The notes below the pieces were generated by a model. The model was given only the letters and a program-made list of their open reading frames with translations, was not told the DNA's origin and searched no databases. Below, piece after piece: positions 1-64,000 of a stretch of 64,000 nt of DNA; position 1 is the first letter of the stretch, and each line of letters starts with the position of its first letter. The stretch covers positions 47,802,001 through 47,866,000 of the forward strand of contig JANJGN010000003.1 of the NCBI GenBank assembly GCA_026770705.1, written 5' to 3'. Made by a program: the position numbers and the translations under genes. The DNA is from Isurus oxyrinchus. Lineage: Eukaryota.

Positions 1-190
1 TCCTCCCCTAAAGGACATCAGTGAACCAGTTGGATTTTTACAACAATCAACAATGGCTTTATGGTCATCATTAGACTTTTACTTCCAGATTTTTATTGAA
101 TTCAAATTCCACCATCTGCTGGGTCTGCAGGGCATTACCCTGGGTCTCTAGATCACTAGTCCAGCGGCAATACCATTATGTCATCGCCTT
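1..190 (-). mobile_element. HE1-like tRNA-derived SINE, 5' portion (runs off window start)
   Basis: Minus strand reads GGCGATGACATAATGGTATTG..GGACTAGTGATCTAGAGACCCAGGGTAATGC..GATGGTGGAATTTGAATTCAATAAAAATCTGG; collinear with the SINE at 57625-58256. Confidence 0.75.
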
Positions 191-378
191 GCCCCATCCA
201 GATATTTCTCCCCCTCCTTTATGTTGCACAGTGTCTGCAATTCAGCTTCCAGATCAATAATCCTGATCCAGAATTCCTCTCGCTGCTTACACTTTCTGCA
301 AACATGTTTGTCATGGATCACCTCGGCATCCAAAGGTTCCCATATTCCACAGCTGCAACATAACACCTGTCCCGCCAT
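190..378 (-). pseudogene. CR1 LINE ORF1 N-terminal fragment (zinc finger + coiled coil)
   Basis: MAGQVLCCSCGIWE..HVCRKCKQ..RIIDLEAELQTL: paired CxxC followed by a heptad repeat, typical of CR1 ORF1; truncated by the SINE. Confidence 0.7.
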
Positions 379-1714
379 TGTTATTTATGTTATTTAGCTA
401 ACTTAATTTAATTAATCACTTATTTAACTTAGAATAATTCCTATGAATTCCACACTTCTTTCCCCCGTGCATCAAATTCCCATGTGAATCTAATTCGGTA
501 CTAATGTGTCTCACTCCAGCGTAGTCGCCTGTCTCCTCACACACCCCTTACTGAGTCCCGCCTTAGTCATGCAGTTGGTTGTGGTGATTCCCAAATCAAG
601 TGCATTGTCAATTAAGGTTAATGCTGGTTAGAGAGTACTCCAAAGAGATCCCATGGGAAACAAAGCTATCCACCACTCCCCCCACATAGTTCTGATGATG
701 GCCCCACAGTTACCTCACTGTCCACCAGGCGGCCTGACATGAGAAGGCCTCAATCTGAAGGATTACATAGAGATGCCTGCTTGTTGCCCCATAGCACGCT
801 GGCTCAATGCAAATGCGGTGCAAGCTTTTGAGTCGCACACTTATCTTAGTTACCGGTATGGGCACCCGGCTACCACTCTCCACTGGTCGGATGCCCGAAA
901 GTCAAAATCCATCCCCTTTTCCACAGCACTGTTCAATATAGCTTTGTGTCTTGGTTCAGTCCCCATTATCTGAGTGCAAATAAGTGAAGTAAATTGTCTT
1001 TGTTTGACCCAGACCCATCCAGTTTAAAGCAATCCATTACCAGCGACAATAGCAAAATTACAGTTTGGTATTGTTCCCACAGATAATGGAGCATATTTTG
1101 TTTTGAAAAATATGTTCATTTTCATGCCAGACACAATTTGGGATTCAGTGCATAATATAATTAATCTCTCTCACAGCACTACCCTGTAGGTCTGGCCGTA
1201 GCCCCAGTTAAACGATGCTTCTTTTCCCAGTTGTTTTAATGCAATAGAGTATTCATTATATTTAATTATCTAACATTAAATATTTTGACACAGGCATGTC
1301 CTATGACATATTGTGCTACATAATATCCATAGTGGTCTGGTAATCTACTTTTCATTCCATAAGGCAATAGAAAACCTTTTGGCATTCTCAGTGTTTGGCG
1401 CGTTTCTGTTCTATTTTCTCCCTTCCCCTTTTTTTCAGGTTTTCCCATGTCACCCACCAATCATGCATTGGCCATGAGAACAGTTAGGTCAGTTCTCACG
1501 CCTCTCGGAGTCTTGCTCTTTGACAAGCTGCACAAGAGTTGCCTGGGCGATCAACAAATCTAATTATTCTCTCTCTTCCTAAGGGTAAGTGCCTCTGCTA
1601 AACACCTTTCTCCATCAGAATGGCTTATATTGGGAAATTATCTTGTGGAGAGTTGTGGGTGTCAACAATATTAAAGACCAATATGCCCCACCATTTTAAC
1701 ATTCTTTTGTAGTT

Positions 1715-1935
1715 GTTCCACTATTGGCAGCCGTGTCTTGAATTTCCTAGGACATAAACTCCAAAATTCCCTCCCCACCTCGCTCTCATCCTTTAAAACA
1801 CTTCTGAACTCTACTTCCTTGACCAGGCTAGACTAATACCTCGGTTCAGTGTCAAAGTTTGTCTGATAATGAGCTGTAAAGCACCTTGGGACATTTTACT
1901 ACATTAAAGACGTGATATAAATGCAAGTTTTTGAT
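1715..1935 (+). mobile_element. L2-type LINE 3' end fragment
   Basis: Ends TGTAAAGCACCTTGGGACATTTTACTACATTAAAG..ATATAAATGCAAGTT; the same tail occurs on the minus strand near 60505-60555. Confidence 0.6.
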
Positions 1936-2149
1936 GTTATTTTTGTTGGACAGCAAATATTTTCATCAGTATCAAATGTCTCCTTAAACCTTTCTCCCCT
2001 ATACCCTCATCTCATAAAACTGAAAAAAAATTATGGAATTCTTCACCTCTAAGATTGAGACCATCTGCTTCTGCTGCTTCCCTCTCTCCCTTTCAACCAC
2101 TAACTAGACCTCCCCGCAGACTTCGCTCGCCACACCCTCCCAAAACCTG

Positions 2150-2270
2150 GCCCCATTTCTCAATCTACATTACAAGAGTGACGACATTACAAAACTACTT
2201 CATTTCTTGTAAAGCTCTTTGGAACAATCTAAGGTCATGAAAAAGCTGTACAAATACAAGTGTTCCTTTT
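2150..2270 (+). mobile_element. DeuSINE/SacSINE1-like 3' tail fragment
   Basis: GTGACGACATTACAAAACTAC..GTAAAGCTCTTTGGAACA..GTCATGAAAAAG..AAATACAAGT resembles the tails at 57580-57620 and 58590-58680. Confidence 0.5.
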
Positions 2271-2284
2271 CTGCTTTTTGCTCC

Positions 2285-3590
2285 AAATTCATCTTGTCTA
2301 TCAGACTCACCTCCTGCTCCCTTGACTCCATTACACTAAATTGCTGAGTACCCAACTTTCCCTCCTGGCCCCCATGCTAACTGACATTGTATGATTCTTC
2401 TCCTCAGGTACTGTTCTCCTCCTCTTCAAAACTACCATCATCACCTGTGTCCGTAACACTGTAAACCTCTCTGACCTTGCAAGAACTTCATTGAAGTTCT
2501 AAATCCATTCCGAAATTTTGTGCAACTCACTGTTGGAATCTCTCTGCCCCTGCCACTGCATGGAAGCTGGCCCTAACTGAAGTTATAAGTGACATGGTTG
2601 CAACCACAACTATGGTTCATTATCCTTCCTCACCTCAGCAGATGATGGGAGTTGAGAAGGGCTGGATCCATGAGGTAAGTGCTCCTATAGCATTGCTTGT
2701 GAGTTAGGAGGAGCAGGAGCATTTCCTCCACGCCCAACAAACTACCCAGTAAATGCTCCCACTCACTCCTGCAATCTGCCTGCTCCCCCCCGACCAGCAT
2801 CAGACCCCACCTCACCCACCCGACAACTAGCGGACCCTCAATTACCGTCTTCAACCCAGACCACCACCTCCTCCCCTTGGCTACCATTGATACCATCGGC
2901 TACCATCTTCACCCCCCCCAACGATCATCTGCACCCCTAGGCTACCATCTCCTCCCATTGACCACCATCAGACACCCGACCACTACTTCTTTCCCAGGAC
3001 CGCTATTGGATACCCACCCCAACCACCGCTTCCTCCCCCTGACAACCACTGGACAAACCCCAAACCACCGACCAGACACCCCCCCCACTCTAACCACCTT
3101 CAGGCCTCACCCCCAAGCCACCATGTCGAGTTTAGCTATCTCCTGCTAACACTCTCATCCATGCCTTAGTCAAATCCAGAAGTGACTTTTCCTGTAGTCT
3201 CTTCGTCAGTCTTCCATTTTCCTCCCTCCATACCTACAGTTCATTCAAAACATTGCTGCCCAGATCCAAGCCAATACAAACCTTGCTTACTCCATCAGCC
3301 ATGCTCTCACTGACTTATTTTGGCTCCTGATCCTCAGTCAGCTCAAATTTAAATGATCATTCAAACCTATAAATTCCTCAAGGGCTCATCCCTCTCTATC
3401 TCACCACCCAGCCCCTACTGTCCACTGCCACCAACTCTGTGCCCTTCCAACTCTGGTGTCTTGTGCATCTCTTCCCTTCACCCTTCCACTGTTGGTCATA
3501 CCCTGAGGCACCCAAGCATCATGTTCTGGGTTTTCCTCACAAAATCTTTCACCTCTTCAGCAGCCTTAAAACCACTATTGAAAATGGCTG
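2285..3590 (+). mobile_element. Degenerate L2 LINE ORF2 fragments interrupted by a C-rich insert (~2640-3120)
   Basis: SCSLD..TKLL-like coding at ~2310; LIHALVKSR and QFIQNIAAQI-like coding at 3150-3270 (L2 RT C-terminus); many stops. Confidence 0.6.
2760..3120. repeat. C-rich low-complexity tract with CCCCC/GACCACC units
   Basis: Recurrent CCCCC(G/T)AC(C/A)AC motifs; complementary in character to the G-rich tract at 61240-61970. Confidence 0.6.
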
Positions 3591-3611
3591 GGACCTTTTC
3601 CTGCTTTATGG

Positions 3612-4222
3612 TACAATGTTAAAGGCATATGGAATCCTTGGCTTTGTAAGTAGAGGCCCAAAGTACAAAAGCAAAGAAACAATGGTAAACCTTTACAGGA
3701 GACTGGTTATGGGCATCCCACTTTAGAAAGTTTGACGATGCCTTCGAAAGGACGCAGAGGAAATTTACCAGAATGATGAACGAGGAAGAGGCAATACAGT
3801 CATGTGAAGACAATAGAGAATTTAGGGTTGTTCTGCTTGGAACGAAGAAGGTTAAGGGGAAATTTAATAGAGTTGTTCAAAACTATGAGGGGTTTTGATA
3901 GAGTAAATGGGGAAGAACTGTTGCTACTAGCAGGAGGGTTGGTAATCAGAAGACCCTGATTTAAGATAGCGGGTGAATGCGGAAGGATTTTTTTACTTAG
4001 TCAGTTTGATCCGATCTAGAATTCACTGCCTGAAAGGGTGGTGTGAGTAAATTCAATAGTAACTGTCAAAAGGGAATTCATACAAACTTAAAGGAAAGAA
4101 AAAAATTGTAATTTTCACAACAGCGAAGGAACAGGAAGTGGAATTAATTGGATACCCTTTCAAATAGTCGGCACAGGCACAAAGGGTCAAATGGTCTCCT
4201 GTGCTGTATGATTCTATGATAA
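3612..4222 (+). mobile_element. CR1 LINE 3' fragment (degenerate)
   Basis: KAYGILGFVSRGPKYKSKETMVNLYRRLV (CR1 RT C-terminus); ATTCTATG-type tail. Confidence 0.85.
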
Positions 4223-4361
4223 ATATAAACTGCTTTTTTATTTCCTTCTCTGCACTAAATGGTAAAAAAAACTTCAAAAAGAAACTAATTTAATCCTAAA
4301 GACTACTTTTCCCTATGTGCAAATTTTAATTTTTAATTAGACTGCTATTAGAAACCAATGA

Positions 4362-4946
4362 CAACGTGTAGAACCTTGGTGAGGCCACAGCTGGAGCACT
4401 GTGTGCAGTTCTGGTCACCACATTATAGGAAGGATGTGATTGCATTGGAGGGGGTGCAGAGGAGACTCACCAGGATGTTGCCTGGGCTGAAACATTTAAG
4501 TTATGAAGTGAGGTTAGATAGATTCGGCCTGTTTTTGTTGGAGCAGAGAAGACTGAGGGGAGACCTGATCAAGGTGTACAAGATTATGAGGGGCATGGAC
4601 AGGGTGGATAGGGAGCAGCTGTTCCCCTTAGTTGAAGGGTCAGTCACAAGGAGACATAAGTTCAAGGTGAGAGGCAGGGGGTTTAGGGGGATGTGAGGAA
4701 AAACTTTTTTACCCAGAAGGTGGTGACGGTCTGGAATGCACTGCCTGGGAGGGTGGTGGAGACCAGTTGCCTCACATCCTTTTAAAAAGTACCTGGATGA
4801 GCACTTGGCACGTCATAACATTCAAGGCTATGGGCCAAGTGCTGGTAAATGGAATTAGGTAGGTAGGTCAGGGGTTTCTCACGTGTCGGTGCAGATTCGA
4901 AAGGCTGAAGGGCTTCTTCTGCACTGTGTGATTCTGTGATTTTGTG
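4362..4946 (+). mobile_element. CR1 LINE 3' fragment
   Basis: TLVRPQLEHCVQFWSPHYRKDVIALEGVQRR..RRLRGDLIKVYKI; (GATTCTGT)-like tail. Confidence 0.9.
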
Positions 4947-5125
4947 ACATATTAGTAAAATAATTTTGCTTTGGCTCTACGCAGAGAACAATATACCTTT
5001 AACTTTCTTCAATGGTTTGATTTTTACTTAGGCTACATTTTACTCAAAATGATTCAAGTAGATTCAATCACCAAAAAGGTATCACTTAGTTTATGCCCAC
5101 CTACACAATCACAAACACACAGACG

Positions 5126-6454
5126 GGGCAGAATTTTCTGCTTGACCTTTGGGGGGGCGGGCCCCGCACATCAGCGCGTAAAATGACTCACGGTGATGTC
5201 GGGTGAGTGTCCCGATGTCACCGCGCACCATCACGATATTTCACTGGGCGGGTGTGCGATGAAGTTTGATGCGTGCTCGCCATTAACTAATGGGCTAGTT
5301 AAGCCCCTTAATTCACCAATTGACAGTGATTTTCAGGCGCCCATGCAATTTTTGGGTCGGTGCACAGGTGCAACGGGCAGGCGGGTAAGAGACCTTTTAA
5401 TTAACCTCATCCACAGGCGGGATAAGAGGGCTTAGTGGGGTTGTGAATCTGGTCTGTGAAGTATTTATTGGAGTAAGTTTTTAAACTTGCCTGCGTGATC
5501 TACAGCAGCTTAGAATGAATGCCAGCAGCTTTCTGTGTACTTTGAACCTTCAGCTCAGCACTCTGCAGTCAGGAATCTTTATCGGGCCTGCAGCTTTCCG
5601 GAGGCCTCCCTTTGGCCTGGGTATGGGTTCTGACATGTCCGCTGGAGGCAGTTTCTCTGAGGAAGAAGGGATGGCTAGAATAAGGAGAAGGCCAGGAGTC
5701 CACATTCAGCCTCCAGGGGAGCCAGTTTTGAGAGCACAGGCGCAGACACAAGGGGTGCAGAGCCAAAAGGTTGTCCAAGGTGGAAGGGGTCACAGACGAC
5801 GCCACTATCCTGCTGCCAGAGTATATAGTCATCAAAGCAGCTACCTCAATATGACTGAGGTGCCGTGCCGAAGGAGGCTCCGACCGTCAAGGGAGACAGT
5901 CAACTACATCTGGCAGATGATTGACCCTGAGATCTCTCCTAACTGTGTGGGTGGACACCCCATGCCAATAGCTCTAAAGGTCACAGCTGCTCTCAACTTC
6001 TATGCCTCTGGCTCCTGGGTTGGTGGTTGTGGGGGGTGGGGGGGGTGAGAGTAAGGGGGTCAGCAGCAAGGGCAGGGGTTGGCTCTCAGTGGGTCTCTCC
6101 TCACTTCCCGATGCTGGGTCTCTCAGTCAGGAGCTGAGTTCCTTTGAGCAAGGGACTCCCAAGATGCCCACAAGCAACTCTGACAGAGTTTGCTTTTCGG
6201 GCTTCCCGCACGGTGAGTCCTCTTGGCCCGCCACTGGATGAATACCAGCGGTAGCATGATGAGGCTCTTCAGTGGGCATTTATGGACTTCAATTGGCGGT
6301 GGGGTGGGAAGGCTGTCCACGAGCCTTCCTGGACGTAATAGGGGCAGAGTCGGGAAAGTGGCAAGATCCCCACTCACCACCGTCTTGCCCGATTAAATGA
6401 GGTGCTCCCACCGGCCAACAAACTCAGCTTGAGGAAGGGCCTAAAATTTTGCTC
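5126..6454 (+). mobile_element. Internally deleted PIF/Harbinger element (family A)
   Basis: TIRs GGGCAGAATTTT ... AAAATTTTGCTC; flanks ACG/ACA; retains the transposase 5' part. Confidence 0.8.
5623..6015 (+). pseudogene. Harbinger transposase N-terminal remnant
   Basis: HYPAARVYSHQSSYLNMTEVPCRRRLRPSRETV..GGHPMPIALKVTAALNFYASGS, collinear with the 34114-35349 protein; stops before the catalytic core. Confidence 0.85.
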
Positions 6455-7859
6455 ACAGTAACCACAATAACACACATAATTGCAGACACACACACACACA
6501 GTGTGCTGAGAATTGGACTCTCAAGGCTTTGTTGATGGTCTATTTGTTACGTTATGAATGAATGGAAAGGCTAGCGGCATACATTCTGTACCAGGGCAGT
6601 GACTCATACTGCGAAATGGTTCCACTGGGCCCAGTGACCCTCCTTCATATTGTCAACACAGTAATTTGATCACAGTATTTCAATGATGTTTTGACAATTA
6701 GTCTCCAATAACTTATTGTTTTTAGAATTTTAAATGATGTATTTCCTATTTCAAAATAACCTACTGCTATTACTTTAATTTGGCTTTGCTTCCTTTCGTG
6801 CTGCACCCCAATTAAATACAAGTAACCCTTTGTACTAATGTGATAATAGTGGAATAACAAGCTGCACTGGTACCACAGCACACTGAGGCCTGTCTCAATA
6901 GCTTCAAATTACTTCTGTTTTTTTATCTCATTGAAATATGAACAAAAGGAAACAGATTCAATGTTTGCAGTGTATTTCCTTACTTGTAGTGATCTGTTCC
7001 CTCTGCCCATTTTCCTCTTCCTTCAGTCTGCCATTCCCTTCTACATTTCCACTTATAACTATTACTTAACTGTATCTTTACTCCCCTGCATACACGTTAC
7101 TGTCGCCATTATGATAAAAGCTGCTGTTGATATGGGTTTTACATTTCTCTACTTTAACAGATTGATTGGTCATCAATTAATCAACATTGAAATGTTATTT
7201 TCATCTGGTAGAATTAAAGAATAAAATTAAAACTGATGGCGCAGGACTGCACCCACAACCCTTCCTGCCCCATCAGCAGGTTGTCCTGATTGTTGGGTCC
7301 TCACTCCAAGCACCAGTTCCTTCACCCATCCCCCACTCCTCTGAAACACCAGCCTGTACCTCATTGCCAGCTAGTTGTTGTATTCAATTGTTCAGTGTTT
7401 GATTATATGTTTAGGTGTAGAACCTGTTGTGTGTCATCTCTGCACACCTCCAAGGCACACAATGCGAGGACTTCGGGCTTGAGAGAAATTAAGAGCAATA
7501 GGTCTGAAGATATTAGAGTCAATATTAAGGCCAGAGGGCTGAAAAGTGTCTGTGTTGTTTGATCCTGTATTTCCAGAGGCCCATTTTCACAGGCCCATTT
7601 CTTTTCACAGCACTGGTCTCCAGCTCCACTTACCTTTTTGTTATCTGGTGATCTGCACCCTGGATGTTTTACTGGTTTGTAACCCAGTGATTTTACCTTG
7701 GGTGCAGCATGTATTCTATCCCCCAGGTGTCTTTATTCTGCATGGAGTAATTAAGGTGGCTGACTGTTAGTGTCCATGAAATTGAGATGACCCTTAACTC
7801 TGAGCTAGTTCACAGGATTGTCCTGCTACATAATGATGTATTATTCATCATGTCCTTAT

Positions 7860-8830
7860 AAAATCATAGAATGATATGGCACAGAAGGAGAGCATTTGGC
7901 ACATGCCAGCTCTTTGAAAGAAGTGTCCATTCCCCTACTCTTTTCCCAATTCCCTGCAAATTTTTCCCCTTCAATATTTATCCAAGTTCCTTTTGAAAGT
8001 AATTATTGATTTGCTTCCACACTTCTTTCAGGCAATGCAGTCCAAATCATTGCAACCTACTGCATAAAATAAATCTTCTAATATTGCTTCTGTTTCTCTT
8101 TCCAATCTCAACAAAACTGTGCCTTTTAGTTAGCAACCATCGGCCACTGGAAACAGTTCCTCCTTATTTACTCTGTTAAAACTCATCATGATTTGGAGCA
8201 CCTCTATTAAATCTCCCCTTAGCCTTCTCTGCTCAAAGTCAACTTTGCCAGTCCCGCAACATAATTTAAGTCTTTCATCCTGAGCACAATTCTAATAAAT
8301 CTCTTCTGCATGCTCTCTAATGCTGAGACATCCAGCCTGAAGTGTGGTGCCCCACAGTGAATACAATACTCCCACTGGGGCCTAACCAGAAATTTATAGA
8401 GGGTTAGCATAATTTCCTTGCATGTGTCCTCTACAGCTCTATTTATAAAGCCAAGGATCCCACATTTTTTTCTAAATAGCCTTCTCAACTTGTCCTATCA
8501 CATTCAAAGTATTTACACCCTCGATTTCTTCCTACCAAAATGCATCACTTCACAGCTCTCTGCATCAAATTTCATCTGCCATGTATCTGCCCATTGCACC
8601 AGGTGATGCCTATTTCGAGTCTCTTATTGTTTTTCCTATTGTTTACGACATTTCCAATTTTTCTGTCATCTGCAAACTTTGAAATTATACCCAGTATACC
8701 CAAGTCCAGGTTATTTACATGCATGAAAGAGCAGTGGTCCTAATGCTGACTCCTGTGGAGTATGCCTGCCTCCAGTCTGGGAAGCAACCATTCATCACTA
8801 CTCGTGTTTTCTATCAATGAGCAAATTTCA
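7860..8830 (-). mobile_element. CR1 LINE 3' fragment
   Basis: GILGFINRAVED..LYKFLVRPQWEYC; KFADD motif near 8665-8680 on the minus strand. Confidence 0.85.
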
Positions 8831-10179
8831 TTTCCACTCTAATCGGGACATTAGTTGTCTTTCTAGAAATGTCTCGGAGAGTCCTGCCGCTCTTCTCCAA
8901 TGGTCCCTGAAGTCAGTGGTGCTAACTGCAGAAGACAGTGGGCTGCCAGGCACAGCTCTTCCTGTAGTCATTTACACTTGCTGAAGTATTGCACGGGCAA
9001 ACTGGTAGCCTTGCCTGCTAGGGAGGAGGATGAAGAGAGTCTGGGAAAGGGCCAGGATGATGCAATGCCTAATTTTCCTCCACTAAAATGCCCAATTTCA
9101 GGGGACAAAGTCAAGGAACACTCAGCTGATGGCGTTGCCATGAGAAACAGTCTGCCATGACACTGCCCCTGGACATTGCCTCAGCCTTTCTGTGAGAGCA
9201 GAATCTTCAGCAGTAATGAGATTTGTGGAGCCTGTAGAAATGCTCTCTAAAACTAAATCTCATGCTGTTATACATAATTAAGAATTTATACATATAAATT
9301 GTGTTTATTTAATTATCTAGTTGACCATAAACAATTTGGACAAATAAGTTAGATTTCAATAAAGAAAAACTAAATTCAGAATGATTTAACTAAAGTATTT
9401 TACATCTGATTACACAATACAAGGCAAAAACAGAGTTTATCACAAACTTAATGGCATATCTGTGTTACCATGAATGAAGTCCAGACTTCTCAGTACATTT
9501 AAGAATGCAGATATAGTTTGTGGTCTCTCACAGTAGCAGATTAAAGCTTCTACACAGGGATGGAGAATTATTGAATAAAAAAAATTCCCCCCTCCTTCAT
9601 CTATGAGGCACTAAATGATTCCTTGATATTGATCTGCAGTAAGATCAGACTATTAAGGAGAATTAAGTTGTCACCCTTCATGTTTTTCAACTGTCTGCTC
9701 TTAGATATAGCTACCTGTCATGACAAAAGTACAATTCCTCAGCATTTTGAGTACAAGCATCACTTCACTGTACTATTAAATGTTTAAGAGACTTGTTGAT
9801 TGTTTAATAGAACTGCTTAATATGCAAAGCAGGCTGGGAAGAGAGGCTTTTGTTTGAATGCTGAATTCTTTGACTACATGAAAACGTTGACATGCATAAT
9901 GGAATCAGTCAGCCATCATAACAATGACAGTTTTCACAATGTTTCAACACTTCTCAATGGAATACACTAGACAAATCCAGTGGGTTTTGCTGTATTTCTC
10001 CCCTGAGTATCTGTGGATGTCTCGTTATAAAAGGCATGACCTCTGAAATTACCACTCTATGAAGAAAGCTGGAAGTGTCTGGTGCTCTGTAAGTGAGTTG
10101 TACCAGCAGCTGTGCTTTTGTTTGTAAGAATGATTCCTCCTTGTTCCCTCTTTACATTGAAATCAAAAGTCAAGAATCA

Positions 10180-11310
10180 AGGCAGTATTTGACTGATTGT
10201 GGCACCAAGCAGCCTTATTAAAACTGGAGTCAATGGGAATCAGGGGGAAAGTCCTCTGATGGTTGGAGTCATACCTAGCACAAAGGAAGATGGTTGTGGT
10301 TGTTGGAGGTCAGTCATCTCAGTCCTAGGACATTTCTGCAGGAGTTCCTCAGGATCATGTCCTAGGCACAACCATCTTCACCTGCTTCATCAATGACCTT
10401 CCCTCCATCATAATGTCAGAAGTGGGTGTGTTCGCTGATGATTGTACAATGTTCAGCACCATCCATGACTCCTCAGATACTGAAGCAGTCTGTGCCCAAA
10501 TAAATCAAGACCTGGACAGTATTCAGACTTGGGCTGACAAGTGGCAAGTAACATTCATGCCACACAAGTGTCAGGCAATGAACATCTCCACCAAGAGAGA
10601 ATCCAACCATCTCTCCTTGATATTCATTGGCATTATCATCACTGAATCCCCCACTACCAATTTCCAGTGGGTTACCACTGACCAGAAACTGAACTGGACC
10701 TGCCATATAAATAGTGTGGTTACAAGAGCAGGTCAGAGGTTCGGAATTCTGCATCTCCTGACTTCCCAAAGCCTGTCCACCATAGGCACAGGTCAGGACT
10801 GTAATGGAATGTTCGCCACTTCCCTGGTTGAGTGCAACTCCAATAACACTCAAGAAGCTTGTCACCATCCAGGGCAAAGCAGCCCGCTTGATTGACACCC
10901 CATCCACTACCTTCAACATTCACTCCCTCTACCACTGATGCACAGTGACAGTACCATCTACAAGATGCACTGCAGCTACTCACCAAGTCTCTTTTGACAC
11001 CACCTTTCAAACCCACGGCCTCTAACATCTAGAAGGACAAGGACAATAAACACCTGGGAACACCACCACCTGCATGCTCTCCTCCAAGCCACTCACCATC
11101 CTGACTTGGAACTATATCGCTGTTCCTTCACTGTAGCGGAGTCAAAATCCTGGAACTGCCTTCCTAATAGTACTGTGGGTGTACCTGCACCAGATGGATT
11201 GCAACAGTTCCAGAAGGCGACTCACCACAACCTTCTCACGGGCAATTAGGGATGGGCAATAAATTGTGGCCTAGTCAGCGACACCCATTTCTCACGAAAA
11301 GTTTTTAAAA
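10180..11310 (+). mobile_element. HER1-like LINE (CR1 clade), 5'-truncated
   Basis: RT motif VGVFADDCTMF..WADKWQVTFMPHKCQ; 3' tail AAGGCGACTCACCACAACCTTCTCACGGGCAATTAGGGATGGGCAATAAA shared with the HE1-like SINE. Confidence 0.88.
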
Positions 11311-12160
11311 CCCATCACACCTGTAACTCATTCTTTCCCAGAGTTTCAAAATGGTGCAATTTCCTCAGTCTTCCCCTCCTCCTACCAACCTATAGGCTTT
11401 ACAACCAAGCTCTACACCACCTAACCACTAATATCGGATGTAACTTGTCCTCACCCACACTTTCCTGTTCTGTTGAAGTTTTTCACAATAGGCTGAAGCT
11501 GATCAGCTAGGTCTCCTCAATAGAAGCATTTTAAAGGCCCAGACTTTCCTACCAGGAACCTTCAAATTTCATGAAAAAGAGGAAATTATGGATTAAGTGA
11601 TTTATGTCATGAATGATGTCACTGCCTATTTTTCCTGGGACTGATACACTTGCTGCAGGCAATTAGAGGGTAATGCCATAATTCCAACTCATTGAAATTA
11701 ATGGTGATCATAGTTCACCTGCATTTAAACCACCTTTTCCACCTTGCTACCACTTAACTGAAAAATAATAGTACTGGACTAATTCGTGATTCTGATGCAA
11801 ATTGTATCCAAAATTGTATTTGTTTCAAAAAATAAACGGTCACCTCCCACCCGTCTCGGCCTTATTTTCATATCGGTGAATGCAGGGTTTGCCCTGAGCC
11901 AGTAGAATTGTTCCTACATATTTAAAAGTGGTAACTTAGTGTTCTCAGCACCTTCCTTTACAGTGGCAAGGCCTGGACAGTTTAGTCAAACCAAGAAGAG
12001 CAGCTGAGCACCTTCCTCCGCTGCCTCAAACAAATATTGGACATCTCCTGACAGGACCAAGCGTCAAATATGGAAGTACACCAGTGTGCAGGGATCCCCA
12101 GCATTTTTGCCTTCTTGAGTCAGCGGCAACTCTGTTGGCTGGGTCATGTGAGCCAATGGA

Positions 12161-13756
12161 AAACTGAAAGGCCTGAAGGTGGATAAATCACTGGACCAGA
12201 TGGATTACACCCCAGAGTTCTGAGGGAGATAGCTGAAGAGATAGTGGCGGCGTTAGTGGTGATCTTCCAGGAATCACTGGAGTCAGGAAGGTCTCAGAGG
12301 ACTGGTAAAACGCTAATGTAACCCTCCTGTTTAAGAAGGGAGTGAGGCAAAAGACGGGAAATTACAGGCCAATTAGCCTGACCTCGGTCGTTGGTAAGAT
12401 TTTAGAGTCCATTATTAAGGATGAGATTTCAGAATACTTGAAAGTGCATGGTAAAATAGGGCAAAGTCAGCATGGTTTCATCAAGGGGAGGTCATACCTG
12501 ACAAATCTGTTAGAATTCTTTGAGGAGGTAACAAGTAGGTTAGACAAAGGAGAGACAATGGATGTTATCTACTTGGACTTCCAGAAGGCCATTGACAAGG
12601 TGCCGCACAGGAGGTTGCTCAGTAAGATAAGAGCCCATGGCGTTAGAGGCAAGGTGCTAGCATGGATAGAAGATTGGCTGTCTGGCAGGAGGCAGAGAGT
12701 GAGGATAAGGGGGTCCTTCTCAGGATGGCAGCTGGTGACTAGTGGAGTTCCGCAGGGGTCAGTGTTGGGACCACAACTTTTCACTTTATACATTAATGAT
12801 CTAGATGAAGGAACTGAGGGCATTCTGGCTAAGTTTGCAGATGATACAAAGATAGGTGGAGGGACAGGTAGTATTGAGGAGGCGGGGAGGCTGCAGAAGG
12901 AATTAGACAGGTTAGGAGAATGGGCAAAGAAGGGGCGGGTGGAATACAACGTGGGCAAGTGTGAGGTCATGCACTTTGGTAGGAAGAATAGAGGCATAGA
13001 CTATTTTATAAATGGGGAGAGAATTCAGAAATCTGGAGTGCAAAGGGACTTGGGAGTCCTAGTCCAGGATTCTCTTAAGATTAACTTGCAGGTTGAGTTG
13101 GTAGTTAGGAAGGCAAATGCAATGTTGGCATTAATTTCGAGAGGACTAGAATATAAAAGCAGGGATGTGCTGCTGAGGCTTTATAAGGCTCTGGTCAGAC
13201 CACATTTAGAATATTGTGAGCAATTTTGGGCCCTGTATCTCAGGAAGGATGTGCTGGCCCTGGACAGGGTCCAGAGGAGGTTCATGAGAATGATCCCAGG
13301 AATGAAAGGCTTAACATATGAGGAATGTTTGAGGACTCTGGATCTATACTTGATGGAGTTTAGAAGGATGAGGGGGGATCTGATTGAAACTTACAGAATA
13401 CTAAAAGGCCTGGATGGAGTGGATGTGGGGAAGATGTTTCCATTAGTAGGAGAGACTAGGACCCAAGGGCATAGCTTCAGAGTAAAGGGAATACCTTTTA
13501 GAACAGAGATGAGGAGAAATTTCTTTAGCCAGAGAGTGGTGAATCTACGGAATTCAATGCCACATAAGGCTGTGGAGGCCAGGTCATTGACTGTATTTAA
13601 GACCGAGATAGATAGGTTCTTGATTGGTAAGGGGATCAAAGGTTATGGAGAGAAGGCGGGAGAATGGGGTTGAGAAACTTATCAGCCATGATTGAATGGC
13701 AGAGCAGAATCGATGGGCCGAATGGCCTAATTTCTGCTCCTATGTCTTATGGTCTT
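12161..13756 (+). mobile_element. Young 5'-truncated CR1 LINE
   Basis: ATGGA duplicated at 12156-12160 and 13757-13761; (TCTTATG)n tail. Confidence 0.92.
12342..13673 (+). pseudogene. CR1 ORF2 reverse transcriptase domain + C-terminus (open 443 codons, no endonuclease)
   Basis: NYRPISLTS, QHGF, YLDFQKAIDKV, SGVPQGSVLGP, KFADD motifs; copy is 5'-truncated so not autonomous. Confidence 0.93.
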
Positions 13757-14299
13757 ATGGATGTCGGCCGCATCCCAAAGACATGCTCTATGGAAAACTT
13801 GCTATCCACATGAGACCAACTGGGGTTTCCCATGTAAGCAGTGCAAGGATGTCTGCAAGCGAGATGTCAAGTTGACCAGGATCAGAGTCGATCCATAGGA
13901 AGTCCTCGCTGCTGACTGCAGTGCCTGGAGATAAACAGTCAGGAAAGGTGTGGAAAAAGCAGAGGACAAAAGAAATGACCAGATGGCGGAAAGGAGAGCC
14001 CGCCGGAAGAATAAAATATCAGTCGACCTCCAGTCAATGTTACTCATCTGTGCCAAGTGCAGACGGGATCGCCACTCTTGAATTGGCCTCTACAGCCATA
14101 ACAGATGATGTTCAATGCAGATGTGACATACACCCTGGGCGCAGTCTATCATCTCCTGAGACAGATGGATGCCAATAACCTATAACTTGATGAAGTTTGA
14201 TTAAAACAGCTGAAAATAGATTTATCACAAAAACTTAAACATTTTTAACCACAATGTCAATCCATCACCTATCAGTAACCTGATTCTAATTTTTTTAAA

Positions 14300-15470
14300 A
14301 ATTAATTTATGGGATATGGCATTGCTGGCTCGGCCAGCATTTATTGCCCATCCCTAATTGCCTTTTGGAAGGTGGTGGTGAGTTGCCTTCTTGAACTGCT
14401 GCAGTCCATGTGGTGTGGGTACACCCACAGTGCTGTTAGAGAGGGAGTTCCAGGTTTTTGACCCAGCGACAGTGAAGGAACAGCGATATATTTCCAAGTG
14501 AGGATGGTGAGTGACTTGGAGGGAAATTTCCAGGTGGTGGTGTTTCCATGTATCTGCTGCCCTTGTGCTTCTAGCTAGTAGTGGTTGTGGGTTTGGAAGT
14601 ACTACCAAAGGAACCTTGGTGAGTTTCTGCAGTGCATGTTGTAAAGGGTACACAATGCTGCCACTGTGCATTGATGGTGGCAGAAGTGAATGTTTGTGGA
14701 TGTGGTGCCAATCAAGTGGGCTGCTTTGTCCTGGATGGTATCAAGCTTCTTGAGAGTTGTTGGAACTGCACTCTTCCAGGCAAGAGGAGAGTATTACATC
14801 ACACACCTGACTTGTGCCTTGTAGATGGTGGACAGGTTTTGGGGAGTTGGGAGGTGAGTTACTCGTCACAGGGTTCCTAGTCTCTGACCTACTCTTGTAG
14901 CCATAGTATTTATATGGCGAGTCCAGTTCAGTTTCCAGTCAATGGTACCCCCAGGATGTTGAAAGCAGGGGACTCAGTGCTGGTAATACCATTGAATATC
15001 AAGGGATGATAGATTCTCTATTGTTGGAGATGGTCTTTGCCTGGTACTTGTGTGGCACAAATGTTACTTGCCACTTGTCAGCCGAAGCCTGGATATTGTC
15101 CAGGTCTTGATGAATTTGGACATGGACCGTTTCAATCTCTGAAGAGTTGCGAATGATGCTGAACATTGTGCAATCATCAGCGAATATCCCCACTTCTGAC
15201 CTTATGATGGACGGAAGGTCATTGATGAATCAGCAGAAGATGATTGGGCCAAGGACACTACCCTGAGGAACTCCTGCGATGATGTCCTCGAACTGAGATG
15301 ATTGCTCTTCAACGACCGCAAGCATCTTCCTTTGTGCTAGATATGACTCCAGCCAGCGGAGAGTTTTCCCCCGATTTCCATTGACTCCAGTTTTGCTAGG
15401 GCTCCTTGATGCCACACCTGGTCAAATGCTGCCTTGATGTCAACGGCAGTCACTCTCACCGCACCTTGGA
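14300..15470 (-). mobile_element. HER1-like LINE, 5'-truncated
   Basis: GVPQGSVLGPIIF, GIFADDCTMF motifs; same 3' tail as 10180-11310. Confidence 0.88.
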
Positions 15471-15574
15471 AATTTACTTTTAAAAGGTCAGAAACTATTT
15501 TCTAGTTATATTAGAGTACATTTATTAGTTTCTTAAATTAATACCAAATTAATTCCAATTAATACAAAAACTAT

Positions 15575-15812
15575 AAGAACATAAGAAACAGGTTCAGGTA
15601 TCAGCCATTCGGCTTCTCGAGCCTGCTCTGCCACTCAGTGATGCCATGGTGTATCCCGTACCTTAATTATACCTTCCTGCACTATCACTACGTCTCTTGA
15701 ATTCTTAAGTATCCAAAAATCTGTCAGTCTTTGGCTTGACTGAGCATCCATAGCTCTCTGGGGAGGAGAATTCCAAAGGTTCACAAGAAATTCTCCCTCT
15801 TCTCAGTCCTTC
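15575..15812 (-). mobile_element. CR1 3' end fragment
   Basis: ATAAGAACATAAGAA tail repeat; CR1 3' region on the minus strand. Confidence 0.7.
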
Positions 15813-16062
15813 ACGTTAAAATCACTTTTAAAAGCTTTTAAAATGTATCTTTGTGCCCAAAATAACCTGTTTAATTCTTAAAGCCTCCCCGAAGGCCTGA
15901 AAACATGCACAATTAGCTGAAAATCACAATGGTGATTAATTCTTCCTGTGGATGATGATAGTTTTGTGGGCCTGATCAGCTTCCAGCAGTGTGTTTTCAA
16001 ACCAAAGCACAACATCGCAGAAGCGCCATCTGCACTGAATGTAAATAGCACTTAAATTCTAA

Positions 16063-16193
16063 GGGCATAATTTTATGTACCGTGGTTGGGCGCGTGCCTG
16101 ACCCGATCGGGCGTAAATTAGCACGTGATGACGTCGGGCAAGCATCCCAACATCATTGCGCGATATTTCGTCGGCGGGCATGCGCGAGAGTCA
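16063..16193 (+). mobile_element. Harbinger terminal fragment
   Basis: Starts GGGCATAATTTT; subterminal GATGACGTCGGG..GCGATATTTCG motifs shared with 5126 and 48034. Confidence 0.7.
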
Positions 16194-16195
16194 AA

Positions 16196-16312
16196 GATGA
16201 TTTCCCTTTCACAAAACCATGTTGATTCTGTTTGATTGCATTAAGCTTTTCTAAATGTCCTGCTATTTCTTCCTTAATAATGGACTCTAGCATTTCCCCA
16301 ACTACTGAAGTA
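16196..16312 (-). mobile_element. CR1 RT internal fragment
   Basis: TSVVGEMLESIIKEEIAGHLEKLNAIKQNQHGFVKGKS. Confidence 0.85.
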
Positions 16313-16472
16313 AAGCTCCTCAAATTCCTGGGTAATTCAAAAAAAGCGCAAGGCTTGAACATATTGATTTTGTTTGCAGAGAACGGGTCCCTGCGTATGA
16401 ATTTATGTCACTTCTAGCAAGCATAAATGAGCTGCATTACTAGGTCAACTGATTATCTTAAATTGATTCATA

Positions 16473-16597
16473 GGTCAAGATTTTATGACCCCTCCTGCAC
16501 GGCGGGATATTACGATTCTGAATTGAATGGAGATTTAAATGGCTCGCTGCTTCCTTCGGAAGGAGACACACTGTGGCAGGGCCATAAAATCCTGGCC
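16473..16597. mobile_element. 125-bp Harbinger-type MITE
   Basis: Imperfect 19-bp TIRs GGTCAAGATTTTATGACCC / GGGCCATAAAATCCTGGCC; TSD ATA on both sides. Confidence 0.8.
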
Positions 16598-17629
16598 ATA
16601 GTGCAGCAATTAGCGCACTCACGATTGTTCAGCAAGTGCTGCCCAATGGTGGAATTACATCTAATGGTAGACATTTTGTTTTGGCTTTTGCCAGCGCTAG
16701 ATGGTTAAAATTTCGAATTTTATTATTGCCATGCCGTTTCTCCAGAGTCATTCAATTTACGAGATTGTTTTCAGAGTTTAATGATTCCTTTTCTGTTCTA
16801 CAGTGCACGACCTCAATGAATAAACTGATGTACATATAACTCAAAAATATTCAACAATTTTCATTCAGTGGAAAGCCAACAATTACAAAATGTAAATTCT
16901 TGCTCTTTAAGGTTTGATATCATCAATCTTATTCAAACCAAAAATAATTATCAGAACCTATTGTTACATAAACATAAAAGCCAATAATTATTTTATTCCT
17001 AAATTACTAATAATTAACACTGTAGCAGTAGATCACATGTAGCATTGAAACTGACAAAAAAACCTCAAAATTTGTAAAGGACTCTGCAGCTCAAAATAAT
17101 TGAAGAAGATATTTAATTTATTGTGTAAAACTTCCACTCACTGGAAATCCTCCTGGGGCTCTGGATGGTGAACATCCTCTCAGTTTATCTCTTTAATCAG
17201 TGCTGAGTACCTGATTTGTTCACTGAGGGGTGTTTAAATTAGAACTCCACCACAGTGAGATTGGTGCTAAGTGTTGCAAGAGCTCTTGGCTAAATTTGAG
17301 GCCTATGAGATATGACTGACATTCAAAATTGACAGGGCAAGAAAAGACCAGTTGGTCCATCAAACATGCCCCACCATGGCTGGAGAGCCAGACATTTTTA
17401 CATCTCCCTCATGTGCCCACCACCATTGTACACGGCTCCCTCCATCCCCTCTCCCATCCCCTCGACTCCCTCAGCCTCTCTTGGGAGAAACAAAATTACA
17501 GAGAAAATAGCTCAGAGCCAATAAGGACAAGTTTTCTGATTATAAGGATCCTGTGTTAACTATAACAACACTCACTAATGTGATATGTACCATTAAGTGA
17601 TATGTAAGTGATACAGCTAATTCAACTAT

Positions 17630-19675
17630 GGCCTGAATTTTCACTCCCAAATTGAATAGGCAGAGTTGGGAAATTTCTCGACTCCGCGATCTTGACTCGG
17701 GAGAAACTGCCCCAACCCGCCAGATGTTTCTTCTGGTGGGATGGACGCTAACTGGAGTTGGGCCTGCCGACCTTGGAAACAGTGTGGAGACTGCCACAGG
17801 GGCTGCTGCATGTGCAGGCAGGCTGGTTAAAAATCCTACCTCAGTGTTCTGGGACTTTGTCCCAGATATGATGACAACAGTACAACAAAAAACAGCTCCC
17901 TAGCGCTCACCCCTCACACGCTCTCAACCCCATACACGCCACATGCTCAATCCATGTCAATTTGTGCCCCTCTAACCAATGTACCATTGGCCCTCATACC
18001 CTCCATGTCAACCTATAACCCTCTACCCACTTCCCATGGTCCCTCATCCCCTATGCCAATCTATGCCCCTCCACCCACTGCCATTGCCCCTCTTACCCAT
18101 TTTACCCACTCTCCATTGTCCCTCATGCTCTCCATACAAATTTATTCCCCTTCTATCCATTTCCTATGGCCCCTTATACCCTCCATGCCAACCCATGACC
18201 CACCACTCATTCTCATGGCCCTTTATAGGCCCTACACCAACTCCCACCCACCACCATTTGCATTTACACCCTCCATGCAAACTCACCCAGTATCCACCAT
18301 GGACAGTCCTCAGGAGCCATGTTGAGATGAAATAAATTAAAACTCTAAGGCCAGGATTTTCCCCTCGGCAATTTGGAAGCGGGCCCGATCGCTGAGGGGA
18401 AAATGACGTTGGGAGGAATTCTCGACGTCATCCTGAGCCATTTAAATTTTTAGGAAAGTGGGCGGACAGCGAAATCAGCTGTCCATCCGCCGACCTGTCA
18501 ACGGCTAATTGAGGCCATTGAGAGGCTAGTTAAAGTACTTAAAGACCTGCCCGGCCAACCTTAAGGCTGGTGGGCAGGCCAGGAGCCCCAGCGGGCTTCT
18601 GATTATTCATGAAACCTCATCCACTGGTGGGATGAAGTTTCATGTCCGTTTTGTACAAAAACAATAAAGTTTATGTGTTCTTTATTAACATGTCCCATCT
18701 CGTGTGACATTGTCACATGAGGGGGAGATGTTAATAATTTTTTAATGTTTCTATTTTTAAAGTTTTTTCCACTATCACTATTCTCCGTGAGACAGGACAT
18801 TGCCTCAGGGAGAAGTGCACTCTTTTGCACACGTGCACAAAAGAGTGCACTTTGACAGCTGGGGAATCCACCCCCCGACCCCCCCACAGGAAGCGCATAG
18901 CACTTCCTGTCGAGGATGCCGCTGTGCGGGCCTTAATTGGCAGACTTCACTATATTCAAAAAAACACCCTCATTAATAGAAGCCCAATCAACACATTTAA
19001 ATCCCTTCAAGTACTTAATCCTTTACAAGAGCAACATTTGTATTCTTAGCCCCACATTAAATACAGCTAATCTCTTTATAATCACTTTGGAGCTATCAAT
19101 CAAACTGTGAATTTCTAGCCCTCCTACTGTGTTAATGATAGATTGTGGAAGCAGTCAAGCAGAAATAATACTATAATGATAGCACTCAGGCTTATGGCAA
19201 CAGCATCTATTGAAAGTGCCTTTTTTCAACTGCATGTTGGATTATTTTTAAATTAAAAGAGCAGGGGATTTAAATGAATTGACAAGTTGACAGTTCCATA
19301 GACCTTATCCACCTGCTGCGCACATTTCTGTCTAATTTTAACAACCCAAAGAGGTCCTCTCTCAAAGGGTACCTGACCCCTCTTCTCAAAATGTATAACT
19401 GACCTCCCCCAATAATTCACATAGGATTAGTGCTTTCAATCAATTTTGTAAAACAGACAAGTCATGTTGCAGGAAGCTGGTCGACCAGAATTGCATCCAT
19501 TTGAAAGCAGCTGCACATTTAAATATGCTGCTGACTTGGGAAACTGCAGCTGTGTGAAATATGTCCTGTCCCTGTCTCCCCAACAAAAAATAGTAGGTGG
19601 GACTTCCAGATTCCAGGCCCTGGCGCTATTTTGGCGTAGGTGTTGAGTGCTCCCAATTTTGCAAAAATTCAGGCC
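17630..19675. mobile_element. Non-autonomous Harbinger-type element with CCATGCC-rich interior
   Basis: TIRs GGCCTGAATTTT ... AAAATTCAGGCC; TSD TAT/TAT; collinear with 48662-50029. Confidence 0.85.
18349..18940. mobile_element. Nested Harbinger MITE, one end lost
   Basis: Begins GGCCAGGATTTT after TAA; CATCTCGTGTGACATTGTCACATGAGGGGG core is the reverse complement of 44940-44975; absent from the 48662 sister copy. Confidence 0.75.
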
Positions 19676-21541
19676 TATTCCTTTTCCTCAAATCCTCAAA
19701 TCTTCAGATGAAAGGGCATCCAAAGCCACAGGCCTGGATGTTACTCTCTGCCTGAGGTGGGTGTCATGACAGGCGGGCACAGAAGATATTGCGAGAAGGC
19801 CAGAAATCAGTTTTATGTCATCGTAAAACCAATTCGCAATTGTGCATTGCGGTCTTCAATAACATTTCAATATATTTGCATCTCATATAAGGACTGGTCA
19901 CCAAAATCAACCCCCACACTGGATCATCAGGGCACATCAGCGTGCAATTAGAACAACGTATCTCACAACAGTATATAAGCAATATGCACCTGGTGACCTG
20001 CACTTTGTTCGTGGATTCAAGGTTCGTTCGCCTACCTTGCATTGCACAGCGCTCACAGAAATCAGCGCCAGGCTTCGCAGGCTACAACAAATCATTTTCA
20101 GGGGGTTGTCACAAGCCAGTGTGTACCCACTAGACCAGCGATAAGGCAGGGGTAACTTTTAATGGGCTGCAGGGCTAGGGCTCCACTGGGGGGAAGGTTC
20201 CACTCAGACACATGGCTGAGGCAGGGGCGGTGTGGGGGTGGTGGGTTAGCATCCTCAGTGCCAGGATGGGGAGAGCGTATAATGCAGAATGACATAAACC
20301 ATTTGGGGCCAGAACAGGAGGAACGCTGAGTGAAGAAGCACTTCAGTTTATATTATTGAGTTTTCAAAGTCAGCCCTTGTCCCAGTCCAGGGAGGGGGAG
20401 GGAAGTCTCAGTCGTGCCCAGCATGTTGTGCATAGGGCATGGTCGTAACACCACATGCCTCAGTCCAGGGTGTTCTGGCATCATACTGGGCTGCAGATGG
20501 CACAGTCAGTCAGAGGAGGCATCTACCGCCTACAGATGGGGAGGAAGTATTATGGGGGCATCTGATGGTGAAGTGGGGGTATATGTGCAAGCGGCCTCAA
20601 GATGGGGAGGGGTGAGGTCTACATGGGGCATAGACACATCCACCTCAAAATGTTCAGGTGCTAACAGATGGATACCCACCACAATCACAATTAGATCAAG
20701 GAGTACAGGTGGATGATTGAGAGGTTTTGGATGGACAATGAGAGGGGTTTTCACACTCACAGAGGGAGGGTCTAAGCTGGTCTGGCCGTGAGACCTCAGC
20801 ACCACCATCTTCCAACCTGCAGCACTGGCGCAGTACAAAATTAAAATGAGGAGAAACTCTGCTGGTGAGGGCTCTGAGGGCAGATTGGAGGGTGAGTCCG
20901 ATTAAAGGAGTGCCCAACTGAACTATGTATTCCCAAATGAGGAGAGATGCACAGCTGAGACATGTTAGGAGCCTTTTAATGACATTGCAGGGAATCAGGA
21001 AAGTGAAACTATGAAGCGCATTCATATGAGACTGATCCAGAAAAGTGGCACCAATCGATCTCCTTGTATGAATCCCTTGTTTCCAGCGTGGATGTTCCCC
21101 AGAATGAACTCCAGTGCAATCAGGCGACTGGACAAGCCTCAGATGGGTGTTAGAATCGTGGTGCTGGCAGATTTACAAACGAGGAGACTCAGGCCCCCAC
21201 TCAAATAATCTCATTTCTTTACTAAGCATTTTCCCTTATTCCAGAGTATTAGAGTGCAGCGAATGAGGATCCCAGTGCCTGGGCCAAAAGCCGCACGTCT
21301 AAGTGCCTGGCCAAAGCAATCTCATAGCAGTCAGTTCTGTCAAGGAGGGTGGGGTGGAAGGAGGGTCTTGAAATGCACACCGCACTGGCCAGGACTTCAG
21401 GGTTGAATAGTTGCTGACACTGGAACAAAGCCCTCGAACTCACATTCACTGACAAGTCATTGACAGAAAGACGACCTTTGGAGGTGAATGCTGACTCATG
21501 TCTTTTTCTCATTGATGCTACAGAGAGAAGATCATCAGCAA

Positions 21542-22765
21542 GATGGAGCCTGGATCTATTGCTGCCTACATAATCACGTACAGGCAGGACAGAAGGAGGA
21601 GAAGATTGTGATGGAGGTGCCTTGTCAAAGGGAGGAGCAAAACCCTCAAGCTCAAGGGGCAGCAGGGGCTCCTCTGGACACAGAGGATGAGGCTCATAGA
21701 ATTGTTATGCATTGACGGCTCATAAGACCGAGGGTGAACAGAACATGCATGTCTTACCTATTGATGAGTGAGAGACAATGTCACCGATGTCTCCGCATGT
21801 CCAGAGATCTGATGACTCACATTTTCCACAGTCTCTAGGAACTGGCACCACTGGGACTGGAGGGCATCCATTCCAGTCTGAAAGTAACAGCCGTACTGAA
21901 CTTCTATGCTTATAGCTGCTTCCAGGGCTCCACTGGGCACCCCTGTAGGATCTCTCAATGTCCAGGTACAAATGCATACTTAAGGTCACAGATGCCTTTT
22001 TTGCCAAGACCCACAATTACGTCAACTTCGACAGAAATCAAGTAAGCCAGGAAGAGCACTGGCTTTGCTGAGATTTCCAGATTCCCACAGGCGCAGGTTG
22101 CCATCGATTGCACTCATGTGGCTATAAAAGCTCTCTGGCAAAAGGCAATCTAATACATAAACAGGGAAGGCTTCCACTTGCTCAATGCACAGCTGGTCAG
22201 CGGCCATAAGAAATTGACCATGTATGTTTGTGCCAGATACCCAGGAAGTGTCCACAGCACATATACCTAGAGTAGATCGCAGATCCCGGACATCTTCGAG
22301 GAACCATAGTAATTCAGGGCTAGCTCCTTGGTGACAAAGGGTACCCGCAAAGGACTTGACTGATGACGTCCATGCGGTGGCCACAGAATCCTGCAGAAAG
22401 AAGGTACGATGAAGCTCATGCCACTACTCAAACATTGGTGGTGTAGACCATAGGCATCTTAAAGATGTGATTCCGATGCCTGGACAGCTCTGGCGAGTAT
22501 TCAGTCCAGGTCTCAGAGGGTCTCATAGATTATGGTGGTTTGCTGTGCGCTGCACAATCTGGTGCTGCAAAGGGGGAGGGCTTGCCAGATGCTGATATGG
22601 AAGAGCTGCACATCTCCTTTGATGAAGACATTGAAGGCAATGAGGGCGTTGAGTTTGAGGAAGCTGAGGCTGCAGGGAAAGCAGCCATATATTGGGCCAC
22701 ATGAGGCAGGGGTACACATGAGGCCTTCTTTGCCACCAGATTCCATGAGGAGGATGATGAGTTGC
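21542..22765 (+). pseudogene. Harbinger (HARBI1-like) DDE transposase pseudogene, family B
   Basis: Across frameshifts: MSERQCHRCLRMSRD, AIDCTHVAIKA, NREGFHLLNAQLV, ARYPGSVH, LLGDKGYP, CCALHNL, acidic tail. Confidence 0.9.
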
Positions 22766-24649
22766 AAGGAGAACCCTCTTGGATAGGTGCCCTCCATCAT
22801 GAGCCAACATGAACACCTGCATTGCTATTCCTTTCATTTCAACTATGCACTTCAATATGAGAGTGAATAGTTACACATCAGGTTCCCTGATCCTTTGAAA
22901 GACGATGAAGTCTCGGGAGCATGTATCCTTGCTGAGATGAGATGCTAACTGAAGGAAGGAGTCTCAGCATCAAGAGTCAGAAAGCGCTGCCTCTTCAAGT
23001 ATCTCTCCAGCATCCTGATCGCAGCGGGACCCTACAAGTGCCAGGAGCTGTTCCAAAATCAATGGACTCATAGATCTGTGCCTTCAATCTGACAAAGCTC
23101 CTCAAGGAGATCCACCTCCAGCAACAGGAAACGCGTTCATAACCTCGATGGTGTAACTGATAGGTGACGCTTGTACCAAGGCGGCCGAGGATGTTCCGCA
23201 GGTCTGCATCTATTCTGAGATAACTCAGTCCTCTGAGTTCACTTTCTCCTCAATTACATTAACATATGGCACTCTCAGTTAGGGATGCTGGTCTGCTTTT
23301 ATCCTCACCTCACTATGCATGTGGAGCACCTGAGGATAGCCATGTTCAACCACTTGCATGCCTCACATTAAAATGTTTCTTCTTTAAGACACACATTGTG
23401 CCCTCATGGCCAGCTCTGGCCCTTGCGACTTCCAAAATGCTCAGACACCATGAGGCCCTCAAGATGACGACTCGTTGCTAATAAAGAGCAGCTTTCAGCT
23501 TCAGTACATTGTCACTCCTATCCCATTGCTCCTCTCAACATTGTCTAAAGCTACAATGTGTGCTTCCAGAGCATGCTCAAAGGCTCTATTGACCACCAAA
23601 AATCACCATTTGCAATTAGCATCACATATCTTGGTGAGTGCTTATGTGATGTGACTAAGTGCTGCATCCCAACTTTGTGACGAGAGCCTTGTACAGACAG
23701 CTACAGGGTGAGAAATGCTCAAGGTTGTAGGTTAAGGAACAGGACAATAATGTGGCTGAGATGGGCAGAGCTTCAGCACCTTGAGGTGCCAAGGTGCTCC
23801 CACTTATTGGTGAGATTAGCAGATGCACACTCGGAAAGTCAGAAATGTGGTTGACAGACAGAAGTGTACACGAGCTCTGAGTATGGGCTCATATTATGAA
23901 AACCCTGCTGGAGGACAGAAAACACATGGAGTTGCATGATATACCGCCCTTCTTCATGCATTAAGACATCTCTCCTTATACTCTACACCTTCACCTGTGA
24001 AGGATGCAGATGAGATTGGAGAACACCTCTGCCTCAGTCTTACACAGCCAAGGATAAACATGACATGGCCCTGCAAAGCATGTGAACAAGGTTCCTTCCA
24101 TAAACATACTTTAAGGTCGTGGCATCACTGACGTTGAGAATGACCTGAAAAAGGGGCACACACTGTGGCGGCACTACATAGATGAGCGGGCCACGATAGA
24201 GACATCTGCAACAACTGGGTTGAGAGACCATGGTGTCACACCTGATTGACAGCAACACAGCTCATCATAAAAAGGAGGAATACACAAGAGGAGTAATGAA
24301 GTGGGTGCGATTCTATTTAAATTTGTGAACATTATTTTTATGTTTTAAGTTATCAAGTTTGCTTTGTCCAGCTAACTTATGTTAACACATTAGTTGGTGC
24401 TTGAAACAATATGGACAGAGATCGATTAACTGAACAAACACTGGTAGCTTATTGGAACGAAGAATAGATCACTAACACCATGTGTTCTTCCTCAATCACC
24501 TCCAGCTCAAGACTTCCTGTTGCCCAAGTAACCTGCACTGTATAGTGATTGATCGATACAGTCACGTGGTCAGTTAACTACATGCTCTTAAAGGTACATA
24601 GCACTCCAGTTTACGATAATTATATACACACTGTGAACACCCGTGCCAC

Positions 24650-25405
24650 TGTCGTGCTCCTAAATTTTTTAACTTTCGTAACACTACTACTATGTCTGGG
24701 TGCTTCCCCGACATCCACAGCGGAGGTGGAGCAGCCTGCCAACTGTTGTCTGCAATGACTTTGATGGGTGTCCTCTGGAGTTCAGAGACCTGGAGGGCCC
24801 CATCCTGCTGTGGGGCAGGTGCACCTCCTCAGCCTGTGCAGCTGGAGGCGATAAGGTCATAGGAAGGAGGGGTTGGAATCAGCCAGAGAGTCCCAGAGTC
24901 ACCTGGGTGGATGGCCCATGGTCTCCAGCTGCTGGTCCTCCTCCCTTTGGAGAACTTGACTGACTGCTGGCGACTGTGGATGTCCCTGCCTCTGCCTGCT
25001 CTGGACAAGATTGTGTGCTGTTCTCACCAGATTGTGACCCCGAGGCTGCTCTAGAACTAGGTCCCACCGAGGTGAGTCTCTGCGCTGCTGGAGGGTGTGG
25101 GTGAGCATTATGATGGATCTTCAACAGCGCTCAGATTCCTCATCTGAGCTGTCATCGGGGCTGCACTGAGGGCCTGGCTGGTTCAGGGCCTCAAGTGCTT
25201 GGCAGAGATCTATGAAAGAAAGTAGAGAAAATTAGTGCATGGCAGGCAACTCTAAAACAGGACAATGCACTCATAGCATCATTGTCTGAGGGATGAGCTG
25301 GTGGAAGATCCTCATGTTGGTGTGCACCGCCGATCTCACCATCACCACAGGCACGGTTGACATCCTCTCTGGCCAGCTCAATAGCTCTGTTCTCGAAGGC
25401 AAACC
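24650..25405 (-). pseudogene. Remnant exons of the Harbinger family B second (Myb/SANT-like) ORF
   Basis: FAFENRAIELAREDVNRACGDGEIGG segment followed by intron-like sequence and S/P/Q-rich coding, convergent on the transposase. Confidence 0.55.
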
Positions 25406-25409
25406 TTGA

Positions 25410-28179
25410 GTTCCGGCATTCCACCGCCCAGCAACACCACCCCCTCCAAGTCACTTGAGGTGCAGGTGGAGGCAGAAAGTGCCCAGGGCACTGCAGTCGG
25501 AGACCAGGACACTGCTGAGTCTAAGGCAGGTGAAGAGCCTCTAGAGTTGTCCATTAGGCAGCAGATGCTGGATGTCCAGCACAATGTGCAGGAGGATCTG
25601 GTGGAGATCCATGACGTTCTACGTGCCATGCTCTCTGTTGTGGAGGTGTGCCTGTGGAGCGTGAGCACTGCGTTGACCTTTATGGCCAAGCACACTGCTT
25701 CCGCCATTGAGAGAGTGGTGACCCTCATGGAGATGCAGCTCCAGGGACAGAATCAGGGGTTCCTGGAGTTGTACTCAGACCTGCAAGTGTGGGAGATGGA
25801 TCAGGCACCCAGTATCCCATCTAGGTGCCCACCTAATAATGATGAGCAGGGAGGTCTAGAGTGATCTCACGTTGGTGCACAAGCAACTTGTCATCTCTGC
25901 GGGTTCCTCTCAGGTGCTCTGGATGATGGCAGCAGCTCCTCCGCCCCTCTGCCAGTGTCCTAATGAGGCTGCGATGACTGGGGAGATGCCAGCTGTGGCA
26001 CTGGCCACTCCCTCCCAGATGGAGCCAGCACAACAGCAGAGTCAGCAGGCTGCCCCCAATGCCATTACCAGTGAGGGACACTAAGATGCAGCACTCATAA
26101 ACGTAAATTTTAGGCACCATGAACACAAGAGGGGCGAGGGGCTGTTCATGGGCAATCTTCTGTTCTGTAATGTCTTGTTTACTGGTGTGGAAATGAACAC
26201 CAGAGATGGTAATGTTAATTTGTTTTGAGTGTGAAAATTATATAAATTTTGCTTTTGTTGTAATGGTCTGAGTATGCTTCACTTTTTTTTTGGTGCAGGG
26301 TACGCCAGTATGTAATGCTAGATGTGAGTATCCCTAAACTTTATTGCACAGGCACTGAGTGGGCTTTGGGTTCAATAGAAGGGTCATTTCAGACATCCTG
26401 GATGGAGGTGGCACCCCTGGCATGAGGTGGAAGCAGTTCTTTGGCAGCCTAGCTGAAGGAGTGTTGGGTCAAAATGTCCTTGGTTTCCCTGCCTCCCTGA
26501 AGGTTATTGAGGTCTGGATCCATGCTCCTCACTGTGCTCCTCTTCTAACTCACTACTGGACTCATCCTCTGTGGCCTGTGCAGCTGCCTCAAGAATCTCC
26601 AGTGGGTCCCCCTTGCCAGTGCCAGATTGTGGAGATCGCAGCATTCAACCACTATCAGTGACACCCCCTCTGGGGGCTATTGTAGTGCACCCCCTGAATG
26701 GTCCAGCATCAGGAGCACATCTTCAGAAGACCTATGGTCATCTCTATCACTGCCCTTGTGGAGGCATGACTCCTATTATAATGCTGCTCTGCCTCTGTTC
26801 TTGGGTGGCAGAGAGGTGTCTTAAGCCACCTTTTCAACAGATAGGCCCTGTCACCCAGTAGCCATCCATCCAGTCGGGCTGGAGCACTGAATAGCCTCAG
26901 CACCTGGGAGTGTCTGAGGATATAAGTGTCATGGAAGTTGTCAGGGTACCTTGCACAGACTTGCAGAATCAGCATCCTGTGGTCACACATTATCTGCACG
27001 TTCATTGACTGGAAGCCCTTCCCGTTACGAAAGCACCTGGCTGACCCGCTGGTGCCTTAATGGCCACATGTGTGCTGTCGATTGCACCCTGGATGCGGGG
27101 GAACCCAGCAATCGCTGCAAACTCTCTGGCTCACTCAGCCTGGCTCACTCAGCCTGGCTGGCCAGTCTGTGCGGAAATGAATAAATGTCATTACCTGACT
27201 GAACAGAGCACCAATCACCAGCTTGACAGCTGACTGGGAGACTCCACACAGATGACCCCACTGACCTCTGAAAAGAGCCATAGGCATACAAGTTGAGGGC
27301 TACAGTGACCTTTAGAGCCACTGACATGGGGTGTCCACCCACACAGTTGGAGGTGATCTCAGACCCAATCATCTGGCACATGGAGGCCACAGTCTCCCTG
27401 GAGAGGCAGAGCCTCCTTTGGGCATTGACCTCGAACATATTGAGGTAGCTGCATCGCCGCCTGTAAACCCTGGCACCAGGATAGTGGCGTCTTCTGCTGC
27501 CCCTTCCATCTTGGATTATCTGCTGGCCATTTGCCCCTTGTGCCTGCATCTCTCCTCCCACATGTTGCTCCCCTGGAAGCTGCATTGGGACACCTGGTGT
27601 CCTCTCCCCTTCTGACCCTCTCTTCCACAGAGGAGGAGGTGCCTCCAGCAGAGAGCACAATCCCCATTACCAAGGTTACAGAAAGCTGTCTGATACCTGG
27701 AAGGGTCCACACGGTCAAATCCTCCGGGAGCCTTGGAGACACCAATGAGTCCTGAAATGAAGCCAAGAAATGCTACGTATGAAGCTCAAAATTGAGATGA
27801 AGCTGTCGAGTTCCAATATCCAACCAGCAGCAAACTATCTCCCAAACCCCTCACTATTCACAATGGCAATGCTGCTGACCCTTTTTATCCTGCCCTTGGA
27901 TGAGGTTTTTGCAAACAGTGGGCTGCCCGTCTGCCCGTTTTGCCTGTGCGATGAGCACAAAATCGTGTGGCAACCTAAAATCGGGATCAATTGGATGTTT
28001 AATGGCCTTAAGTGGCCTTTTAATTGATGGCGGGCACAGCTCTGACACCTGCGTGCCCACCTACCTGAAAATTGCACATGTGCGGGAAGACACTGGGACG
28101 CTCGCCCGACATCATCTTGGGTGATTTGATGCCCAGTCAGGTCGGGCACGTGCTCCCTGTGAGGTGTAAAATTCTGCCC
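25410..28179 (-). mobile_element. Harbinger family A copy, one end missing
   Basis: Collinear with 32930-35841; ends AAAATTCTGCCC. Confidence 0.85.
26440..27668 (-). pseudogene. Harbinger transposase pseudogene, family A
   Basis: MNVQIMCDHRMLILQVCARYPDNFHD..WLLGDRAY..TRAVIEMTIGLLKM; several frameshifts. Confidence 0.9.
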
Positions 28180-29528
28180 TATGATTCTGAGAACACGTGC
28201 AGACTCTTAATTACACAAGTTAAATTTGCTGAAATCCTAAGAATGATAGTTTGAACTTCATTGGATGTTTTATAATGAGTCATTCTTTTGCAAGTTTATC
28301 AATATCTCCGTCTTTTCTTCCTATGGGCATGACTGCACCATGCCGCATACATGGTTGAGGGGATGGAATTTCAATCCACATCGCAGGCTTCTACCTGCAG
28401 GAGATGTGCAAGAATAGCCTGAGGTGATTTCTTCTCCGATTTCTTTTCTTGAGAAGTACTTGACACAGCTGAGATTGGGAATTCTGGACTTCAAGAATTA
28501 TAGGCATCAATCCATCTAATGCACAGTTATGTTGAACTTCACTTTGTCACTCATTACATTTAAACTTGCTGTGCTTCCTTGCACCTTAGACATAACAGAC
28601 CATAAGATGTTAAAAAAGGAAAGCTTTATGACATAATTGGCTTCGCAACAATGGACACCTTGTTATAGCATTAATAGCTTAGCAACAGCTTGCAGAGTAG
28701 ACTGGCACTAAGCCAGCTCTTAACCAAACAAGCTACATCTGCTCATAGATACAACAGGAATCAGCAACATTGCTGACTTCCCTTCATGCTGCTTTGACTG
28801 CTGTAAGCAAATCAGAAGCCAGTACAACATGTCAGTCTCTACCATACCCAGTCCTTGCCTTATCTTAGCTAAATTGGTGATAAATTCATGGTAATTCCAT
28901 GTCTGGCCTCCACAGAATCACATAATTGTTATGGCACAGAAGGATGCCATTCGGTCCATTGTGTCTGCACCAGCTCCCCGAGCATTTTAACTGGGTGCCA
29001 ATCACCTGTCTTTTCCCCTGTAACCCTGCACATTGTTTCTATTTAAATAATCATCCAATACCCTCTTGAATGCCTCAGTTGAACCTGCCTCCACCACATT
29101 TCCAGACAGTGCATTCCTAACTACTCGCTGTTTGAAAATATTTTTTCTCAACATGCATTTGCTTCTTTTGGAAAACACTTTAAAACTGTGCCCTCTGGTT
29201 CTCGATCCATTCATGAGCAGGAACAGCTTCTCCCGATCTACTCTGTCCAGGCCCCTCATGATTTTGAAAACTTTTATCAAGTTTCCTCTTAGCCTTCTCC
29301 TCTCCAAGGAAAACAGTCCCAACTTCTCCAATCTTTCCTCATAACTGAAGTGTCTCATCCCTGGAACCATTCTCATAAACCTCTTCTGCAGACTTTCCAA
29401 TGCATTCACATCCTTCCTATAGTGCGGCGCCCAGAACTGTACACAATACTCCAGCTGAGGATTGACTAGTAACCTATAAAAGTTCATCAAAACTTCCCTG
29501 CTCCTGTACTCTATGCCCTATTAGTGAA

Positions 29529-30689
29529 GGTGTGGCTATGAGTACCCACATGGGCCCCAGTTATGCCTGTCTCTTTATGGGGTATGTGGAACATTTCTTG
29601 TTCCAGTCCTACTCAGGTCCCCTCCCACAACTCTTTCTTTGGCACATTGATGACTGTTTCAGTGCCACATCTGCACCTGGAAAAATTTTTCAATTTTGCT
29701 TCCAATTTCCACCCCTCCATCACCTTCACATGGTCCATCTCTGACACTTCGCTTCACTTCCTTGACCTCTCTGTTTCAATTTCTGATTATAGGTTGTCCA
29801 CCAATATTCACTACAAGTCCACTGACTCCCACAGCTACCTCGACTACAGCTCCTCACACCCTACTTCCTGTAAGGACTCCATCCCATTCTCTCAGTTGCT
29901 TCGTCTCCATTGCATCTGTTCTGATGATGTCACTTTCCAAAACGGCGCTTCTGACATGTCTTCCTTCTTCCTTAACCGAGGTTTCCCATCCACTGTGGTT
30001 GACAGGGCCCTCAACTGTGTCCGACTCATCTCCCGCGCCTCTGCCCTCACACATTCCTCTCCCTCCCAGAACCATGATAGGGTCCCCCTTGTCCTCATTT
30101 TTCACCCCACCAGCCTCCGCATTCAAAGGATCATCATCCACCATTTCCGCCAAATGCAGCATGATGCCACCATCAAACATATCTTCCCTGCACCCCTCCT
30201 GTCAGCATTCCGTACGGGACACGCTGGTCCACTCCTCCATCACCCCCAATACCTCATTCCCCCTCCCATGGCACCTTCTCATGCAATTGTAGAAGGTGCA
30301 ACACCTGCCCCTTTACCTCTTCCCTCTTTACCGCCCAAAGGCCCAAACACTCCTTTCAGCTGAAGCAGCACTTCATTTGCACCTCCTTCAATTTGGTCTA
30401 CTGTGTTCGCTGCTCCCAATGTGGTTTCCTCTACATTGGAAAGACCAAATGCAGACTGGGTGACTGCTTTGTGGAACACCTTCGGTCTGTCAGCAAGCAT
30501 GACCCAGACCTTCCTGTTGCTTACCATTTCAACACATCATCCTGCTCTCGTGCCCACATGTCCACCCTTGGTCTGCTGCAATGTTCCAGTGAAGCTCAAC
30601 GCAAACTGGAGGAGCAGCACCTCATCTTCCGATTAGGCACTTTACAACCTTCCGTACTTAACTTTGAGTTCAACAACTTCAGACCATGA
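29529..30689 (+). pseudogene. PLE reverse transcriptase C-terminus + Zn-finger linker + GIY-YIG endonuclease (frameshifted)
   Basis: GVAMSTHMGPSYACLFMG, WHIDD, FLDLSV, CNCRRCNTC linker, LVYCVRCSQCGFLYIGKTKCRL..EH..LEEQHLIFRLGTLQPSVLN. Confidence 0.9.
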
Positions 30690-31147
30690 ACTCGCTCCTC
30701 CATCCTCACCCCTTCTTTTATCCCCTTTTTTTAATATTCATTTTCATTTTTATTTTTTATCCACTTATTTTTATTTTTATTTATTTATTTTCATTTTTAT
30801 TCACTGTTTCGTCCCCACCTTTTATCCTATTTTCAATCTTTTTTCCCACCTCCCCCCACCCCACTCCCACAAGGACCATCTGTCACTTGTTCATGTTGCT
30901 CTTTCCAGAGTGCCTACCCTTGTCCTGCCATTATCACATTCTGCTTTCTGACCTTAATGCCACCATCAGCACCTCCATTATCCAGTATCACTATCATTGA
31001 CACCCCCTTGTCCTTTTGTCTATGACATCTCTGGCAATCTCTCCTTTGCCTCCACCTATCACTGGCCTATCCAGTTTCACCTGCTCCACCCCGCACCCCC
31101 CCCCCCCCCCTTAAACAGTATAAATTTCATCACATTTTTACCACGTT

Positions 31148-31190
31148 TTTGCTCTGAAGAAGAGTCATATGGACCTGAAATGTTACGTCT
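31148..31190 (+). ncRNA. Degenerate minimal hammerhead-ribozyme motif in the PLE 3' repeat
   Basis: CTGAAGA (31154-31160), stem II AGAGTC/GACCT, GAAA (31177-31180), TGTT; expected position for PLE hammerheads. Confidence 0.5.
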
Positions 31191-32848
31191 TTTTTTTTTC
31201 TCTCCACTGTTGCTGTTAGACCTGCTGATTTTTTCCAGCATTTTCTGTTTTTGTTTCAGGTTTCCAGCATCCGCAGTATTTTGCTTTTACCCCCTATTAA
31301 TGAAACCTATAATACTGTATGTTTTAGAAACAGCTTTCTCTACCTGTCCTGCCACCTTTAATGGACTTATGTACATATACACCCAGGTGTCTCTGCTCCT
31401 GCACACCCTTCAGAATAGTATCCTTTGTTTTATACTGTCTCTCCATGTTCTTTGTACCAAAGTGTATCATCTTACACTTCTCTGCATTGACCTTCATCTG
31501 TCACCTATCTACCCTCTTCACCAGTGTGTCAATGTCCTTTTGAAGTTCTACACTGCCCTCACAGTTAACAATTCTCCTAAGTTTTGTGTCGCACGCAAAC
31601 TTTGAAATTATCTCCTGCACACCAAGATCTAGATCCTTTATATATATCAGGAAAAGCAAGGGCCCCAATGCCGACCCCTGTGGAACTCCACTACAAACCT
31701 TCTTCCTGCTTGAAAAATACCCATTAACTATTACTCTCTGTTTCCTATCCCTCAGCCAATTTTGTATCCACGTTGGTACTGTCCCTTTTATTCCATGACA
31801 TATAACTTTCCTCAAGTCTGTTGTGTGGCACTGTATCAAACACCTTTTGGAAGTCCATATACACCACATCAACTGCCTTGCCCTCATCAACCATTGCTGT
31901 TACCTCTTCAATAAACTCCAGCAAGTTACTGAGATGCTGATGTCACTTAATGCAGCCATCACCCTTTCCCCTCAGCCCCACCCCCACCCCCCCTCTCTGA
32001 GTACAGTAACAGCATTGAATCCTTCACAGCTTGTATCCCTCGATGGGTGTGCCAGTAGATATTGCCCATGCCTAGTTCACCCTGAGAGGGTTGAGCTGGG
32101 ATGTGTTCTGCATCCGCAGCATGTGTGACACTGACACCCAGAGTATAGAATGGGGTTGAAAGTCAAGGATCTGCACCTAGGCAGAGTGCTGGAACTGGGA
32201 AGCCTGTCGAAGTCATGCTGGCAGGGGAGCTTCCAGTTGGCGGGGCACCAATTCATCTGCTGGTCTTTTTGCTCCACGTGCTTGTGCCTCCTTGCTTAGC
32301 AAAGGAACACCTTGCAGTGCCACATGTGAAGGAGGCAGCATTTGGGCAATGGAGGGCGTCAGCTCTGGCTTCTTTGTGTGAGTGTGCGGCAGCTGCAGGG
32401 TGATGAAGAACTGGAGTCCTGCAATGTCCCACTCTGGCTGGGTTGGCAGGGATGCGATGGGAATTCAGGTGCAGGCTGGACTAATCAATGTTCTCTCCTT
32501 TTCAGGAGAAGGCTGCGCACAATTCTGCAGAGTGGATATGGACTGTCTGAGGCCAGGCCCAGTTGGCGATCCTAACACCTTACAAGTTGTAGGCCATGGA
32601 TTTGGAGAGGCACCATGCCCCCAGGTGGCGGTGAGGCTGGAGTGCCACAGGAAGTATGTTTGGCAAGCACTCAGGTCGCCATGTGTGTCCCAGAAGCCAT
32701 GGCACTGCTGAATGCTCAGCGACTGAAGTTTGCAACATGGGTTGACCATTGATTATGGAAGGATGAGCACATAATGATCCGGGGAGCGGCATGCAAGTTG
32801 ACATTAGTAACAGGGCAGACAATCAAATGTCCTTTTTCTTTCTTTCAG

Positions 32849-33790
32849 GGGCAGGGCCAGGAGGAGGATGAGACAGAGAGCCCATCTCTTACCCGTGAGG
32901 CCCCAGAGCAAATCCACTCACCAGCGTCACACCAGCCGACACCAGCGCAGATACTAGCACCTTGGTGGGAATTAGGTCTTCGGCTAGTGTCCCAGGGCAC
33001 AGCGGTGAGGGCACTTCACACTCGCTTGAGGTGCAGGCAGAGACAGAGAGTGCCCAGGGCACCAGCAGTCGGAGGACTGCCGGGGACCAGGTACATGCTC
33101 GGTCGGTGGCTGATGACGTGCCTCTGGAGTCGACTGTGAGGCAGCGAATTCTGGAAGTGCAGCAGGGTATGCGGGACTATCTGGCGGAGATACATGAGGC
33201 TGTGTATGGCATGGTGCCCCGTGCTGGAGGAGTCCATGTGGAGCATCACCGATGCAATGAGCCTCATGGCTGAGCACCATGCTTCCTCCATGGAAAGAGT
33301 GGCGACCCTTGTGGAGAGGCTCCTCCAGGAGACCAATCAGGACCTCCTGGGGTTGCACTCAGACCTGCAAGCCCTCACAGCGGCATTGACCTCAGCTGGT
33401 CAGTGCCAATGTGGGAGACGCTTTGGGCACCAAGTATCCCAGCTCGGTGCCCATCCATCTACGATGAGCAGGGGGGTCTGAACCGACCTCACTTCAGCGC
33501 AGCAGCTGCCTGTCATCTCTGCAGGCTCCCCTCAGGACGCTCCAGATGAGGGCAGCAGCTCTTCCGTCCTCCTGCTAGTGACTGTGGCATGCGATGAGGC
33601 TAAAGTGACTAGGGAGAAGCTGGCTTTGGAACTGGCTGCTCCCTCCCAGGCTGCACAGGGCAGAGGACATCTGCCAAGGTCATCGAGCCCAACAGGACAG
33701 CACAGTGAACAGGCTGTCTCAGATGCTAGTGCCAGCGAGGGGACAGCACTTAGACGTAGCACCCATAAGCGTAAATTTAAGGCACCTTAG
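32849..33790 (+). pseudogene. 3' exon of the Harbinger second ORF (coiled coil, S/A-rich, basic tail), frameshifted
   Basis: Acceptor TTTCTTTCTTTCAG at ~32848; SMERVATLVERLLQETNQDLLGLHSDLQAL; ends RRSTHKRKFKAP*; homologous to 25410-26120. Confidence 0.65.
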
Positions 33791-33905
33791 GCACACCACA
33801 GGTTTCTCACTGGTGCTTTTTTGTTGGCCCATAGTAGTTTCTGGAAGACTTGCTGTGATGTCCAACACCTTTTTTCTTTGTTTATGAAGTGACATTTCTT
33901 CACTT

Positions 33906-34009
33906 AATAAATTTTGTCATGTTACCATGCCTCAGGGTGATTCCTTACTTCTGCAGGTGGACGGGAACCCATGAAGTTATGAATGAGTTATTTGGCATTG
34001 AGCTTTATT
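33906..34009. terminator. Opposed polyadenylation signals between the convergent Harbinger ORFs
   Basis: AATAAA at 33906-33911 (+) downstream of ORF2; TTTATT at 34004-34009 (AATAAA on -) downstream of the transposase stop. Confidence 0.45.
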
Positions 34010-34113
34010 GACAAGGGACTTAGTTAATGTTAGTGTCCAGGCTGATTTAGCACTCAAGTATCGAGTGTGGAGCCTGCAGCCCTGGCATATGTTGAAGGTC
34101 CATCTGTGGTGGG

Positions 34114-35349
34114 CTAGCTGAAGGTTCTTTGGATTAAAGCATCCTGCATCTTCCTGCTTCCTTGGAGTATGCCCGGATCAGCATTTACCCCCTCAGCGTT
34201 CTCCTGTGTGTGCTCATCCTCGGACTCACTGCTGGACTCATTGTGTGCATCCGGAGAAACTGCGTCTACATCTTCCTCATCCACTGCATCGCCACTTTCC
34301 AGCGCCAGATTGTGGAGAGCACAGCCTGCAGCCACTATCAGCGACACACAGTCTGGGGGGTATCGTAGAGCATCCCCTGAGCAACCCAGGCATCGGAAGC
34401 ACATCTTGAGAAGAGCGATGGCTCGCTCCACCACAGCCCTTGTGAAGCCGTGGCTCCTACTGTACTGCTGCACAGCTTCTGTTCTTGGATGGCAGAGATG
34501 CATCATGAGCCACCTTCTGAGGGAATAGCCCTTGTCACCCAGCAGCCACCCATCCAGCCGGGCTGGAGCACTGAAGAGCCCCGGCACCTGGGAGTGTCTG
34601 AGTATGTAGACGTCATGGGAGCTGTCTGGGTACCTTGCACAGACTTGTAGAATCAGCATCCTGTGATCACACACTATCTGCACGTTCATGGAGTGGAAGC
34701 CCTTCCTGTTGACGAAGGCATCGGGCTCACCTGCTGGCACCTTGATGGCCACATGTGTACAGTCTATTGCACTCTGGACGTGGGGGAAGCCAGCAATGGC
34801 CATGAAGCCTCTGGCTCGCTGTATCTTACTTGCCTGGTCCCAGCGGTAGTGGATGAAAGTCAATGCCCGTCTGAACAGAGTGTCTGTGACCTGCTTGACA
34901 CAAATGTGGACAGCTGATTGGGAGGCTCCACAAAGATCACCCACTGACCCCTGGAACGAGCTAGAGACATAGAAGTTGAGGGCAGCTGTGGCCTTTAGAG
35001 CCATTGGCATGAGGTGCCCACCCACACAGTTTGCAGAGATCTCAGGGCCTATCATCTGACAGTTGGAGGTGACTGTCTCCCTTGAGAGACGGAGCCTCCT
35101 TCGGCACTGCATCTCAGACATATTGAGGTAGTTGCTTTGCCGTTTGTATGCCCTGGCATCAGGATAGTGGCATCTTCTGCGGCCCCTTCTGCTTTTGAAT
35201 TCCTGTTGGCCCTGTGCCCCTTGTGCCTGCACTTCTCCTCCCAAAGGTAGCTCCCCTGGAGGCTGAGTGTGGACTCCTGGCCTCCTTCCCCTTCTGGCCC
35301 TCCCTTCCTCCTCAGAGGAGGTGCCTCCAGTGGAGAACACAACTCCCAT
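34114..35349 (-). CDS. Harbinger DDE transposase (HARBI1-like), uninterrupted ORF, ~411 aa from ATG 35349
   Basis: ALNFYVSSSFQ HTH region, AIDCTHVAI, NRKGFHSMNVQ, SSHD, LLGDKGY, RAVVERAIALLK, CALHN; no stop or frameshift. Confidence 0.88.
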   Translation of the reverse strand: MGVVFSTGGTSSEEEGRARRGRRPGVHTQPPGELPLGGEVQAQGAQGQQEFKSRRGRRRCHYPDARAYKRQSNYLNMSEMQCRRRLRLSRETVTSNCQMIGPEISANCVGGHLMPMALKATAALNFYVSSSFQGSVGDLCGASQSAVHICVKQVTDTLFRRALTFIHYRWDQASKIQRARGFMAIAGFPHVQSAIDCTHVAIKVPAGEPDAFVNRKGFHSMNVQIVCDHRMLILQVCARYPDSSHDVYILRHSQVPGLFSAPARLDGWLLGDKGYSLRRWLMMHLCHPRTEAVQQYSRSHGFTRAVVERAIALLKMCFRCLGCSGDALRYPPDCVSLIVAAGCALHNLALESGDAVDEEDVDAVSPDAHNESSSESEDEHTQENAEGVNADPGILQGSRKMQDALIQRTFS

Positions 35350-36597
35350 TCCAAGGCTAAGTGAAGGCTTCCTGAAAGCTGCAGGTCCCAAAAATGATCT
35401 TTATTGTAGAGTCCTGACCAAGGCTTTTACTCCTGTCCAAGCAGCTGGTATGAGTTTTGAAGTATTCCTGCTCACACAGGCAAGTATAAGTAACTTTCAC
35501 ACTTAAATACCTGAAAGAGCACATTCGCGACCCCACTCGCCCCACTTATGCCGCCCGTGAATGAGACATTATATGAATGTCTCCTACCCGCCTGCCTATT
35601 GCACCCGTGCGACATCCTGAAGATCGCACGGGCTGCGAAAAATCATATTCAATTTCTGCCTCAAGGGCCTTAACTGGCCCATTAATCAATGGTGGGAGGA
35701 CATCCAAACTCATAGCGCATCCGCCTTCCGAAATATGATGGTGCACGGTGACATCGGGACGCACGCCTGATGTCACTGCGCGTCACTTTACATGTCGGCG
35801 TGCGGGTCCCGCCCCCACATGACAACGGGGAAATTCTGCCCCTAGTTCCTTTAGGATGAAGAGAATTGCCTAACATGAATGGTTTACCTAACTGTTCCAG
35901 ATATACAGTAATATCATGCTCAAACTCTGACTAAAAAATCTCCAAACCTTATTCTTGGTTTATTTTATTAAATCTGTTTTAAAAAGCTCAGGAATAAAGA
36001 TAGGAAGAAAATACTGACTCGTATAAATTATCTCTTTTAAATTAAGTAACTAAAGGTGCTAAGTCTATTTCGGCTGCCCAATATTCATCAGATACAATAT
36101 GAGGGTACCTATTGACTCACAAGTATGATTGGCAATGCAGCAACATCTCTATTTTAACAAGGGCACGAGAGGGTTATTATGAGCGCAAGTAAAGAGGCAA
36201 GGCCCTATCCCAGAGGGAAGAGTTGAAATCTTGGAGACTATGCCCCCTTTGGCCAGATGTGAGCACCTTCCTAGTGATTGGTTGCAGAGTAACATGTTGG
36301 AAGTATGAGATTAAACCAAGACGTGCAAAACAAGAAATGATATCTAGATGATATTAATTGTAACATTTTGAACCAGAGACCACCTCTGGTGAAAGGGATT
36401 CCTTCCTTAAAATTAACTAGACAAACACAGATGTAAGATAATTAGAAATGCTTTCACCTCTCATATAAATCTGTAACCTTAGCTAAGGCTGAAAGAATTT
36501 TAATTGTAATTTAATAGCGAAGTTTAATGTAATCGTCAAGCAATTACTTATGATAATTGGAACTACATGCCTGATAATACTTAGGGGCCCTGTATAT

Positions 36598-36797
36598 CCC
36601 ATAGGGCTGCGGATGCTCAGTCATTGAGTGTATTCAAGGCAGGATTTGATAGATTTTTGGAGACTAAGCAATCAAGGAATATGGGGATAGTGCAAAAATG
36701 TGGTGTTGAGATAGAAGATCAGCAATTATTGCATAGTAGTGAATGCTCAAATTGCCAAATGGCCCAATCCTGCTGCAATTTCTTATGTTCTTATTTA
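36598..36797 (+). mobile_element. CR1 3' end fragment
   Basis: SVFKAGFDRFL..GI coding end; TTCTTATGTTCTTAT tail. Confidence 0.75.
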
Positions 36798-38221
36798 ACT
36801 ATTGCCACTTTTTTCAGTTTATTTTCACTTTCATAAAAACCATCACCATCCCTTCATCTGAGCTTCTCTCCACATGTGTGCTGGCATTGAGGTTAGCCAC
36901 ATAGTTTCTGAAGTAGAGCTATATCAATTTTGTCTTCTTCAGTTTCTCTGCATATTTAAAACTAAGTTTTAAAGTTAAGTTGAGGCACATAGTACAATGT
37001 CGTAGTATAATTGAAGAGAAGGGGGATGGCAATAGGGACAAGAAGAGCAAAGGCAGAAAAACCTCAGTGGAGGGGGAAAGTTGACAAAATCTTTCAGCAG
37101 GGAGGGAGCAGGACAAAGCTACCCTCCAGCAGTGGGTTAGTTACCATATCCCCTCCTTCTGTTCTTGTTGCAGGTGTATGGGGAGTGAACTTACATTGTG
37201 CAGTGCATTAAATTGGGAATTAAATTTTGCTGTCCTTGGGACAGACAGAGCTTGTTGGGGGAACTGGGATTGGCTACTTCAGCTTTCAGATTTTTCTCGG
37301 GGGGGGAATCTTGCATTGTTGTGTCATCTGTTCAAAAGTGGGTTGAAGGTAGGTGATGTTGGATTAGACTCTTTTCCCATCACCAGCTGAATAACTCCCT
37401 TGGTAGGTGAAGCCTTTGATTTTGAAAGTTCCTGCTTTCAGCTGGAGAAGGAGAGAGACAACTGTCAACAGGTTAGGTTGTGCAATTCTGGAGAGTTATG
37501 TGGCAGACATTGTGCGGGTCATTTCGGATGCTACAACATTGGGAGAGGTTTTGTTGTATGGTCAGAGTCCAGGCAGGGATTTTGGGGATTCTCTATTCTT
37601 CCACATTGCGCTGCTTCTGGCAGTAGTTTCTCAAAATCATTACTCTTTATTTATAGCAAGTGTTTACACATTTGGACCTCTACATGAGGTCGGAGCTTCT
37701 CCTCCTTCCAGATCTCTCTTATTTCTCAGTCATGTGATCTGACATCATTATTACATCAGCATCATGAAGTGTTTTACATGCTTTCTGAACTGATCCACAG
37801 ACTAATGGATCTGGCAAAGTACTTCTCCCTTTAACCTGATCCCCAGACTGAGTCCGTACTCCTGTCTAACCAAACACAGAGAGAGGGGGGAGAAGGGAAG
37901 TTCAAGTGTTTAAAAAGATTATGAATGCTTCTGATGTTAACCCTTTGCTCCACATCTCCCCCCAAGTCTTTATCCCTGTCATATTTACATCCCACTACAT
38001 CTCCCCACAAAGTCTCAGACTTCACAGGGTTAGTCACTGAGATGCCTTGATCAATCACCCTGATCTGGTTCTGAGGTGGAGGATTTTCTGTACTCTCCAT
38101 TCCATTGGTGTGAATGTTCTCTTCCTGGTCATAGAGTTTGTAGTAGGCCTTGCTTCTTCTTCATTGGGATCTAAGTAGTAAGCTAAGTTTCTATTGGCTT
38201 TCTTTCCAAGGATATTAAGGC

Positions 38222-38657
38222 TTGATTGGCACCACTTCCACAAACATTCACTCCCTCCACCACCGATGCACAGTGGCAGCAGTATGTACCATCTACAAGA
38301 TGCACTGTAGAAACTCACCAAGCCTCCTTAAACAGCACCTTCCAAACCCACAACCACTACCATCTAGAAGGACAAGGTCAACAGACACATGGGAACACCA
38401 TCGCCTGGAAGTCCCCCTCCAAGCCGCTCACCATCCTGACTTGGAAATATATCAATATATTGGAAATATATCTTACAGTCACTGGGTCAAAATCCTCTAA
38501 TTCCCTCCCTAACAGCACTGTGGGTGTATCTACACCACATGGACTGCAGCGGTTCAAGAAGGCAGCTCACCACCACCTTCTCAAGGGCAACTAGGGATGG
38601 GCAATAAATGCTGGCCCAGCCAGCGATGCCCACATCCCATGAATGAATTTAAAAAAT
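38222..38657 (+). mobile_element. HER1-like LINE 3' fragment inserted in the Gypsy element
   Basis: HSLHHRCTVAAVCTIYKMHC; tail GGGCAACTAGGGATGGGCAATAAATGCTGG..ATGAATGAAT. Confidence 0.88.
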
Positions 38658-38699
38658 AAGATTTCTCCTTTGAAACCGTGGTCTGTCTCAATTCCATAT

Positions 38700-41600
38700 G
38701 ATCTTGATTGTGGAGTTTTTTTCAATGATTGTGCCTGCCTCGGACCCATACTCTCACTCCGGGCTTCAGCACTGGTAACTCATGTGCCCTATGCCTGTGA
38801 TTAAAGTTCCGAGCCTGGTTGCTTCGCTGTTCTTTCTCATACTGTTTTAGCATCTTGTGGTCGGTCTTGGTGATATTGAGCTTTAGTTTCTGTTCCTGGT
38901 TGCTCACCGCACAAGTAAGACAGTTAGAAATCATTTCTTCTATAGAGTGAGTAATGCCTGGCCACCAGGCTGATTGCTGTGGTCTCACATGACATTTTGC
39001 TATTCCTAGGTGACCTTGAAGTCTTTGAAGAATATCAAGCTGAAGCGCTTCATCATGATGTTTCTCTTGTTGAAGACTAGTAAGTTGTCAATGACTGTAA
39101 GGTGCTAACGTTGTTCAAAGGACATTCTTCATCTTGTTGCTGGGCTTGTTTTATTTCCTGCAACATTTTTGCAGCAGTTGGTAAGTGCTGAGTGATTCAG
39201 GATGCATATACTTCAATCTTCTCAATGAAATGTAAATCCTCTTGTTTGGTTCCTTCTGATGGCATTCATGACAGTCTGTCTGCCATTGTTTGATTCTTCC
39301 CTTGCGCATAGTCTGTGACAGAGTCATATCACATCAAACTTAGTCTGAACCATTGGGTTATGGGCAGCATCTTTGCAATGTTTTTCATGTTCAGAAGGGC
39401 TACAAGTGGATTATGGTCTGTTTCTATTTTGAAACACAATTCCATTACGTAGTCTGAAAATGTTTTGCAAGCCTATGTTGCTGCCAGTGCTTCTTTTTCT
39501 ATTGTGACGTATCGTTGTACTGTTTCTGTTAGCGACCTAGAGGCATAGCAGACTGGTTTATGCTTGCCGTCTCTCTGCACTTGAAATATTACTGCCCCCA
39601 GACCTGCAGACGATGCAGCTGCTGCTTCTATGGTTGGTAATTATGGGTTGTAATATGCCAAGATTTTAGAAGAGATTAAAAGTTGTTTAATCATTTTGGA
39701 AGCATTTTGCTGGTCCACATTCCAGCACCACTGTTGACCCTGTCTCGATAACAGTTACAAGGCCTCGCTGATCTCTGCTAAATTTGGTAGGAAATTGCCT
39801 ACTTGGTTGACCATCCTGAGGAATCTTTGAAACTCAGTTATGTTTCTGGGTTGTGGAAATTATCCGATTGCTTTTGCTTTTGTGGATCAACTGTGATTCC
39901 AGCGTCTTGCACTATATGACCTAGAAACCTAATCACAGATTTGACAAGCTCACAGTTTTCATTCAATGTTAGGCCTGCATCTTGTAAGACTCTCAGGACT
40001 GCTCTGACTCTGCTCTCTTCTCTTGTTGAGCCATGTATGAGTATGTTGTCCAGATGGTATATTACTCCTTCCATGTCCTCTAGAGTGTGGGACATTATTC
40101 ACTGGAAGATTTTTGAAGTGGACACTATACCAAAGGGCAATCTATTGAAACAATAATGACTGAAAGGCATTATAAATGTGGTCAGCAATCTGGATTCTTA
40201 GTCTAGAGGCAACTGCCAAAATCCACTGTTTGCATCTACTCTTGGCTAGTTTGACCATCTGGTGTATGTCACGTTCCACTGATTTGCTTAGCTGAGTTAA
40301 ATCCATGCAGATCCTTATGGAGCCGTTTTGCTTTGTGACTCCCATTCCTTGGCATGGTGATCAGTAAGATAGCCCCTTGTTGCGCATCTTTTCAGTTTCA
40401 CCCTTGACTTTGTCCAAGAGTGGGTAAGGGATTTTCCCCAGTGTAAAGAGGCAAATTGGTTTAGCATCAGCTCATAGGTTGATATGTCACTCGGTCGTTA
40501 ACTTCCCTAGGCCTGTAAACAATTTTGGAGATTCATTCTGAAATGTACCATTGTAATTTTCATCAGCAACTTCATCCACATCATAGATTCATTTCAGTTT
40601 TAAACATGCCTTTCTGCTTAGTACAGAGCACTCTTAATTATGAATGACATAGAGAGGTTTGAAGATTCCTCAGCCTTTATATTTTAGCTTTGCCATGAGT
40701 TGGCCTTTCACTTTTAAAGTTGTCCCACCAGGGTCTTGTAATTTGATAGATGAGGGTTGCAATGTAATCCATTTGAGCCATTTGACTTGACCTGATAAAA
40801 CGGAAACTCCTGTTCCTGTGTCTAGTTTAAACTCTGTGGGGTGTCCATCCACTTCGAGTTTAATACTCCAATATTTGTTTTCAGTATCATTTAACTCCCC
40901 ACGAAAGTTAGTTCCTTTGCTTGTGGTTCTTCCACTTGTTGCATGTGGCTCTGTTTTAAAATTCTCTTCTTCTTTTGACAGGTTGTCAGTGTCTTTGAGC
41001 GACAAACAGTTTTAAGGTGGCCTATTTTTCCACAGTTGTGGCATTCTGCCCTCACCCCCTTACCGCTGGACATTCTTCTCATTTTGCCACACCAAACACA
41101 TTTCAAAATGGTGTTTGGGGTGCTTTTTTCCCATTTTAACAGGCTTAGGCTTTGCCGTGCTTTCTCTTTTATGGCCTACAAACTGAATGGTCTCACTCAA
41201 TCTTATTCATGGGACCTCTCTTTCCCCACAAATAAAAGCCTGATTGAGATTCCTGAGTTCCACTTGCTTCGCAATCTGCACTGCTTTCACTAGTGTTAAA
41301 TCCTCTCTTGTCTCTAAGAGATCTGATAATGCTTCATCCAGGACCCTGACTACGATCCTGTCGTGATTCAGCTCATCCTTTCAGATTTCATAATTGTAGT
41401 TCCCTGCCAGCCTGTGGAGATTATTGATGAATGAATCCATGCTTTCACCTGGTCTTTGCTTTCTTTAATTAAATTTAGCCCTTTTGATTATTAAATTATG
41501 ACAGATGCTGAAAAAAGAGTCGAAAGCTTGCAGGATTTCTTCATAAGTTGAAGTCTCATCAACACCCCTCCCTCGCTATCACATAGTCTGCAATAGATCC

Positions 41601-41900
41601 TATTGCATTAGGTAGTGTACTGACCTGGTCTTTTTGATCTATTTTGTGTAATTCTGAAGCAGTTCTGTACCTTATGAACCTTTTCTATAATTGCCCCAGT
41701 TCTGGGCCTTTTATGAGCCTTCTGCACTCTGAAATGATTCTGGGATCGGTAGTGTGGATTCCAAGCTTCGACTGAACCCTGGGATTGTTTTTGCTTCTGT
41801 GCTGCTGTTTGCTGCTTAGGGTCTGTGCTCAGTGCTGAGCGGTGTCCGGGTCTGTGTCTCAGCTTGCATCTGTTTCTCCCGCGATGTTCTGGCATCTTGA
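38700..41900 (-). pseudogene. Gypsy gag-pol pseudogene
   Basis: CCHC knuckle CHNCGKIGHLKTVC; protease FKLDTGTGVSV; RT GSIRICMDLTQL and YHLDNILIHG; RNase H IEKEALA..ETDHNPL; integrase HLGIAKC..WWPGI..CLTC with the core deleted. Confidence 0.9.
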
Positions 41901-41986
41901 TGAGTCTTAATTTTTTTTTGTCTTTTCTTTGAGGATTTCTTTGCCAGTCCTGAACCTTCTCTTTAAGATTCTGTGGGTCTTTTAAT

Positions 41987-41997
41987 CGCTGCCACCA
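41987..41997 (-). promoter_or_regulatory. Primer-binding site (tRNA-Leu)
   Basis: Minus strand TGGTGGCAGCG directly after the LTR end (..ACA); complementary to the CGCUGCCACCA 3' end of vertebrate tRNA-Leu. Confidence 0.7.
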
Positions 41998-42002
41998 TGT
42001 AC

Positions 42003-44480
42003 TGTTCTGTGGTTGGTGTCAAGGTGGGGGGGGGGGGGGGGGGGTTGGTTTAGGGATTATCTATTCTCCCAAAGTATGCTGCTTGAGTCTGCAATTTCTC
42101 AAAACCATTACTATTTATTTACAGAATATTTATACATTTGGACTTCTACACGTTATTAAAGATTTTCCTCCTTCCAGGTCTCTCTTACCTCTCAGTCACA
42201 TGATCAGACATCAGTACTACATCAGCATCATGTACTCTACAGGACATGTTGCCAAAGATGTTGCTTCAATTAATCCTCAAATATTTCTGTCTGTTTCACA
42301 GCATTTAGCCAATGCTTTGTTGAATAGCTTCTGGAAAATTGTTCATAATGCTATTGCTTTCTGTGGCCATGCAATCCACAAAAAAATGGACCAAAGACAA
42401 AAATAACTATCCACCAATAAACAATTTTTAGATTAATGGAGTTGGGGCCATGGGGAAAAAGAACAATATGGCTAAAAATGTGCAGGAAATTAGTTTAATA
42501 CTTGAATTGGGATATATATTTACGGTTGTGATGTAAAATCTCACTGCTGCTTTATGCTTACTTTGTGTACCACCAGTTTGAGCTGTCACACATCAGATGT
42601 GACACTATTGCAATTAAAAACTCTTATGATTGGCTCTCAGGTAGTATACTGGGATTTCTCATGGGGCAAGGCCCAATGAAATGTGTACCCCCTTTGCCCG
42701 ATTGTAATATATAATAGATTTATCATATATATAAGTAGGAGCTGGAATTTAGATGAGTCTTATAAAAAGACAAACTTCCACGATTTAGTGTGCTTTACTA
42801 TTCAGGGTAGCCCAGCCATCTATTGTCCAACATACATTCCATCCTTCACGGTTGTGAAGTAAGGGCATGCAGGCATGATACAGCACAGGAAGACATGTCA
42901 TTTTGGGATAACTAGACGTTTTTAATTCATTATCTGTTTTTATATCAGATTTCCAGCATCTGCAGAGTTTTATTATTTATATTTGATGCTGTTACCTCGC
43001 ACAATAGCTATAGCTCACACAGCACCTAAAACCACATACTATAAATCGATAATTTCATTCATTACAGTTGAACATCAGTGTTACAAAATGTTCCCATTCA
43101 CTAGAGGAAATGTGTATATTTGAAGAATGCACACAGGAGGTTAGCATTTTGCTGTTCTTCGATAACCTTGAAAGGGTCTCTCCGGCCTCCTGATAGAAAA
43201 ATCCCAGTCTGTCCAAACAGAATGACGTGTGACAGAGTCCACATTGAAGCGGAGGTGGGACAGCCGCCTAGTATCAGCCTTATCAGTCCCAGAGTCTCAG
43301 TGATACAGCTGGGCTGGGAGGAATGGAATGCTTGCACACATTTATCAGCATTTACATATAAATGGCCCAAATCAGAGCAGGAGCCTTGGAGCTTAACCGA
43401 GAGTCTACATGTCAGGCAATGCTGTCAGTATTTGTTAAGGAGCAGATTGGGCTATCTGGTGAACATTTTCTGGCCTTGAGATTTGCATGTAAAGACTTGC
43501 AAAAAAAAGCCTCGGCTTTTAGATGGGAAACAAATTCCAACAAGTCAGAAAAGGGAGTAGACCCACTGGGTTTTTTGTAAAAAAATTACATACCAAATTA
43601 CCTGTGACAAGTAGTTATTCACAAATCAGTAGCCTCCTGTTCCAGCTCCAAAATCTAGGGTTTATCGAAGAGGAATGTTTATCTCTTGAATATTTCAATC
43701 AGAAAAGAATTAAGAGTTTCTTGCCTATTGTCATTTGAATAGCTTCATTCCATTATTCATGGCCAATAATGGTTACAATGATTACTTGCTTTGTGGTTTA
43801 CTATGCATTCACAAACAGTAGTTGAGCCTCTGAGGGCAAAAATGTCATTTTTTTTCAGATTGTTCTGTGGTTGGTGTCTAGGTGGGGCTTTTAGGGATTG
43901 TCTATTCTCCCAAAGTATGCTGCTCGAGTCTGTAGTTACTCAAAACCATTACTATTTATTTACAGCAAATATTTACACATTTGAACTTCTACACGAGATT
44001 AAAGATTCTCCTCCTTCCAGATCACGCTTACCTCTCAGTCATGTGATCGGACATCAGTATCTCTACAGGACATGTTGCCAAAGATGTTGCTTCAATTAAT
44101 CCTCAAATACTTCTGTCTGTGTCACAGCATTTAGCCAATGCTCTGTTGAATAGCCACTGGAAAATAGTTCGTAATGCTATTGCTTTCTGTGGCTTTGCAA
44201 TCCACATAGGAATGGACCAAAGACGGAAATAACTATCCACCAATAAACAATTTTTAGCTTAATGGAGTTGGGGCCATGGAGAAAAAGAACAATATGGCTA
44301 AAAAGGTACAGGAAAATTAGTTTAATACTAGAATTTGGATACATATTTATGGCTGTGATGTAAAATCTCACTGCTATTTAATGCTTACTTTGTGTACCAC
44401 CAGCCTGAGCTGTCACACATCAGATGTGACACTATTGCAATTAAAATCTCCTAGGACCAATGAAATGTGCACCCCCTTTT
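42003..44480 (+). repeat. Local direct duplication: 42003-~42695 repeated at 43862-~44480
   Basis: Collinear from TGTTCTGTGGTTGGTGTC through CAGGACATGTTGCCAAAGATG to CCAATGAAATGTG.ACCCCCTTT, with scattered substitutions and indels. Confidence 0.9.
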
Positions 44481-44607
44481 CCACATCTGAGCCACTGGGC
44501 CTTTAACTACTAGATAGTTTCTGCTGTAAAACCTCTTGTCGTAGCTAATTTTCCACCCATTCACCCAGGGTAGTAAGAGCCCACAGCAATTTTAACCACT
44601 GGACCTG

Positions 44608-45318
44608 GGGCTGAATTTTGCCCTTGACGGGCGGGCGGGTCTGACCGATTCGGCGGTGGGCAGGCAGCCGATCGCTGCCGCCGAAACGGGCCCTGCCGCC
44701 ATTTTAAGTGGACAGGCCAATTAAGGCCTGCCCAGCGTGACACCCAATAGGAAACACTATGCGCTTCCTGTGCGTGCAGTTGGTGGGGGGGTGGGGTGGA
44801 ATTCCTGAAATGCGAGAGTGCACTCTTTCTCACATGCGCGCGAAAGAGCGCACATCTCCCTGAGGCTAAGTGGTGCCTCAGGGAGATCGCTGAGAGGTTT
44901 TCAAAGTTTAAAAATAGAAAAATAAAAAAATCATTAACATGTCCCCCTCATGTGACAATGTCACACAAGATGCGACATGTTAATAAAGTGCACAAAAACT
45001 ATATTAAACTTTTTTTAAAGCCAACAGGAAACCTCATCCCGCCAGTGGATGAGCTTTGTTAAAAAATCAGTTACCCACCTGCCCATTGGGCCCGTGCGCT
45101 GAGCTGAATTCGCACGGGCTCCTCAAAATCAGCATCAGTTGCCGAGTTAAGGGCCTTAACAAGGCCTTTAATTAATGGCGGGCGCGCGTCACACTGCATA
45201 GCGCGTGCGCCCACCTAAATATCACAATGTCACGTGCTGACATCGGGACGCTCATGCGACATTTTAAGCGCTGACATGCGGGCTCTGCCACCCGCGCATC
45301 AGCCAGAGAATTCAGCCC
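44608..45318. mobile_element. Harbinger-type MITE
   Basis: TIRs GGGCTGAATT ... AATTCAGCCC; TSD CTG/CTG. Confidence 0.85.
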
Positions 45319-46161
45319 CTGGTCTCCACTTCCCAGCTGGAAGCAAGCAAGAAGCTGCTGCTGGCCTTTGAAAACTTGTGGAGCCTTTGGCCTCTTACCA
45401 GCCCTAAAATAGGAAGGGTCAGGGAAGCTAGGTTCTCTTCCCATCACCCACTGAATAACTCCCTTGACGGAGTAAAGCCTTTGATTTTGAGAGTTTCCCT
45501 TCTCAGAGAGAGGCCAGGATTTTCTGGCCCCTTTGGTGTTGGACGTCATGGCAGGCTATGGGGGGGTGGGGGGAACAATATGGCGAGAAGGCCCAAAATC
45601 GGTTTTCACACCGTCGTGAAACCAATTTGCGATCCTCCGCTCTGCCTGTCAATGGCCGGCCATGTTTCCCCCTGTCGCACATCAGGAACCTAATTTCAAT
45701 ACTTTAGCATCAATATTTAAGCTCTGCTCACTGGAATCATCCCCCCCCTGGATCATCTGGGCACGTTGGCGTGATTGTTTCACAACCGTACATAAGTGAG
45801 CCTGGGGAACTGCACTTCGCTTGGGACTTTGAGATTTGTTTGCCTACTTTGCTTCGGGCAGCACTTGCAGTCATCAGCGCCAGGCATTGCAGGCTGCACC
45901 ACATCACTTTTATGGGGGCTCACAGGCAGCTCTTTACCTACCAGACCAACCAACTGCAAGGCTAAGGCTTGTTTGGGGAAGGGAGACAAGTGGCCATGGG
46001 CAAGGGCAAAGGCTGTACTGGGTAAGTGGGGTTTTTCAGGGTGTGTGTGGGGACATATATTGATCTGTGCAAGTGGCCAATGGTGAGGGCTGAGGATGAA
46101 GTCTCCAGAGGAGATGAGGCCAGGCGGAGATGTGAGGACTTGTGTGAGAGAGTGACCAAAA

Positions 46162-46806
46162 GACCATAAGACCATAAGACATAGGAGCAGAAGTAGGCCA
46201 TTTGGCCCATCGAGTCTGCTCTGCCATTCAATGAGATCATAGCTGATATGATAATCCTCAACTCCACTTTCCTACCTTTTCCCCATAACTCTTGATTCGC
46301 TTATTGAATAAAATCTTGTCTATCTCAGCCTTAAATATACTTAATGACCCAGCTTCTACAGCCCTCTGTGATAAACAATTCCACAGGTTCACCACTGTCT
46401 GAAAGAAGAAATTCTACCTCATCCCTGTCTTAAATAGCCGACCCCTTACTCTGAGATTATGCCCTCTGGTCCTAGACTCTCCCACAAGGGGAAACAATCT
46501 CTCAGCATTTACCCTGTCAAGCCTTCTAAGAATCTTATATGTTTCATTAATGTCGCCTCTCATTCTTCTAAACTCCAATGAGTACAGGCCCAACCTATTC
46601 AAACTCTCCTCATAAGAAAATCCCTCCATCCCTAGGATCAACCTAGTGAACATTCTCTGGACTGCCTCCAATGCCAGTATATCTTTCTTTAGATAAGGGG
46701 ACCAACACTGTTCACAATATTCTAGGTGTGGTCTAACTAGTGCCTTGTATAGTTTCAGCAAGACTTCCCTATTTTTATACTTCATTCCCTTTAAAATAAA
46801 AGCGCA
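46162..46806 (-). mobile_element. CR1 3' fragment
   Basis: KYKNREVLLKLYKALVRPHLEYCEQ; (ACCATAAG)n tail. Confidence 0.9.
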
Positions 46807-46903
46807 AGGTGATGTCCCTTGAGCTGGCAGTGAGTGAGATGCCAGTGAATGTGTGAGTGTGCCTTGTGAGTATGAGTTTTGAGTGATAAGATGGTTGCCT
46901 TAC

Positions 46904-47154
46904 CCTGGTGGTACAGATTTTCTGCACTGGATGGCTGACCTCCAGTGTGCAACATTGGTACTGACCACCTCTGCCACTGCCTCCCAAGCTAGGATGGTGA
47001 AACTGATGGGCCTCCAGTGGCCAGAGTGGGAGAACGGAGTAAGAGGACATCGTGGCAGGCCTCCTCAGCATCCAGGAGACATCCCAGCAATGTGTCACTG
47101 AATCCGGGGCGGGTGGGGAGGGGGGGACGCACCCTTCTTGGCTTTCGGGGCCAT
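46904..47154 (-). pseudogene. First exon of the Harbinger Myb/SANT-like DNA-binding protein (frameshifted)
   Basis: MAPKAKKG..FSDTLLGCLLDAEEACHDVL..AWEAVAEVVSTNVAHWRSAIQCRK; ends at donor CAGG|GTAAG. Confidence 0.8.
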
Positions 47155-48033
47155 TTCTTCACTGGGGCAATCGTGGGTTGCAGCGTGAGGCTGCAGTTTA
47201 AATATGGAATGAGGAAGCCTCGTGGCAGGTAAATCAGAGGCCACCAGCCAAACAGCCAGTGTGTTATGGCTGCATAATTAATGAGGAAGGAACGCGAGCG
47301 CTGAAGTATGTATATGCGCAGGGGTGAGGGCAGTGAAAGCTCCCTGAAGGCACAGAGCTGCCTCAGGGAGCTGCAGATTTTTAACATTAAAAATGAAGAA
47401 TTAAAAAAATAAGGCAAACGTCCCCTCGTGTGTCTCTGCCACATGTGCAGGGACCAAAAACCTCATCCCGTCTGTGGATGCGGTTTCGCTAAAAATGCAA
47501 ATGCCGCTTGGCCTATTCGCCCCGCCCACCAACCATAAGGTTGGACGGGCAGCGAAAAGTTCAATTTAATGAATTGATTAAGGGCCTTTATAGGCCTCTT
47601 AATTGTCGGCGAGCACACTGCCGCCTCTCATGCACGCCCGCCGAGCGAAATATCGCGAGAGTGCACAATGACATCAGGATGCTCACCTGATGTCATCGCA
47701 CACTCTTTCACTCATTCGGGTCAGGCGCGTATCTGCCCAACGAGGGAAGAATTCTGCCCAGCGTTTACTACTTTTAAGAAAAACTCTCATTACCACATAA
47801 TGTCTCCTTTGTGTCACCATCAGTGAGAGTGAATCTGTGGACACACCAGATGCTACATGAGTACAACTGAAAACTCCTATCACAGATAAGGATGAGAAAA
47901 GGGGGTTCCAAGTGGCCTCATGGTTAGAGGAAAGTGAGGGTTCAAGGCAGGAGAGGCCTTAATGTCCGTGGTCAGGCTGAGGGGGCCACTCCTGCTTTCT
48001 TGGAAAGTGAAAAATGTACCTTGAAGACATCAT

Positions 48034-48563
48034 GGCGAGAGCTTTACCTCCCGCACACCCGACCCGAACGGATGTGATATAGCACAAGATGACGTCGGGC
48101 GAACGTCCCAAAGTTAATGCTCACTCACACGATATTTCGCTCAGCGGGCACGTGCAGCAGTCGGAAGCGCGCCCGCCGACAATTAAGCGGGCAATTAAGC
48201 CCATTAACGGCGCAATCAACAGCGATTTTATGTGGCCCGTCCACACTTACTGGCCATTCTCCCAGACAGCACTCACATTTTTGCTCAAACCTCGATCCAG
48301 GGTGAAATGAAATCTCCATGGGGAAATAAAATAGAAGGAGATATCTGGGGACTGGTTTTTCCTAATGAGGTAGTGCTTGATTGCGCTGCATGGACGTATT
48401 TTGCACCATTTTTGTCGTGTCCTTTAGTCTGTGGAGGTCTGCAGCTCCTTGGGGCAGCCAGCATTAAATCGCAGTCGGAGGCTGATCGCGGCCGATGGCC
48501 CATTTCCAGTCCGTTCCCGGGCCCATCGATCACGCGGTGCCTGACGACTGTAAAATTCAGGCC
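48034..48563. mobile_element. Harbinger-type MITE
   Basis: Right TIR GTAAAATTCAGGCC, degenerate left TIR; TSD CAT/CAT; shared subterminal motifs. Confidence 0.75.
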
Positions 48564-48661
48564 CATCATTATTGTGGTATGCCTTTAAGTGGGTGCAGTT
48601 ATATTTTCTATGTACATCACGAGAGAGGAAATGTTGCAATGTGTCATGTGACTCAAATTTA

Positions 48662-50029
48662 GAGCCGAAACTTCACTCCTGAGCCACGTGTGCAGGGTCA
48701 GGAAAATCCCCGACTCCCAAAACCCAACTAGGCAGAAACATTCCCAAACAGCAGGAATTTCATTCTAGGGCTGAGAGGCGGATGCTACTGAAGTCAGGCC
48801 TCGGAAACAGAGTGGAGGCAATCCCAGGGACTGCCAGGTGCCAAGGTGGGCTGCTTAAAAGGGCCACTCGGTGGGACTTCATCCCAGTTGTAATAAAAAG
48901 TGAAACAAAAAACAGCCCTCGCCCCTCACACTCTCTCATCTTACACATATTCCCCATGCTCCATCCATATCAACTCATGCCACCTCACACTCCCATAGCC
49001 CCTCATGCCCTCCATGCCAACCAAGCCTCGCATACCATCCATGCCAACCCATAAATCCCACTCAGCTCCAAGGCCTTTTATAGTCCTTATGCCAACAGAG
49101 CCAACTCATGCCAACCCATGCCCCCACCTGCACCATTTTCCCTTATACCCTCCATGCCAACTAACCATCCACTCAGGAGCCATGCTGTGATGAAATAAAA
49201 TCAAGTTCTAAGTATCTATTACAGACTTCACTATATTAAAAAAAACTTTCATCGATTAAAAACCCATTTAATACATTTACATACCTTCAAATATTTAATC
49301 CCCTACAAAAACTAACATTTGCATTGATAGCCCCACATCAGAAGCTAATCCCTTTATCACTTGGAGCTGCCAATCAAACTGTGAACTTACAGACTTCCTA
49401 CTGTGATAATGGTAGGTTGTAGAAGCAGTAAAGCAGAAAGAATACTATTATGATAATGCAGGTTTATGTCAACAACATCAATTGAAACTGCATCCACCGA
49501 TTTTGTTTTCAACTATAGGCTGGCTGTTTTGCTTTTCAAAATTTCAAGAGCAGGGGATTAAAATGACTTGACAGCCTGATAGTTCCACAGACCTTATCCA
49601 CTTTTTGTGCACATTCCTGTCTCCTCTTAACAATTCCAATAAGGGGTATCTGGACCTCTCCAAAAGGATACATGACTCTCCAAAATGTACCTTGACTTCT
49701 CCAGAAGGGCACCTGATCTCTCCAAAAGGGTACCTGACCTTTCCAAAGAACTCTGGCAGGTTTAGACCTTTTCTTCCAATTCATAAATACCACAAGTCGT
49801 GTTTTGGAAACCCCAGTAACAAAAACTGCTTTTGATTGAAGGCAGCTAAGCTTTTAAGTATGCTGCTGCATCCATGAACCGTGGATGTGTGAAATACCTC
49901 CCACCCCATTCCCACTCCCCCTGTGAAAATAGTGGGTGCCAGTTTCGGGGGTGGGAGTTCCAAAATCGGGGCTCGAGTGCCATTTTGGCTAAGGCGCAGA
50001 GCCCTTCCGACTTGGTGAAAATTCAGGCC
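48662..50029. mobile_element. Non-autonomous Harbinger-type element (sister of 17630-19675)
   Basis: Right TIR GTGAAAATTCAGGCC; TSD TTA/TTA; collinear interior. Confidence 0.82.
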
Positions 50030-50852
50030 TTAGCCCAGTTTGATCTGAAGAAGCTACCAACTCAGACATGTAAGCAAGTTCGCCAACTGTGTAATATAAC
50101 TACCAACTTCTCAGGTCCTTAATAAACAAACTTACTTGTTTTTGTGTTAACCAATCTTTTATAGGTGGTTGGTGCCTTGATGTTTATCCACTAGATAAGC
50201 ACAAGGAGAAGAAAAACACAGCATTTACATTTCTATTGCTCATCAGTTGGCTTTCCCCTGGTAGCAGCTTCCCCATTTCAGGCCAGAGTTTAAATCACTG
50301 TCAGGGCCTGATGATGTCATTCAGCCCAAATCGCTTATATGAATTAGGACCCCACTGGCTTTGGGTGGGCAACTTAACTGCCTGTGCAGAAGTGACCCTT
50401 CAAATCAGAATTGATGGGAGACGTTCAGCATTCCATTTTAAACAGCAAGTAACCCGGGGCATATCATCTGACCATCCGCCTGGTATTTGCTGGGTAGGTA
50501 GGATTAAAATCCCTCTGGTCATTAATATTGGAATGCTATTATGCTGGAGCTCAGAATGTTCTAGGGATGAAGTTAACTGAAACTAGACAGCATACATGGT
50601 TAGGCTGCACAGTGCTGATAAATTGTGTGCCCTTCCAAGTGTAGGCATTATACCAATTGAAGGACAATACTTTCAATTAAGTTATATTCGAGATTCTTTG
50701 TAAAATTCATAGCTAGCTCAATTCACCTTCAGATGAACCCTTCAGTTTAAAATAAATTAGTGGTGTGCCTATGCAACTCCCATGTGGTGTGTCTTGCTGT
50801 TCATTTATCGTGACAACAAATGGTAGCCACAGCATAATTAAGAAGTGACATA

Positions 50853-51009
50853 GGATCTCTCACATGGGGTGCATGTGAGCAAATGCAGAGAGGATATTGA
50901 ATCTCATCACCGCTGATCTGAGAGCAGGCATGCTGGAATCTCTCATGTGGGTTGGAGATGCAGAGGGGATATTGAATCACATCACTGCCAGCCTAAGAGC
51001 AGGCATGCA
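50853..51009 (+). repeat. Two-copy diverged tandem repeat (~75-80 bp unit)
   Basis: ATGCAGAG(A/G)GGATATTGAATC(T/A)CATCAC..GAGCAGGCATGC occurs twice. Confidence 0.75.
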
Positions 51010-51825
51010 TTTGATCACTGGAAGCCAGGCAGGAGGTGTTGCTACGCAGCTGAATTTCTGAAAGCCTAAACAAGGCAACTTATCTGCTCATCAGTTGTAA
51101 CCTCAAAATTTAAATGTTAGATTCTGATCATTTGAAACCAAAGTTTTGAATTTATCAGTTAATGTTTGTGAACTCAACAAATGAATAAGGGATAAGGTAT
51201 AATCACGGATGACTATTTACCAGGAGATAGGGCGTGAAGAAATTGGGATGCCGCACTTTAAATTGGCTTTGCTTTATCGCAGCCAAAACTGATATGAAGC
51301 TTAAATTGTTTGCTGCACATTTTTTTTTAGCAAATGACATGCTGGTTACAGAAATAAACTGCCAGTATTGTAAAAATTCATGTAAAGTAACAATTCTAAC
51401 CTTGGACAACACACCCACATCACTAATACTATTCGTTCTGTTTTTTCCAAAATTGGACTATTATCTCATCAAATTACAATATAATTCTGTTCTCCTGTTT
51501 TAATGTATTATTTTTGCAACAATTCTCTTTTGATTCCCCTCTCCCACACACAGATGATCCTCCCTTAACCATGAGACTGGAGAGAGTGGGCATCGTTCAA
51601 GAATGACTAACGTTGAAATTCTTTTTTCTGAAAACAATAGTGTGAATTTTTGCGTTTCTCAAGGTGAAAGGTCTCAGTCTGCAAACTGGGACTGCTTTTT
51701 ACCTATTTTGTCACTGAATACCAGCAGCAGACATTTCCAGATCAGGCACATCTTCTAAGGAGAGCTGCCATTACCCTGCACCAACAACCTTAAAATTAAG
51801 CTTTGTGAAGATTAATGTGTTTTTC

Positions 51826-54690
51826 TTTATTCTTTCACGGGATGTGAGCTTTGCCGGCTGGGCCAGCATTTATTGCCCATCTCTAGTTGCCCTTGAGAAG
51901 GTGGTGGTGAGCTGCCTTCTTGACTGCTGCAGTCCATGTGGTGTAGGCACACCCACTGTGCTGTTAAGAAGGGAGTTCCAAGACTTTGACCCAGCAACAG
52001 TGAAGGAATGGTGGTATATTTCCAAGTCAGGATGGTGAGTGATTGGTTGGGAACTTCCAGGTGGTGGTGTTCTCATCTATCTGCTGCCCTCGTTCTCCTA
52101 GATGGTAATGGTCGTGGGTTTAAAAGGTGCTGTCTAAGGAGTGTGGTGAATTCCTGCAGTGCATCTTGTAGATGGTACACATGCTGCTACTGTGCATTGG
52201 TGGTGGAGGGAGTGAATGTTTGTGAATGTGGTGCCAACCAAGTGGGCTGCTTTGTCCTGGATGGTGCCAAGCATCTTAAGTGTTGCGGGAGCTGCAATCA
52301 TTCAGGCAGTTGGAGACTATTCCATCACATTCCTGACTTCTGCCTTGTAGATGGTGGACAGGCTTTGGGGAGTCAGGAGGTGAGTTACTCGTCACAGGAT
52401 TCCTAGCCTCTAACCTGATGTTGCAGCCACAGTATTTATATGGTCAGTTCAGTTTCAGGTCAATGGTAACCCCCAGGATGTTGATAGTGGGGGATTCAGT
52501 GACGGTAATGTCATTGAAGGACAAGGGAAGATGGTTAGACTCTCTCTTGTTGGAGATTATCATTTCCTGGCACTTGTGTAGCGCGAATGTTAGTTGCCAC
52601 TTGTTGGCAATGCCTGGATATTGTCCAGATCTTGCTGCATTTGGACATGGACTACTACAGTATCTGGGGAGTTGCAAATGGTGCTGAACATTGTGCAATC
52701 ATCAGCAAACATCCCCACTATAGAAGGAAGGTCATTGATGAAGCCACTGAAGATAATTGGGCCGAGGAATTCCTGCATTGATGTCCTGGAGCTGAGATGA
52801 CTGACATCCAATAAGCACAGCCACCTTCCTTGTGCTAGGTATGACTCCAACCAGTAGAGAGTTTTCTCCTGAATCCCATTGACCCCAGTTTTGCTAGGGC
52901 TTCGTTATGCCACACTCAGTCAAATGCAGCCGTGATGTCAAGGACAGTCACTCTCACCTCACCTCGGGAGTCCATGTTTGAACCAAGGCTGTAATGAGGT
53001 CAGGAGCTGAGTGGCCCTGGGCATCAATGAACAGGTTATTGCTAAGCAAGTGTGGTTTGATAGCATTGTTGACCACTCCTTCCATTACTTTACTGATGAT
53101 CAAGAGTAGGCTCTTGGGGCAGTAATTGGCCGGGTTGGATTTGTCCTGCTTTTTGTGTATAGGACATACCTGGGCAATTTATCACATAGCCGGGTAGATG
53201 CCAGTGTTGTAGCTGTACTGGAACAGCTTGGCTAGGGCCACGGCAAGTTCTGGAGCACAAGTCTTCAGTAGTATTGCCAGAATAATGTCAGGACCCATAG
53301 TCTTTGCACTATTCAGTGCCTTCAGCCATTTCTTGATATCACGTGGAGTGAATCAAATTGGCTGTAGATTGGCATCTATGATGCTGGGGACCTCTGGAGG
53401 AGGCTGAGATGGATCATCTACTCGGCACTTCTGGCTGAATATTGTAGCAAATGCTTGAGCCTTATCTTTTGCACTGTTGTGCTGGGCTCCTTCATCAGTA
53501 AAGATGGGGATATTTGTGGAGCCTCCTTCTCCAGTGAATTGTTTAATTGTCCACAACCATTCGCAACTGCATGTGGCGGGACTACAGAGCTTAGATCTGA
53601 TCCGTTGGTCATGGGATCGCTTAGCTCTGTCTATCACTTGCTGCTTATGCTGTTTGGCATGCAAGTAGTCTTGCGTCATCACTTCACAAGGTTGACACCT
53701 CATTTTTAGGTATGCTTGATGCAGCTCCTGGCTGCCCTCCTCATTGAACCAGGGTTGATCCACTGGCTTGATGGTAATGGTAGAGAGGGGGATATGCTGG
53801 ACCATGAGGTTACAGATTGTGTTCGAGTACATTTCTGCTGCTGCTGATGGTCCATTGCGTCTCAAGGATGCCCAGTCTTGAGTTGCTAGATCTGTTTGAA
53901 ATATATCCCATTTAGCACGGTGGTAGTGGCACACAAAATGTGGAGGATGTCCTCAATGTGAAGGTGGGACTTCATCTCCAGAAGGACTGTGCAGTGGTCA
54001 ATCCTACTGAAACCGTCATGGACAGATGTATCAGCGGCAGGCAGATTGGTGAGGATGAGGTCAAGTATGTTTTTCCTTCTTGTTGGTTCCCTCACCACTT
54101 GCTGAAGACCCAGTCTAGCAACTATGTCCTTTAGGACTCAGTCAGCTCGGTCAGTTGTGGTGCTACCGAGCCATTCTTGGTGATGGACTTTGAAGTCCCC
54201 CACCCAGAGTACATTCTGCTCCCTCCAGTTCTTCCTCCAAGTGGTGTTCAAAATGGAGGAGCACTGATTCACCAGCTGAGGGAAGGCAGCATGTGGTAAT
54301 CAGCAGGAAGTTTCATTGCCCATATTTGTCCTGATGCCATTAGTATGCAAGGGGTCTGGAGTCACTGTTGAGGACTCCCAGGGCAACTCCCTCACATCTG
54401 TATCCTGCTGTGCCGCCACCTCTGCTGGATCTATCCTTCCGCTGGGACAGGACATACCCAGGGATGGTGATAGTGGTATCTGGTACATTATCTGTAAGAT
54501 ATGATTCTGTACCGATCACCAAACCAGGTTGTTGCTTGACTAGCCTGTGAGACAGCTCTCCCATGTTTGGCGCCAGCCCCCAGATGTTAGTAAGGAAGAC
54601 TTTGCAGGGTCAACAGGGCTGAATTTGCCGTTGTTATTTCCAGTGCCTAGGTTAATGCCGGGTGCTCTGTCCGGTTTCATTCCTTCTGTG
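51826..54690 (-). mobile_element. Long HER1-like LINE covering ORF2 endonuclease through the 3' tail (disrupted)
   Basis: APE start ELSHRLVKQQP..TESYL..DRSSRGGG; VREPTRRKNILDLILTN..DH; GMFADDCTMF; HER1 tail. Confidence 0.9.
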
Positions 54691-54696
54691 TGAAGA

Positions 54697-57162
54697 CAGA
54701 ATCACAGAATCATTACAGTGCAGAAGGAAGTCATTCAGCCCACCATGTCTGCACCAGCCCTTGAAATGAGTGTTATGACTTAAAGCCATTTTCCTGCCTT
54801 TTCCCCATACCCTTGCACATTGTTTCTACTCAAATAATCATCCAATGCCCTCTTGAATGCCTCGATTGAAACTGCCTTCACCACACTTCCATTGCAGACT
54901 AGAGCCACTCGCTGAGTTAAGAAGTTTTTTCTCACATCACATTTGCTTCTTTTGCAAATCACTCTAAATCTCCTTCAATCGCAATTCTTTTATGAGTGAG
55001 AATAGTTTCTCCGTATCTACTCTACCCAGCCCCCCCATGATTTTGAACATCGCTATCAATTCTCCTTTTAGTCTTCTCCTCTTCAAGGTGAACAGTCCCA
55101 ACCTCTCCAACTTATCTTCATAACTGAAGTGTCTCATCCCTAGAACCATTCTTGTAAACCTCTTCTGCACTCTCTCCAATGCATTCATATCCTTCCTAAT
55201 GTATGGTGCACAGAACTGTACACAATCCTCCAACTGAGGTCTAACTAATGTCTTAGATAAGCTCAACATATTCTCCTTGCTCTTGTACTCTATGCCCCTA
55301 TTGGTAAAGCTCAGAATACTGTATGATTTATTAACACTCTCTCCACCTGTCCTGCCACTGTCCATATCTATGTGGACAGAGCACCCGGCTTCAACCTAGA
55401 TGCATATACACCCAGGTCCCTCTGCTCTTGCACACCCTTAAGGATTGTCCCCTTTATTTTATATTGTCTCGCCATGTTCTTCCTACCAAAATGCATCACC
55501 TCACATTTTTCCGCATTGAACTTGATCTGCCACCTTCCTGTTCACTCCACCAACTTGTCGATGGGCAGGATCTTTAGCTCGGCACGTGGGCACGAGCCCG
55601 ACCTACTCAAGCATAAAAATAGCGCAAGATGACGTTGGGCAAGCATCCCGATGCTCACTTGTTATTTTGGTCAATGGGAGGGGGCGAAAGTCAGAAGCGC
55701 GCTTGCTGACTAAGAGGTCCATTAAGCCATTTAAGTTCCAGTTGGCTCCGATTTTTCATGATCCGTCCAGCCTTATAGTTCGCAGAGGGGTGAATCTGCC
55801 AGGCAGACTTTACATTTTGGCGAAACCTCATCCAAGGGTGGGACGAGTTTTTTGTTATTAAATTTTTAAAAATAAAGATGTTTGAACAGAATTTTCATCA
55901 TCCAAATGCTCAGGTGACTGATTCTGATGCATGGACACTTTTTTCTGGATTTGAAAACCTCTATTGATTGCTTTTAAATTCTTCAGATCTGTGAGGCAGC
56001 TCTTTGCCTTCAGGGAGCTTTTGTTCAGCGCTCGCCCGCACCTGCGCTTCCATCAGCGCCTACCCTCCTCCTGCCCCCACTCCGGCAGTGCTGAACATTT
56101 CAGTGCATGTTTCACGCTGGGTGGCCGGCAAGTGACTAGCTTGTGTGAAATCACAATCGGGGGACGATTGCAGTCAGTGGTCTGATTATGGGCCAATTCC
56201 TTGGCCGCTCCCTTCCCCACCGATCACGGGCACCTGCCAAACTAAAGATCTCTCCCACGTCTTTTTGAAGTTCTATTCTGTCCTCCTCACAGTTTACAAT
56301 GCTTCCAAGTTTCGTATCATCTCCAAACTTTGAAATTGTCCACTGCATACCAAGATCTAGCTCATGAATATATATCAGGAAAAGCAAGGGTCCAAATACT
56401 GACCCCTGGGGGACTACAACCTTCCTCCAGCCCGAAAAACATCCATTTACCATTACCCTCTGTTTCCTATTACTCAGCCAATTTTGTATCCACGTTGCTA
56501 CTGCCCCTTTTATTCCATGAGCTATAACTTTCTCACAAGCTTGTTATGTGGCACTGTATCAAATGCCTTTTGAAAGTCCATGTACACCACATCAATAGCA
56601 TTACCCTCATCTACCCTTTCTGCTTTCACTTCAAAAACTCCAGCAAGCTAGTTAAACACGACTTCCCTTTTAGGAATCTATGCTGGCTCTTCCTAATCAA
56701 CCCACACTTTTCTATGTGACTACTAATTCTATCCCGAATAATTGTCCATAGAATGTTTCCCACCACTGAAGTTAAACTGACTGGTCAGTAATTGCTGGCC
56801 TTATCCTTACAACCTTTTTTGAACAAGGCTGTAATGTTTGCAATTCTCCAGTCCTCTGGTACCTCCCCTGAGTTTAGGGAAGACTGAAAGATTATGGCCA
56901 GTGCCCCTGCAATTTCCACTCTTTCTTCCTTCAATATCCTTAGGCGCATCTCATCTGGTCCTGGTGTCTTGTCAACTTTAAGTACTGACAGTTTATCCAA
57001 CACTTCCTCCTTATCAATTTTGAACCCTTCTAGTGACAGAGTTGCCTCCTCTGTCACTGTGCCCTTGGTATCATCTGCTTCCTTGGTAAAGACAGATGCA
57101 AAGTATTCATTTAACACCCCAGCCCTGCCTCCTGCCTCCATGTCTAAATCCCCTTTTTGGCC
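54697..57162 (-). mobile_element. CR1 LINE (RT region to 3' end) interrupted by a MITE
   Basis: DKTPGPDEM..PEDWRIANITALFKKG; PQGSVFGPLLF..KFGDD; LVRPQLEDCVQF; (ACAGAATC)n tail. Confidence 0.9.
55563..56256. mobile_element. Harbinger-type MITE nested in CR1
   Basis: GGGCAGGATCTTT ... AAAGATCTCTCCC; the CR1 sequence resumes in register on both sides. Confidence 0.78.
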
Positions 57163-57261
57163 CCTGTGCATTCTCCAACCAGGTTTGCCCCTCACCTGGG
57201 TAAAAAAAACAATTTACATACTGACATACAATTCACTGGCTCATTAAGTGGATCAGTCAGC

Positions 57262-57622
57262 TTACATCAGTGACAGCACTCTTGCCTTTGAATCAGATGT
57301 TTGTGGGTTTGAGCCTCACCCCTGAAAGTTGAGTGCATGAACTTGCCTGATACCCCAGTCCAGTACTAAGGAACTATTGCACTGTCAAGAGGTGCCATCT
57401 TTCAGATAAGACATTAAACTGAAGTCCTATCTGCTCTCTCATGTATTCATAAAGGCTTTTGCTGTTCTGCATTTATCTTGCAGCTGACATCCATAACAAA
57501 TTACCTGGTCATTTATTTCATTACTGTTGTAGGACATTGCTGTATGTAAATTGGCTTCCATGTTTCCTATTGTATAGCAGAGGCTACACTTCAAAAGTAC
57601 TACAGTGGCTGTAAAGCTCTTT
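57262..57622 (+). mobile_element. DeuSINE (SacSINE1-like) copy
   Basis: tRNA-like head (CAGTGACAGCACTCTTGCC..GGGTTTGAGCC) then Deu-domain-like TGCACTGTCAAGAGGTGCCATCTTTCAGATAAGACATTAAAC. Confidence 0.7.
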
Positions 57623-57974
57623 TTTAAAAATTCATTCATGGGATGTTGTGCATCACTGGCTAGGCCAGGATTTATTGCCCATCCCTAATTGCCCTAGAGA
57701 ACTGAGGGGCTTGCTAGGCCATTTCAGCGGGTATTTAAGAGTCAACCACGTTGCTGTGGGCCTGGAGTCACATGTAAGCCAGACCAGGTAAGGACAGCAG
57801 ATGTCCTTCCCTAGGTGGCATTAGTGAACCAGATGGGTTTTTTAATGACAATTAACAATGGTCATTATTAGACTTTTAATTCCATATTTTGTATTGAATT
57901 CAAATTTCACCATCTATCAAGGTGGGATTTGAACCCAGGTCCCCAGGGCATTACCCTGGGTCTCTGGATTACCA

Positions 57975-58208
57975 AAACAAAAACAGAATTACCTGGAAAA
58001 ACTCAGCAGGTCTGGCAGCATCGGCGGAGAAGAAAAGAGTTGACGTTTCGAGTCCTCATGACCCTTCGACAGTTCTGTCGAAGGGTCATGAGGACTCGAA
58101 ACGTCAACTCTTTTCTTCTCCGCCGATGCTGCCAGACCTGCTGAGTTTTTCCAGGTAATTCTGTTTTTGTTTTGGATTTCCAGCATCCGCAGTTTTCTTT
58201 GTTTTCAA
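57975..58208. mobile_element. Penelope-derived palindromic mini-insertion
   Basis: Exact 13-bp TSD CTCTGGATTACCA (57962-57974, 58209-58221); perfect 101-bp arms 57972-58072 / 58075-58175; right arm homologous to the PLE 3' end 31154-31290. Confidence 0.92.
58071..58109 (+). ncRNA. Variant minimal type-I hammerhead ribozyme motif
   Basis: Stem I AGTT/AACT; core CTGTCGA; stem II GGGTC/GACTC with ATGAG loop; GAAA; palindromic ACGT; GTC cleavage triplet. Confidence 0.6.
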
Positions 58209-58584
58209 CTCTGGATTACCAGTCCAGTGACAACGCTACCACTCTGCCACCTCCCCATTGGATACAATGAGAGGGGCAAAACAAATTAATGCTTTTTTCC
58301 TTCCTTAACACCTCAATTAAAACAGCCACAAAGAACTTCATAGTACATTCACCAGCTGAGGAAAATGAGTTTCAAAGTCAGTAAAAATCACAACTGAAAT
58401 GCATAACTGTGCTTAGGAGTCCAAAAATCTACCGAGCACCACCTGCAAATGTTGCTATCCTTTAAAATTTGACTTAGTCAACTGTTCTCTATTGACTTTT
58501 CTTCATTCCAATGAGCTATCAATTCAAAATTTGACCCATCAGCCTCAGTAATTAAGTTTTAAGACCTCATCCTGCTAGAGCACG

Positions 58585-58690
58585 TTCAACAGTGACTACA
58601 CGCTAAATAGTATGTCAGTGACTGTGAAGCATTTGAGATATTTGGTGGTCGTGAAAAGCACTATACAAATGCAAGTATTTATTTTGTTCT
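58585..58690 (+). mobile_element. DeuSINE-like 3' tail fragment
   Basis: CAGTGACTACAC..CTGTGAAGCATTTGAG..GTCGTGAAAAGCACTATACAAATGCAAGT. Confidence 0.55.
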
Positions 58691-59999
58691 TTCATTCAGT
58701 TGCAATATGGGTAACCCAAACCGAATGGGATATTGTTGACAATACCTGAGGTCCCATATCAGTCTGTAGGTTGGGTTGATTAAATTAACAGCCTTAAGTA
58801 GTTTTCACTTTATCACTACACTATCCAGAAAGTTTCACAGGACATTTAGCTGAGAAACAGTTTACAATCAGATACAAAAGTTGGCTGATGTAATCTAGCT
58901 GGGTCTAATGTAAATGGATTCTGCACAGTGTGATAGCTGTTGGATTCTATGGGGTCGTTTCATGTCTGGCATGAATTGGGCAGATGATGGGTGACATGCC
59001 ATTCTACCGCCCAATGCAATCAGCATTTAGCCTGTGGCATTTTCACAGCCAGATCTAATTCACAGTGACTCTGCAAACTGCCAGCTCCAACCTCATTCCC
59101 TATAAAGGTGGTTCACTGATTCAAAGGGCTCTCTGCATTTGAAAGCGAGGTGTACCTTTCAGGTGTCAGCTGTGGTAAAACTTGAAATGGTAGCTATAAA
59201 ACGCATTGTTTTACAAGCAGAATGATTTCGAAAACTTTCTAGTGTTTTACCTGGGATCAGCTGAAGATTGCTTTAAGATGGCCACCTTCCAATTTATACT
59301 GTCCACAGTTTGTGCGTGGGATGAGGAGCTGTAAGTAAGGGGCAATAAATGGTGCCATTTTGCTCTTATTTGAGCATGCTTGTTAGCACCTTCCCTGTTT
59401 CTTGTGGGAGTTTTGCCTGCTTAAATTGACATCCACCTGAACAATGTAATGGGTGGACAACCAGCGGTAAGCCTGGAATTCTTTTTACATGTGATTTTTA
59501 TCTTGTTACCGCCCCATTCTTAGACATAACCGTGACAAAAAAGCATCAGCTATATACCCATTGTCCTGAATATATCCTTTAGGAAAACTGAAGACATGTT
59601 ATCTGGTAAAATACCTTGCAAAATATTTTATCAGATTTATAGACAAAAGTATGCAGCATAACGTGACCGATGAGGTGATGCTGCCATTCCACTTCTAATC
59701 TTGTCGTCTACAAATCTTTCAGCCCCGATTGTAAACTGAAAGAATGAGAGCACTGCTTTGCAAAAGGTTTATACTGGAACAGATACTGTGCCTGCTCCAC
59801 TGGAAAACCATCTTGTAGCCAACATAAGAACTCAAGAAGGCATGGAATAAAGGAAAGTTATTCACCCATCCTATTCATTTCTGCCACAGACCATGTCCGT
59901 TCTGCCCTTTTATAGATTCTATCCATTTGTTTAATCTCTTGTGTAAATACTTCTTAGATCCCCAAAGTGAAACTCCTAGATATTCATCAATCCCAATGG

Positions 60000-60270
60000 A
60001 GCCGATTTTATAAATACGTACATCAGTGTCTTTTCGCTTGATGCCAGTGATACATCATGAACAGTGTAAGTGGAGTTGGTCAGGTTGCTGGATGTGATGC
60101 TGGCAGCAGATCCATGCCTCCAATCCATATGGCAAAATGGTGGGACAACAGCTGAGGTATATTGTGGCTTTTGCTGGTAGGTCCATAGCTCCTTCTTGTT
60201 TCTACACCAGAAATGAGTCAATGTTCCAAAATAATTGTTAGATCTACTGCTTGTGCAAATCAGGGCAGAA
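60000..60270 (-). mobile_element. RTE LINE RT C-terminal fragment
   Basis: KATIYLSCCPTILPYGLEAWICCQHHIQQPDQLH resembles the RTE consensus VYxAxVxxxLLYGxExW..HxxxLxxFH. Confidence 0.65.
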
Positions 60271-60609
60271 TGACTATTTCAGGCCCCTTTCCTAAATTAA
60301 TTTGAGACTGAAGCAGTTTGTGTCATACATATTGCAGTCAGTATTCCCTGGCAAAAAGCACTGAAAGCAATGGTCTTTAAAGGGACCAATGAAGGCTGCC
60401 TCCAAGAAGTAAAGCATCCATTACTTGCCTGATTGGGGATGTCCACATTACAACTGCTTTTTTCTACTCTGTCATAAAATGCCTCAGATCCCTTTAATCC
60501 AAGATACAACAAAAACTTTAATGCAGTGAAACATTCCAAGGTGCTTCACAGCAAAATTTTACATATTAGGACATGAGCCTTTAGGACACGTGACCAAAAG
60601 CTTGACCAA

Positions 60610-60850
60610 AACCGCGAAGGCCAGGTTTTGGAAAAAAAACACTACATCCGTGATCTTCTCTTGTTGAGATTGAAAGTGGGATAGTGAGAAGAAACCAAAG
60701 CACACTTATATCTACAAGAAGACCTTCAATGGAACAGACTAGTTACCCAGAAGATCAGTAAAAGGATCGGAACAGGGAACTGATAGGCACTGATGGTTCA
60801 CATACTACTCTACCAAGTTCGAGAGAGAACATGGAAAACTTGAATCCTAT
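60610..60850 (+). mobile_element. Gypsy integrase C-terminal remnant
   Basis: LVEIESGIVRRNQ.TL-like coding resembles the PRSYxVxTxxGxxRRNRxHL motif. Confidence 0.45.
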
Positions 60851-61239
60851 GCATTCTCTAAGACAGCTATCAGCAAAGTCGGCAAGATTGGTGAAATCAC
60901 CACAGCAGCCATCTGTGTGAACCAGGGATGAAGGAAGAGACTTCAGGTGGAGATTAGGATATTGGGCTGTAGCTTCATTGCGTTGACAATCAGCATCAGA
61001 TTGCCACTCCGTGCCCAGTTACTTACTCTAAATTCCTTCCGTGCCTGCCTCGCCCAACCTTCTGATTCAGGCCAGATGTGACCCAGGTAGTGCAATGCCC
61101 AGTGTTGCAGTCCAGCAGAGCCACATTGAAGAACGACGCCCCCATTTTTACAGCACTAGCTGCCGTAAACCAGGTAAGTTAAAGATTCAATGAACTTGAC
61201 AGGCTAGGGAGAAAGTAAATGTCTAAGGTCAGTGGATAG

Positions 61240-61970
61240 GATTTGGGGGCCTGGGCGGGGGTGCGAGAAATGATGGTGGGGGTCGTTGCAGGTCGGGGGT
61301 GTCAGAGGTTGGGGTGTGGAGTGATTGGACCTCAAGAGGGGCTGGGGGGTGCTGGGGATCGGACCTCTGGTGTGGGTGGCCAGAAGTCAAGGGGGATGGG
61401 AGCTCGTACCTCAGGTGGGAGTTGGTCCTTGAGGAGATGGAGGGGGTGGGGGGTGGTGGTCGGTCCTCATGGTGGTTTCTGGACCTTGGGGTGATGCTGG
61501 GTAGATGGGGGGGGGGGGTGGGGGGGGGGGGGTGAGACCTTGGGAGGGATTGGGGGACCGAGGGGGCCGGACCTCAGTGGGGGAGATTGAGGGCGGATCG
61601 GACCTCAGGAGGGTCAGAGATGTCAGACCCAGGGTGGGGACAGGGGGTTTGGACCTTGAATAGGGGTGGGGGAGGTGGAGGTTTAGGGATATTTGGAAGT
61701 GTCGGACTCGGGTGGAGGAGGTAGGAGACCGGGAGCGGGGGAGGAGGTCGGGCCTGCCAAGGGGTGGGGTGGTTGGGTGGGATCATGCCTGCGGAAGGGG
61801 TGTCGGGTCAGGTAGGAGGGGTGTTGACGCTGCAGGGGGGCAGGGTCAGATCAGGTCAGACCTGAGGGTGGGGAGGGTTCGGGTCGGGGGAGGGTGGGGT
61901 GGAATCCCATGGGAGGTCAGGAGGTGAGGAATACCTTGGGGTTGGGGGGAGCGGTTAGTTGGGGCTTGTG
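61240..61970 (+). repeat. G-rich tract with repeated GGGG..TCGGACCT(C/T) units
   Basis: Dozens of G3-G13 runs. Confidence 0.8.
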
Positions 61971-62054
61971 ACTGAAGTCCCCTTGTGGGATCAGGGGAAT
62001 CTCCTGGATGGGGTGTCATTCTGGTCGATTCTTTAAAATATGATTAATAATAAT

Positions 62055-62449
62055 TATGAGGGCCATAGATAGGGTAGACAGGAAGGAACTTTTCCTCTTG
62101 GTAGAGGGATCAATAACCAGGGGGCACAGATTTAAGGTAGGGGGAAGGAGGTTTAGAGGAGATGTAAGGTAGGGGGAAGGAGGTTTAGAGGAGACGTGAG
62201 GAAGAATTTTTTCACCCAGAGGGTGATGGGAATCTGGAACTCACTGCCTGAGAGGGTGGTAGAGGCAGAAACCCTCATAATATTTAAGAAGTATTTGGAT
62301 GTGCACTTGCGGTGCCATGGCATACAAGGCTTTGGGTCTAATGCTGGAAAATGGGATTAGAATAGTTAGGTACTTGTTTGACCGGCGCAGACTCGATGGG
62401 CCGAAGGGCCTTTTTCTGTGCTGTAGACCTCCATGACTCTATGACTCTA
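62055..62449 (+). mobile_element. CR1 3' fragment with an internal 32-bp tandem duplication (62133-62196)
   Basis: MRAIDRVDRKELFLLVEGSITRGHRFKV; (ATGACTCT)n tail. Confidence 0.85.
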
Positions 62450-62757
62450 ATCGTTACCCAGAAGAGGTTTTAATTATTTTAACTTTTTCTAGTTAACTAT
62501 TTCTGTAGCATGGCCAGAACCATCCGAAGTTTGTGATTTAAATCATATTTTAGAGTGGATCCCAGCCCAGGATAATTGTCCAGAGGAATTAGCACTTCTG
62601 GGCAGTTGTGTGCAAACCCCTACCTGTGAAGTTCCGAGAGGGATTCTCCAGCGCATCTTTGGGGTGCCCCCTAATCCTACGCTGGGTAGTTTGGAAGTTA
62701 CGGCCCAATGTAAATAATGTAGAATCAGAGACTTGCGGATGTGGGGGGGAGATGTAG

Positions 62758-63193
62758 TTTTTTTTTTGATTCATTCACAGGATGTGGTCTTCACTGGCTG
62801 GGCCAGCATTTACCGCCCATCCCTAGTTGCCCTTGAGAAGGTGGTGGTGAGCTGCCTTCTTGAACTGCTGCAGTCCATGTGGTGTAGGTACACCCACGGT
62901 GCGGTTACAACAAAGTGTTGGATCACTGAGGCAGGACCCAGCCTGCCTCCACAATCCATCAACCTCCAAACTCTTTTGAAAATCATCCTGCCCCCATTTT
63001 CACTCACCACACGGACCAAAAAAATTTGACCCAGGAACTGTCTCCCTAACAGCACTGTCGGTATACCTGTGCCACATGGACAGCAGCGATTTAAGAAGGC
63101 AGCTCACCACCACCTTCTCAAGGGCAACTAGGGATGGGCAATAAATGCTGGCCCAGCCAACGATGCCCACATCCCGTGAATGAATAAAAAAAA
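62758..63193. repeat. Two HER1 3' tails in inverted orientation around a ~140-bp spacer
   Basis: 62758-62907 (minus) is the reverse-complement homolog of 63047-63193 (plus); poly-T and poly-A outer ends. Confidence 0.85.
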
Positions 63194-63307
63194 CTATTGC
63201 CTCCTCATTCCCACTCTCTAGAGGACCAACACTTATGTTACTTATTCTTTACCTTTCTGAATGCCTGAATGTTTTCTTCTAAAACTCTTGCCATCTGTTT
63301 TTACTAG

Positions 63308-64000
63308 TAGATAATAAGGAAATGGCAGACAAAATGAACAAATATTTTAAGTCGGTCTTCACTATAGAAAATACAGAAAACATCCCAGTAATAGCTGTAA
63401 ATCAGGAGATGGAGGGGAGAGAGGAACTTGGTGAAATGATAACACTGGGGAAGCAGTACAGAGCAAACTAATGGAGCTGCGGGCTGACAAGCCTCTTGGT
63501 CCCGATGGACTTCAACCTAGGATCTTGGTGGCTTATGAGGTAGTAGATGCATTGATGCTAATTTTCCAAAATTCCCTAGATTCTGGAAAAGTTCCATCAG
63601 ACTGGAAAGTAGCAAATATAACCCCTCTATTCGAGGAGGTAGGGAGGCAGAAATCAAGAAACTATAGGCCTGTTAGTTTGATCTCTGTTGTGGGGAAGAT
63701 GTTTGAATCAATCCTTAAGGAGGTTATAGCTGAGCGCTTAGAAAAACTCAAGGTAATCAGGAAGAGTCAGCATGGTTTTGTGAGAAGGAAATCCCTTAAC
63801 CAATTTATTGGAGTTCTTTGAAGGAGCAACATACACTGTGAATAAAGGGGAGCAGGATACTGTACTTGGATTTCCAGAAGGCATTTGACAAAGTGCCGCA
63901 TCAGAGGTTATTGCACAATGGTTATAGGGGGTAACATGTTAGCATGTATAGATGATGGGCTGGCTGATGGATAATAGAGAGTATGCATAAATGGGTCTTT
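63308..64000 (+). mobile_element. CR1 ORF2 fragment (runs off window end)
   Basis: DKPLGPDGLQPRIL..VPSDWKVANITPLF..NYRPVSLISVVGK..QHGF. Confidence 0.9.

Follow-up and report, generated by a model that had tools for sequence, protein, structure and literature searches.

Positions 57975-58208 of the stretch of Isurus oxyrinchus DNA analysed here (64,000 nucleotides; the window) hold a 234-bp insertion in which one segment of a Penelope-like element (PLE) terminal repeat (pLTR) is present twice, head to head, and is followed by a tail on one side only. The unit is genuine and represents a minimal form of an insertion type already known for PLEs, and a single copy of it is an expected kind of PLE insertion. 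The reading we favour, at a probability of about 0.5, is a single integration by a Neptune-type PLE, with a cDNA of ~138 nt that was short because reverse transcription reached the RNA 5′ end and ran off it. The insert and its borders comprise the following features.

57962-57974, plus strand: left target site duplication (TSD), 13 bp, whose final CCA is also part of the mirrored sequence, from repeat search and pairing analysis.
57975-58072, minus strand: inverted partial pLTR, 98 bp, without tail, ending at the complement of hammerhead C3.
58071-58074, plus strand: apex, AG plus the TT loop; AGTT forms the 5′ side of helix I in the hammerhead and is the proposed RNA 5′ end.
58075-58172, plus strand: direct partial pLTR (right arm), 98 bp, with ~75% identity to a PLE 3′ end from 31154.
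58173-58208, plus strand: PLE tail, 36 nt, on one side only, its 3′ end in register with that of a sister PLE.
58209-58221, plus strand: right TSD, 13 bp, identical to the left copy.

A first-pass annotation had described two arms (57972-58072 and 58075-58175) as perfect reverse complements of 101 bp each around a TT loop, and these coordinates are exact; the runner-up among perfect inverted repeats with a loop of ≤10 nt in the whole 64 kb has arms of only 15 bp. The exact 13-bp TSD that it reported, CTCTGGATTACCA, is also present, with copies at 57962 and 58209. These are its two plus-strand occurrences in the window (minus strand, 0), and the chance of such a match is ~7e-6 with 400 boundary pairs allowed. 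The unit between them is the 234-bp insert that had been proposed. The arm extent is adjusted here: the mirror does span 101 bp, but its outermost 3 bp (CCA, 57972-57974) belong to the TSD, so the arms within the insert measure 98 bp. This CCA, common to TSD and mirror, is a junction microhomology. The insert is composed of the 98-bp inverted arm, TT, the 98-bp direct arm, and the one-sided tail, a unique extension of 36 nt (58173-58208), or 33 nt if the CCA is counted as arm. At the apex, AG (58071-58072) can be assigned either to the end of the inverted arm or to the start of the direct copy, and may represent a 2-nt microhomology, as judged from helix I pairing rather than from the parent sequence. 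An RT-endonuclease ORF is absent from the 234 bp, and the unit is therefore not an autonomous PLE.

The insertion lies inside a SINE, first annotated as HE1-like, a family name that stands here as a candidate; of the traits of HE1 (tRNA-derived head, V-domain, HER1-derived tail), the tRNA-type boxes of the head were found.

57620-58256, minus strand: host tRNA-derived SINE (ends approximate), with A box at 58239-58249 and B box at 57926-57935.

Minus-strand A and B boxes mark it as tRNA-derived, and the insert sits between the two. The 3′ end of the SINE (57620-57701) is common to LINE tails elsewhere in the window; several shark SINE families are tabulated in PMC3747384. When the insert and one TSD copy are removed, what remains aligns colinearly, junction included, with a SINE paralogue at window positions 1-197. 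The TSD is target-derived, because this empty site is colinear with the paralogue, and the colinear empty site and the TSD together therefore mark a true insertion rather than a read fold-back. Fold-back reads can produce perfect palindromes, and the locus was judged from assembled sequence rather than from raw reads; a sequencing or assembly artefact is nonetheless most improbable, given unique flanks in which the host SINE resumes colinearly to left and right, an exact 13-bp TSD, a one-sided tail that fits PLE biology, and a neighbouring PLE with a TSD of equal length.

With respect to the host, the insert (within 57926-58249) interrupts an anticodon-arm-like stem of the SINE tRNA head, and residual Pol III or read-through transcription of the SINE would yield long double-stranded RNA. 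The target (57965-57974 plus 58222) and the tail boundary of the element (58173-58183) have 10 of 11 bases the same, on the same strand; the window contains eight such tail-boundary-like sites, counted on both strands and with the element and its TSD included. The tail-like target could reflect an endonuclease preference for tail-like DNA, although the sister TSD shows no such likeness.

Homology of the right arm and tail to a PLE 3′ end, the next element of the original description, holds at 75.8% over 128 nt (31153-31280), and 103 of 137 ungapped columns are identical between the unit and this sister 3′ end. Two further PLE sequences lie in the window.

29516-29528, plus strand: left TSD of the sister PLE, 13 bp, with one mismatch to the right copy at 31292-31304.
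29529-31291, plus strand: sister PLE, Neptune-type, 5′-truncated and frameshifted, with RT thumb, Cys linker (30282-30308), and GIY-YIG.
42932-42971, plus strand: short, decayed piece of this pLTR end, keeping ~15 nt of arm and the greater part of the tail.

The sister sits in a minus-strand LINE fragment and has no inverted arm. TSD length is 13 bp in both PLE insertions of the window that have a detectable TSD, and their 3′ ends are in register. A direct copy of the neighbouring element (29529-31291) was considered as the origin of the unit and ruled out, the divergence being too high (~75% identity); on this comparison, the sister represents a related subfamily and not the donor. The remnant at 42932-42971 shows no inverted arm and no convincing TSD, only a weak AT-rich 8-bp candidate.

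Pfam matched none of the window's own three PLE fragments, and their identity rests on homologues. Translated pieces of the sister match proteins of whale shark, zebra shark, stingray, and devil ray at 58-65% (near-full-length matches), which marks the window as elasmobranch. In a domain scan of three relatives, GIY-YIG was matched in all three and RT in two; P0002, a relative of the sister, has both RVT_1 and GIY-YIG matches. The sister linker, CNCRRCNTC (30282-30308), is a CX4CxxC ahead of the endonuclease, and a CX2-5CxxC linker between RT and GIY-YIG is described as the mark of Neptune/Nematis (PMC8557442). The unit, itself without a coding part, would thus derive from an elasmobranch Neptune-type subfamily, a clade assignment made through the 75% pLTR identity.

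Several observations concern the relatives themselves. The tail boundary of the sister (31248-31277) is splice-acceptor-like, with a pyrimidine run followed by CAG, and the unit (58163-58192) has TGG at this point. In the zebra-shark protein P0008 (Stegostoma tigrinum LOC125456532), residues 390-522, the C-terminus corresponds to 3′ UTR read-through into the hammerhead; P0008 is a PLE, and the annotated protein is thus probably a mis-annotated repeat. P0007 is named as a chitinase-domain protein, yet matches PLE.

The arrangement of the unit follows that of known inverted-pLTR insertions. An inverted, 5′-truncated copy by the 5′ end and a one-sided tail of 30-40 bp are standard for PLEs (PMC8557442), the tail being described also in PMC11167929. 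The first-pass annotation had pointed to this layout, and inverted pLTR, pLTR, 30-40 bp tail, TSD, and palindromic junction are all present; its reading as an extremely truncated PLE insertion is likewise supported, with the PLE layout retained and the body reduced to zero. PLE copies in Adineta carry inverted pLTR, tail, and a 9-10 bp TSD, with palindromes at the inverted junction that were read as self-priming (PMC3846280), and opposite-strand hammerhead pairs occur 100-700 bp apart in Schistosoma (PMC4209133). Head-to-head pLTRs and a one-sided tail are found both in the unit and in canonical EN+ PLE insertions (Pen2a_Av and Pen2 of Adineta vaga; Penelope of D. virilis). The unit differs in its TSD (13 bp, against 9-10 bp in Adineta) and in having no ORF or body, the insert being two arms and a tail. 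Its apex, moreover, falls both on the 5′ boundary of the hammerhead and on the start predicted from a TATA box, a connection that we did not find stated in the portions of the literature on canonical PLEs that were covered.

Other classes of element resemble the unit in part. Being short and non-coding, with a long inverted repeat and a TSD, it is similar to a MITE, a foldback DNA transposon, or a miRNA hairpin; a MITE or miRNA precursor was rejected, as the sequence derives from a PLE pLTR, the tail makes the two ends unequal, and the miRNA matches in Rfam are weak and far sub-threshold. L1 twin priming and small-hairpin duplications likewise leave an inverted 5′ segment inside the TSD, with the second target end priming or annealing via microhomology. 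Twin priming of L1 inverts a non-overlapping part of one RNA, whereas in the unit the same segment has been copied twice; the enzyme class also differs. Non-LTR retrozymes (bioRxiv 10.64898/2026.07.22.740005) are, like the unit, non-coding, pLTR-derived, equipped with a type I hammerhead, and recorded in a chondrichthyan, but as described there they form head-to-tail tandems with at least two same-strand ribozymes, whereas the unit is head-to-head, with ribozymes on opposite strands and a non-canonical core. A retrozyme was rejected on the absence of a tandem array at the locus and the opposite strands of its ribozymes.

The absence of mismatches between the arms had been taken to imply a very recent event, which is overstated: it bounds the age only at ~10-19 million generations. 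Across 111 compared sites, at the published shark mutation rate of 7e-10 per base and generation (PMC10587355), the 95% upper limit is ~19 million generations, falling to ~11 million if CpG sites decay 10-fold faster. Identity of the arms is a by-product of how they were copied, both from a single template at the time of insertion. The event postdates both the host SINE and the sister PLE. No second copy of the unit was found within the 64-kb window. The 70-aa frame across the apex has no relatives of near length in a set of 5.8 billion proteins and none among 1.84 billion representative proteins, while the longer proteins of the former set gave 13 candidates, none scoring; all three are weak searches, the repeat being non-coding. 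Two DNA patterns of the unit had 0 matches in bacterial and archaeal genomes, as expected for a shark repeat.

These data bear on the suggestion that the 234-bp palindrome is one member of a separate, non-autonomous family of hairpins, which would be transcribed in their own right and depend on PLE proteins for mobilisation in trans. Non-autonomous PLE derivatives do exist, including the retrozymes (bioRxiv 10.64898/2026.07.22.740005) and MRC1 of Chlamys (PMC8557442); pLTR-driven mobilisation in trans is described in Adineta (PMC3846280), and the unit retains the tail that the enzyme reportedly needs (PMC11167929). However, the inverted arm stands in place of the TATA region, and the RNA would be one hairpin of near 100 bp (-195 kcal/mol) that reverse transcriptase would have to traverse. 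The left end matches target-specific homology, which argues that this end was set at the insertion site, and perfect arms are expected anyway if the mirror arises at insertion. With 64 kb lacking a second copy as well, such a family is decidedly unlikely. The unit has no TATA box, and a transcript of its full length would enclose the ribozyme within a single long hairpin; because it lacks a TATA box and its ribozyme is locked in this way, the unit is most likely a dead-end product, with the palindrome rebuilt at each insertion rather than inherited.

The apex adjoins a hammerhead-like sequence, with the following parts.

58071-58109, plus strand: minimal type I hammerhead, core CUGUCGA (A6U) at 58075-58081, by comparison with the consensus in PMC4209133.
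58083-58097, plus strand: helix II.
58098-58101, plus strand: GAAA.
58106-58109, plus strand: 3′ strand of helix I.

That a hammerhead core adjoins the fold-back, as annotated, is correct (C3 is 58075), but this core is non-canonical (A6U) and scores below all Rfam gathering thresholds. Helix I (AGUU/AACU) has 4 bp on the plus strand and 0 bp on the minus strand, and predicted cleavage falls after 58105, 31 nt from the apex. The minimal-hammerhead features present are a helix I within the usual 4-5 bp, an extra base before helix II, G10.1-C11.1, GAAA, a palindromic minimal helix III, and NUH. The core departs from CUGANGA, reading CUGUCGA with U for A at position 6, and A6 is kept in all 44 minimal-hammerhead rows examined in the Cervera supplement (PMC4209133); given A6U, ribozyme activity predicted for the unit is doubtful. 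Rfam returned 0 matches at gathering score in the whole window and, within 57600-58400, 19 sub-threshold matches with no hammerhead among them; these matches were rejected as reflecting pairing only. A strict hammerhead pattern did not detect the degenerate ribozyme of the sister. When folded by themselves, neither the right arm nor the sister end exceeded shuffles in stability (z -1.1 to +0.9) or adopted a hammerhead fold, which is expected for dimer-type minimal ribozymes.

The first-pass annotation had further proposed that the ribozyme dictates where reverse transcription turns around. In favour of such a role for the hammerhead fold or its cleavage, the direct copy begins exactly at the 5′ strand of helix I, and a protein-assisted hammerhead fold is reported for PAc, the Poseidon element of Anolis carolinensis (PMC11167929), so that a boundary footprint is conceivable. 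Cleavage, however, would end the RNA after 58105; a cleavage-defined apex was rejected because the predicted cut lies 31 nt away. Reverse transcriptase copies RNA from 3′ to 5′ and reaches the apex last, by which point the whole hammerhead would have been unwound, and ribozyme structure is thus an unlikely cause of the turn. The core, in addition, is A6U, and in vitro, with purified protein, PLE hammerhead mutants leave insertion and product size unchanged (PMC11167929). The proposal is not supported in this form, and a turn-around point set by the hammerhead is very improbable.

The favoured reading instead takes the apex to be the RNA 5′ end, with the cDNA running off there, a proposition that we regard as evenly poised. 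It draws on a promoter element in the sister.

31119-31125, plus strand: TATA box (TATAAAT) of the sister pLTR, 35 nt before C3 (31154).

The alignment of the unit with the sister pLTR is gap-free from the apex through the ribozyme, and the sister TATAAAT also lies 31 nt before the base aligned to 58071. A TATAWAW 29-33 nt upstream is found at 0.2% of window positions and at 0.8% within the sister 3′ UTR. P0008 holds the sole hammerhead-compatible stretch among 42,372 positions in 29 fetched proteins (0/300 shuffles), and its codons allow a TATAWAW 34 nt before C3 (14/3000 shuffles; 2/357 offsets compatible in the region); being a degenerate back-translation, this is compatible with a TATA box and not proof of one. 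TATA-to-start spacing is 30-31 nt in mouse (PMC1779604), and with the TATA box 34-35 nt before C3, the predicted start therefore falls 3-5 nt before C3. The direct copy starts 2-4 nt before C3, depending on how AG 58071-58072 is assigned, and helix I pairing suggests that the template carried AG before TT. This evidence comes from two relatives rather than from the parent pLTR of the unit, and the idea is post hoc and concerns one locus. Against an RNA start at the apex, the D. virilis Penelope promoter, the sole experimentally mapped PLE promoter, is TATA-less, with its start at nt 371 and an intron at 416-491 (PMC2377424). The 3′ end of this intron maps to helix I, and the start is thus ~120 nt before the hammerhead (PMC2377424, PMC4209133). 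Against a fixed apex, inverted repeats are said to "vary in size" among D. virilis copies (PMC2377424).

The apex could alternatively be another fixed RNA boundary or a pre-existing pLTR feature, whether a 3′ splice site or a self-priming palindrome as in Arkhipova's model. The D. virilis intron does end at the 5′ end of helix I (PMC4209133), and palindromes of 18 and 38 bp are present at Adineta pLTR 5′ ends, for which self-priming was proposed (PMC3846280). A spliced RNA, however, runs on into exon 1 and has no end at this point, and the sister pLTR possesses neither an AG acceptor nor a palindrome at the equivalent position; the pLTRs compared do not include the unit's parent. We consider such a boundary quite improbable.

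Under the favoured reading, insertion would have proceeded in four steps. The TATA promoter of the pLTR would start the RNA ~4 nt before C3, at the AGUU of helix I. The GIY-YIG endonuclease then makes staggered nicks 13 nt apart, as the TSD shows. Next, judging from in vitro results with a different PLE, the nick in the bottom strand would prime internally, at the end of the tail nearest the RNA 5′ end, to give a product of tail, arm, and AGTT. Finally, the same segment would be copied again in the opposite direction by one of two routes. In route (a), the top-strand nick would prime on a second RNA at the tail boundary, helped by three terminal and five further base pairs, and the two cDNA ends would be joined via AG/CT microhomology. 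In route (b), the first cDNA would snap back on a 2-bp match and copy itself until the target overhang annealed at the tail boundary. Both routes fit one copy with TT, as snap-back requires a TT loop and two-primer joining allows TT or AA.

The work on PAc (PMC11167929) resembles this model in several respects. Purified Anolis PLE protein nicks and extends both strands, it starts internally at two sites bracketing the tail, and products become shorter when the RNA 5′ end is shortened. Its tail sites are similarly placed, ~110-120 nt after the start of helix II, compared with +90/+93 and +126 in the unit. PAc is of the Poseidon clade, whereas the sister here has a Neptune-type linker. No characterised palindromic product was noted in PMC11167929. 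The in vitro start sites of PAc are, as described there, non-homologous to the cut DNA, whereas the left junction of the unit is homology-rich, pairing at 8/11. This junction is the best pairing site for the target 3′ end on the 138-nt template (three terminal pairs, 8/11). Random 13-mers from the window equal such pairing at the left junction in 11 of 20,000 cases and anywhere in 1,372 of 20,000; at a tail-sized offset of 28-42 nt, 206 of 20,000 random targets do so. The sister TSD reaches at best 6/11 on the template, and has nothing comparable.

The same junctions can be read as an ordinary, random 5′ truncation after which the end of the cDNA snapped back, the apex then lying beside the hammerhead by chance. 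PLE insertions are heavily 5′-truncated, often with an adjacent inverted truncated copy (PMC8557442), and the other two pLTR-type ends of the window are truncated elsewhere (29529; ~42932). Fold-back aligns both arms automatically and predicts the observed TT loop on the tail-bearing strand; inverted duplications self-annealed over 2 bp are described at L1 sites (bioRxiv 10.1101/2024.12.14.628481), and a left junction rich in homology accords with annealing between the target overhang and copied DNA. Random truncation, however, requires the break to fall within ~2 nt of the start predicted from the TATA boxes of two relatives, and the copy-back must also stop at the tail-sized offset that so few random targets offer. 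We judge it unlikely.

Repeats other than PLEs also lie in the window. A 428-aa frame at 34114-35400 (minus strand) contains a DDE_Tnp_4 (Harbinger-type) transposase domain (E 5.6e-31) and has several decayed relatives, with related pieces near 5125-6014 and 26525-27678. At 12309-13673 (plus strand), a LINE reverse-transcriptase frame (RVT_1) runs uninterrupted for 454 aa, and many LINE fragments, of at least two families, lie elsewhere. An 87% inverted repeat with its halves 139 nt apart (62761-62907 and 63047-63193) consists of two opposed LINE 3′ ends and is not PLE-related.

Neither a body-less pLTR palindrome nor an inverted junction marking a transcription start was found in the literature searched, most subscription papers and Repbase reports lying outside its scope, and this silence is weak evidence of novelty. 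The origin of the tandem and inverted terminal repeats of PLEs is stated to be unresolved (PMC8557442, PMC11167929); a body-less insertion reduces the problem of repeat formation to three junctions legible at base resolution. For annotators, PLE palindromes may be mislabelled as MITEs or miRNA hairpins. If the apex is a transcription start, palindrome counts in one shark assembly could discriminate, without bench work, between run-off and random truncation and between two-primer and snap-back synthesis.

More generally, it is possible, at somewhat less than even odds, that in elasmobranch Neptune-type pLTRs a TATA box directs transcription to begin at the first hammerhead strand, and that 5′-proximal internal priming then yields run-off cDNAs of fixed length. 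Were this the case, the genome should hold many body-less palindromes with a common apex, and the ratio of TT to AA loops among them would separate two-primer synthesis from snap-back. From such palindromes, the RNA 5′ end and both reverse transcription start sites could be mapped as they occur naturally in vivo. The inverted pLTR of full-length copies would then be explained as well, with one nick priming at the 3′ tail and the other at the 5′ tail.
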